Assembly (NCBI RefSeq): GCF_004010195.1
Contig: NC_057753.1
Location: 7,803,304 to 7,867,303, forward strand
Length of the DNA stretch: 64,000 nucleotides
Direction of reading: 5' to 3'
DNA from: Chiloscyllium plagiosum
Taxonomy: Eukaryota
Of the stretch, positions 1 through 64,000 are shown piece after piece. How positions within the stretch are numbered: the first letter of the stretch is position 1; every line of letters starts with the position of its first letter. The position numbers and the translations under genes were made by a program. The notes under the pieces are model-generated. The model made no database searches. It was not told the DNA's origin and saw only the letters and a program-made list of their open reading frames with translations.

Positions 1-19
1 GTAATGATATTGAACTTTA

Positions 20-160
20 GTGGGCAATGTTAAAAATCACGCAACGCCAGGTTATAGTCGAACAGCTTTATTTGAAAGCACACGTTTTCAGACCTAAAGT
101 TTCCAAATCGAAATAAACCTGTTGGACTATAAAGTGCTGTTACATCATTTTTTCACTTTG
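20..160. repeat. Internally deleted palindromic Penelope-type element (same family as 35380-35665)
   Basis: ttatagtcgaacagctttattt (52-73) is the reverse complement of aaataaacctgttggactataa (111-132) with 2 mismatches. The arms match those of the 35.4-35.7 kb element. Confidence 0.65.
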
Positions 161-429
161 TCAGATAATAGTCAAGTTGACTTGTGAACCTTAACTTGTT
201 CATTTGAGGGCGCTTATTTTAGTTGTTTCATGCAATAGAGATTAAATGATTGTTACAGTTCTTGATTGACAAATAGACTAGTTCATACGTAGCTGAATTA
301 CTATCTGCTCAGTATTCAGCACAATTCAGAATTCCTTAGATCCTGAAGGTTTCCATGTCCAATATAAGTAAGTTAATGAGGGAATGAAATACACGTTACG
401 TGGGGATTTGCACAGATAAGCTGCAGAGG

Positions 430-1525
430 TAGACTGTGAGATGGCAAATGTACTTTAATTCAAAAAAGTCTGAGAGAAATCACTTTAGTAGGAATAAAGA
501 GAACTGGGCAGATGGTAAGATTCCTGGATAGTGCAGATCATCAGAGATATCGGCGTCCATGTGCATAGATCCCTGAAATTTGCCCCGCAGGTTTGATTGG
601 ATTGGATTACCGACAGTGCGGAAACAGACCCGTCGGTCCAGCAAGTCCACACCGACACTCAAGCGTTACCCATCCACCTATTCCCTACTAATACGCCTAT
701 AACTATGGGCAATTTAGTGTGGCCAATTGATCTGACCCGCACATCTTTGGGCTGTGTGAGAAAACCACAAACCTGGAGGAAACCCACGCAGACGCAGGGA
801 AAATGTGCACACTCCACACAGACATTCACCCGACGCTGGAATCTAACCCGGGTCACTGGCGCTACAAGGCAGCAGTGCTAACCACAAAGCCATTCTTGAG
901 AGGGTTGTTTAAGAAGGCAGATGGTATGCTAGCTTTCATTGGGTGAGGGATTGAGTTTTGGAGCCACGAGATCATGTTGCAGCTGTACAAAACTCTGGCG
1001 CAGCCACACTTGGAGTATTGCACAGTTGGGGGCATCGCATTACAGGAATGAAGTGGAAGCATTGGAAAGGGTTCAGTGGATATTTACTGGCATGTTGCCT
1101 AGTATGTAGGGAATGTCTTATGACGAATGGCTGTGTGTCCTGAAGCTGTTTTTGTAGAGAGAAGAAGGTTGAGAGGCATATCAGAGACCTAGAAGATAAT
1201 CCGAGGGTTAGTGGGGTGGACAATGAGAGCCATTTTCTTCCAATAGCGATGGCTAGTACGAGGGGCCATAGCTTTAAATTGGTTGTGATCGATATAGGAG
1301 AGATATCAGGATAGTTTCTTTACTTAGAGAGTAGTAGCGGCATGGAAAACACTGCCTGCAACAGTAGTCGACTCGTCAAATTTAAGGGCATTAAATGTTC
1401 TTTGGGTTTAAGTATGTTTATAGTGACATAATGTAGTACATATAGACTTCAGATTGGTTCCACAGGTCGGTACAACACCGAGGGCTAAAGGGTCTGTACT
1501 GCGCTGTAATGTCAATGTTCTACTT
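430..1525 (+). mobile_element. CR1 LINE 3' fragment (RT C-terminus and 3'UTR), interrupted by a SINE
   Basis: Decayed CR1 RT C-terminal sequence (MLQLYKTLAQPHLEYC), ending in the CR1-type tail gggtctgtactgcgctgtaatgtcaatgttcta. Confidence 0.85.
594..893 (-). mobile_element. HE1-type V-SINE inserted in CR1
   Basis: The minus strand shows a tRNA-like head, the V-domain (gtgtggagtgtgcacattttccctgcgtctgcgtgggtttcctcc) and a CR1-derived tail. Colinear with 56072-56389. Confidence 0.85.
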
Positions 1526-1860
1526 TCTATTTGCATTCAGAAATATATAGGAATGTGTAATATAACAGAACTGAAATAGGTCAATGTTTTGGGTCGGGAT
1601 ACGATATGGATTGAAATTTAGAGTGACTTCAAAAACGCAATGTCACTATGCTCAGCACAAAAGTGAGCAAACGGATAATGCAACATGCTAACAGACTAAA
1701 TCAGTCTCCAGGAATGACTAGGTAGAGCAATGCAATTCATCGTTAGAGAATGCAGAATGTGACTGTCTGTGAAAATAAATATTTGTGCAGTTTTCTAGTC
1801 ATTAAAAGTTAATGAATGAACCATGGTGTACAGAATTAATAATGGTATAAAGAAATCTAC

Positions 1861-2053
1861 CGGGAACTCCGGTGATCGTGAGGATAGGATAGTAACCTGG
1901 TTGAATTACTTCAAGTACATATTGAATCCGCTGTTCTAATTTCAGCCAGTTGTAATATGTGAGATAGAAAAGTGACCAGTAATAACTCTTGTCCATTGTC
2001 GTAGCGTTCCAATCTTGGGTCCCCAGATTCTGACCCATCGTTGCAGCATTCAT
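1861..2053 (-). CDS. First coding exon of a GPR139/GPR142-like class A GPCR (exon 2 outside the window, to the left)
   Basis: Reads MNAATMGQNLGTQDWNATTMDKSYYWSLFYLTYYNWLKLEQRIQYVLEVIQPGYYPILTITGVP-G|gtagat. The YYP..G.P start of TM1 and the phase-1 donor match exon 1 at 37800-37869. Contains an N-A-T glycosylation sequon. The start could alternatively be the ATG at 2038. Confidence 0.75.
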
Positions 2054-2707
2054 GTTTGTTGATCTCAGATTCTCTTTGTTTTCTACCTGCTTTCCCATTG
2101 GCAGTGTCGAATAACACATTGAGAGCAGTGCCTTATTAATTGAAGAGTGTAATCCTCCAGACACACAATTCGCCTCCACGGAGAGGACCATTAATTATAC
2201 TCACTAAACAAACAGGATGAAATCATTTACACTTCAATATAGACCGCTTTTTCTTTTATCGTGGAAAATGTATCGACTGTCGATGGGATTTATGAACGTC
2301 GTTAATCAAGGCAATGATGGAAATTGCCGAAAACCTGAACAAGATCGTTCATTGTTCCTTGGATGCGGAAATGATGCAGGGACATGAGGCCTTCAATTGT
2401 TTCAAGCTCCCAGCACCTTGGAACAGCAGAAAACCCAACACAATGTCAGAGAATATTTATGGAACCTTTAGAGGTATAATTCCAGGAGAAAGTAGTTGGT
2501 TATTGGTGCACCAGGGACGTTTTTCGCTCTAGTCCAATTTTTCCACAAGTTGCAAAATATGAAATGGTGTTTCTATTAACAAAATATTCAATTAAGTAGC
2601 GAATCTGTGTCAGGCAAAAAATGAATAAATGGTGTTTAAAAGAGGCTAATTTAACAAATGTAACTTTTTTCATGCACCCACACAGCAATGTTCTTTTACA
2701 TAATTAG

Positions 2708-2926
2708 GAGCCGCACGATGGCTCAGTAGTTAGCATTGCAGCCTCGCGGCACCACGTAACTGGGTTTGATTCCAACCTCGTGATGTATTTTCCAGGCTAA
2801 ATTGCCCAGAGTGTTCATGAAGGTTTACAGTCTGTACATTAGGGGAATGGGTCTGGCTGGGTTACTCTTCAAAGGGTTGATGTGGATCTGTTGTGTCGAA
2901 GGGCCCCACACTGTAGCGATTCTATA
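2708..2926 (+). mobile_element. HE1-type SINE, internally deleted
   Basis: A box tggctcagtagttagc, B-box-like gggtttgattcc, then gctaaattgccc and an HE1-type 3' end. Most of the V-domain is missing. Confidence 0.7.
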
Positions 2927-3559
2927 ATTTGTCAATAATATCAGAGACACAGACACAAACACAGACACAAACCGAAACAATACCACATGCCAAGACTGAA
3001 AAAAGCATTAGAAGCTGCCTTTCTGAAATAAAGGAAATGTTTTTTTAATTAATGAATTTGTGGAAGAAACCTTCAGGAATTTAATTATAACCTTGTAGCA
3101 TTTCTCTCGCTTTGCTTCTTGTCGATGATTCATTAGACACGTGCCTTTGGAGTCTTGACAGACTCAATTAGATTGGGAATTACAACATTGACCCAGTCTT
3201 TCAGTCTCTTTTCCCCGAAGACCTAATATGATTCAAACTGATCTCGTAAATCACAGAAGAGGTCAGCTGCTCAATTCTCCTCAAAAAGGTTTTTTTTTTC
3301 TCACAGACGAAAGTCCAGATAGAAGAAGCACTCTCAATCCAGTTCGTCACTGAACATGGAATGAAAGCTTACAAAGTGACATTGCATTAAATATAGCACC
3401 TCAAACAACAACAGCAAGCACAGACTTGTCGCCCGCGGTAAATCTTCTTTCCAAACATCGGAGGCGGGGTTTGGGGGCCGGTGGTGTGGTGGTGGTAATG
3501 CCTAACAATTGGGAAAGCTGGTTCACATTCATTTCACCCAACAATCTGACATTTTAAGA

Positions 3560-4080
3560 CACACGGAATCAAACGTTGCAAACACTGTGATAGAAAACAC
3601 CATCACTATTCTTGGCGATGACAGGTACCACCATCAGGCCGAAATCAGCTGAGGTTGGTATCCAGACCTACATGGAAGGGAGCCGTGCCGGATGCACTCA
3701 CCATTGGCTTTAGACCCTTGAAAACTAGTGTCATCATGTCAAATACGGGCAAGTAAACCTAATGTATTTTAATACGTCCCACGTTCCAACCTTGATTCTC
3801 AGCTGATGAATAAATATTCCGACATATTGAATTCAAATTGGAGGAAGCCCTGAGGATCGCAAGGCCTCAGTACATGTGCTGATTGGGCCGCTTGCTGTTA
3901 TATTGGAGTAATATTCCCTCGATCCACCTCTTCGATTTCTGGTCCATTTTTCATTGCTGAATGACGACTAAATGATGACCCTACTCTATGGGATCCATAG
4001 GGTCGGAAGTGCTGTACACCAGATCTGCTTCCTGAGAACAGGCAAAAAGAGCACCCGTATGTCCCCGATGACTTATTGTT
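3560..4080 (+). mobile_element. Highly decayed LINE (CR1/L2 group) endonuclease-region fragment
   Basis: Remnant motifs tcagctgatgaa and ttggaggaagccctgagg resemble a shark LINE endonuclease region as recalled from memory. No ORF. Confidence 0.4.
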
Positions 4081-4394
4081 CTTTTATAAGGTGCAGTTAA
4101 CGTTATATTTGTCAATCCACATGCTTTCAATCATTGGCCATTAAACAAATATTTATAGTTTCGGATGACCAGTGTACCCTTTACCCACTTCTATGTGAAA
4201 GTTAGTCTTTAGTCTTCCTCAGAGTAGACACGTTTTTCATGCTGACAGTAATGTAGTAAGAATAGGGTACATTTGTTACCAGATTATCTGTGGATATTGA
4301 GTCAACGGCAATTGCGAACACTGTATTTTTCATAATCGTTCCTAGTCGTTTTCCTATGCTCGATGGTTGGAGCTGTAATTACCACCATCAATGT

Positions 4395-4675
4395 TGTAAA
4401 TGCGAATTTCGGGTGAGAGGAGAAAGATTTAAAATGGATTGAAAGGGCAGCCTTTTCATCCAGAGGGTGGTGCATGTATGGAATGCGTGGTCAAGAGGCG
4501 CTAGGGAAATTACAACAATTAAAAGGCATTTGGATGGGTATATGATTAGGAAGGATTGCGTGGGATAAGGACCAAGTGCTGGAAAATGGAACCAGATTAA
4601 TTTAGAATATCTGGATGGCATCAAAGAGTTGCACTGAAGTGTCTGTTTCCGTGCTTTGCATCACTATGACTCTAG
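4395..4675 (+). mobile_element. CR1 3' end fragment
   Basis: gggtgagaggagaaagatttaaaa...cagagggtggtgcatgtatggaatg...ctatgactcta tail. Confidence 0.8.
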
Positions 4676-5134
4676 AAATGCTTGGAAAATTCAAATTTAA
4701 AAAGAACATATGATCCAATCATCCTAACCTTGATAAGAAAATGTCTTCCCTCTTCCCATAACTAATTTACAACCCATCTAAATAAATTTCAGGTGCAAGC
4801 GTATTTCCTATTCCTTGATTTTATTTTGTGGATAAAATAATAAAATCATTGGTACTGTTCATACCAATTTTGAAGCGACTACTAGGTTTAAGTTGACACC
4901 ACTGGATCTCTCTGACATGATACCAGGGCACAGTCCCTTGCTGTTCATGTTCTTCTTCTGTTTCTCTGAGTGGCGGGACGTTTTAAACCACAATTGTGTT
5001 TGCAATGTCCAAGTCATCTTATGGATTGAACTGAGGTTCAGTCACAAAGGGGGCACTTCGTGGGCAAATTCAGAAGTGGTTTCAAGTATCTCTTTTTCTG
5101 GAGGATATTAGTGAGGATATTCATTCAGAGTATA

Positions 5135-5440
5135 TGGGCTTCGTTGGATCGGCTACCATTCACTGCTCATCTCTAAATATCCAGAATGAAGTTGGGAGTA
5201 AGCCAGAAGGTCGAGGGTCTGTAGTTACATGTACGCCAGTCAGGTTTTGTTCCCAACAGGATATTAGCGAATCAGATATTTTTGTTTCTACCCCTTCCAA
5301 TCGACGTCAGTTTCATTGCTGTCATTAGATTTTTAATTCCAGGTTAATATTAAATTCAAATTCCATCATCTACCATAGCCAGATCAGATTGTAGTATCAG
5401 CAAACATTACCTGAGATTCGGATAATGCCTTCATGCCATC
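5135..5440 (-). mobile_element. Decayed SINE, probably DeuSINE/SacSINE1-like (second copy at 27110-27400)
   Basis: Shares gggtctgtagttacatgta and ttaattccag...aaattccatcatct blocks with 27110-27400. The family name is from recall. Confidence 0.5.
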
Positions 5441-5543
5441 TAATGCATCTTCTCTGCACTGAGATGCATACTGTCACCGCTGTGATTTTATGTATTTAGG
5501 TTTGTGTAAATATTTGTAACTGTGATATGGGTGCAGTTATTAT

Positions 5544-6300
5544 GGGTGTGTTCGCCCTGCTGGGGAGGTGTTTTCCAGATGTTTTGTTACCTTTATAAGT
5601 GACATACTCAGTGCTTTAGATTCTCCTGTGAAGTGCTTTTGTACTGTATCTGACAGAATTTATTTGGTTTCATTCCCGTTGCTTCCGTTCGCCGATTTTG
5701 GTTGTTCAGTGCAGTGGTTTGTATGTTCGGTCTGGATCAACGTATTTATTGATAGTGTCCTTGGATGACTGCTGTGCTTCTAAATATTATCTGTTTGTAC
5801 TCTGTTTGGCTGGCCCTCTAATTGTTTTTTGTCCCAGTCGAACCTATGGTCCCTGAGGTCCGTGTGAATAAATCGTATGGATAGCTGGTCGTGAGGTTTA
5901 GTGGCCAGTTGATGCTCATGAGTAAAGATCGCTAACTGTCTGTCTGTTTGTCCTATACAGTGTGGTGTGCAGTCCTTGCATGGAAGTTTGTACATCATGA
6001 GTATCCTGCATTTGATGGGTATTGGGTCTTTTCTTCTGGTGAGTTGTTTCATGCGCTGTCATGAATCCAAGTGATCAGAGAAGTCTGGGATCATGTGCAA
6101 GACTTTTTTTTTAAATATAAGGTCGAGCGTTTACTGTATCGGGTCATTGCATGTCCTCGTTGCTTGTTTGCCTGCCAGGTATTTGTGAATGAAGTTGCCG
6201 GGATATCCATTCAGGTCCGTGCGTGTGGTGGTTCCACTAATTTTTGTTTTCATTCCACGTTCTGTGTTCGTTCTGCCATCATGTATAGGAATGGGAATTG
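5544..6300 (-). mobile_element. Penelope-like element 3' part: GIY-YIG endonuclease remnant plus pseudo-LTR
   Basis: ORF 5780-6052 has MYKLPCKDC.PHCIGQTDRQLAIFTHEHQ (PLE GIY-YIG motif). The pLTR at 5544-5760 has a decayed hammerhead at 5575-5614. Confidence 0.85.
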
Positions 6301-6394
6301 ATTGTTAATTTCTTACTCTTTTTCAAAATTGATCACTGTGAACATGGTATTGACAATCCGGTATGTGTTCTCGATCTGTTCTTTTAATTATTAC

Positions 6395-6615
6395 AAAAAT
6401 GTCAATAAACATGTTGACGTATTTCCAATATACGGGTGACTGCAACGAACATCGGGAACCGGAAAATGGAAGCACTGAGAATGAAACCAAATAAATTCCA
6501 ACCGACTCAGTAATGCAGCGTGTCACCGGAGTTTCCACAGCACTGAGGATATCATTTCGATAGGGGACGAAACGTCTACAATTAATCTTCCCAGCTCGGC
6601 GAACATATTGACAAC
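6395..6615 (+). mobile_element. Inverted Penelope pseudo-LTR with a hammerhead core
   Basis: Reverse-complement homologue of 5544-5760 (shared gaatgaaaccaaataaatt). gca-CTGAGGA-...-GAAAC-GTC at 6540-6580. Confidence 0.8.
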
Positions 6616-6630
6616 AACTGCATGTCAGAT

Positions 6631-7194
6631 ATATAATTGACTCAGTGGTTTTGGAAGAAGTTAGTGAATCAAATGGGACAGATAACCTCCTCCCAACCAC
6701 CTCGTCAGATTTTACTTGTTTCTTGATCATTTTCTTCTGGACTTGAATTTCCACACGCTCCCACATTGTGCTCTGCAGCTATCCTGTCATTATTTGAACA
6801 CGTGGTTTAATCTTTAAGGGGGCATGGTGCATTCAATTACAGCAGCTAGTGGTGCATGGACTGTACGCATTGCGATATGATAAACTCTAGAACTTCGAGA
6901 AATATTCATGGAATATAATTGACTCAGTGGTTTTGGAAGAAGTTAGTGAATCAAATGGGACAGATAACCTCCTCCCAACCACCTCGTCAGGTTTTACTTG
7001 TTTCTTGATCATTTTCTTCTGGACTTGAATTTCCACACGCTCCCACATTGTGCTCTACAGCTATCCTGTCATTATTTGAACACGTGGTTTAATCTTTAAG
7101 TGGGCATGGTGCATTCAATTACAGCAGCAAGTGGTGCATGGACTGTACGCATTGCGATATGATAAACTCTAGAACTTCGAGAAATATTCATGGA
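6631..7194. repeat. Tandem duplication, 2 x 282 bp
   Basis: Units 6631-6912 and 6913-7194. Four substitutions seen by eye. Confidence 0.95.
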
Positions 7195-7545
7195 TTGAGC
7201 GATTCAACAAAGATAATCTGTTAAGCACGGAATGAAGTAGCATTAACACTGTCTGGAATAAGCTATTAAAAGGCATGTGCAAACATATGCAGAAATAGAA
7301 AGCAAATACCCATGTCTGGTCGAACAAATAGTCGAAAATACATTAAGACTGACAACTGCATGATAACTGGTTGTCTTGTGCCCTACAAAAGGATTTGATA
7401 AATTAACTGCAGGAAAGAGTCGACTTCAGGCATACCACCAATGTCAAATGAACAAGGAACTGCGAAGCTGCTTCTGATCAGAAGGCAAGGTGCATCATTG
7501 CGATATTTTGACTGAAGAAAATCGAAAACATCATAAATATAGTTT

Positions 7546-8311
7546 TTATGACTCGAAAGTGAAACCGTCTGTTAATTAAGCCAAACACCCAGAAAAGCTC
7601 ACCTCATCTTGTAATCTATTGTAAAATGATTGACAGAGAAATCACAGATTCCACTACTTAAACAAAATAATATCAGTTTATTTTAACTGCAAAGGTACAC
7701 ATTCGACAGCAACTTCTCACAACTCTAAGTTCCCCATTCTTTTAACCGTTTATTATCTACCTTCAAATCTATAAAAATATGATGTTCTAATAAAACACTG
7801 AATAAAATTACATCAACTTAATTTCAAAATAGCACAGCCTGTGTCATCTATAGTGTCTGCCTTCTTCCAGCTGAAGTTCTCTCTTAATTGTCTTTTTTCA
7901 TTTTACTGCCAATATGTTTCATATGAAAATGTACATTTGATAGATATTGCTTCCTAATTTCTTACTTCTCTCTCGATAGCAGTTGCTCTTTCTGCAAATT
8001 TCAAAATGAACACTTCTTTTATACCCCTAATATCGAAACATCTAACCGATTCGATGTTAGGAAAATAAATTCTACCTTGATTTGAGTTTCAGTATCCTGT
8101 TGTATAATGTAAGCTGTTTGCTTAAATTCGAATTCTTATGGAATAACAACCAACTCAGGTATCAATTTCACAGCCAAATGTTACATATGTTCAATTTCCA
8201 GTGCACCATTGGACAGCTATCGTGTCATTTGCACAGTTGCGTGGAAATTCTAAGTTTGGAACAGTGTTCACTCTCTTTTAAAGGTACAGAAAACGCTTTC
8301 AACGTCATAAC
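7546..8311. mobile_element. Probable solo LTR
   Basis: About 765 bp, non-coding, bounded by inverted ends ttatgac...gtcataa. The same end motif closes the Gypsy LTR at 60680. Confidence 0.45.
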
Positions 8312-8364
8312 CCTTTTAAATGTTGCTAATATAACCGCCGTTTACGTCAGGTGATGCTCTCTCG

Positions 8365-8820
8365 TCCTTGATTCACCAACCCTGTGACAACGATTAAGTG
8401 CATTCACCGTATCCATGCATCTCATCCTCTTATACATTTCTGTACGTCCCCTCTCAGTCTCCTACATTCGAAAGAAAAAAGGTCCGAGCTTATTCAACCT
8501 ACCTCTATGACTCAGACCTTTGAGTCCTGGCAACATCCTTCAAGGTTTCTTCAACACTCTTTCCAGTTTAATAACATCCTTCCTATAGCAAGGTGACCTA
8601 AACTGAACACAGTACTTCAGGTGTGGCCTCGCCAACGTCCTATGCAACTGCAACATAACATCGCAATGTCTAACCTCAATGCCATGACTGATGAAGGCCG
8701 ATGTGCCAAAAGCCTTCTTCACTGCCCTGTCTACCTGTGGCTCCACTTTAAGAGAACAGTGAACCTGAACTACAAGATCCCTCTGTTCCACTGCACTCCT
8801 TAATGCCCTATCATTCACCA
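8365..8820 (-). mobile_element. CR1 RT C-terminal fragment
   Basis: ORF 8540-9040 contains QRDLVVQVHCSLKV...HLKYCVQFRSPCYRKDVIKLERV. Confidence 0.85.
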
Positions 8821-8829
8821 TGATGTGGA

Positions 8830-9872
8830 TATTGTGGATTGCTGTCGTTGGTCGCAGTGGGATATTGACAGGATGCAGATGTAGGCTGTGAAGTGACAGA
8901 TGGAAATCAAGTCGGAGGTATGTCAAGTGAGTCATTTTGCAATTTCGAATTTTAATGCAGAATGCATGGATAATGGGAAGGTTCTTTGCAATGTAGAGGA
9001 ATAGACGGATCTTAGGGCCATGTTCCCTCAAAGTTGCCATTCAAATTATTAGGGTTGTTAAGAGATTTAGTGTGTTGGTTTTCATTAGTGGGGGATTGAA
9101 TTCAAAAGCCACGAGGTTATGCTTCATCTCCACAAAGTCTTGGTTATATCTCCCTTGGAATATTGTGATTAGTTCTGATTGCCTCATATGAGGAAGGATG
9201 TAAAGTTTAGAGAGTATGCAGAGAAGATTGACCAGGATGCTGCCTGGACTGGAGGGCATATGCTATGAAGAAAGGTTGATGGAGCTAGAGCTTCTCTCAC
9301 TGCAGCGAAGGTGGATGAGAGATGACTTAATAGAGGTGTCCGGGATAATACAAAGCATAGATAGAATGAACAGAAAGACATTTTAATCACAGAAAGTTTA
9401 GAGAGTATGCAGAGAAGATTGACCAGGATGCTGCCTGGACTGGAGTGCATATGCTATGAAGAAAGGTTGATGGAGCGAGAGCTTCTCTCACTGCTGCGAA
9501 GGTGGATGAGAGATGACTTAATAGAGGTGTCCAGGATAATACAAAGCATAGATAGAATGAACAGAAAGACATTTTAATCACAGAGCGGAAATGGCTAGCT
9601 CAAGGGAGCATAATTATAACGTGATTGGAGGAAGGTTTAAGGGAGATGTCAAAGGTAGTTTTTTTAACACAGAGATGGTGGGTGCGGAGACAGCACTGCC
9701 AGCAGTGGTAGGAGAGTCGATTATATTAGGGACATTTAAGCGACTCTTGGCTAGGCTGATAGTAAAATTAAGGGTATGTCAGTTTGCTTGATCCTGAAGT
9801 AGAATATAAAGTTTGGCAAAACATCGAGAGCCGAAGGGTTATAATGTGCTGTGCTGTTCTATGTTCTGTGGT
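8830..9872 (+). mobile_element. CR1 3' fragment with an internal 191-bp tandem duplication
   Basis: RT C-terminus and a gtgctgttctatgttctg tail. Duplicated units 9202-9392 and 9393-9583. Confidence 0.85.
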
Positions 9873-10156
9873 CTAAACCAAAATCAACATTCTGCATATA
9901 ATTTAAGATTGGGTGTTTCCATTCAAATTGTGAGTAGGTTCACTCCAGCCACGTTACCATATCAAGATGGATAGGCAGACTTAAACATTGCTGTAATCAA
10001 TTAGTTCCCGTTCAGACTGAGATTTTTTTCCGAAGGTGAAAATTGGTCAGAGATTTGAAATCCATCTCTACTATTGGACCATATGAATAAGAACCACAGT
10101 CAATTTACAGCTATCAATGATATTCACTACGTGTACACTCAGAAGAAAAGTCCAGC

Positions 10157-10290
10157 AAACACAGAGAATGCAGAAGACATTCAATAGTTCTGAAGAGTTA
10201 CACCAGACTCTAAAAGTTAATCCTCTTTTACTTTTTAGTGCCGGTCTGTTGAGATTTTCTAGCATTTTCTGCGCTTTTTTCAGATTTCAA
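10157..10290. repeat. Decayed palindromic element with a hammerhead remnant
   Basis: Inverted arms aaacacagagaatgc... and ...gcattttctgcgcttt. Central ctgaaga-gttacaccagactc-taaaagtt. Confidence 0.45.
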
Positions 10291-10292
10291 GA

Positions 10293-13200
10293 TGTTACAG
10301 ATCGGAAACCGACCCTCTCAAAATGGTCAAACTAATCGATGTTTAGCAAAATGCAATTTATTTCTCCTTTGTAGTTAAAATAAAAGTAAAGAGAGAGGAA
10401 TTTAGAATAACTTCATTCTATTGGAACACTTAACAGAATAACATAAATATTAACTAATAGTAAGGAAATGTTGCCAGACACGAATATCTCATGAACACAC
10501 TCCTTGGCAAAAAAAACGCTCAGTCAGACACACACACACAGTCCTCCAAACAAGCATCGAAAGAACAGTCAAGAGAAAATGTTGAGCAAGTACAATCCAG
10601 GAGATAGCTCCGAAATCCTTCAACTCTTTTGTGAGCTCAATAGCTTCTCATGATACTGAAAAAATCCAGATGCCTGGAATCTGGTTGTGTGAGACCAGGT
10701 CACACCCAACCAGGCTTCAAAAATAAAGGAAGACAGTCTCAGCTGTTTCCTCAAGTTGCATTCATTAACCAGTTCTTTCCTTCTGCCTTACAACCTCTCT
10801 TCAAGAAAACAGCCAAAGTACCCTTCGAAAATGACAGCATCGTCACGTTTCCTGCCTAAAAAAAACCCAAGATCCGAAAATGGCTTGATCTCTAAAAAGA
10901 ATTCTGAATCTTCATCTATAAGTTCACAATATTTTTACATTACATGAACTCAAAGCAAGGAAACACACCACATAACGTATCTGTAGATCTTCATCAGATT
11001 CGGGACAATATATATGCGTTTATGCAATGAGAATAAATTTGAGACTGAATAGCTGAAAAAAATACCCCATCTAAACACTTTGGGATATTTGTCGTTAACT
11101 TTCTCCAAAATCTTCCATGGTTTACAATCAGCATATACTGGCAACATTATTGTTGAAAAGTTGTAACGCTAATACCAGACACATGGCATCCTTCTTAATC
11201 ATGGGATACTTCTATTGTTGATTATTCAAACTTATGGGAATACTACACAATACATATTTCTATCCTTTCATCATCATCTTCTGACAGTATAGCATTGATA
11301 CCCACAACACTCACATGAAAAGCCACTGAAGCAATGGTTAACACAGAATTCAGGCTGTCAAATGCCATCTGACAGTTCTCCGTCCAGTAGAATTTTCTGC
11401 ACTTCAATAAATTATTCACTAGAGCAACCAATTTGCCAAATGTCAGGCTTCATAAGACTACCGCTTCATCAATGGTTTGTGAAAATCCCAAAAACTTTTG
11501 GTTTCACAGCGGGGTGAAGGTAGGGAGCAGCTGTCTGCATCCAATAAAATGGCCCAGAAATATGAATTGGGCTTGGCCTAATACAATCTTACCCAGGATT
11601 GTCGCAAAACCTGACTCCCATATTCGATCTAACAATTCAAGTAAACGCTGCAGATGTCCCTTCCACACGTAACTAAAATTACCTGGTCCCTGATGCACAC
11701 CCCACAACTGGGTTATCCAGAAAACATTTTATTGTTTAGTCTTTGAAATATCGCTGACGCATTTTTGATCTCAAATGGCATGAATTTAAATTGGTAAAGT
11801 CCATTCGGAGTCATGAAAGTCGAAATTGTCTTCCCTTTACTGGATAAAGATACCTGCCAAAATCCTCTCAGTAATCCCAAATTAGAAATATAAATTGGTT
11901 ACCCAATATACTCAATACAAGCTTCGAAACCCGGAATAGGAAATGTTTCAAACTTTGCAAATGCATTCACTTTGCGAAAAACCACGCATAATCTTTGATT
12001 AGCATTTGATTTTGACACCATTATAATGGTCACGCTCCAGCGTTGTTGCAAATCATTTCGATTATGCTGTCTTTGACCAAGTGTTCAATTTGTTTTTGAA
12101 CCTGCCTGAAAGTTAGAAAGTTAATACTGCATAATTCGAACGGGATTTCAGTAGATACATCATGTGTTAATTCGATTATAATTGTCGGCTAATTTGCCAT
12201 ATCTTTCTATGCGACAGCAATAAAACTTTAAGATCATTTCGGCTTTTCTCTGGAAGGTAATTAAATAATAAATTCCTTTTTTAAAAGACTTCATTACAAT
12301 TCATCTTTTCCACTCTCTGTATGCAACTATTAAAACAAATACTTTTTTAAGCAAAATCACACGACACTCTGTGAGATGTCTTTCTAGTTGGTGTTTTTAT
12401 GAAATAATTTTTCTTCATTCAATTTCTTTTCGACTTGGTAAAGCCCACGAAACCTTCCTTTCAAAGGGTCACCTGTATTTGGAATTAACCCTAGCATTTC
12501 ACCTCCACAAGCAAAATTGCGATTTTTTGATTTCCTGGCCAATTCCTGTATCATTCCTGTGATGCGTTTAACAGCTGTATAGTCAACTCAACCACTCTCT
12601 TTAATCTTTGCCTAAAAAATTATGATAAGGTCCAATTGTATGGTCTCTGAACTCAGAATCGACAACTTCTCGTTCATTAATTTCAGTGGTCCTCTCAACT
12701 CATGCCTGAAAATTAACTGTAAATGGACTGAATTTGGTAGATTTATTTATTGTATCTCTTACTTCAAAAAAGTAGAAGTGGAATATTTTTTATCTGAGAC
12801 CTCTAATGCAATTGACTGTAAGCAGTCGACACGGTCTTTTAACGTTATTGCCACCGTTTTAGCACTCACTGCGATTCTGGATTGTATGTCGGGTGTCTGA
12901 ATTGTTTTATTCCCAATGTACCTGTTACTTCCTTGAAAAATGTTGCTGTAAATTTCTTCCCGTGATCTGAATGTATCTCTGTGAGCAGTGTGTGAGCCGT
13001 CCAAACTGTAGCAACTCTTCTACAATCATTTTAGATGTGACATAGCAGGATGGGAATGTCTCTGGAATGTAGTGGGCACATAGGTTTTGGTCAACAATAC
13101 CGATTTCCCATAGTTTGGTTGAAGCAAGTTGCCCGACACATTCAATGACGATACGAGTAAAATGTTCCTCAAATGCAGGAAAGGTGCTGATTTTATCACT

Positions 13201-15690
13201 GCCAATTACCTTGCACTTACGAAATGTTTGGCAAATTTAACCGCATCCTTATGCTATCCAGTCTAAAAGAAAACGTCTATGTTTTGTCTAGAGTTTTCTT
13301 TGCGACCAAATTATCTCTGACTGTGACATCTCCTTTCTATAATGCAGCAGTAATGTAATTTGATAAACTGCTGCACATATCCCATCCACCTGAATATGTG
13401 ATGCTCTCCAATTCTTCTTCTAGACTTTTTTTTAAGATAGTAACATTCTGGTATGTTTTCAGATTCTTCTTCTATGAATGTGTTTTGGTCGACCGACTGT
13501 GGTTTCTCATATCCTGTTTTAATTCAGTTAACTTCGCTGAACTAAGCCTGTGCAGTTTGTTCTCCACGTCTTCTTGTTTCCTCTGACACTTAACTATTTG
13601 ATCAAACACAGTCTCGGATAATTGTACTTCAAACTCCTTACCTTTATACACTGATCTCTTCTCCTGTTGTACGCTCTGATTTCGTCACCTTGTTCCCACA
13701 CAGTCAGGGGAAATCCAGGATATACTTAATGTAATAGCTCAGTTGCCTGATTTTCCATTGTCATTTCAACCACAGTCGGCATCACTCCAAACTTTGACCA
13801 AACTGCATCATTACCAAGAATAAATTGTATTCATTGAGGCAAGTGTTTGTCCAGTCCCCTGCCATCACTTCTATCTTCATCGGGTACTCCATACTTAATT
13901 TATATAAAAGAGCAAATTTTCTCTCCCTATGGACTCCACCTTTTGTTACTTTATCTGGCAATACACCTTCTGAATTACGTATGTTCTCATCTCTCAACAT
14001 CATAGATTAACATGCTGCCGCATCTCTTAAAATTATAATTAATTTACTTGCTCCTCCTTACCCTCACAAGTAGATGGTGCAAGTGCATTCTCTTCAATCA
14101 ACATCTGATCAGTTTGTAACTTCTGGAGAATTTTTTTTCACTACCACTGTGCTTTCTGTAACTGCTTCAATGTAATTCACCGTTTTATGCAGTGTTTTCC
14201 GAACTCCATCTTCGCAGTGCTTTTTCTAAACCACAAACACTGAGACTTCATGTGGCCTATTTCATTGCAGAGAAAACGCCGGAGTTTTGTTAATTCTCTT
14301 TCCCTTCATGGGTTTCCTTTCTACCCAGTTGTAAGCTATCATTATTATCTTCAAAGAAATCAGCTTTCCCATTACCACGAGAAGCATTTCGCTTTTCTTC
14401 AATTTAGCTACCTCACAGATTCAACTTGCTACTGGAACCCAAATTGATTTATCAACTATTTATCAAGATGAGAGGTGAAATGTTTAAGGAGGGCGCACGT
14501 GGCAATTACTTTACACAGAGGATAACGTGTTGCTTGCAGGGGTAGTAGAGGCAGGCTCAGTGGATTCATTTAAGCTGCGTCTGGACAGATGCAGGAGTAG
14601 GTGGGGAGCGGAGGGATACAGATGTTTTGGAATTGGGCGACAGGTTTAGATAGTGGATTTGGATCGGTTCAGGCTTTGAGTGGCGAAGGGCCGGGTCCTG
14701 GCCTGTAGTCTTCTTTCTTCTTTGTTTAACTAAACAATAATCATTGGCATTTTCAACTGCCAATCTTGCAATTCTGACTCTCTGCTCTTCACTCTGTGTT
14801 CTCAATACTTGGGGAAGTATTTTTGAACACACCGAAACTAATTGTCACTCTCGGAGTGGAATATGTTTGCTATATTTCAATTACTTTTCCACCTATCAAA
14901 GTTAATTTGTTTGACCTTCTAAGCTCAAGAAAGTTTCACAAAGTATCCCCTCAGATTCCTGAAATGTTGTCTGTGGAATACTCGTACAAGCTTATGTGCA
15001 CTTAAGGGCATGTTTCCTCATTCTACTCCCCTGTTTCTTCCTCTTAGAGCAATACTACAAACTATTTCTACCTACAAACCGTGTTTAAATCAATATACCC
15101 ACATATTCAACGGCCATTTCATTTGCTAGCCAATCTCTCAAACGAAATGAACATGGCTTGAACATTCTTCTCATCGACTTTAGGCAACGCTTAGAAATAC
15201 ATAAACAGATCCCCAGGAAGCCTTGAGCTACGATCGATTTGCTCATCATCGCCAACCTTCTCACGGTGTCTCCAGTGCAATTTCACCTCCGCCTTTTGAT
15301 TCGACCTGTCTCACCAATTGCCAACCTCCAATGTTCAAATTCTCTCTTTCTGCTTTTTGTCTTCCTTTTTCTTGTGCCAGGCATTTCTCTCCCTCTTTGA
15401 TAATCTGCCAAGCCAATTATTTCCTTTTATTGGCCCCTGCTTTTCATCATAATTCAAACTGTTTCCATGCCGTCTCGTGTTAAAGCTGTTTGATTTGCAA
15501 TTGAAATTTAGAAATTTCCAAATATTCCAATTGTAAATGGTGAGCATATTTCTGCAATTAACTCCTCTTTTCGCACGGGCAAAGGCAACATCAACTCCAG
15601 CTAGTCCGCCAATCCCAACAGCTTTGCTTCGCTGACTTCTTGCCAAGTTCCCGCAGTAACTTCATCCACTCTCAAAAAGCTTTTGGTGGG
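10293..15690 (-). mobile_element. Gmr1-like Gypsy LTR retrotransposon, decayed (gag-PR-IN-RT-RH, 3' LTR ~10293-10849)
   Basis: On the minus strand: gag LPKVDEKNVQAMFISFERLA (~15180), Zn knuckle RFLCNEIGHMKSQC (~14260), protease-like IILRDA (~14025), integrase remnants (~12500-13250), RT LLRGFWQV and TPNGLYQFKFMPF (~11800), then FYWTENCQMAFDSL and RNase H (~11300). A purine tract precedes the LTR. Confidence 0.85.
14460..14727 (+). mobile_element. CR1 3' end nested in the Gypsy gag
   Basis: gagaggtgaaatgtttaagg...tttacacagagg...gaagggccgggtcctggcctgtagtcttctttcttctttgtt. Confidence 0.75.
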
Positions 15691-15699
15691 TGATATAGA

Positions 15700-17030
15700 G
15701 CATCGAACACAGAACATTGCAGTGCAGTACAGGCCATTCGGCCCTCGATGTTGCGCCGACCTATGGAACCAATCTGAAGCCCATCTAACCTAAACTATTC
15801 CATACTCATCTATATGCCTATCCAATGACCATTTAAATGCCATTTAAAATGTCGAGTCTCCTGCTGTTGCAGGTAATGCGTTCCACGCCCCTACTACTCT
15901 CTGAGTTAAGAAACTACCTCTGACATCTGTCCTGTATCTATCACCCATCAATTTATAGCCTGATATCATTGTTGCAAAATTTAACCCCTCTAATAGTAAA
16001 ATCAAATACACTCTATGTCTCCTTAATTACCCTATGAATCTGAGTGGCAACTTTAAGGGATCTATGTGCATCGATATCGAGATCTCTCCGTTTATCTACA
16101 CGACTAAGAATCTTACCATTAACCCAGTACTCGGCATTCCTGTAACTCCTTCCAAAGATAATCACTTCACATTTTTCTGCATTAAACGCAACTTACCATG
16201 TCACAGCCCGGCTCTGCAGCTTACCTATGTTTCTCTGTAACCTACAACATCCTTCATCACTATCCACAACTCTACCGACTTTAGTGTCATCCGCACATTT
16301 ACTAACCCATCCTTTTATGACTTCATCCAGGTCATTTATATAAATTGCACACAACAGTGGAGCAAAAGCAGATCCTTGCTGTACCCAACGAATAATTGAT
16401 TTCTCGGACGAATACTTCCCATCAGCGACCATCCACTGTCTTCTTTCAGCTTGCCAAATTCTGATCCAAATCACCGTCAACCCCATGCCTCCATTTTTGG
16501 GCAATAACCTACTGTGGGGAAACTTAACCAACAATTTACTGAAGTTCATATATTGCAAATCAACAGATTTACCCTCATCCATCTGCTTGGTCACCTTCTC
16601 GAAGAACTCAATAAAGCTTTTGAGACACGATGTACCCTTCACAAAACCGTGGTGACGATCTCAAATCAACTTATTCCTTTCCAGATAATTATAAATTCTA
16701 TCCCTTATAACTCTTTCCAACACTTTACCCTCAACCGAATTAAGACTCACAGACCTATAATTTCCATGGCTGTCTCGATTCTCTCTGATCAAGGGATCAT
16801 TATTTACTATCACACAGTCTTCTGGCACTATTCCTGTAGACAATGACGACATACAGATAAAAGCCAAAGTATTGGCAATCTCCCACACTTCTCAGAGAAT
16901 CCTAAGCTAAATCCCATCGTTCCCAACGGACTTGTCTATTTTTATATTTTCCACAATTGCTAACACCTCCGCCAATGTGCTTCAATCCCTTTTAGTCTAG
17001 TAGCCTCTATTTCAGCATTCTCCTCGACCA
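15700..17030 (-). mobile_element. CR1 RT/3' fragment
   Basis: ORFs contain KGTSCLKSFIEFFEKVT, CADDTKV and NYRSVSLNSV. 3' tail at 15700. Confidence 0.9.
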
Positions 17031-17179
17031 GTGGAATGGGAAACTAAATTGTAGTTCCAGTGTATAGGAGGCTGAGAGTAGTGAGGTCATAAATATATTT
17101 TCAAGTTCTCAAGAGTGCAACGGTAAGCAGGAAGATGGTTTGAAATTTGTCTTCTTCAACACCTGGAATAAGCTGGGTG

Positions 17180-20100
17180 AACATCGAACATAGAAAAGTA
17201 CAGCACTGACCAGGTCCTTAGGCCCACGATGTTGCACCGAGATTTAACCTTAATGTAAAATATAGTAACATAACCTACACACCCCTCAACTCACTGCTAT
17301 TCATGTGCATGTCCAGCAGTCGCTTAAATGTCCCCAATGACTTCACATCCACCACCTCAGCTGGCAAGGCATTCCATGCACTCACAACACTCTGCGTAAA
17401 GAACTTATCTCTGATGTCTCCTTTATATCTTCCTCCTAATATCTTCAAACTATGACTTCTCGTACCAGTCAATCCTGCCCTGGGGAAAAGTCTCTAGCTA
17501 TTGACTCTATCTATTCCTCTCTTTTTTTTCTACACCTCGATCAGGTCTCCTCTCTTCCTCCTTCTCTCCAGAGAGAAAAATCCACGCTGGTAAACCTTCT
17601 TTCCCCTCTCCAAAGCCTCTGTATCTTTCCTACAGTAGGGTGACCAGAACTGGACACAATATTCCAAGTGTGGTCTAACCCGGGACTTGTACAGCTGCAG
17701 CAAAACCTCGCCGCTCTTAAACTCGATCCCCCGTTAATGAAAGCCAAAACACCATATGTTTTCTTAACAACCCTATCCACTTGGGTGGCAACTTTGAGGG
17801 ATCTATGTACTTGCACAGCCAGATCTCTCTGTTTCTCCACACTGCCAAGCATTCTGTTTTTAATCCTATATTCAGCATTCGAGTTTGACCTTCCAAAATG
17901 CATCACTTCGCATTTATCCAGGTTGAACTCCATCTGCTATTTCTCAGCCCAGCGCTGCATCCTGTCTATGTCGCGCTGCAGCCTGCAGTAGCCCTCTATA
18001 CAATCGATGGCACCTCCAACCTTTGTGGCATCTGCAAATTTACTAACCTACCCTTCAACCTCCTCATTCAAGTCACTTATAAAAACTACGAGGAGCAGTG
18101 GCCCAAGAACAGAGCCCTGTGGGACCCCACTCAACACTGTCTTTCAGGCAGAATACTTTGCATCTACAATCACTCTCTGCCTTCTGTCAGCCAGCCAATT
18201 CTGAATCCAGATAGCCAATTTTCCTGTATCCCATACATCCTCACTGTATGAATGAGCCTACCATGGGGAACCCTACCAAATGCCTTGCTGAAATCCATAT
18301 TCACCACATCAACTGCTCTACAGTCGTTGACCTATCTTGAAACCTTCTCAAAGAACTCAATATGATTTGTGAGGCATGACCTGCCCCGAACAAAACCATG
18401 CTGACTGTCTTTAATCACACTATGCTTTGCCAAATACTGATAAATCCTACCCCTCAGAATTCTTTCCAAACATTTGTTGACCACAGACGTGAGACTGACT
18501 GATCTGTAATTGCCAGGGTTTTCTCTATTATCCATGTTGGAAAGTATTCAAACTATGACTTCTCGTACCAGTCAATCCTGGCCTGGGGAAAAGTCTCTAG
18601 CTATTGACACTATCTATTCCTCTCTTTTTTTTCTGCACCTCGATCAGGTCTCCTCTCTTCCTCCTTCTCTCCAGAGAGAAACATCCACGCTGGTAAACCT
18701 TCTTTCCCCTCTCCAAAGCCTCTGTATCTTTCCGACAGTAGGGTGACCAGAACTGGACACAATATTCCAAGTGTGGTCTAACCCGGGACTTGTACAGCTG
18801 CAGCAAAACCTCGCCGCTCTTAAACTCGATCCCCCGTTAATGAAAGCTAAAACACCATGTGCTTTCTTAACAACCCTATCCACTTGGGTGGCAACTTTGA
18901 GGGATCTATGTACTTGCACAGCCAGATCTCTCTGTTTCTCCACACTGCCAAGCATCCTGTTTTTAATCCTATATTCAGCATTCGAGTTTGACCTTCCAAA
19001 ATGCATCACTTCGCATTTATCCAGGTTGAACTCCACCTTCTATTTCTCAGCCAGCGCTGCATCCTGTCTATGTCGCGCTGCAGCCTGCAGTAGCCCTCTA
19101 TACAATCGATGGCACCTCCAACCTTTGTGTCATCTGCAATTAACTAACCTACCCTTTAACCTCCTCATTCAAGTCACTTATAAAAACTACGAGGAGCAGT
19201 GGCCCAAGAACAGAGCCCTGTGGGACCCCACTCAACACTGTCTTCCAGGCAGAATACTTTGCATCTACAATCACTCTCTGCCTTCTGTCAGCCAGCCAAT
19301 TCTCAATCCAGATAGCCAATTTTCCTGTATCCCATACATCCTCACTGTATGAATGAGCCTACCATGGGGAACCCTACCAAATGCCTTGCTGAAATCCATA
19401 TTCACCACATCAACTGCTCTACCGTCGTCGACCTATCTTTAAACCTCCTCAAAGAACTCAATATGATTTGTGAGGCATGACCTGCCCCTAACAAAACCAT
19501 GCTGACTGTCTTTAATCACACTATGCTTTGCCAAATACTGATAAATCCTACCCCTCAGAATTCTTTCCAAACATTTGTTGACCACAGACGTGAGACTGAC
19601 TGATCTGTAATGCCAGGGTTTTCCCTATTATCCATGTTGGAAAGTAGAACAACATTCGCCTCCTTCCATTCCTCCGGCACGAGTCCGGGGAGAGTGAGGA
19701 GGCAAAGATCCTCGCCAACGGCTTTGCAGTCTCCTTTCTCGTTTCCCGGAGCATCTTAGGATAAATCTGGTCTGGCCCTGGGGACTTATCAATCTTAATG
19801 CTTTACAAATTTTCTAGCACATCATCTTCATCAATCTTGATCTGGTCAACTCTGTACCCCAGCTCCTCTAAGTTTTAATTTACACCAAGGTCCCGTTCCT
19901 TGGTGAAAACCGAAGCAAAAAACTCATTTAGGGCTTCCGCTATCTGCTCAGACTCCACACACAAGTTCCCTCCGCTATCCCTGATCGGCCCTACCTTCTC
20001 CCTGTTCGTTCTCTTATTCCTCACGTATGAGTAAAATCCCTTTGACTTTTCCCTAATCCATCTTGCCAAGCCTTTTTCGTGTACCCTCGCTCTTCTCAGT

Positions 20101-22010
20101 CCATTTCTGAACTCCTTTCTACCAAGCCTGTAATCCTCTAAAGTTGTGCTTGATCCTTGCTTCCTCCACCTTACGTAAGCTGCCTTCTTCCTTTTGACGA
20201 GAAACTCCTCTGTTCTCGTCATCCAAGAGTCCTTAATCTTACTCCTTCTTTCCTGTCTCAGAGGAACAAATTTGTGCATCACTCGCAACAACTGCTCCTT
20301 AAATAGTCTCCGCATGTCCGCTATGCCCTTTCTGTGGAACAATTGCTCCAGTCTGTACTTCCCAACTTCTGTCTGATACCGCGATGATTTTCTTTTCCCC
20401 AATTAAATATCTTCCATAGTTAACTGCACCTTTCACTCTCCACGGCTATGCTAAATGTGAGGCAGTTGTGATCACTTTCACCAAAGTGCTCTCCCACCGC
20501 GAGATCTGACGCCTGTCCTGCCTCGTTGCCGAGCACCAAATCCAAAATAGCCTCTCCCCTCGTTTGTCTGTCTACATACTGAGTAAGGAAACCCAGCTGA
20601 ACACACCTGACAAAAACGGCTCCATCCAAACCATCTGAACTCATGAGGTTCCAGTTGATATTGGGAAAGCTGAAACCACCAATAACAACAACCGTGCTAT
20701 TTTTGCATCTTTCCAGAATCTGCCCGCATATGAGATCTTCAATCTCTCTGCTGCTATTAGGTGGTCTGTAGTAAACCCCCAATGCGGTGGCAGTTCCCTT
20801 GCTGTTCCTAACTTCCACTCATACTGACTCAGTAGACAAAACTCCCTCTACAACCTGCGGTTCTGTCGCTGCGGTGCACTCTCTGATTAACAATGCTACA
20901 CCCCCTCCAATTTTTCCATCCTCCCTGTTCTTTTTAAACGTTCTAAACCCTGGAACATCAAGCAACCATCCCTGCCCCTGTGAAACCCACGTCTCCGTTA
21001 TGGCCACAACATCATAGCCCCAAGTACTGATCCATGCTCTAAGTTCGTCACTCTTATTTCGGACATTCCTTGCATTAAAGCAGACACAATTTAACCAATA
21101 CGTTTGTTTCATCGCGTGACAAACCTTCCTGATAGATTCAATGTATCCGTCACTTTCCGGTCTGCAACTGACCTCCTGACAGACATGTAGCTCCAATTCC
21201 GATCCCCCTGCCAAACTAGTTTAAACTCTCCCGATTTGCACGACCAAATCTCCCACCCAGGGCATTTGTACCCCTCCAGTCCAGGTGCAACCCGTCCTTC
21301 ATGTACAGGTCCTGCCTTCCCCAGAAGGTATCCCAATGGTCTAGGTATCTGAAGCCCTCCCTCCTGCACTAGCCTCGCAGCCACGTGTTAAGCTATATTC
21401 CCTGACTGTACCTCATCTCATTATCTCACGGCACCGCTCGCAAACCTGACATCACTACTCTCCTCGTCCTGCTCTTCAGCTTCCAACCTAACTCTCTGTA
21501 ATCACTTTTCAGATCTCAATCCCTTTCCGGCCATATCATTGGTGCCAATATGTACCACGATTTCTGGTTGCTCACATTTCCCCTTCAGAATCTTGTCAAC
21601 CCGTTTCACAACATCCCGGACCCTAGCACCAGAGAGGCAACGTACCTTCCGGGAGTCCCGTTCCTGACCACAAAATCTCCTGTCAATCCTTCTAACTATT
21701 GAGTGCCCTACCACTGGCGCTTTTCTATTGGCCCCCTTCCGTTCTGAGCCACAGTGCCAGGCTCAGTGCCAGAGACCTGACCACAATGGCTTTCCCCGGT
21801 AGGCTGTCCACGCCAGCAGTATCCAAAACATATATTTATTGCTGAGACGAGCAGCCAGAGTGGATCCCTACTCTGACCGTCGATTCCCTTTCCTCCCCCT
21901 GATAGTAACCCAGCTGTCCTATTCCTGTGTCTGGGGAGTGACCACCTCCCTGTAAATCCTCTCAAGTTCCCCCTCAACCTCCCGAATAATTCGCAGTTCA
22001 TCCAGCTCCA
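17180..22010 (-). mobile_element. Near full-length CR1 LINE (ORF1 SGNH esterase, ORF2 APE endonuclease-RT), frameshifted, with a 1.1-kb internal tandem duplication
   Basis: ORF1 VGHSIVRRIDRRFC...VHIGTND (21502-21714). Endonuclease NARNVRNKSDEL, AITETW, GVYYRPPN, SDHN. RT NYRSVSLTSVV, GRSCLTN, HLEYCVQFWSP. 3' tail at 17180. Confidence 0.95.
17444..19646. repeat. Tandem duplication, 2 x ~1.1 kb, inside CR1
   Basis: Units 17444-18546 and 18547-19646 are near identical, as are their duplicated ORFs (17541-17933 vs 18644-19036). Confidence 0.95.
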
Positions 22011-22019
22011 GCATTGGTT

Positions 22020-22680
22020 GGTAACTGAGACTTCGATGCTGCGGCCATTTCATGGATAGAGAAGATACAGAAATGTCTTTTACTGGTTCCGCTAGTTTGA
22101 TATTTCAGTAAGAATAGAGAAGTTGGTGAAGAGGGGGAGATGTGGCATTGTTCGTCAAGGACAGTTTTAAGATAGCAGAAAGAATGTTTGTGTACTCGTC
22201 TATTAAGGTAGTATAGGCTGAGCTCAGAAAGAGTAAAGGAGAGGTGATCCTGTTGTGAGTTTTCCATGGGCCTCCGAATACTTCCAGAGATGTAGAGGGA
22301 AGGATAGCAAAGATGATTCCGTACAGGAGCGACAGTTACAAAGTGGATGTTATGGGGGATGTTAACGTTACAAATACTGACTGGGAAACTGTCATTCCAG
22401 TGCTTCAGATGGATCGGTTTTTCTCCAATACCAGCAAGAGGGTTTTCTGAAACAGTATGGAGACAGGCCAACAAGGTACTAGGCCACATTGGATTTGGTA
22501 GTAGGTGAAGAACTCGATCCGGTATGAGATTTGGAGGTAGGTAGCACTTTGGTGATTGTGACCACAATTCGGTTATGTTCGTTTTAGCGCTGGAAAGGGG
22601 CAAGTTACACCGCAGGTCAAGAGTTAAAGTTGGTGCAAGATAATAATGATGTGATTAGGTAAAATTTAGAATGCATAGCC
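22020..22680 (+). mobile_element. CR1 endonuclease-domain fragment
   Basis: Decayed equivalents of GGGVALF, LDLV and HFGD.DHNSV on the plus strand. Confidence 0.7.
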
Positions 22681-23239
22681 GTCCATGACTTCAGCCTTGC
22701 GGGTTGTGAACAATATATTGGGGAGAAAGGACGTGAGTTATTCACTGCATAATTCCTTGTCTCTTACATCATTTTCTATCACATCATGGAAATGATAGTG
22801 AACATCAACAAACGATCAGGTCCTCTTTTCATGCAGTTAGTTGTTTTCTGACGCAGAAATGTTGCAGATATTAATGCCCATTTCTCATCCCAAAACTGTG
22901 TTTTGCCAATGTGTTGTTTCCTCTGAATAGAGACTGGTTCAGTATTCTATGTCTCTCAAAGCACGCGGAGGTCTGCACTACCATCAAAAAATATGCCACA
23001 TCTCAGAAATTGGAATGAAACGTTGTGTAAATGTAACTTTCTTGCGTTATTCACGCCATTACGGTTAATGAATAATTGATATGTGATCACAGTATAATGT
23101 TCGCATTGTTGAATTCGTAAAATGATTTTTATCTGTGGAAGCGTGCATTGCACCATATTTACCAAAGTTAACTTATACTCTCTTCTGCAATAACGAACTG
23201 CAGAAGGTATGTCTACCATCTACAAGATGTTCGGCAACA

Positions 23240-24010
23240 AATCGCGGGTCTTCTCCCGCCAGCGTCTTCAACACTGGAAAACTACATCCTAAAATTCATG
23301 AACAACGGGTAAATGATAAGTGCAGTCCGCCGATTACTGCACAACAGATCTAACAAGAAGACACAACACACCCAGCCACTCTGCCATACATAAATCATAT
23401 GTTGGAGATGACGAACAAACTACTCTGGACCCTCGGCAACATGGTAGCCACAAACCTATTACCATATTGAAACAGCTCCTGATTAATTTAAAGGACCCCA
23501 TACCTACAACCAGCAGAATGAACGTCATATAAAATATATCCTGCAAGGACTGCAATAAATATTACTTTGAACAAACGGACACGAACCTAGCCAACCAGAA
23601 ACAAGAGCACCAATAAGCCACCAAACGTCATGAACCACTATCACTGGTATGCATACACGCAGGTGAAGACGGACACCAGTTCGACTGGGACAGTACATCC
23701 ATCCTGGGACAGGCTGAACAAAGGCATGGATGGGAATTCCTAGATGTCCAGCAATCAAACTTGAACTTCATTTGCAAAAACATAGCTTTGGATCCCATAT
23801 ACTAAACGTTTTTAGAAACATGAATAGAAATGATATCACATACCTCAACAAACCGAGGCAGATAAATAGCAAGCATCAAAGAAAACCAAAATTTCACAGG
23901 AGGCTCACTGAAGCTGTTATCTAGTATGGTGACGAATATCTGAGAACAAATCCACCAGATCAGCGAGAAAACTGACAACCTGATCCACAAACTGGTCTAC
24001 AAATCTTCTC
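23240..24010 (+). mobile_element. Penelope-like element 3' part (GIY-YIG remnant and pLTR with decayed hammerhead)
   Basis: LKDPIPTTSRMNVI*NISCKDCNKYYFEQT; homologous to 5780-6052. ctca-CTGAAGC-tgttatctagtatggtgac-GAATATC-tgag at 23904-23944. Confidence 0.85.
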
Positions 24011-25049
24011 CAAAATCTCATATTTCCTGAAATGCCAAGAGCAGCAGACGTATGCAAACACCAGCATTGTAAGTTCTCGATCACGCCACACACCATCCTA
24101 TCCAGGAACTTGATGGTGATTCATTTTTCGGCCACTTATTCAAAATTCAGCATTTCCTTTCTAACAGGCAAGTACCGGTTTGTCTCCTCCTGAAGATCAG
24201 CAGCACTTCAAGAATTCAGTCTCATAGGCAGGCTGACGAGAATTTGCAACGCACGACTGATGCTGCACCATTGTCGTTACAACACGTCATGAAAAGAAAG
24301 TATTGTTTGACAAATGCACACTATCACGCTATCCTTTTCATTGTACATTACGTGCCACACTGATTTTTGCATTATCGAGGAGTGATCATTATTCTTTCGA
24401 AGATGTTACCTAATGCATAGTATTATTAATTCTTTTTCTGCCAGAGGTGAATTGTTATCCATAAGCTTGTATCCATAAGCACATGCAGCTGTTTTATCCT
24501 AGTGAGAGTCATATTTTAATTTGAAAAGCAAAGAATAGACATTTGATCGCTGATTAATGAACGGTAATCTGCATATTTGCATCCTCTATGGGCAAATTTA
24601 ACAGTATATTTTTCATATAGTCGTTAGGTTACGAGTGTGTGTGTGTGTGTGTGCATGATCCACTGCAGTCTAAGTTGTGTTCTACATTCACATTTATTCA
24701 TCCCTTGTCGTGCTTTATTTTACAGAACAAAATGAGATGGAGTGGGTGTTGCTTGAGTGTGAACCATAATTGCGAAATGCTCCATTTTCATTGCAGAACT
24801 TCTATTTATATGACTCCCCTAACGGTGGCTCTCGCCTTGAATTAACATTCAGATATCTTCAACAATATGGTTATGGAATGCTTTCAATGCATATCGAATA
24901 TTAGGAATCATGTTCAATACATTTCTAGTTCTTTCTTGGTGGTTTCATTAGAGTATTTCAAACTCCACTTTACGTGTAATGCTTTGTTCGACATTTCATT
25001 ATCTTAAACCAGGATACCAGTGTCACCGTTTTTACAAAATCAAAACATA

Positions 25050-25252
25050 CATTTCTGGGAGCATTTGTGTGGGGAAAGCAGAGTTTTAGTTTCGCTTCCA
25101 AGACACCCTTCTTCAAGACTGATTGATCATTGAAAGATTCCTGGACAGGAAACCTTCACTTTCCCTCCTCTCCACAGATGCTGCCTAAATAACCCTTCGG
25201 GGGGTTATTTTGTCCAGAAAATTCAATTTCAGTTTCTAATTTCCAGCATCCA
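25050..25252. repeat. Decayed palindromic element with hammerhead remnants
   Basis: Inverted blocks gcatttgtgtgggg and ctctccacagatgc. The minus strand reads ttgaagaagggtgtcttggaagcgaaac. Confidence 0.45.
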
Positions 25253-27109
25253 TCGTTCACTTTTTCTTTTATCCCCCTGTTGTCATGGATAAGTTTCTGT
25301 CGAAACTATCAGAACCAATGTTTGACATTTCGACCTGAGTTAGAAAAATCGAATGAGAAAAAAATGACAGATGCAGAAGACGGTGTTAAATGTCAAGTTA
25401 TGCACTTTTTGTGAAAAATAAAGAGGAAGAATATTATTTAAATAGGGAAGCTTAGAAAGTGTGGATACAAAAACAGATCTGAGTATAAGTTTACACCAGT
25501 CAATGAAAGTTTACAGGCAGATCCGAAAAGACATTACGAAGACAAATGCTCTATTTGACTTCATAGAAAGATGCCGTGAAACTATATACACGATAGAACA
25601 AAAACAGCGCCTCTTCAACACAACGCCTGGCGTTACGTGTCATCTACATGTGCTGTGTATGACTGAATATATAGTATTTTGATTCCTCTTCTCCCATTCA
25701 TACTTATTTAGTGATCAGTGTTCTCGTAGTCAGGCACATCCTAGCAGTTAGAAAGCCCGCAAGACATTATTTACCAGAACAATGGAGAGGATCACAATGA
25801 CTCAGAGATGGTGACAAGATGAATGTCTATGGGTATCAATATACATATTTTTCTATTTCAGTCAGATTTATTCTATTTTACTCATTATATTTTACAACTT
25901 TTCTGTACTTTATAATTTTCAGTATCACTTTATTCAGGTTCAATCTTTAATAAATCCAATTTTATTTCGGAAGAATGCGGATTTATGTTCAACAGCGGTT
26001 GACCACCTGTGTCAATCCATTCATTTATGCAGGAACACAGAAGAAATTGATAAAAAAGAATTACAGATTTCCCAAACAAATTTAAGAAGCCTGCTTGCTG
26101 AACTGTTAAGATTATAGAAGTAACAACGTCCAAAATCAAATTCCCAATGTCTTACCTGCATTTGCCATTTCTCCATTCTAAACGAAGTCTGTAATCTCAG
26201 TCACTTTGTCATTCACTTTGGAATCATGACAAATCATTAGTTCCTTCTGAAGAAAGTGTTTAGGCCAAGCAATCATTGCAACAATTTCAAATTAGGCCTA
26301 GTTTTTTGGAAAAAAAATCCGTGCAAAATAGTCATCAGATGGACAAATGTGGATTTGTTAAGCAACATTTCTGCAGTTTTCTGATGATGTTTTAAAAAAG
26401 TGATGAAATCATCACTTCGTTTGATGTTGCTTAAATAGCCCTCATAATGGCAGATTGTATCGTGCTTCATAATCAACTTGGAATGAAAGCGATATCTGTT
26501 CTATTAAAAAAAGGAGCAGTTTTAATGTTGAATCAAACTTGACTGCCTGAGAGGAAACAAAAAGTAACGTGTCATATATATTTTTTAGCCTAGGAGAAGT
26601 ATGACTTTTTAAGTGCTCTGGGATCAGAATTGGAACCTACATAATCTTGAATTAATTCAAACCACGGTTACAAATGTAGTAATACCCAACAAGTCCCTTT
26701 ATCTCATCAGTCCATGTTCACTGGCCGACGCTAACTCTCAATCAAGGAATACCATTATAATAAATAGTCATTTTTGCTTTCAAACCCCTACATACATACA
26801 ATTTTTATTTTTTTAAACTATCTCCAGTGCCACAGCTCCCCTGCATTTGCCTCCCTCTAATTCAGGCATTGTGCACATTCTGGGTCATATTACCTCCATC
26901 AGTGGTGAATACATATTCAGTTACCGTGGTCTCACGTTGTGCTATTACTCCCAAACACCCTTCAGCTTGTTTTCCCCATTGTGAATCTCCTCACTGACTG
27001 AAATTTTGATCATCCGGCCTGTTGTGTTACTTTTCGCTATATAATGCTATTTGGAAGTGATATGCATAATTTGTAATGATAACTAAGCAGGCGCTTTGTT
27101 GCATTTATT

Positions 27110-27400
27110 TCCTGGAGGGCACTTAAGAATCAACCACATTGCTCTTCGTCTGGAGTCACATGTAGGTCAGACGAGGTAAGAATCGTTCTCTGGTGGGCAC
27201 TAGTGACTGATATGTGTTTTTTTTTCAGACGTTGACAATGTATGAATGATTATCGTTAGGCTCTTAATTTCAGATTTTCTTCTTTATTATTGGCTTCGAA
27301 TTGCACCATCTGTGATGGTCATATTTGAACACATGCACCCATCACCTAGGTCTCTGTGTTAACAATCCAGCGTAAATACAACTCAGCAATCGCCACTCCC
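27110..27400 (-). mobile_element. Decayed SINE, probably DeuSINE/SacSINE1-like
   Basis: gggcacttaagaatcaaccacattgct...tctggagtcacatgtaggtcagac; related to 5135-5440. Confidence 0.55.
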
Positions 27401-27849
27401 ATTATTGTGTTCATTGAAAAAGGAAACATCTTCAAAATCACTTACCCCTTAGAGAAACTGACCAAAGCACAATTCGGATACAGTTAATCATGTTAATGAC
27501 AACTGAAGTGACCAAAATTAAAATAAAAGTAAAAAAAATATAAATGTTTGGATGTGAATAACGAAGGCGTCAGATGTAGAAATGCAAGGTCAGAACTTGT
27601 GTCAATTTGGATACAGATTGAGTAAGGATAAGGCATTTTCTCTCCATGTATTATATTGTGTTAATGATATGGATGAAGTGATCTGTGGAGAGCGAACTGA
27701 AGAATGCCAAAACAAATTCAGGCGCATAAATCTGAGTCAGCAATATTCAGTCATTATTGGTGATACTGTTCGATGAATGTTAACATGGCAAAACGTAAAC
27801 TGAAATGTTAACAAGAATGCAAACACAGGAAGTTTGAGTTTGAGTTATA

Positions 27850-28260
27850 AAATTAGACTGGATAGGCTTTAGATTCCTCACTGGAGTGTAGGAGCTTGAG
27901 CAGCGAAATCATAACATTTTCTCAAATCAGGAGGGGTATAGCTCGAGTTAGTGGTGGAGATTTCAAGACTTGGAGACACACTTTTAAGATGAGAGGAGAG
28001 AGACTTTAAGACACGACAGGCAATTGTTTTCCATGAATGATTGTTCGCATGTGGAATGAACCTGCTTAGGACGTGGAGGAGGCTTGCACAATCAAAACAT
28101 TTATAAGACATTTGGAGAGGAAAATGAACAGGAAACGTCTGGGGCGATAAGGGCCAGAAGCATGCAGCTGGCTTTAATTTAGGTTATGATCATGTTCGGC
28201 CTGGACAGATCAGACCAAAGGGTATGTTTCCATACTCAGTTACTCAATGACTCTATAACA
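27850..28260 (+). mobile_element. CR1 3' fragment
   Basis: gactggataggctt...gagaggagagagactttaag...tggaatgaac...atgactctat. Confidence 0.75.
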
Positions 28261-28874
28261 CAAAAGATGAATGCAGTGCAAACCATAACAACGATGCAAT
28301 AATGGAATACAAAGTAAGATCTTGAATGTAAGTGCTACATATTCTATGAAACATTTTGTTTTCACATCTGTCAAGAACTTTTCAAAAGTTTGTGTTCTGC
28401 ACTTTACTGATGATAGTGTCAATAGGGACTTATATAATTGTTATACTGACACGAGTGGAATGATATATATTGGCTTATCTTACTTACTTAATCTAAACAA
28501 TATTTAGGGAAGTAATATTTAATGCTAAGCAACTAATTTATGAACAATTTTTTGCATTTGTTCCCCTAACCTGTATCCCACACTGAATCGGAGATAAGTT
28601 GGCATTTGAGCCATACTTCGATGATTTGAATATGCCATGGAATTGAGAGGTGAAAACATGAATAAAACAGTGAGCTATCTTTGTATTTAGATAGATGTCT
28701 GATAAGTAACAATATATAACTTATATAGCAAGATCAGTTATCCCATGATGGAATTAATCTTCTGTTTTAAACTATCATGCATCATACAAATAGAAAAAAT
28801 ACGCTCTGGGGTCACATGTACGTCCAATTAAAAAAGTGGGAATCAAGTGGGATTTTATGAATATCATTTCATTT

Positions 28875-29200
28875 AGGGTGAGCACGGTGGCTCATTGGTT
28901 AGGACTTCTGCTTCATAGAGCCATATACACAGATTCTATCCGACTTCCATTTGACTCTCTTTGCCCTTTCTCCCCGTGTTTGTTTGTGTTTTCTCCTGGT
29001 GCATTGGTTTCATTCCACAGTCCATAATTGTGGTTTCGCCACAGTGAATTGGACATAATATCCAAGAATGTGGAGGTGACGTGGCTTAGTCATGGTAAAT
29101 GCATAGTTATAGGGAAGGCGGGGTTTTGGATGGAATGCTCTTCAAATGTTTGGTGTGGACTCAATGGACCTTCTATTGCAGTCTTGGCATTCTATGAGAT
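28875..29200 (+). mobile_element. HE1-type V-SINE, decayed
   Basis: A box ggtggctcattggttagg, V-domain remnant ttctccccgtgtttgtttgtgttttctcc...ccacagtcca, HE1-like 3' end. Confidence 0.75.
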
Positions 29201-31103
29201 CTAAGTCGTTCGGCAGCAAAAAAATGTTTATTCGTGGCAGACGTTTGAGAGGAGCTCTTCCTGGAGGTAATGCATTTCTGTGCATATTATTCGCAATTGA
29301 AGAATAAACAAAGTAAACATGTATGCTTTGGCATGAGAATGGCATGCTCTAGAAATTGTGTTTTGGAATCGGGGAAACAGCTGGAGCTTCTAATTAAAAA
29401 CAAACTTAGGACAAATTCGATAGTTCAGCAGAATGTTGGAGAAGGCTGCAATTGAAACGCATTTGCTCATGAGTATAGGAGTTAGATTTGCAATTTATAA
29501 ATGTTACATGACCTCGTTGAAAGGGGTTTTCAAACGTTTATCAACCTGAAATGTTTCTTTGAAACCATGTACAGGTTATTTGAAGTTAGGAAAGTTTGAG
29601 CTCAATATAACATCGCATCCACCTATCAAGATTATGAATTGATAGTTAGTAAAGGCAAACTTTAAGCAGGTGATATGGAAAGACGTTCGCTCCGTGTGAA
29701 GCCTGAAAAGGTGTGATTTTTGAATAATTCGAAATTCATTTAATCATGTGTTTCAAACCATTACATTTGTGTTTTATATAAGTAACTTGGTTTTGTACGT
29801 TTTGCCTTCTTTTATGTTGAATGCCACACTTTTGTGCGCGGTTACGCTCAAAACCAACGAATATATGTGTGTGCATCAAACAGGCACATTTTTTTTAGAA
29901 TCAAAATAAAGAACCGTACTTAAATTACCACATGCTATCATGAATTCGAGATGATTAGGGCATCTCATCGATATTCAAATACTGAAACAGTTATTTGACC
30001 TTCACTGCATTATAACATAAAATAGTACTCCTCACGTAAAGAAATATAGCATCAAAATTCAACTTGGATATTACTCGATTAATGATGGAATTTAGATAAG
30101 AATCCAGCCAGCAATGTCTGTATCTGTGTGTGTTAGGGCTCGAATTTATGCATCGTTGTTCTCTGGAGCTCTGCTCGTAAGAAATCATGGAGTTTAATTC
30201 TTACACAATTTTCCACACTTCAACTTTGCGATATATTCCTAAATATTGGAAGCCTGCACCTTGCCTCACGATCAGAATTATCTTCCTTTGTCCTTGTTAA
30301 ATTTGGAATTTGATATCTGTTCGAAGACAGTTTTCCTGTGACTGACTCTTTAAATTCTACTGAAGGGAAATCAGTTGGCCTTGTGGCACAAGGCACCCAT
30401 TTATCAAGCAGGTATCAAAGCAGTTTTGTTCATGTATCTCCGACTGCTTCTTCTCTCAGACATGACTAACTGGTTTCAATTCCAGCAGAACACTTTGATC
30501 TTTTCCTTTAACAGTTTGCTCCAAGCAAAATTATTGTGGCTTTTTTCAATCCTTGAACTGTTGTGAAAGTTCTGACAAATAAAAACGAATTTATGAGGCT
30601 GGTTGGAGTCAAGCATTTTAAAGCGTTTGCCAAAGAAACTACTTATCTTACAATCTCCCTAATGTTGCAACACCTAAGAATTTTTATGGACTAATAATCT
30701 TAATAATATTATGCTCTCAAATTTTATAGTTTTAGCAGTTAGTTGTTGTTTTAAATCTTTTAGATTTTAATTTTAATAATGTTTAATTTTAAGTATTAGT
30801 TTTAAAATATTTTAGTAATAAAGTTTGTCGTCATGGTAGAGGATAGTAAAAGGGTGTTAATATTAAACTTCACACAACAACGCAGCAAATGATGCCAGGT
30901 AAGGGCTTTTAGCCTGTCTGTCTCATAAGTGTAACTCACTTCCCGCTTGGTATTTCTGCGAAAATGATAGAATTGAACCCGTCCCTTTAATATCATCTGG
31001 CTGATGTGTCGCTAAATAGGGGTTGCCTTACACGTCGACGAGCGACGTAATAAAACTCGAAAAAGGCGCAACCAATTCATGATGGCGAGTGCTCTTTATA
31101 TAT

Positions 31104-31597
31104 AAATACCGCGTCATCTAATTAGTGACGTGCATGAACGGATGAACGAGATTCCCACTGTCCCTACCTACTATCTCGAGAAACCACGGCCAAGGGAACG
31201 GGCTTGTCAGAATTATCAGGGAAAGAAGACCCTGTCGATCTTGACTCGAGTCTGGCAATGTGAAGAGACATGAGAGATATAGAAAAAATGGGAGGCTTCG
31301 GCCGCCGGTGAAATACCACTACTTTTATCGTTTTTTTTCACTTACCCGGTGAGGCAGGGAGGCGAGCCCTCACGGGGTTTCGCTTCTGGTCGGAAGCGTC
31401 CGGGCGGCCGGGCTCAACCTGCACGGGGACAGTGGGCAGGTGGGGAGCTTGACTGGGGCGGTACACCTGTTACACAGTAATGCAGGTGTCCGAAGGCGAG
31501 CTCATGAAGGACAGAAATCTCCCGTGGAGCAGAAGGGTAAAGGCTGTCTCGATCTTGATTTTCAGTATGAGTACAGACCGTGAAAGCAGCGCCTCAC
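31104..31597 (+). pseudogene. Dispersed 28S rRNA fragment (pseudogene) followed by an A-rich (TAAA)n tract
   Basis: Matches the conserved 28S core: cgtcatctaattagtgacg.gcatgaa.ggatgaacgagattcccactgtccctacctactat, gaaagaagaccctgt, ggtgaaataccactac, gactggggcggtacacctgt, cttgattttcagta. Many substitutions and no flanking rDNA. Confidence 0.95.
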
Positions 31598-32089
31598 ATA
31601 TAAATAAATATAAATAAACAAATAAATAATAAAGAGCTGGCCAATCCGACTTCAGACAACGAATTGCCGTGCCCAATCATCAATTGAAAGACAATTTTCT
31701 TTGTCTATCTCTACTTCTATCCTTGATAATAAATCTGATTCCTTGTAACCTGTCTTAATCTATAAGTGTCACAGGCCTTCCACAGTGTTTCCTAGGTGCA
31801 TGGCAGCAGTTTGGACTCGCTCACTTAACTTTTACAAGTCAGCTGCAACCTTCCCAACATTGTTATAACATCCGCCATCTGAATGAATATTTGTTCATGA
31901 AGAAGCTGACAAATTTATTGCCATTCCAGTTCGCAAATCTTTACTAGTATTGCACATGTGATGTCGTACACAGATTGAGCTGCCCATGCATAAGGAGGAG
32001 AAAGTGAGGACTGCAGATGCTGTAGATCAGAGCTGAAAATGTGTTTCTGGAAAAGCGCATCAGGTCAGGTAGCATCCAAGGAACAGGAG

Positions 32090-32125
32090 AATCGACGTTT
32101 CGGGCATAAGCCCTTCTTCAGGAAT
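32090..32125 (-). ncRNA. Minimal type I hammerhead ribozyme motif
   Basis: attc-CTGAAGA-A-gggc(ttat)gccc-GAAAC-GTC-gatt. Intact core, perfect stem II, palindromic ACGT in place of helix III, weak stem I. Confidence 0.75.
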
Positions 32126-32130
32126 GGGGG

Positions 32131-32162
32131 CTGAAGAAGGGCTTATTCCCGAAACGTCGATT
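32131..32162 (+). ncRNA. Minimal hammerhead ribozyme motif (mirror copy, stem I missing)
   Basis: CTGAAGA-A-gggc(ttat)tccc-GAAAC-GTC-gatt. One stem II mismatch; the upstream ggggg cannot form stem I. Confidence 0.6.
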
Positions 32163-34289
32163 CTCCTGCTCCTTGGATGCTACCTGACCTGATGCGCTTT
32201 TCCAGCAACACATTTTCAGCTCTGTCCTTGCATAAGTCAACCAATAGAACAACGTAGGTTTAGTCACTCAATCATTCCTTGCAACAATATCCCTGAAAGC
32301 AGCATCACAATTTCTATGTTTGCGATGTTGCTCCAAAGTTTCAGATGCACTGGAAGTTGAATACACCAGTTGACAATCTTGATGAGAAAACTGCTCTGGA
32401 AGTCCTCAACATTGACTGTAAATACCGAAAGCAATTCATTACAATCCCCAGTGGAAATCAGGGCTTCATTCTGTTGAATATCAAATGGAAGTGTTTCTCA
32501 TATCTGCTAGGCCAAAACTATAATCCAAATAGGAGACTTTCCAATAAATCACAAGAGTCATTTTGGTGGACCTGGATTCTCAGATCCTACTGAGAGTGAA
32601 AGAAAATAGTCACTGGAATGCAGCATCAGATGGAGTAACTACAGAATAATATTTCTGAAGATATTGAATATAAATAACAGAACAAGGGTTCAAAATGTAT
32701 TTAACTTCATGGCAAGTGCCATATCTGAGAAAAAGAAAATGCGAACAATGTTCTTGGTGATTCAGAGGAATAAACTTTGGTGTCGTGAATTTTCAATGTG
32801 GGACAGAAGTGCGAGGACATGGGAACGTGGGAAATACAAACAGGAGTCGGCCATTCAGCCCTTGAACTGTTCCACCATTCTCTAAGATGACATATGACCT
32901 GTCCTAGTCTGAACTCACTTTTAGTGCTAACTCTTCAACTTTTTGACGCTTCACAAATTCTAAAAATGATTTCAGTGATGTGGGTTCCACAGGTGGCTGG
33001 AATAGAGAAATTGAGGTATTGGTCACCTCTGAAAGAACAAAAATATTTTCCATCGCAGCCTGAAATTAATGACCCTCATCCAGTAACTATTCTGTAATCT
33101 TTTTTTAAATTGACATGAAAGTCCCTCAAGTAGAACAATGATGCCAATGTCTGCTCTTTCATGACACCTCGGAATATTTTGTGTTTCAATAACATCACCT
33201 CTTCCTCTTATGCACCGAAAACTGCCGAAATCATCAACGGAATCAAGCAGATATATCTATTTTCAAGGGTATTTGATATTCGTATTGAATTTTGAATAAT
33301 GAGGCAAAGAGTTAAGGATTAAACAGCAATGGATTTGAGAAACATTGTTGGATACTGGTCGACTTCAGTGCACCATTATGACGGACAAAATTGTACCAAG
33401 TGACGGTGGGAAAATGAAAATAAAAATCACATGACAGCAGGCACCTCGATAGGATGACGTGCATAGAATTCTGGCACTTCTATAGTGTTGTCGTGGAAGT
33501 TCAGGATAGATTATGGTTAGAGAATAGCGTTCGTTTGTTCTGTTCGAGAATGTGAGAAATTTCTTCCTGTTTAAGAATGGAATGCCTGATATTTATCCCA
33601 TGTTCAGCAAGTGCATAGATTTTACGTCTAAGGTACAAAACCGAACCATGTCCAGTCTACAAGTGCATGAGAAGAGAGATTTGTGTCGAGAGGGTGAAAA
33701 ATCATATTATAGAGATTACGTTGGACAGTGTAATCTGATTGGGAATAGGACAGTTTTACTGCAAAGTAATGCACTGCACGACTATCATTCCGGTCAATAA
33801 ATCAAAAGCATTGATTTAAATCAGCATGCCTCGGGATCTGTAACTCTCCATCATGTGAAATTTTACGACACAACGTTGTCATTCTTCACAGTTGATATGC
33901 CGTTAAGCAACACTCGCCAGAAAAACAGAACATAATATTTGGAGAGCAAGATCTTAAGAAAATTTACAAAATTACAGAATTCTTAGTACGTTGTGTCTGC
34001 ATTGATTCCCTAAACCAGGATCTCACCTAACGCCAATCCACTGTCTCTCTGCGTCACACTGCACATTGCTTCCATACCATAAATATTAACATTTCCAAAT
34101 AAAAGCATCGATTGAACTGAATCAGAAGCGTGACGGGCAAACAGTTCGTAATCAACTATTCCCTCACTCAAGTTCTATAACTTAATTTTCCAGGTCACAA
34201 CAGGCAATATTTTACAGAATGAAGCATTATTGAATTGAGAACATTCAGGAACTGGGTGGGATTTTAATTTGGTCCATGGAGCACTATAT

Positions 34290-34555
34290 TCTGAAGTCAT
34301 ACAATCGTTCCAGAAGTGAAATAGGCCATTTGGCGCATCAGGTCCAGACTGACCCTCTGACAAACATCCCACCTAAACGACATAACACGATATTAACCAT
34401 GCCAATGCGACTACCCTGCATATTGTAGACTGCAAGAGGAAACCAAAGCAGAAATGGGGAGAATGTGAAAACACCACGCTGACAGCCACCCAAGACTGGA
34501 ATCGAATAGTGGCCCCTAGCGTTGTGAGGCAGCAGTAATAACCACCGAGCTGCTC
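34290..34555 (-). mobile_element. HE1-type V-SINE, decayed
   Basis: Colinear with 56072-56389 (ggggagaatgtgaaaac, gtgaggcagcagtaataaccac). Confidence 0.75.
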
Positions 34556-35379
34556 CAGGGCTGTATTAACCAGATGAACGAATGCTAGAAATGATTTCCC
34601 TGGATAGGATGCAAATAAATACATTTCACTGTGTTTTTTTTTAATGTGACAATAAGATATATCAAATCACATTGAAATCTCTCACGCATCTATTCAGTGA
34701 ATTCTACTGGACGGCTTAGTGAGCAGCATATAATCTCCTTATCTACCTCCAGCCTGTTGCTGGGAGGATGAACCAGCATATAGGGAGCTTGTATCCCAGT
34801 AAAGTGGTTCTCTACACCTTCTTCGAGCAGACTGGCCCAAATATTGGATTGCTCTAGCATAACTACGGGGTCACAACCCGGTGAGGATATTAGATATCCT
34901 GGACCAGTTCTGACAGGATGCAGATGGTGACAGCGTAGATCACAGACTTTCTATTGATATGTTTTTCCAATTCAATTTGCATCCAAATTCGACTTGGTCT
35001 TTTCCAAGGCTGAAAAGATGCCTAGAAACATGCACTGTTATGGAGAAAGCCAAGGAAAATGAAAGGATTTGAGGTCAGGCAGTTCTTCCTTCACGAAGTT
35101 AAAACAGTCCTGTAATTTAGGTTTCGGATATTAACGTCAGCTCATCATTTCTGGAGCGTGAGCATGTTTTTTTTTAAGCTGATTTCATCTTCAAGTGGTT
35201 TGCCAGGCAGTTTTGTTTCTCACGTACTTAGGGTCACTCTGTAATTACGGTACATTGTCCATGAGTGAACATTATTAATAGGAATCTTCAGGGACAGGGT
35301 CAGTACGTAGAGGAGTTCAATGGGAATGCATCAGCACTTGTTGGAGGTCCTGAACTACAACGTAAATATTTACAGTGCT

Positions 35380-35665
35380 GTGGAGATGCCGGTGTTGGAC
35401 TGACATTGGACACAGTTAAAAAAAGCTTACAACACCAGGTTGTAGTCCAAGAGATTTATTTGGAAGTATTAGCTTTCGGAATATTGCTTCTTCATAAGGT
35501 ACCTGTAAAGCAGGAACATCAGACACTGAAATAATAGCACTGTGCCTTCTGACTCTGCTCCACATCCCTGATCAAGGAGCAGAGCTCTGAAAGCTCGTAT
35601 TTCCAAATAAACCTATTGAACTACGACCTGGTGCTGTGTGCTTTATTAACATTATTTACATTGTC
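35380..35665. mobile_element. Palindromic Penelope-type element, second family, with decayed hammerheads in both arms
   Basis: Arms ~35415-35499 and ~35567-35650. Plus strand cCTGATCA-aggagcagagctct-GAAAgct; minus strand cCTTATGA-agaagcaatattcc-GAAAgct. Confidence 0.75.
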
Positions 35666-35779
35666 AGCGCAGGAAGTGTATCAGGATTTACGATAGTCCA
35701 TAGGAAGTGGTTCAGTATTTACAGTGCATCCACGAGAATTTTATTTGTATATACAGTGATTCCCACTGGACTCTGTCAG

Positions 35780-36610
35780 TACTCACAGTGGCTCACAGAC
35801 AGTGGGCCAATGTTTAGCAGACGAAGTATGATGTTTACATGTCATTTTGTCAACTTTGCGAGCAAAATAAGGAAGGCAGTTTAATGACTGGATGATGCTA
35901 CATTGAAAATATAACGCTGTTTCAGATAGACCTGGTTGTCCTTTTGCATCATTCGCTAATAATAGTATGCAGGGGTAGCAAGGAGCGAAGAAGGCAAACG
36001 GTATGTTGGCCTTCATGGCACGAGGATTCAGGTAAGACAAAGCAGGAATCCATGTACAAATGGGTTGTACAGGACGTTGGTGAGACAACCTTTTGAATGT
36101 AATGACCAGTTCTGGTCTCCTATACTTGAGTAATGGCTTCTGGAATTGTCACGAAAATTCTGGGCCCGGCCGTGCTGACCCATAAAGAGACACTGGTTCC
36201 ATTTTCAGCTTATTCAGTGAGATTCCGATAAAGGAGTGGGGATCTCATAGAAATCCATAACATTTTAACACGTCTGGAGAAGGTGAAGTAACAACAAATT
36301 TCCCGATGTTGAGAGAATCTGGAACAAGGAATCACAGTCTACGGATATAGCGGTAGAATATTTAGGACTGAGATGAGGAGAAACCTTGTAAGCCAGGGTA
36401 TGGTGAGCCTGTGGAATTCACTGCAACAAAACACAATTGAGGCCAAAGCATTACACGTTTTCAAGAAGAAGTTTAATAGAGATCTTCAGGTTAAAAGAAG
36501 CTCATGTGTATGGAGCCAGTCAGGTCAGACGGCTGCATACAATGATAATAGTTCTCGGAGGCACATATTTGAGTGACCAAATATTCAACTTTTGCTTCTA
36601 ATTTTGAAAG
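35780..36610 (+). mobile_element. CR1 3' fragment, decayed
   Basis: aagaaggcaaacggtatgttggccttcat, cagttctggtctcc, tttaggactgagatgaggagaaac. Confidence 0.8.
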
Positions 36611-37741
36611 TGTGTTCTTAGATATGTACCTTGTGAAAAGATCTGCTTTTACAGCGTGATTTGTTCTGTCCTGCTTCTCTTGAAAGTAAGTGTTGGAAAT
36701 CTGGTGATGAGCGTTCTGGCCGTTGTAAAACCGTTGTGGTTTTAATTTCGACTAATTAAGAATTATTTGGTGGAGTCAGTCTTACAACGACCCAGACTTT
36801 CCAGTTTTACTTTCAGTTGTTGAAGCTGGATTTTCGGAAGACCCAGCTGTCTTTACTGTTGTGGGAGCTTGTGTTCTCCCCTTACTGCTGGGTTCGTGTT
36901 TTCGAGTTCTCCTTTATATGGGTTTTGCCAAAGTTCCTTTTTTTTTTGTTTAATCGGATACTGTTTTGTTTGAACAGTTAAGTAGTGTAGTTAATCATAT
37001 ATTATTCTGTTAAGTATGTCAGTAAAACAGCTCGAAACCATTTCTTTTAGTTTGTCTATATTTCACTGCAGTGAAAGAATAAAGTGTGCTTTGCTGCAGC
37101 CTAATAGTTTTACCAAGCGATTTATACATGGATTCCAACGCTGTACACGTGTCAGCCAGCGAGGCCCCTATACACAAAATGAATCAATACTTGAAGAAAA
37201 CTTTCCCCATCTTCTCCCCCTAATCGTTTATCCCCTCACTCATCAAATATCCATTTATCTCTGTATACAGAACACACTATGGCTTGCTCCTATAGACTTC
37301 CATGGCAATACATTCCAGAGTTTCACCACCCTTTATTTGAATATATTCGTCTTCATCTCAGTTTCTAAAGAGTCTATGCGTCCCACTGAGGCTGTGCCCT
37401 CGAGTGTTCTTCTCTCCTGAAATTGGAAACACTCTATGCAGGCTTCTCACAACTTTTTAAAGGGATTCTGCCTCATCGATCTAAATTCTATCCAGTATGG
37501 ATGCAGAGTCCTCAATCGTTCCTCATGTGTGATAAGACACATGAGAAATCCGGCCTGTTCGGCAAAGAACACAGATAACTTGGTCAGATATTATTTTCTC
37601 AGAATTTTTCATTGTAATAAAAAACGATCTGCTGCACGAATACATCAACACCACAGAGGTTACACTCAATTGTTTTTGTGAAAATAGTTTAATGAATGCA
37701 TAATTTCATAGAGTCTAATTAACTCCCTGGAGCCCGGCATG

Positions 37742-37749
37742 TATATAAT
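37742..37749 (+). promoter_or_regulatory. Candidate TATA box of the GPCR gene
   Basis: tatataat about 55 nt upstream of the ATG at 37800. Confidence 0.45.
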
Positions 37750-37799
37750 ACCATTCATTTTCAATGGTATAGCAAATGCATTCACAGCTTATGATAGAC

Positions 37800-37869
37800 A
37801 TGCACGCATTAGTGAAAGGTCTGCAGTTTGCCATTTACTATCCCTTCGTTGCAGCAATTGGACTTCCAG
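37800..37869 (+). CDS. GPR139/GPR142-like GPCR, coding exon 1
   Basis: MHALVKGLQFAIYYPFVAAIGLP-G|gtaaaa. This 70-nt phase-1 exon joins exon 2 in frame and completes TM1 (GLPANL). It is too short for the ORF track. Confidence 0.85.
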
Positions 37870-39281
37870 GTAAAATATTTGTCGAATTTCAGTACCTACA
37901 TCATTCATTCTATAAAATACCGTAATTTATATATAGTCTTTCCACGTTTTTTAGTTACTATTGCACATAGTATGAACATGCTACAATGAGTATGTGCTTA
38001 TCTGTACACAGTTGCAATGCCTTTACCTTTCGTTGCGTGTTGCGAAACACTTCAGGTGCATGTTATGTTTTCTCCAATTTATTGACCGATTTTCAAGAGT
38101 TCAATGCTTTCCTTCACTGCAATTAATGTTTTTTTTTTCCATTATTGGCATGGAAGTCCCATCCCCATTCAATTGTAATCTGTGTTGTCTATAAGGTTCT
38201 ACTGCCTGCTTGTCTCAAAAATCATTTCACACTTTTAAATGTGTAAGCTTCCAAACTTACTTCATTTGCATCACAATGTGAATCAACTCTCTGTGTTCTT
38301 GGCAGAGCGATCGTTTGTGAATCGCCAAGAGTTATCATGGTTGGAAGGAGTTCAGTTGTGTTATTGACAATGCTCATGCGACTGAATATCCACAATATCA
38401 TCTCCGTGTAATTGAAATTCTCTTTTCTTGCTGTCGATTCTTTCGCTGGTTTAATTATGACATTGTAACAGTTGGGACACATTGTGTTAATGTTAATTTA
38501 GAATGGGGCGGAATACTCTCGATGGTGGCAATTTTCAGTGTACTTAAATGTTGAATAATTTCTGACTAATTTCGATGAATGCGTTATTAATTAAAGTATT
38601 TTCAGCTGCATGATTTTCGGTAGTACTGTTACGTGTTTCTCGTAAATGGATGATTTGTAGTTGGCTGCAACAGAGAACAGTTTTTTTCTGCACTTAATCT
38701 CTAACATTGGCTGTTTCCCACCATTGACAGCAATATAGCATGTGGTAATGTTGGTTCAAAATTGATGCAACAAAACTGAAGAAACATCGTCTTCCTGTTC
38801 ATGTCTTTTTGTGTCAGAACACGTTTGTACAAGTGGTCATTCGATATTTTCAAAATTGGAATATTTTCATACTTTTTCTTGAAAGGAAGCCACACTGTAT
38901 TCTGGTTAAGGGAAAATCTGTGTTTATGTAAGATTCTAGACATATTGCTGTTTCTTCTATTATTTGTTGAGTTCAGTATTTTTACGTTTCTTTGCTGGTT
39001 TAGCATTTCCTGGAAAGTTAGATGTTGTGTGATTGGTTGACGTATGTTTCCATTTCTTGTTGAATTTTGTCAGAGCTCATGACATTTCATTCATTTATGA
39101 TTCACTGATGTCGCATACTTTAAACAAGATGACTGGGTCAAACGTATCAAATAATTAATCCGGCATGAGAGGCCACTCTCCACGTTCGGACTCAACTCTT
39201 TGAATTGCACAGAGTCCAATACAATGTATGATTTTGTTCGAGTCCAATCAGTCTCGATTGTATTGCCTTTTTCTCTTGCAG

Positions 39282-40207
39282 CTAACTTGGCAGTAATTGT
39301 GATCTTGTCCCGAAGAAGATGTGGTCTCTCTGGATGCATCATTTATTACCTGTTGGCCATGGCAGTAGCAGATCTTCTCGTCATAGTCACGGCTGTGATC
39401 CTAAATCGAATTACTGGGATATTTTCACCTTATGGTTTCCTGTCTATCACACCTATCTGCAGTGCACGCACTGCAATAAATTTTGCAGTTGTCGACAGTT
39501 CTGCCTGGTTAACAGTCAGTTTCACGTTTGATCGATTTGTGGCCATTTCTTGCCAGAAGCTAAAAATAAAGTACTGTACAGAGAATGTGGCAATGGGAGT
39601 TATAGTTATGGTGTCCACGCTGTGCTCCCTAAAGAGTATCTTCATTTATTTTGCATTTGAACCAACTTACATAGAGAACAAGATACCATGGCTCTGCACG
39701 TTAAAAGATGCATATTATATGTCACCTGCATGGACAGCATATGACTGCTTTCGCGGCATTTTAAACCCTCTGCTCCCATTCATTCTCATTTTACTGCTCA
39801 ATGTTCTGACTGTCAGACACATTGTAGCAGCTAATAGAGCTCGTTGCAGACTCCGTATCCAGACGAAAAAAGAGAATCAGAGTGATCTAGAAATGGAGAA
39901 GCGGAAGAAGTCTATTGTTTTACTCTTCGCAATCTCAGGCAGTTTTATTCTGTTGAATTTAGTATTTTTTGTCACGATACTCCATGTCCGAATTTCGAAT
40001 GCTACTTACTACTCAGGTTCTGGGATCGATTCCACATTGACGCTCCAAGAAGGTGGATATATGCTTCAAATATTGAGTTCCTGCATCAATCCGTTTATTT
40101 ATGCTGGGACCCAGAGTAAATTCAGAACTGAGTTAAAGAGGGGGATAAAATATCCGCTGAGCCTACTGCTTAATATAAACAATCTTGAAACTAGAAAATC
40201 GGAGTAG
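39282..40207 (+). CDS. GPR139/GPR142-like class A (rhodopsin-family) GPCR, coding exon 2; spliced product 331 aa
   Basis: Acceptor ccttttt-ctcttgcag|CTAAC. Seven hydrophobic segments with LAMAVADL (TM2), TFDRFVAI (DRY variant), ECL2 Cys (WLC), LNPLLPF (TM5) and SSCINPFIY (NPxxY). Frame is intact to TAG. Confidence 0.93.
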
Positions 40208-40644
40208 AATTATTTAAAAGCTTATTTTCCTCCAGGGCATACAAATATTTATGGACACTGGGACAACCTCTGATCAACTGCACGTAATATTCGTGATTCC
40301 ACCAACACTGATAGTCTGAATTGACTCCTATGACGCCTTCCATCACGTGACACAACTGTTTGAAACGGCTGCTCATGCTCACTCACACCCCAGTGCAACA
40401 TTTGCTGTATATTCTTTCAATGACTGCAAAGTCATGACCATAATCTGAAAATCATGATGTTTGGTTTGCCCCACACTGCTCAAATTGAGAGATGACATTA
40501 CTGCCTTTGCAGATTTAAAACTTACATCATCACTAATATACTGCTGATGTAATTAAGAGTATTCTCGAACATTTTACTTGTGGTGTTTGACGTTCAACCT
40601 CTGACATCACTTTCCCTTTTTCAGAAAGGGTAATCTGTTATTGA

Positions 40645-41860
40645 ATTTGTGAAGGGTAGGTCTTGCCTTACAAGTCTTATTGAATTCTTTGAGGAGGTGA
40701 CCTTTGAGGAGGGTAGAGCAGTGGATATAGTATACATGGATTTTAGTAAGGCATTTGATAAGGTTCCCCATGGTAGGCTTATGCGGAAAGTCAGGTGGCA
40801 TGGGATAGAGGGAAATTTGGCCAATTGGATAGAAAACTGGCTAACCGGTCGAAGTCAGAGAGTGGTGGTAGATCGTAGATATTCAGCCTGGAGCACAGTT
40901 ACAAGTGGAGTTCCGCAGGGATCAGTTCTAGGTCCTCTGCTGTTTGTAATTTTTATTAATGACTTGGATGAGGGAGTCGAAGGGTGGGACAGTAAATTTG
41001 CAGATGATACGAAGATAGGTGGAGTTGTGGACAGTGAGGAGGGCAGTTGTCGGCTGCAGAGGGACTTAGATATGATGCAGAGCTGGGCTGAGGAGTGGCA
41101 GATGGAGTTCAACCCTGCCAAGTGTGAGATTGTCCATTTTGGAAGAACAAATAAGAATGCGGAATACAGGGTTAATGGTAGGGTTCTTAGTCAGGTGGAG
41201 GAACAGAGGGATCTTGGGGTCTATGTACATAGATCTTTGAAGGTTGCCACTCAGGTGGATAGAGTTTGTAAGAAGGCCTATGGAGTATTATCGTTCATGA
41301 GCAGAGGGATTGAATTCAAGAGTCGTGAAGTGATGTTGCAGCTGTACAGGACTTTGGTTAGGCCACAGTTGGAGTACTGTGTGCAGTTCTGGTCGCCTCA
41401 CTTTAGGAAAGATGTGGAAGCTTTGGAGAGGGTGCAGAGAAGATTTACCAGGATGTTGCCTGGAATGGAGAACAGGTCGTACGAGGATAGGTTGAGAGTA
41501 CTAGGCCTTTTCTCATTGGAACGGCGAAGGATAGAGGTTTATAAGATGATCAGAGGAATAGATAGAGTAAACAGTCAGAAACTTTTTCCCCGGGTACAAC
41601 AGAGTGTTACAAGGGGACATAAATTTAAGGTGAAGGGTGGAAGGTATAGGGGAGATGTCAGGGGTGGGTTCTTTACCCAGAGAGTGGTGGGGGCCTGGAA
41701 TGCGCTGCCTGTGGGAGTGGTAGAGTCAGATTCATTGGTGACCTTTAAGCGGCAATTGGATAGGTACACGGATGGGTGCTTAAGCTAGGACAAATGTTCG
41801 GCACAACATCGTGGAACGAAAGGCCTGTTCTGTGCTGTCTTGTTCTATGTTCTATGTTAT
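40645..41860 (+). mobile_element. Young 5'-truncated CR1 with a 379-aa open RT fragment
   Basis: GRSCLTSL, YMDFSKAFDKVPH, GVPQGSVLGPLLF, FADDTK; tail tgttctatgttctatg. Confidence 0.97.
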
Positions 41861-43809
41861 GCACAAATAGACAAAAGCACAGAGTTGGGCGGGGGGGGGG
41901 AGGGGAATTATGGGAAGTGTGTATGAGAGAGAGAGATAATAATTACATGTGCTGCACAACTTTTCCTATTTCAGCCAGGCGTTGTGGATTATGCTTTTGC
42001 CATTTGTTTGAGTCAAGACAAATTCCCTGTGTAACCGAAACAGATTAGGCAGAGAATCAGCACAAAATTACTCAAATATTTCAAATGCGAGTGTGTCGTT
42101 GCACTCGGGCAGTTTCTTTTGTTGATGTAGGGCTAGCTTGTCAAACATTGTCTGCCATAAATGATTTATCATTACATTAAGAAACTAACAAAGCATATTT
42201 GGAGGCTGTGAATATCTTTATCCATATGTGCGCAATGTTAACTCAAAGAGTTTCATTTCCTTTGTCTTTCTCATTCATTGTAAGTTTTATTCATTAGAGT
42301 GCAAGACTTGAGCAAGAGCCCGGCCCGATGATTTTGGCAGATATCGCTCTGCAGAGGAAATTAGTCACATCAGTGAGCGAGGTGGTCGTTTCTGGAGCAG
42401 ACACCATTGGGTCGACAGTTGCTGTTCGCTGGCATTGTTTTTGGTTGAGCCGTGAATTTTGTGATACAGTTTACTAGCCACGCGGGAAGCTCATTAGTTT
42501 TGGTTCAATAAAACCAACCGTAATTGCTTTAAATTCTAATGAATGAAGTTTAACCTGTCTAGCCATATTTGACTTGACAGTTTATTTATCCCATGAGTCA
42601 TGCTGATTAATCATTTTTAAAAGGAATTCAATGCCGTTATGCCACGTCAAGACGACAATAATTAAAACAATAAACATTGTTGACAGAGTGACTTCAAGAA
42701 GACCCTTTAATTTTGTAACAGAAGTTACACATATTTAAACTCCAAACCTCATAAATAAAGTCAAAAAGTTGATTTGCTTTCGTCAATACATGCGTTTCAT
42801 GCTCAGAGCACTCACATTCTTTTGCAGGTTCCACATGCTTCATGTTTACCAACTATCTGTTACTACACGTGTTTCTCCAAAATGTTCTTTGTCTTTCAAC
42901 ATATTGTTTTTCGTTAATAAATCTACCCTGACATTCAACAAGTCTTCTCTTCTCCTTATCTTTTGCCTCCTCTCCCCGTTTCTTTGTCTCTGCCTTCGTG
43001 TCAAATTTTCTGCATCCCTCAATCGCTAAAATCACAGAAGTACAGAATTATTAAAGCATTTGCTACTGAATAACCAGCCCGTCATGCTTCATCTGGCTCT
43101 GCCATTTACTTCGAGTCATTCGTAACTCCATAGCTGGTGTTGCTTCTCCCTTTATACTGCATTGATTTGTGCTGCAGTTTTGTCCCTTACCGGTGCGCCG
43201 TCTTTCTCTCCCTCTCCAATTTTGTTTCCCTACTGCTGTTCTCCCTCATTCACACCTTTCTGTTACTCACCCTTTGTGTCGGTAACTGCTAATCTGCATT
43301 AACAAACACGCTAATTACTCTTGCTTATTGAATGAACTGTTAATATATCTGCAATGCTATCAAACACTTCTTCCGTTTTACGTGTCAGTACATCTTTCGT
43401 GCTTATCATTTTTTCGAAACGACTTTGTGCTAAAATTAAAAGTAAGCCTGTTCACATGGGCAGATGTGAATCTGTTGTCATCATAATGATGAACAATTTC
43501 TCCTCACACTAACATCAGCAACTTGATTCATGTCCTGCTTTTAAAGAGGAAAGTTTGTTCAGGGATGCGTGCACAACAGATAATGAATGAAAACACAGGC
43601 CTAAAATCTGAGAAAATGAGAATCGTAGTGAGTAAGGCTTCAACATGCTGAGACCCCAGTACATTTCAAATCAATCGACCAAAATTGCATGATACACAAG
43701 GCTGTGAATATTGGTCAAGTAAAATTACAACAGTGCGTGTGACACAGTCGCAGCAGCTCAACCAGTGTCACTGTCCCCTGCCTCTTCCCACTTGCCCTTC
43801 AGTGTTTAG

Positions 43810-44140
43810 AATTTGAAATATCGAATATAGAGAAATACAGTGCAGAACAGTCCCTTCAGCCTCGATGTTGCATCGACCTTTGAAGTAATCGAAGCCCAAC
43901 GCCTACCCTATCACTTCATCAATCGTGTGCTGATTCAAGGATTGTTCAACTGTCCCTAATATTGGTGAGTGAACTACATTGGCAGGCAGGGCATTCCACG
44001 TCCTTCCCACTCTCTGAGTGAAGAACCTTCCTCTGAAATCTGTCTTAAATCTATCACCCATCAACCTGCAGCTGTGCCAACTCGTACAAGCTAGGATCTC
44101 GGAAAAAAGACTTTCTCTGTCGACACAATCTAATCTTCTA
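43810..44140 (-). mobile_element. CR1 3' fragment
   Basis: ORF contains RGRFFTQRVGRTWNALP; CR1-type tail. Confidence 0.85.
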
Positions 44141-45099
44141 AACATCGCCAATGCCTTGCCTTGTACTTGTTCTCAGGAAGAAACAGAATATCTTCTACTC
44201 TATTCCAATTCAGCTGGTGAGAACACCTGCAGTCCCACCAACGTTCAGACAGTTGTTAATCGCAGAGCTTTGCTCACCCAGGGAAGAGAGTTCCTTTTCT
44301 TTTTCTGACCCTGCACTGCCAAATGAGTTGTCCAATGGGGTAGAGGCAATAGTCTCTTCACGTTTCATCACGTTCAAGTCCAGCGCAAACTAACTAATCT
44401 TGCTGAACGTCTCCTCCTGGGATGCACATCACCTCACAGGAATACATTCTGGTCACACACAGGCAGGGAATGAGTACAGGGAACTGCCAGGACTGAAGAA
44501 ACTCATTCAGAACTCTGCACTGCTATGGAACGGTAGCTGGGATTTATTAGTCAGGAGTATCGCATAACCAATGTAAACAGTGGGGAGTAAAACATGGCAC
44601 ATCACAACCCATCGCCTGTCTAATACCACATCATTATAGCTTTCTGATCTGTGTTCTCTGTTCTCTTGCAATTGCTCAATCTGCCTCTGTCTTTGTCCTA
44701 TCGCTGACATTTCCAGTTCAGTTTTGACGCCTCCATTCTCATGGATTCTGGCTGAACTGCTCGGTATTTTCAATGAGTTGAAAGGAAAAAAAGAGATAAA
44801 TGCAATAGTTACAAAAACATAGAAAACCGTCTTTCCACGAGTCGAGCTATTGAAGTGGAATATGGTGTTGGGAGCACCAGAGAATTGAAAACTTTTCTGC
44901 GTTGAAACTGACCTGAAATGAAAAAGTGGACAAAGTGATCAAACTCCCTCTGAATCCAAAGCTGAGGATTCAGTGTGTTCAGTGTTGTAACCTGGGTTAC
45001 AATGAACAAGATTTCCGATCAAAACTGAAACCAGGTCTGGCAAATTATGTGGGATTAGAAATAGAGTAATTTCGCCTCTGCTTGTTCTTTCGTCGGAGC

Positions 45100-45230
45100 C
45101 CAAGATTTGTGGTGCTCGAAAAACACAGCCGGTCATGCAACATCTGAGGAGCAGGAGAGTTGGACGTATCAAACAGAAGCCCTTCATAGGGAATCTCCTA
45201 CTCCTTGGATGCTGCCCAACTGGCTTGTGA
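45100..45230. repeat. Decayed and deleted copy of the 32-kb palindromic hammerhead element
   Basis: catctgaggagcaggagag...aagcccttcatagggaat followed by ctcctactccttggatgctgcc. Confidence 0.65.
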
Positions 45231-45534
45231 TGGTTTACAATTCGTGACAGATCAATTCAATGAAGGGACGATTGTGCACGGTGTGTCAGAGTAAAAGATT
45301 GATTTTTTTTCTCCTACTGTTCAAACTAGCACCAACATCACTCCAAATCAAACAAGAATATGTATTTGTTTGTTCAGCATCCAGACGGAATTGTCTCATT
45401 GTGAGATGGAATTTCTTTGAATTGTTTCATGCCACGGCTGGTGCCTTCACAGTTATTTCATCAGGTGAAAATCCATTCCAGCAAAATCTGCCTCTTTGTC
45501 TTGTGACCATTATGAGGCACGAAAGCAAATTTAG

Positions 45535-45610
45535 ACAATAGACAATAGGTACAGGAGTAGGCCATTCAGCCCTTCGAGCTTGCACCGCCACTCAAGATAA
45601 TCATGGCTGA
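45535..45610 (-). mobile_element. Very short CR1 3' end
   Basis: agacaatagacaataggtacaggagtaggccattcagcccttcgagc. Confidence 0.7.
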
Positions 45611-45699
45611 GAGGGCATTATTCAACCTACATATTTACACCCGAGTAGTTGGGAATGAACCCCAAGCAGCATTTGCACATTTGCCGAATGATTCACAAT

Positions 45700-47357
45700 T
45701 ATAGAACATAGCACTATACAGCACAGAACAGGCCCTTGGGTCCACGATGTTGTGCCGAACATTTGTCCGAGCTTCAGCATCTATCCATGTACCTATCCAA
45801 TTGCCGCTTAAAGGTCACCTATGATTCTGACTCCGCCACTCCCAAAGGCAGCGCATTCCATGCCCCCACCACTCTCTGGGTAAAGAACCTACGCCTGACA
45901 TCCCCATACCTTCCACCCTTCACCTTAAATTTATGTCCCCTTGTAACACTCTGTTGTACACGGGGAAAAAGTCTCTGACTGTCTACTCTATACTGATCAT
46001 CTTATACACCTCTATCAATCACCCCTTATCCTCTCCGTTCCAATGATAAAAGGCCTAGCACTCTCAACCTATCCGCGTATGACCTATTCTCCATTCCAGT
46101 CAACATCCTGGGTAAATTTCCTCTGCACCCTCTCCAAAGCTTCCACATCTTTCCTAAAATGAGGAGACCAGAACTGCACACAGTACTCCAAATGTGGCCT
46201 TACCAAGGTCCTGTGCAGCTGCAACATCACTTCACGACTCTTGAATTCAATCCCTCTGCTAATGAACGCCAATACGCCACAGGCCTTCTTACAAGCTCTA
46301 TCCACCTGAATGCCAACTTTCAAAGATCTGTGAACATAGACCCCAAGATCCTTCTGCTCTTCCACCTTACTAAGAACCATACCATTAACCCTGTATTCCG
46401 CATTCTTATTTGTCCTTCCAAAATGGACAACGTCACACTTGACAGGGTTGAACTCCATCTGCTACTCCTCAACCCAGCTCTGCATCATATCCAAGTCCCT
46501 TTGCAGCCGACAACAGATATCCTCACTATCCACAATTCCACCAATCTTCTTATCGTCTGCAAATTTAGTGACCCAACCCTCGACTCCCTCTTCCAAGTCA
46601 TTAATAAAAATTACAAACAGCAGAGGACCCAGAACTGATCCCTGCGGAACTCTACTTGTAACCGGGCGCCAGGCTGAATATTTACCATCTACTACCACTC
46701 TCTGACTTTGACCAGTTAGCCAGTTCTCTTTCCAACTGGCCAAACTTCCCACTATCTCATGCCTCCTGACTTTCTGCATAAGCCTACCATGGGGAAGCTT
46801 AACAACTGCCTTACTAAAATCCATGTATACTACATCCATTGCTTTACCCTCATCCACATGCTTGGTCACCTCCTCAAAGAATTCAATAAGTCTTGTAAGG
46901 CAAGGCCTACACCTCACAAATCCGTGCTGGCTGTCCCTAATCAAGCAGTGTCTTTCCAGATACTCATAAATCCGATTCCTCAGTACCCTTTCCATTACTT
47001 TGCCTATCACTGCAATAAGACTAACTGGCCTGTAATTCAAGGGGTTATCCCTATTCCCTTTTTTGAACAGGGACACAACATTCGCCAGTCTCCAGTCCCC
47101 TGGCACCACCCCCATTGACAGTGAAGACGAAGAAATTATTGCCAACGGTTCTGCAATTTCGTCTCTTACTTCCCACATAATCCTAGAATATATCCCGTCA
47201 GGCCCGGGGGACTTGTCTATCCTCAGGTTTTTCAAAATGCCCAACACATCTTCCTTCCTAACAAGTATCTCCTCTAGCTTACCAGTCCCATTCATACTCT
47301 CCTCTTCAACAATACGGTCCCTCTCATTTGGCAATACTGAAGAAAAGTACTCATTCA
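45700..47357 (-). mobile_element. Young CR1 RT fragment, same subfamily as 40645-41860 but inverted
   Basis: 298-aa and 124-aa RT ORFs (KSPGPDGI, NYRPVSL, PQGSVLGP, FADD). The 3' region is near identical to 41560-41850. Confidence 0.97.
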
Positions 47358-47459
47358 AAAATAAATCGCAACAAGGTCCAAAACAATTCCTATTACAAAT
47401 GCATTTGCATTACTGCTAAATTTGGGCAACATCGAAGATTTGTACAAGATTTTAAAAAT

Positions 47460-48588
47460 GACATAGAACATAGAACATAGAACATAGAAGAATACAGCGC
47501 AGTACAGGCCCTTGGGCCCTCGATGTTGCGCCGATCCAAGCCCACCTAAACTACACTAACCCACTATCCTCCATATACCTATCCAATGCCCTCTTAAATG
47601 CCCATAAAAGGGAGAGTCCACCACTGTTACTGGCAGGGCATTCCATGAACTAACGACTCGCTGAGTGAAGAACCTACCCCTAACATCAGTCCTATATCTA
47701 CCCCCCCTTAATTTAAAGCTATGCCCCCTTGTAATACCCGACTCAATACGCGGGAAAAGGTTCATACTGTCGACCCTATCTAACCCCCTAATCATCTTGT
47801 ACACCTCAATCAAGTCACCCCTAAACCTTCTTTTCTCTAGTGAAAACAGCCCCAAGTGCCTCAGTCTTTCCTCATACGATTTTCCTTCCATACCAGGCAA
47901 CATCCTGGTAAACCTCCTCTGCACCCGTTCCAATGCCTCCACATCCTTCCTATAGTATGGCGACCAAAACTGCACACAATATTCCAGATGCGGCCGTAAC
48001 AGAGTCTTATACAACTGCAAAATGCATTTCCTCCCATTTAGTTTATCTAATATCCATCTGTCACTCCTCAATCCATTGACCTAATTGCACAATGACTCTT
48101 TGCAATCAGAGATAACTGTCTCACTGCCCAATATAACAGCAATTTTAGTGTTATCTGTAAATGTACCAACCATGCCATTGATATTATCATCCTAACCTTT
48201 TACATCAATGACAAACAAAAGCCCATCCAGTACTGATCCCGGTGGAACATTGCTTGTTATAAGCTTCGAGGCGAAAGCAAAATCCTCTATTCTGTCTCCT
48301 TCTGTAAAACCGAACTTACATCCAGTTGTCAAGCTTACCCGCAATCCCATGTCTCCGTATTTTCTGCAGTAGCCTACCATGGGGAACCTTATCAAACGCC
48401 TTACTAAAATCCATATATACCACATCTACCGCTTTCCCCTCATCAACCTCCTTCGTCACCTTTTCAAAGAATTCAATAAGGTTTGTGAGGCACGACCTGC
48501 CCTTCACAAAACCATGCTGACTATCCTTGATCACATTATTCCTATCCAGATGTGCATAAATCCTAATCCTTACAATTCTCTCTAAGAC
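47460..48588 (-). mobile_element. Composite CR1: young 3' end with a 7-nt repeat tail, an older middle part and a young RT piece
   Basis: (acataga)n tail at 47460. 171-aa RT C-terminus. ORF with QHGFVKGRSCLTNL...DFSKAFDKVPH. Diverged segment 48020-48340. Confidence 0.9.
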
Positions 48589-49129
48589 ATCTGAGGTGGA
48601 AGAATGTTTGGAAAACGAGGAAAAGCCATCTGCCAGAATATGCATCTTATTTAGAGATATTGGAGAGGTAGTTTCCAAATATAGTGTGAGAACGTTAAAG
48701 GTGATAAGAGAGTCAATGATACGCTAATTGTCTGTGATTCGTTTTGTTCTGGTTGTGAAAAACCATGGTGCATGAGTTAGCTTCATTTATCTCATTTCTG
48801 ACTGAAGGTGTTTAAGCAGAGCTGCAATTGTTTCGCTTTCCTCGACTCCCTGTTGAAAATTTCCTGTTGTCCTGCCTTCTAACGGTAAATGAATATTCAG
48901 AGCAATTTGGCAACCTGTCTCTCATTTCCTGCAATTAATTGGAGAGTTGTTTTTTGTCTCCACATCTGCAAATATTTCCACATAAATTCAGTGTAAGATT
49001 TGTTGATGAGGAAAGCAATAAATTAACAAATTCAACGCATTTTTATGAATTGGAAGACACAAGACTCCGTGCCTGGTTAACAACACCACACTTTTATTTC
49101 TGCCCGGTTTGTACCAAGCGAATTTGCCT

Positions 49130-49692
49130 GCATGCCAGAAACAAATGGCCATTATTGGATTACTGCGTGAAAACATAGTCTGCCTCCTATCGGAAGGATG
49201 TTGTGAAACTTGGAAGGGTTCATAAAACAATTAAAAGGATGTTCCCCGGTTTTGAGGGTTTAAGCTATCGGGAGAGGCTGAATAGGCTTGGGCTATTTTC
49301 CCTTGGAGCGTTGGAGGCGAAGGGATAATCGTATAGAGATTTATAAAATCATGAGGTACATGGTTAGGCAAAATAGACAAAGTCAGTTCCCTGGGGTGGG
49401 GGAGCCCAGAACTAAGGGGCATAGGATTAGGGTGAGAAGGGAAAGATATAAAAGAGACCTAAAGAGCAACTCTTTCATACAGAGGGTGGAACGTGTATGG
49501 AATGAGCTGCCACACGAAGTGGTGGAGGCTCGTAAGATTGCAACATTTAAACGGCATCTGGAAGGATATATGCATAGGAAGAGTCTGGAGGGATAGGGAC
49601 CGTGTGCTGGCAGCTAGGACTAGATTGGGTAGGGATATCTGGTCGGTATTGGCTAGTTGGACCGTGCTGTACAATTCGATGATTCTATGCCT
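49130..49692 (+). mobile_element. CR1 3' fragment
   Basis: ORF 49288-49596 is a CR1 ORF2 C-terminus (RVWNELP). Confidence 0.85.
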
Positions 49693-50334
49693 CTAAGTGC
49701 TGCTTGTTCTAGATACGAAAAATAAAACACTGCGCCTGTGTCACCATTACGTCTCTTCTTGCTGACTTAATAGGAAAGAAGGCTTCCACCAACTTGCATG
49801 CTCCTCACCTTCCTTTATCTTCCCGTTTAGATTTTTCCTCTCCTCGGTAAGATAAAGATAACAATGGAAGGTTGTAATATGTAAGCGGTCTGTCCTCACT
49901 TATAATATGATTTCCTCAGCCTCACTTATAATATGCTTTGAATGTGTCTTTCGGAACACACGTTAAAGTTCGTGATTTTATGAGGTTGATATGCCTCGGT
50001 AAAAGCATGCATTCATGATGTGACTGAAGGAGCTTCTAATGGATGCAGCACTTTAAAACACGAGCTTTCTGATCTCTCCTTCACACATTTATGAAATGTA
50101 GAGAGTGTATAAATTAAGTCTTTCAGAGAAAGCCTCAAGGTAATATTCAGATAGCATAAACCAAGAGTTTTCTCTCCACTGTGACTCCAAGAATTCAATC
50201 AAATGTTTCTGCTTCAATTCCTCTAAGCGTTTAATTTTCGGAGTAGATTGAATATAATAGCCTGACCACTATAAGCACAGTACACACAGGCTGGACTCCT
50301 TACATACAAAGATAGTCTTCAAAATACAATTAAA

Positions 50335-51700
50335 AAGAACAAAGAACGATACAGCACACGAACATGCCTCTCTGACATCCAAGGTATTGCCGACAAAGTT
50401 TGCCCTCCCATAATAAAAACTGTTTTTCTCAATAGGATCCACATCCTTCTATTGCCTTCCTAATCATGTATTGTCTTGAATAATACTATTATGTCTGCTT
50501 GCATCACCTCCTCTGGCGATGTGTTCCAGACTCTGAAAACCCTTTCTGCAAAAACCATGGTGCGCACATCTCCTTTAAACATGCCCTGTTACATCGGCAT
50601 CATAAAACTGTGCCTGCATACAATTGACATCACCAGCCTGCGAAAATGCCTCACATTTTACACTCTATCCATACCATTCTCAACCTTTTAAACATCTTTC
50701 TGGTCGCCTCACAACCGCCAGTATTCCAGTGAAAACAAATTCATGCTCTTCACAGCGAAAATCTCCCATATGAGGCAACATCTCGGCAAACCTATTCTGT
50801 GATCTCTCATCCACATCCCTTTGGAATTGCCTTGACCAGAACTGTATATAATATTCTATGTACAGCCTAACTAAATTTCTCTAAAGTTGCTGCATGACTT
50901 CTCTGTCTTTCTACTTCATGTCCGTCCAGTGAAGGCAAGCATGCCATATGTCGTTTTACTATCTTATCTATCTTTGCTGCCACGACGAGTAATGTATCGA
51001 CCTACACAACCAGACCCCTCTGCATATCAATTCTCCTCAAGTTTCTGCCATTCACTGCACAGTACGTAAACTTGACCTCCCAAAGTATATCATCTCGCAT
51101 TTGTTTTTCTCGATTAAACTCCGTCTGCCAAGTTTCTGCACGTCTCCAACTGATCTTTTTCCTGCTGCATCGTCAGGCAATTCTCCTTACTATCGGAAAT
51201 CCCAGCAACCTTTGTATCGAATGCAACCTTCATAATTAGATCAGCTACGTTATTCCAAAATCATTTTGTTCAGACGACGAACAGCAGACGTCCCAGCACT
51301 AATCCCTGTGTAACACCACTGGTCTCAGTCTTCAATTCCGAAAAGTGTCCCTCCATCACTACCCTCCGTCTCCTATACCAGTTCTGTATCCGTCTTGCGA
51401 ATTCATCCCCGAAACTAAACCACCTTTTGTGCCAGTCTGCCATGAAGGACCTTGTCAAAGTCGTTATTGAAGTCCAAGTGGATAAAATCAACCACGTTTC
51501 CTTGATAAATCATTTTCGTCACCTCCTCAAAAACTCGATCAATTTATCTTACCCGCAGATAACTATGCTAATCAAACAATTTCCATCTAAATCTTTGTAG
51601 ATTTGTCCCTTTGAATCTTTTGTATTTATGTCCTGAACAATGACGTGAGGTTCACAAGCCTGTTCTTTTTTGGATTTAACTGCGATCACTCTTAAGCAAG
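50335..51700 (-). mobile_element. CR1 fragment, decayed
   Basis: TSGVTQGLVLGRLLF; aagaacaaagaac tail. Confidence 0.8.
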
Positions 51701-52679
51701 GGGACAACATAGGTGATTTTACTCGTAGACTTCGCAAGGGGTCAAATAGAATGCGAACATGTCCGTCAATGCTGCATCAATTTGCTCTCTCGCATTCTTC
51801 AACATTCTTGGATAAATCTCTGCATTATGTTTTTTTTCTGCTTCCTCAATTGTTTCTTGCTTGCAAGCATCTATATTGTACTTGCATTCAGTTGACTGAT
51901 TTTTGTTTTGGTTGGAATTAAAACTGATCGCAGCCAACACTAGAAGAGAACTTTTTTTGTGACATCATTGAATAATGTAGAATATTATTCGTCATTGGCA
52001 CTAGCTGTCATGTATTATTTGGACTATTAGCCACTCAACAATTGCACTGCTATTGGGTGACTGAATACTTTCTAACCTCTGACAGGTGAAATAATGAATT
52101 TTCAAAGCACTTGTCTTTGTACTTTTCTGTTCAGTATGAGACATCATTGGAAACCTCCTGTCAATCCCGTTATTTGTAATAATTCTTTCAGATACTGATT
52201 AATACGCTTTCTCAAGCACTATTCTGGGAAACAATATTTCGATTGCTCAGTTTTATAAAATGGTCTGACCCATAATCACGAAAAATAGCCTGAGGATGAC
52301 CAATGCCTTAATTCATGTTGCATGTTTTACAGAACACAAAGTGGCCATTTGACAAATCTGGGTAATTACTTACTTATGGCTCTCCACGTGCCACTCTCCA
52401 TATCCATTTCTCAATGATTGTAAGTACTCCCTTCCATGTCAGGCTTCTTAATCCGAATGCATTGTTACCTCTTCAATTCTTTTCACTTGCACTACTCGTG
52501 GTGGCACCGATATCTATGCTCTCACCGATATCTATGCACAAATCATCTTCTAGTTGTATTTACAGTTATCTCCAAAATTTTGATGAATTTCAAAATAGGG
52601 CAAGTTCATGTGTGGAAATAACTTCTCACCTTTGCTCTCGCCATTGTTTGATTACTTTAATGCACATTTCTCATAAAGT

Positions 52680-54400
52680 CATTGACTCGCAGAGCTCTGA
52701 CACACAGAAGTAGGCCCCTCTGCCCAAACTGGTCGATATGTTCCAAGATATCCATCCACCCAAAAACCATTACCCTGAATTTGACCCATATCGTTCTATC
52801 CCTTTCCTATCCATGCCCTTTTTCCCCAAATGCATTTTAAATGATGCTAATGTACATGCATCAAACACTTCGGTTCGCACCTCAGCACATATGCATCCTC
52901 TCTGTAGAAACGTTGCCCCGCTCAGGTTCCAATGTATTCTTTCCCATGTGAACTTAAACTGATCCACTGTAGTTCTCGATTCATAAGGACGAGGAAATGG
53001 ACTGAGTGCATTCACGCTTTTCTTGCCTCTCATGGTCTGATACACGTCTGCAAGATTCACCCTCATTCTCCTACGCTCAAAAGGGAAAAAGAAAGGCTAA
53101 GCTGTCGAAACGTTCCCTGTAACTCAGTTCTTTGAGTCCCGGCAATATCCTTATTTTTCTCCTTCTGCACTCTTTCCAGTTTAATAACATCCTTCCTAAA
53201 GCAAGATGACCAAAACTGAGCGCAATGCTTAAGTGTGGCCTCACCAACGTCCTTTACAACTGCAAAATGTCTTCCCAACTTCAAAACACAATGCTCTGAT
53301 TGATGAATGCCAGAGTGATAAAATCCTTCCTCATTGCCCTGACTCCACTTTCAGAGAACTGTAAACCAGAAATCTAATTCTCAAGGCCCTCCCATTCACT
53401 ATGACAGTCCTACCTTGATTTGAATTTCCAACATGTATAACCTCAAGCTTATGTATAGTAAACTCCATTTGCCATTTATTGGCCCACTTCCTCAGCTGAC
53501 CAAGGTGCTGCTGCAATTTCTGACAATCTTTCTCACAGTCCACGGCACCGCCTATTTACGTGACATCAGCAAACCTTCTAATCATGCGTTGTACATTATC
53601 ATCCAAATAATTCATATAGAAGACAACCAGTCATGGGTGCAGCACCGACCGCTGAACGACCCCACTAGTCACAGGCCTCCAGTCTGACAAGCATACTTTG
53701 CTATTTCCCTCTGCTTCCTCTCTTCAAGTTGGCCAGTTAGCCCTAGATTCCATACCACCTCTTCTTCCAGAGAAGCGTGACATGTGGAACCTTTTCAAAC
53801 GCTTTACTGAAATCCGTATAGACTACGTCGTCCGCACTGCCATCGTCATTGTTCCTGGTTACTTCATCAATGAGCTCTAACAACTTTGTGAGCCATGATC
53901 TCCCACTCACAAAGTCAAGCTGAGTACTCCTAATCAAACCCTGTCTTCAAAATGCAGGTATATCGTATCTCTCAGAATCTTCTCAAGTCACTGATCCACC
54001 ACAGAGGTTAAGCTTACACCTACTTCTTTATTCTGCTCAAAGCCTCGACATCCTTGTCATCCAGCGTTCTCTATTCCTGCCATACTAAACATTCACCCTC
54101 AAAGGAACATGTAGACCTTGACCTCTAGCTGCCTCACTTTTAAGGGCCTCTCATTTGTCAGAGATCCCTTTGCAAGCAGATACAATACTCGAATCAACTC
54201 CTGCAAGCTCCTGCCTAATTCCATCAATATTCGCCTTGCCTCCATTTATAACTTGCAACTGTGGACCAGTTTTGTCACTCTACATCACTATATTTAAAGT
54301 AATACAACTAAGATCATTGCTCCAATACTGTTACCCCACTGTCACCTCCGACACCTGTCCTGTCCTGTTTCCCAAGAGTGGGTCAAGCTTTTCACCTTAT
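52680..54400 (-). mobile_element. CR1 fragment(s), decayed
   Basis: DFSKAFEKVPH, KWQMEF, CAQFWSSCFRKDVIKLERVQ. Confidence 0.85.
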
Positions 54401-54972
54401 TTTGATTTTTTCCTTATTTTATGTGGGAATAGTGCCAGGACATTGCAGGTTTGCATGTGTCCCATCCTCTTTATAAAAGGAGACAGCGAAAAATAAGAAA
54501 CCAGCTGCATAAAATGATGATTGTGCAGATTTCTAGAGAACACAAAGAAGGTTCACAATATTTATTGCTTATTGACTTTGTGTCATGCTGCCTCTATTAT
54601 TAAGTGTCCTGTTATTAAATCTTTTCATGACCTTTAGACATCCTTCAGAACACTGAGACCACTGCTTGGGATTAGGGGGAAGCAATTCTGTCCCCATGTG
54701 CCTTTCCCACAGGGACAAGAAGTCGCCGTTCAGTTCACTCAAGCCTATTACCTCTTGAGGTTTTCAAAATCTGGAATCGTGACAAATGTGCTGAAGCAAA
54801 TAATCCAAAACGTGGAGCAATACACCTGCAGCTGAACATGCTTTACTCAGAGGATAGCCAAAGTATATTGTGATGTTTGCATTTCTATAACTGAGAAGTG
54901 AGGGACTGCTTTCAGATACAGTTTAAAACTGTTCATAATCCATCGGTTGCTGTGTCACTTAATGCCATCAGT

Positions 54973-55520
54973 CTGTTACAGATGGACTGGAAGAAGTCAT
55001 TCTTGATCTGTTATAGCTGAACAGAAGGAATCCATTCAGCCTTTTGAATCGGGTACACAGGAACAGGAGGAGGCCATTCAACCTCTCAAGCCTGTTACAC
55101 AGGAACAGAAGGAGGCCATTCAGCCTCTTGAGTCGGTGCACAGGACCAGTAGGACGCCTTTCAGCTCCTTGAATCTGTACCACAGGAATAGGAGGTGACG
55201 ATTCAGCCTCTCATCTCTGTTACAGAGGAAGAGGAGAAGGACATTCAGCCTCTTGATCATGTCGCATAGGAAAAGGAGCAAAGCATTAAGATATTGGAGC
55301 CTGTTTCACAGGAGCTGCAAGAGGCCATTTAGCTTCTTAATTCTGTCATACAAAAGCAGAGCTAATCAGTATGCTTAATCACTTTAAAAAACACAAATAT
55401 CCCCTCCAGCTATTGTTTACAAAACAGAAGAAAGGCCTTTAGGCAATTGATGCCGTAAGAAACGTCAACAGGCCATTCAGTCTCTCATTTCCATTCCACG
55501 GGAAGAGCAGGACATCAACA
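54973..55520. repeat. Degenerate 42-bp minisatellite
   Basis: About 9 clear units of consensus ctgttacacaggaacaggaggaggccattcagcctcttgagt, fading to the right. Confidence 0.85.
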
Positions 55521-56071
55521 GCGATTCGAGCTTGTTGCTTACAAACTTGGCAGATGGAAACAAGCTAACAACATTTAACTGCTCAAGTCGGACACTCAGG
55601 GAAATGTAGAGGCCAGTGAGCCTCCAGGATGTCGGTATGCTCTCCACCAGTATGACACACTGGGAGAGGAGGAGAATTGGTTTATGACGAACAGAAATAT
55701 GTGAATAAGTCGCTTGACTGCCTATTCAATCCTGCATCACCATTCAATAAGACCATAACTGATCTGATTGTAACTCCCCATTCCAAATTACATATATTCC
55801 CTTCTCTGCAGACACTATTCAATTTGCTGGTCATGCTTCCGACCCAGATACTACAACTGCAGTCACAATGACTCATACAAAGTAGGTCATCAAAACCTGT
55901 GATATTTCTGAATTTTCACAGTGGCTTAATTTACATCCTGCAGAAATCCATCCAAAACATCTCTACTAATTTTCGAATACCCACTATTAAGTCTAACATC
56001 AGTCACCTATAACTTAGAAGCCTGGTCTGCATCAGTCACAGTCGAGTGGATTTCTCATGCGACTGAACAAA

Positions 56072-56389
56072 TTAGTTTAGTTTAGTTTACTTTACAGTGT
56101 GGAAACAGGCCCTTCGGCCCAACAAGTCCACACCGACCCGCCGAAGCGTAACCCACCCATACCCCTACATTTACCCCTTACCCAACACTACGGGCAATTT
56201 AGCATGGCCAATTCACCTGACCTGCACATCTTTGGACTGTGGGAGGAAACCGGAGCACCCGGAGGAAACCCATGCAGACACGGGGAGAACGTGCAAACTC
56301 TACACAGTCAGTCGCCCGAGGCGGGAATTGAACCCGGGTCTCTAGCGCTGCGAGGCAACAGTGCTAACCACTGTGCCACCGTGCCGCCC
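56072..56389 (-). mobile_element. Full-length young HE1-type V-SINE
   Basis: Minus strand: gggcggcacggTGGCACAGTGGttagc (A box), GGTTCAATTCC (B box), intact V-domain, CR1-type 3' stem-loop, (ctaaa)n tail. Confidence 0.95.
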
Positions 56390-56929
56390 ACAATGTTCAG
56401 TAGAGAGTGACGAAAACTGGGAATCAGTAGAAAGGCACAGAACAAGTATCAAAAACGTGTCTTAAAGGTGTTCCAACCCCGCCCCTTCCCAACATGAAGT
56501 ATTATGCAGGACACCACGAAGTGAAGGGGAGTGAAAAAAAGAACACTTGCCTCTGAGTTTCTTAACGGTCGAACTCGTTATTCCAGGTTGACTGGCACCA
56601 AAGGCTAATAAAACATATAGGATTTCTTTTCACGTTAAAAGTGAACAATTGCTTAATGGACAATAATTTGGGAAGCGAAATGGATTCTTCCATTAGATGT
56701 GTAATGGGCTTCTGTTGCCATTCTGTTCAGTAAGCTATCTCTAAGCAGGTTTGAATGCAAAAAATTCATTGTTAAGGAGACTAAACTTACAAACAGTATT
56801 CCAGCTATAATACCACTACGATCATCTCCAAACACAGCAATATACCAGGGTCTTTATTCTTGATTGTCTTTGGAATAAACAGCAACAATGATACGGAAAT
56901 TTTGTAACAGTTTTAACAACGAGGGCGTC

Positions 56930-57190
56930 TTCCATTTAAGACGTTTATGAGAATTATTTCCTCTCGCAGATGGCAGTGAGTGTTTGGGACTGTTTCCCAG
57001 ATAGCAGTGGATACAGAGTCGTTGAATATTCTGAAGTTGGAAGAAGACAGGTGCAGGACGATCAATAGGATCATCGTTCAGCCGTATAGGGGTAGAAAGA
57101 ATATGAAACTAAAAAGGCATCCAGATTTTCCATGTTATTATTGAACATTGGAGCAAGTTTAGAACGTTTAATGGCCTACTCTAGCACATT
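56930..57190 (+). mobile_element. CR1 3' fragment, decayed
   Basis: Ends in ttgaacattggagcaag...aatggcctactc. Confidence 0.6.
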
Positions 57191-57199
57191 GTTCAACAA

Positions 57200-59700
57200 G
57201 ACTATAAGACGTAGAAATGGAATTAAGCCATTGGCATATTGCGTCGGCTCCGCCATTCCATGGTTCTCAACTTCATTCTCCTACGTTTTCCCTGTAACTC
57301 TGAATACTGTTACTAATCAAGAACTTATATTACTCTGACTTGAATAAACTCAATGGTTTGCTCTCCCCAAGCCGCTATGACAATGCATTCCACAGACTGT
57401 CTAACTCACGCTGAAGAAACTCCACCTCATGTCAGATCGAAATAATCGTCCCTTCACTCTGAGGCTACGTCTTCCAGTCCTCGTCTCCAGTAGTAGTGGA
57501 AACATCTTCTCCAAATCCACTACATTCCGACCCCTTAATAAACTGTAAGTTTCAAACAGATCTCAACTCATCATTCTAGACAGCATAAACTGGAGATGCA
57601 GAGTACTGGACAGCTCCTCATATGATGATACCTTCATCTCCTGGCTCATTCTTCTAAACCTCTTCTAGGCACCTGCCAATATAAGTACATCTTTCCTGTC
57701 ATACAGGGCCCAAACTGCTCAGAATATTCCAAATATGGTCTGAGCAAAGCCTTATACAGTCTCAGCGATAATCTGTACTCCACCCATCTTAAAATAAAAG
57801 CTAACATTGCTTCTGCATTTCCAACTGGTAAATGAATCTGCATGTTAATCGTAAGAGAATCCTAAACTGGGACTCCCGAATCCATTTATGCTTCATATTC
57901 TGGAAGTCTTTCAATATTTGGAAAGTTGTCTAAACCTTCATTGCTCTGACACCAAATACAAAATGTCATGTTTTCCCTCACTGTATTCCATCTGCTACTC
58001 GCAGTCCAAGTCCTTCTGCAACCTCCCTACTTTCACAACGCTACCTGTCCCTCCGGCTATCATAGTGCCACTGGCAAATCTAACGACTATGTTCAAAGTT
58101 CGTTAGTCCAGATCGTTAATGGAGCATGAATAGTTGTTAGCCCATCACTGACCCCTTTGGAAATCCACTCGACTCTGCTGAAAAAAAAGTCCTATCTTTT
58201 CCCCACTCTCAGCCTTCTGCCAGTCAGTCAATATTTTATCCATGGAAATGCCTTGTCTCTAACACCTTGGGACTCTTGATTAATTGGCAGACTCCTGTGT
58301 GGCAACTTGTGAAAGATCTTCGAGACATTCAAACAGATCACGCTCACTGGCTCTTGCTCTCTAATTACTCGTTACCTCTTAAAGGAATTCAAAAAGATTT
58401 ATCACGCGTGACGTCCCCTTCATGAAGCCATTCTGACTCTGCACTACATTACTGTGCACTTCCAAGTACTCTGTATACTCCGCCTTATCAATGAACTGAA
58501 AAACCTGTATCTTCCTTTCTTTTGACTCCCCACTTCTGAAACTGGGTCACCTTTCAGTCCTTTGTGTGCCTTCCTGACTCCAGTGATTCCTCAAGGATCA
58601 CCAACAGTACTTTTCACAATTGCCTCAGCTATCTTTAGAAGACTTTTGGTATATAGTGCGGGTGATTTATCAGCCTTCAAATACTTCAGGTCCTCAAACA
58701 GATTGCCTTTATTAATAATCAATGCAGTCACCTTTTCTCATGACTATCTTGAATTTCCGATAAGTTGATGATGCATTCCACTGTGAGCATTGAGGCAACG
58801 TGTACGTTCAATTCCTCTTCCATTTTTTTTCCTATTAAAGCATCTTCAAAAGCACTTTCCACCTGCTCCATGTCTGCTGTTGCTTCTGTCTTACATTTTA
58901 GATGTCTAAAGAAACTTTTGCACAGTTATGTTTTGATCACCAGCTAACAGGCGCTCATAAATCTTTCCTACGATATTGTTGCTCTTTGAATTATCGTCTG
59001 ACGTTCTTTTAAATTCTTCCAAATCTTCTCGTTTCGTCACTCATCTTTACCACATTATATATTTTTCTCTTCAGTTTATGCTGCCCCTGACTTGCCTTAT
59101 CACCCTAGTTTGCCTCATCCTCCTCTTGATATGTTTCTTCTTCTTTGGAATGAATCTTTGCTTTGCCATGCGAATTATTCCCCAAAACAACTGCCATTAC
59201 TGCTCCACCGTTTCCCCTACTCGGCACTCTTTCCAAACAACACGGAACAGCTCTCCCATCAGGGCTTTGTAGTTACCTCAACTCAATTGCCCTCCAGTGC
59301 ATCTGATCAAATGACTTTCTTCTCAAACCACAGGGAGAAACCAACCATAATGTGGTCACTGCCCCTGAGAAGTTCATTTACGTTAGCTTCCTCATCAAGC
59401 CTGCCTCATTGCACATCACAAAGTCCAGAATTCCTTTATCGTTCGTTCGTAGTCTCTATAGCAAGGTGCTCTGAATGCACAAACCGTAGGCATTCTTTGA
59501 ATTCCATTCTTATGATCAGCTTACAAAATGATGTTCCCAGACCACCTCCACAAAGAAATCCCCAGTCATTATTTTAATGGTGCATTTATTCCGTACTTTT
59601 TCTATCGCTACTTTATTTTCTATCCCATATCCTGACGACTGTCTGTATTTCAGCACACAGCACTAACAAGGGTCTAATTTGATTAGCGAATTCTCAACTC
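57200..59700 (-). mobile_element. Long decayed CR1
   Basis: LRLYKALLRPYLEYSEQF; RT- and endonuclease-like remnants continue to ~59.7 kb. Confidence 0.75.
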
Positions 59701-59782
59701 TACACTCACGCACAATTTCGACGCCTCCGACTCATTCGTATTTCCCAATTCCTTTAATAGGCGAACTCTCCTCCTGATTCTC

Positions 59783-62700
59783 TGTAACATACAAGTGAGG
59801 GCTGACTGACTTATTCCTGAACCAGGATGACAATTCCTAAAGGAACAATGGCACCCACCTTTTCTTGTATATTCTACTAAAGTGGTTGAAAGATGTTCTG
59901 CTTCTCATTTAAGCAGCATTCAAAAACTAGATGATCTCCTACTATTTGTGTGTCTCGTTATAGAGGGGAAGACTGATCTACAGACTTTCTTGTCTTATAC
60001 TCCTGTTGCGAAGGTGTAGCGGGACTGTCGCTTTAAGAAAGCACACAGAGTCAGGAACAAGGTAAAACTTTGTCGAAACAACTAGCAGCAGATGAGGTGG
60101 CCATGATGCAAAAGCAAATGCAAATTCGGCCAATCGTTTTAAGTTATGCACAAAGCTCCAAAATCTAATCAAATTTGAATCTAGTATTTTGATAATATTA
60201 AAACCAATGAACCGATCCGATGTTTTGGAGTATAAAACGGGACATATTTTAAAAGTTAGGGGGAGAATTGCCAAGGCATCAGCAAGTACAGACTACCAGC
60301 AGGGCAGCTCTCTGAAAGGGACCAGTCCATTTGAAGTACCTGTTATGAAGTTAGTGCTGCAGAACATTGGAAAAACGACTGACGAAAATCTGCAGAGAAA
60401 GATACAACGAGAAGATTCGAAAGATGGCTGGTTTTGAAAGTTGATTTTTCTTTCGTAAATCTCGATATTGTTGAGTGGGGACGTGAAAGACATATTTAAG
60501 AGAAACGAGTTTAAATCGTTTTTTGTTTTAATATTCTCTATTGGGCTTAAATGATAAAGTTATTAATTTTTACTTTAAATAGTGACCCATCGGATAGCTC
60601 TTTGTCTCTCGTTTTTTTTAACAGATTACAACATTTGTGCTGGTTTAAATTAGCAGAGGGGATTAACCCATGTCATAACAGTTTTCAGGCTTTCCTCCGC
60701 GATTTGAACCGTTTAGACAGATCCATTCTGAGACTTGGATAGATTTGTGGCATTAAAAAGCATTGTAGATTTAAACACTTGCAGGTTAGTGTACGAGATC
60801 TTTAAATAAAACGTATGTAAGGCAACTAGTTCAATTTGGGGAACCTGTTGTTGACTAACTTAGAAGTGAGAGAAATGGCTCTTAAAATTGATAAAGAGGC
60901 TTTGTCACTTCAGAATGATTCTCAAAATTGCTAAGACTGTTTAGAATGATAGAAAGACGTCATAATTTTAGAATTGGCAAAGAAGTTCGATTTAGGTTTA
61001 ACCAAGGACAAAAGTAAGCTGAAGTTATTGGGGAGATACTTAAACATTGATGTGTGTCAGAGAAACAGACAAGTGCAGTAGAGGTGGAAAACTTCAGCTA
61101 CAATTGAGGAAAATGGAGTTTTAAGATAAGTAAAGGGGGGGGGGTAGAGAGAGAAAGGTTTCTTATCTGAACAAAGAGAAAGAATAAACAAAGGGAGAGA
61201 GAAAGGGAAAGATACAGAAGTTTCTTAGCTGAGCAAAACGGGAGAGAATGTGAACTTGATATGTTTTGACTTACTCAGCGAAGCCAAGTTAACAGGATGG
61301 AGATTAAATGAGAGTGTAGTGATACTTATAAAAATGTCAAAACACTACTACATTTTGATGATAAATATGTTGAAGCCTTATTTCGTTCATTTGAAAAATT
61401 GGGTAGGCAGATGGAGTGGTCCGAGGATTTATGAGTAATGCTAGTTCAGACGAAACCAGTAGTCAGAGCTAGTAAGGTATTTGCCGTGCTGTCAGATGAA
61501 GGGTCAAGAGATTATGAAGAGGTCAAACAGGCCATCTTAAGTGCTCAGAAATTGATATCAGAAGTACACAGGCAGCGGTTTAGAAACAGAAAGAAGGACC
61601 AGGTCAGACTGAAGTTCACTTTGAAAGATTTAAACGTGATTTCGCTCGATGGGTGCGAGCTTTAAAGATCCATAGGACCTGTGAGACTCTAAGAGAGATT
61701 AATCTGCTGTCGGAGTTTGAAGACTTACTTCCATACGAAGTAAGAATTCAATTCGAGGCTGTGAAATTTCAGGAAGTGAGAAGGGCAGCAAACTTAGCAC
61801 ATGAATACCTGTTGGTGCATAAGACAAGATTTCGGCCAGAACTTTGTCCAGTGAGGGATAGATGCCGGGAAAAGGGGGAGATCATAGACTACAAAATAAC
61901 AAGCAGAGAACTCTGGTAAGAGTTTAACACAGGTTAGAAAAGAAGCGCAAGTGGGTGGAAAGGAGATGAAAGGCCCCAAGTGTTTCCACTGTTGTATAGT
62001 GAAACATCTAAAGTGACAGTCCTGATCGTTAAAGAAAGGCACTGTGGGAAAATATGTGGTAAATGAAGCTAAGCCAGTGGCACTAGTGAAAGTAGAAAAG
62101 GAAACCACAAGAAGAAGCGAGGAGCTGCAGGAAAAGGTTCAAGGAAAAGTGCCATTAAAAAAAAAAACAAGCGGCAATCAAGTTTGTGTTTAGTATATTG
62201 ACAATCTTAAAAGCCAATGACACAATCCGAGGCTTTGGGGGTATAATACCGGGAAAACCTAAACAGTTGAGAGAGAACTGCCAAGCCACCAGCATGGACA
62301 GAGTGACCGAGAAATAGCTCTCCTATAGGTACCGTTATCTATCAGTGACCTGTGAAACATAACCCCTCGGAGGAAGAAAATAAGACTGACGAAGATACAA
62401 AGAGATGTTTCGACAGTTGGCTGGTTTTGAAAATTGAATTTTTGGTGAATGTTAATTGGGTGGTTTCATCAGACCACTAGAGTGGAAAGTTAAAGATATG
62501 TTAGGAAGAGGAATTTAAATTATTGTCTGTTACTTATTCGCTGTTAAACTTCCATAAATAAAGTTGTTCATTATTACTTTAAATAGAGACATTTGGGATA
62601 GTTCTTGGCCTCCCCAATTTTTACAGATTATCGCACTGTGTACGTCTTTCTGTGTTACAGTTTCAATTAGCACAGGGTGTTTACTTCGTTTCGGAACAAC
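59783..62700 (+). mobile_element. Gmr1-like Gypsy element: 5' LTR (59783-60680), gag, no pol, second partial LTR (~62180-62700)
   Basis: LTR tgtaaca...gtcataaca followed by a decayed PBS-like tract. gag RSFEKLGRQMEW, DYEEVKQAILSA..HRQRFR, LREINLLSEFEDLLPYEVR and a KCFHC knuckle. The right-hand LTR shares gccaag..cagca and tggctggttttgaaa blocks. Confidence 0.85.
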
Positions 62701-62824
62701 TGTTTCCGGCTGTTCCACCGCTGTCAAAAATATTGTTTTCGTCACTATGTTTTTTGCAACGTGCTTGTGTCAGCCAGCTAATAGCCTTCCTCGATGTAAT
62801 TTAATTTACCTTTGGATTTCTGCT

Positions 62825-62915
62825 GTGGACATGCTGGTGTTGGATTGGGGTGGAGAAAATCAAAAATCACACTGCAAAAATTTATCATCTAACAGTGTAT
62901 TTGAAACGTTCTTAC
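62825..62915. repeat. Single arm of the 35.4-kb palindromic family
   Basis: tgtggacatgctggtgttggattggggtgga...aaaaatcacac, compared with tgtggagatgccggtgttggactg at 35380. Confidence 0.55.
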
Positions 62916-63654
62916 TCAGGTTTTACGTAACAAATATGCATTTTCGAAGTAGTGCATAAGAATAAACTTCCATGGTATCCATACAATTCAATCATTGTGC
63001 ATGTGGCATTTTCCACAAAATAGAGAAAAGTCTCTGTTCTTTGACACAACATTGAAGAATTCCTAAACAAAATGGCGTTGGGTTTTGTGAGAACCAGGTA
63101 GCACTGGAAAAGGCGGTCATGTTCAATCTCGGTGGGGAGGGGTCGGGCGGGAGGGGGCCGGTGTGTGACAAGGTTATGAGTGGAAGTTGGAAAAACGAAG
63201 TCTGTGAAATCAGTATTAGTGCAATTTTACCCAACAAGCATTAACATCTTCGGACTTAATTTTATCTGGTATTATTGTTTTTAAATTAGCAGAATTGAGA
63301 TAATAGCTGCCACAACGTAACCTAAGATTTCAAATGCATAGAAATGAAACAACCACCAGAAAAAGTAACCAAGAGTTCAATTTAAAGGAAGACAATGATA
63401 TTAAATCATGCCGAACACAAAAATAATTATAATGAATAGATTTCTAAATACTGCAAAGTTACCTGTTAGAAATACATTACCGCTAAAATTACCTAAATGA
63501 TTTCAATATTTGTATTTCTATGTTTTATTAGTTTCCGAACTGGAATCATAACTGAAATTTGCTTATTGGTCCTGCCCCACAGAGCACAGGTTTGAGCGTC
63601 AGATTTCTCAGACTATCGGAAACAACAGAAGAACATTTGCAATCGTCTGAAGTC

Positions 63655-64000
63655 AATTCAAATAGTGGTTATAGAGGATTCTATAATTAGGGGGACAGAT
63701 AGTATCCTTTGCAAGCCGGATCGGGAGTCTCGCATGGTGTGTTGCCTGCCCAGTGCCAGGGTGCGAGACATCTCCGACCGGCTTGAAAGGATATTGGAGC
63801 GGGAGGGGGAGGATCCAGTTGTTGTGGTCCACGTTGGTACCAACAACATAGGCAAGACTAGGGTGGAGAACCTGTTTGGGCATTACGAAGCACTAGGCAG
63901 GAAATTGAAGCACAGGTCCTCAAGGGTCATAATCTCCGGATTACTGCCCGAGCCACGTGCCAATTGGCATAAGGACAAGAAAATTAGGCAAGTAAACACG
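63655..64000 (+). mobile_element. CR1 ORF1 SGNH-esterase region, open to the window edge
   Basis: IVVIEDSIIRGTDSILCKPDRESRMVCCLPSARVRD...VVVHVGTNNIG...VIISGLLP with no stop codon. Homologous to 21502-21714. Confidence 0.9.

What the first reader, a model, noticed from the sequence alone, without database searches (positions are those of the whole stretch)
31980..32236. Miniature palindromic retroelement with a hammerhead ribozyme on each strand
Seen: 94-bp inverted arms with 3 mismatches and a 9-nt loop. Each arm carries CTGAAGA-A-stem II-GAAAC-GTC, so transcription from either strand yields one ribozyme core. A 15-bp imperfect direct repeat flanks the unit (31980-31994, 32222-32236). Established: Penelope-like element pLTRs encode minimal type I hammerheads whose helix III is a short palindrome (here ACGT) and which cleave as dimers; pLTRs are often inverted. 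Inference: this is a ~230-bp non-coding mobile unit made of two inverted pLTR ends and inserted by target-primed reverse transcription. It differs from described metazoan retrozymes, which are direct tandem repeats. The full hairpin would sequester the ribozyme, so cleavage and dsRNA formation would compete. I cannot tell whether this family is already annotated.
Basis: partly seen in the sequence, partly recalled or inferred. Interest (0 to 1): 0.8.

Follow-up and report, generated by a model that had tools for sequence, protein, structure and literature searches.

The report
Stump-sized Penelope retrotransposon insertion
This 230-base mirror-image sequence is the shortest and commonest kind of insertion left by a very abundant Penelope-type jumping gene, built anew each time the element lands rather than being a mobile element of its own, so it is mostly ordinary, though the copies together hint at how these elements copy themselves.

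Summary
The palindrome is real (94-bp arms, 3 mismatches, 15-bp TSD), but asymmetric: the minus-strand arm carries a 33-bp extra 'tail'. It is the 3' end (pLTR) of a Neptune-type Penelope-like element whose RT+GIY-YIG partner I found. This inverted-copy-plus-tail layout is published for PLEs. Of 89 consecutive genomic insertions, 56 are two-armed and 47 are mini-palindromes with 42 different centres; only 10 of 47 keep the ribozyme core on both arms. In the window, the plus-strand core lacks helix I. So it is not a family of its own. Best model: both strands of a ~14-nt staggered cut prime reverse transcription on one RNA, at two sites 35 nt apart. Both cDNAs run off near the hammerhead's 5' edge, not its cleavage site (62 versus 3 of 135 ends), and are joined head-to-head. 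Evidence: arms agree at subfamily sites (101/107); the commonest junction has the tail on either arm (12:7). Related direct mini-tandems look like template jumps from the same stop point and resemble nascent retrozymes. The scan found this before on two other pieces of this genome. Ribozyme activity is untested.

The parts
31980..31994 (.). Target-site duplication, copy at the element's 3' end
   Evidence: 13 of 15 identical to 32222-32236; TSDs of 12-18 bp in 46 of 56 two-armed copies, 0 in shuffled-partner controls
31995..32027 (-). PLE 'tail' (element positions 99-131): unpaired 33-bp extension; its end is the outer RT start site. In tandem copies it runs on into the 5' region of the ORF
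   Evidence: tail-to-ORF junction in L262, L265, L269, L274, 809 exact matches; ATG 36 nt after the tail in L265
32028..32121 (-). Sense arm, paired part (element positions 5-98)
   Evidence: 95-98% identical to the 30 best genomic copies
32090..32125 (-). Minimal type I hammerhead motif: helix I 5' strand 32125-32122, CUGAAGA 32121-32115, extra A 32114, stem II 32113-32102, GAAAC-GUC 32101-32094, predicted cut 32094/32093. Helix I is 3 pairs plus a U.U mismatch
   Evidence: sequence; features match the min-HHR description in PMC4209133; activity not tested
32122..32130 (-). Centre of the palindrome: element positions 1-4 plus five C (filler or variant upstream sequence); head-to-head junction of the two cDNA ends
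   Evidence: the exact 25-mer occurs twice in the genome, the other copy L031 has a different structure
32131..32224 (+). Inverted 5'-truncated pLTR copy (element positions 5-98); outer end is the inner RT start site (~95 after removing 3 nt of microhomology)
   Evidence: outer end at 90-104 in 49 of 56 two-armed copies
32131..32158 (+). Incomplete hammerhead core: no helix I 5' strand, stem II shortened by 32147 G>T
32222..32236 (.). Target-site duplication at the element's 5' side, overlapping the inverted arm by 3 nt (microhomology)
   Evidence: overlaps of 1-12 nt in 36 of 46 copies with a clear TSD

Best explanation
A single, dead insertion of an abundant Neptune-type Penelope-like retrotransposon, in the known 'inverted copy + pLTR + tail' layout at its smallest size. 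Shown: family, partner, layout, size continuum, TSD, two fixed outer ends, clustered inner ends. Inferred mechanism: the RT/GIY-YIG protein makes a ~14-nt staggered cut; one target strand primes reverse transcription at element position ~129-131, the other at ~92-95, on the same RNA spanning the pLTR-ORF junction (the RT from 131 following and displacing the cDNA from 95). Both cDNAs end near position +1, the 5' edge of the hammerhead, most likely because the template RNA begins there (transcription start, or edge of a protein-protected fragment). The two cDNA ends are joined head-to-head by microhomology or filler. The palindrome is therefore rebuilt at each insertion; the second ribozyme core is a by-product. 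Confidence is about 0.95 for identity and 0.6 for twin priming on one RNA.
For: 18,123 exact matches to a 43-mer of the 3' end. Long copies join the same arm to an open frame with RT (PF00078, E 6e-8 to 1e-8, above cut-off) and C-terminal GIY-YIG (E ~3e-4, just below cut-off) in 3 of 3 proteins. L063: same outer ends and ~13-bp TSD but 2.35 kb with RT inside. 56 of 89 insertions two-armed, 47 mini, 42 junction types. Stop rate 0.043 per nt at -10..+5 against 0.002-0.003 on either side; 62 of 135 inner ends at -6..+5, 3 at 31-35. Arms agree at subfamily sites in 101 of 107 against 59% on permutation (max 80% in 2000), while 131 private versus 6 shared later mutations argue against general homogenisation. 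Inverted arm reaches >=20 nt further upstream than the tail arm in 15 of 56, and the commonest junction (797 exact copies) has the tail on either arm, 12:7, 1 unclear of 20; simple fold-back predicts neither. Three of the four main haplotypes give both mini and long copies. 24 of 28 distinct tail-to-ORF loci jump from ORF position ~150-430 to a new unit, 19 of 24 starting at -20..+10. The anole element PAc extends both target strands in vitro from two RT start sites that bound the tail, on uncleaved RNA (PMC11167929).
Against: No RNA 5' end at +1 was seen: the one raw-read RNA sample, from a relative and not a 5'-end library, shows no place where many molecules begin or end. The 15:6 bias in asymmetry is weak. 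Microhomology deletion at the tip of a fold-back hairpin could also give both polarities. The commonest junction is enriched for one haplotype (47C in both arms of 12 of 20; haplotype TTC gave 0 long copies in 10), which leaves room for a master copy. The sample is the first 13.4 Mb of one contig, selected for an exact 43-mer, with 10 of 89 cut by assembly gaps. The window's arms share a 31-mer found nowhere else, which one-RNA priming, fold-back and later conversion all explain.
Confidence: 0.8

Rival explanations
1. Same element, but the inverted arm is made by fold-back (self-priming): the tail-primed cDNA runs off, snaps back and copies itself to ~95; hairpin-tip processing makes the varied centres. 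Arkhipova et al. 2013 proposed self-priming for PLE palindromes.
For: Arms come from one source (101 of 107); window arms share a genome-unique 31-mer; near-perfect palindromic centres in L003, L016, L025; PMC3846280 discussion.
Against: 15 of 56 inverted arms hold >=20 nt that the tail arm lacks, by more than 100 nt in L033, L094, L116; 12 of 20 commonest junctions have the longer inner end on the tail-less arm; PAc primes from both strands in vitro.
Confidence: 0.2
2. One reading: a non-autonomous ~230-bp palindromic family that transposes as a unit from hairpin RNA, with a ribozyme on each strand.
For: One junction has 797 exact copies and is haplotype-biased; one unusual junction recurs in two nearby insertions, L046 and L050; palindromic junction reads exist in RNA of a relative (17 reads).
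Against: 42 junction types in 47 copies; 10 of 47 with two cores; tail on either arm for the same junction; the L050 junction 28-mer is single-copy; the window's junction does not define a family; no 5' flank carried along, TSDs abut the arm.
Confidence: 0.08
3. MITE or other DNA-transposon derivative.
For: Long inverted repeats, small size, high copy number.
Against: Variable 12-18-bp TSD, asymmetric tail, variable centre, colinear with an RT+GIY-YIG element.
Confidence: 0.01

Closest known systems
EN+ Penelope-like element insertions with inverted 5'-truncated copy and 30-40-bp tail (Craig et al. 2021, PMC8557442; Arkhipova et al. 2013, PMC3846280; passages read)
   Same: Inverted truncated pLTR at the 5' end, tail on one end only, TSD, palindromic head-to-head junction, RT with C-terminal GIY-YIG.
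   Different: Here the whole insertion is only the two arms (227 bp between TSDs), and this stump is the majority class (47 of 89), with inner ends piled up at the hammerhead's 5' edge. I did not find that pile-up described in the passages read.
Poseidon of Anolis carolinensis, PAc (Frangieh et al. 2024, PMC11167929; parts 1-2 of 4 read, supplementary figures not seen)
   Same: Two internal RT start sites bounding the tail, near the ORF start; both target strands extended; hammerhead upstream; cleavage not needed for insertion.
   Different: Different clade by linker motif (Neptune-type); ORF starts ~36 nt after the tail rather than inside the hammerhead; TSDs are 39% GC, no strong AT-rich target seen.
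PLE minimal hammerheads (Cervera and de la Pena 2014, PMC4209133; parts 1-2 of 4 read)
   Same: Type I core, extra nucleotide before stem II, palindromic loopless helix III, short helix I; pairs 100-700 bp apart on opposite strands reported in Schistosoma.
   Different: Stem II is 4 bp; helix I has a U.U mismatch in this subfamily; the two cores here are ~10 bp apart.
Metazoan non-LTR retrozymes (Cervera and de la Pena 2020, PMC7229834, passages; Li et al. 2026 preprint 10.64898/2026.07.22.740005, part 1 of 5 and passages)
   Same: Non-coding, hammerhead-bearing, PLE-derived.
   Different: Those are direct tandems giving circular RNA; this copy is inverted and single. The same family does give direct 224-bp tandems elsewhere.
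LINE-1 twin priming (recalled, not read)
   Same: Both target strands prime on one RNA, giving a 5' inversion with microhomology.
   Different: In L1 the second site is random and the arms barely overlap; here it is fixed and both arms copy the same ~94 nt.

Membership tests
EN+ Penelope-like element | Single ORF with RT and C-terminal GIY-YIG linked to the pLTR | tested here: met
   Met for the family, not this stump: L124, L130, L131; L131 arm 95% identical, L124/L130 89-90% (sister subfamily). GIY-YIG score just under Pfam cut-off.
EN+ Penelope-like element | pLTR formed by (partial) tandem; tail continuous with ORF 5' region | tested here: met
   L262, L265, L269, L274; 809 exact junction matches
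EN+ Penelope-like element | Inverted 5'-truncated copy and 30-40-bp tail on one end | tested here: met
   Window: 33-bp tail; 49 of 56 outer ends at 90-104 against 3' end ~130
Neptune clade | [quoted passage not shown] | tested here: met
   C-x4-C-x2-C in P0002; criterion from PMC8557442
Neptune clade | RT phylogeny with named members | not tested
   No reference PLE proteins were in hand; Nematis shares the linker motif
PLE minimal hammerhead | Core CUGANGA/GAAA/NUH, extra base before stem II, palindromic helix III | tested here: met
   Both arms
PLE minimal hammerhead | Helix I | tested here: inconclusive
   Minus arm 3 pairs + U.U; plus arm none; perfect 4 bp in the sister subfamily (13 of 145 motifs)
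PLE minimal hammerhead | Covariation in stem II | tested here: inconclusive
   114 of 165 motifs fully paired, 113 with the same stem, 1 different; loop II varies by subfamily. Stem too invariant to show covariation.
PLE minimal hammerhead | Self-cleavage as a dimer | not testable with these tools
   No genomic or RNA signature at the cut site (3 of 135 ends)
Non-LTR retrozyme | Two or more direct tandem units each with a hammerhead | tested here: not met
   Inverted, single unit
Non-autonomous family in its own right | Copies share one full structure (centre, ends, polarity) | tested here: not met
MITE | Fixed short TSD and symmetric transposase-type termini | tested here: not met
   TSD 12-18 bp, asymmetric ends

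The most novel reading that the evidence does not exclude
The dominant template of this element is a short RNA covering the pLTR-ORF junction, from the hammerhead's 5' edge (+1) to about 190-260. One RNA is primed twice, at two sites that follow similar motifs (CAYUUUC-W-S-C, ending at 94 and 129), so that half of all insertions are double run-off palindromes; when the RT instead jumps from the RNA's 5' end to such an RNA's 3' end it lays down direct 200-300-bp hammerhead tandems, i.e. retrozymes at birth. This would settle how PLE inverted ends form and how retrozymes arise from PLEs.
Probability: 0.4. Interest if true: 0.6.

Novelty: new member of a known kind. Interest (0 to 1): 0.3.

Why it matters
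The single copy does not matter much: it is one of roughly ten thousand or more (47/89 of 18,123 exact-match ends is about 9,600; an extrapolation from one contig). The population matters modestly. How PLEs make inverted ends is stated as unresolved in PMC8557442, and this family gives a large natural record that favours priming from both strands over self-priming, shows that the hammerhead cut site does not set insertion ends, and offers a route to retrozyme-like tandems. Thousands of ~90-bp hairpins in host transcripts would also be a large dsRNA source, and such copies are easily mis-annotated as MITEs or microRNA precursors (Rfam's best small hits were sub-threshold miRNA models).

Tried and rejected
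Rfam: no hammerhead model hit in two searches; not taken as evidence against, since these minimal motifs were defined with relaxed descriptors. MFE folding of single arms does not give the hammerhead fold (z -0.9 to +0.9), as expected for a dimer-type motif. Run search: no RNA holder listed on record. Reads laid from 4 runs: X21 gave none; X20 (one sample of a relative) covers both strands with a ~5-fold depth step at +1 that mirrors copy number; no discrete starts or ends; A-to-I editing cannot be told from differences among copies. Hammerhead cleavage as the cause of 5' ends: rejected (3 of 135). A shared junction in L046 and L050 as a family mark: single exact copy. The two RT ORFs in the window (40634-41788, 46462-47409) were considered as partners and dropped: the one translated reads as a LINE-type RT by motif (my reading). 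PDB search with the partner protein: no hit. A genome-wide count of two-armed copies by one gapped pattern was not obtained; the fraction comes from the 89-insertion sample. Sequence look-up of earlier findings was blank. Paper searches found no paper naming this family or the stop cluster; Repbase and Dfam could not be checked, so it may well be annotated there. Rows dropped: L047 (other end of L046); duplicates L281 and L285; 10 of the 100 listed places were not fetched.

Full report
Numbering. The element reads on the window's minus strand. Position +1 is 32125 (first base of the hammerhead's helix I strand) and 131 is 31995.

1. Observation. The arms, loop, three mismatches and 15-bp repeat are as described; the hairpin is far beyond chance (z -26.8). 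The unit is not symmetric: the minus-strand arm covers about -5 to 131, the plus-strand arm 5 to 98, so 33 bp (31995-32027) have no partner. The plus-strand hammerhead lacks its helix I 5' strand and one stem II pair. Rfam returned no hammerhead family.

2. Family and partner. The genome (3.56 Gb) holds 18,123 exact matches to a 43-mer of the 3' end. Copies that extend upstream run into GIY-YIG and RT coding sequence. [quoted passage not shown] The linker has a three-cysteine motif, the mark of Neptune and Nematis elements in PMC8557442; no tree was built. Walking upstream reached copies in which the tail runs straight into the ORF's 5' region, with an ATG 36 nt after the tail in L265. L063 has the window's layout, with the same outer ends and a ~13-bp TSD, but is 2.35 kb long and holds RT sequence. 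Earlier scan notes call the host a shark; I did not test that.

3. Population. I took the first 90 of 100 listed matches (89 insertions). 56 are two-armed, 23 were scored single-armed (some carry fillers), 10 are cut by gaps. 47 are mini-palindromes like the window's, with 42 different junctions; 10 of 47 keep CUGA on both arms. Outer ends of the inverted arm lie at 90-104 in 49 of 56, mostly 92-95 after removing overlap with the TSD. TSDs of 12-18 bp were found in 46 of 56; a rerun scored 40 of 52 against 0 in ten shuffled-partner controls. Inner ends pile up at the hammerhead's 5' edge: 62 of 135 at -6..+5, 42 at 6-30, 3 at the cleavage site 31-35; the stop rate is 0.043 per nt at -10..+5 against 0.002-0.003 upstream and at 36-86.

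4. Is the palindrome a mobile unit? The window's centre occurs at one other place, in another structure; a 31-mer with its two shared variants occurs only in its own two arms. The commonest junction has 797 exact copies, but of 20 examined the tail is on one arm in 12, the other in 7, unclear in 1, with varied outer ends. Three of four main haplotypes give mini and long copies alike; the fourth gave no long copy in 10 and dominates the common junction, the main point left for a master copy. The balance favours assembly at each insertion.

5. Mechanism. The two arms share their source: 101 of 107 agree at three subfamily sites against 59% when partners are shuffled, which is what later mutation alone (2.4% per arm) would leave; later mutations are private (131) rather than shared (6). 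Fold-back of the tail-primed cDNA cannot put into the inverted arm sequence that the tail arm lacks, yet this is so by >=20 nt in 15 of 56 and by more than 100 nt in three; the reverse holds in 6. Deletion at a hairpin tip could mimic the small cases. PAc extends both target strands from two RT start sites that bound the tail and uses uncleaved RNA (PMC11167929). I therefore infer twin priming on one RNA with displacement, run-off near +1, and end joining. The two start sites follow similar motifs at 85-94 and 120-129, and a third look-alike lies at -10..-1. That +1 is a physical RNA end is inferred from direct mini-tandems: of 28 distinct loci with a tail-to-ORF junction (809 genome-wide), 24 break off in the ORF start (20 at 188-260) and restart a new unit, 19 at -20..+10, as expected if RT jumps from a 5' end to a 3' end (recalled from R2). 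TCATTCC at +1 fits the recalled initiator consensus YYANWYY, so a start site is plausible; a protein-protected fragment is the alternative. RNA reads from one sample of a relative cover both strands and show no discrete ends, so this step is unproven.

6. Ribozyme. The motif matches the published PLE minimal hammerhead (PMC4209133). Stem II is nearly invariant (113 of 114 paired motifs identical, of 165) while loop II changes by subfamily; covariation is therefore inconclusive. Helix I is perfect in the sister subfamily and has a U.U mismatch in this one. In a transcript of the whole unit both cores are locked in the hairpin. Cleavage from this copy is unlikely; untested.

7. What is known. 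Inverted truncated copy plus 30-40-bp tail: PMC8557442, PMC3846280, PMC8969392, PMC2377424 (passages). Opposite-strand hammerhead pairs 100-700 bp apart: PMC4209133. PMC3846280 proposes self-priming; my counts lean the other way. Six searches found no paper on this family or on the stop cluster; supplementary figures of PMC11167929, which map genomic ends, were not visible and may show it. Two earlier scan notes on this genome reach the same classification; they are not independent support.

8. Verdict. Observation confirmed; interpretation partly supported. New member of a known kind, interest 0.3. The part worth following is the population signature, not this copy.

Noticed in passing
L284:1401-1965; also L280/L281, L276-L304: Direct 224-bp tandem (2.5 copies, 99% match) of hammerhead arm plus ORF start, retrozyme-like; 24 of 28 tail-to-ORF loci are such short direct tandems with varied joints.
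   Followed up: partly
window 45108-45216: Second, older two-armed remnant of a related element (72% to the arm; inverted piece of positions 33-58), core decayed.
   Followed up: partly
window about 31095-31735, +: Decayed 28S rRNA fragment ~300 bp from the insertion (Rfam LSU_rRNA_eukarya, 250 bits).
   Followed up: no
window 39155-40207, +: 350-aa open frame with a rhodopsin-family 7TM domain (PF00001, E 6e-19), probably a single-exon GPCR gene.
   Followed up: no
window 40634-41788 (+) and 46462-47409 (-): Two RT-coding fragments (PF00078); the second reads as LINE-type.
   Followed up: partly
L046/L047 and L004/L005: Two-armed insertions with a tail on both arms (1 of 56 in the unbiased set); L046 and L050, 114 kb apart, share an unusual filler at the centre.
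   Followed up: partly
L182-L202 (G000:C15 about 4,034,400-4,036,250), L124, L127: Internal pieces of the element's ORF expanded into 72-bp, 120-bp and shorter tandem arrays.
   Followed up: no
element positions about -35 to -21 (e.g. L030:1465-1480): Pyrimidine tract ending in TAG, like a splice acceptor, ~21 nt upstream of the hammerhead; Drosophila Penelope has an intron ending at helix I.
   Followed up: no
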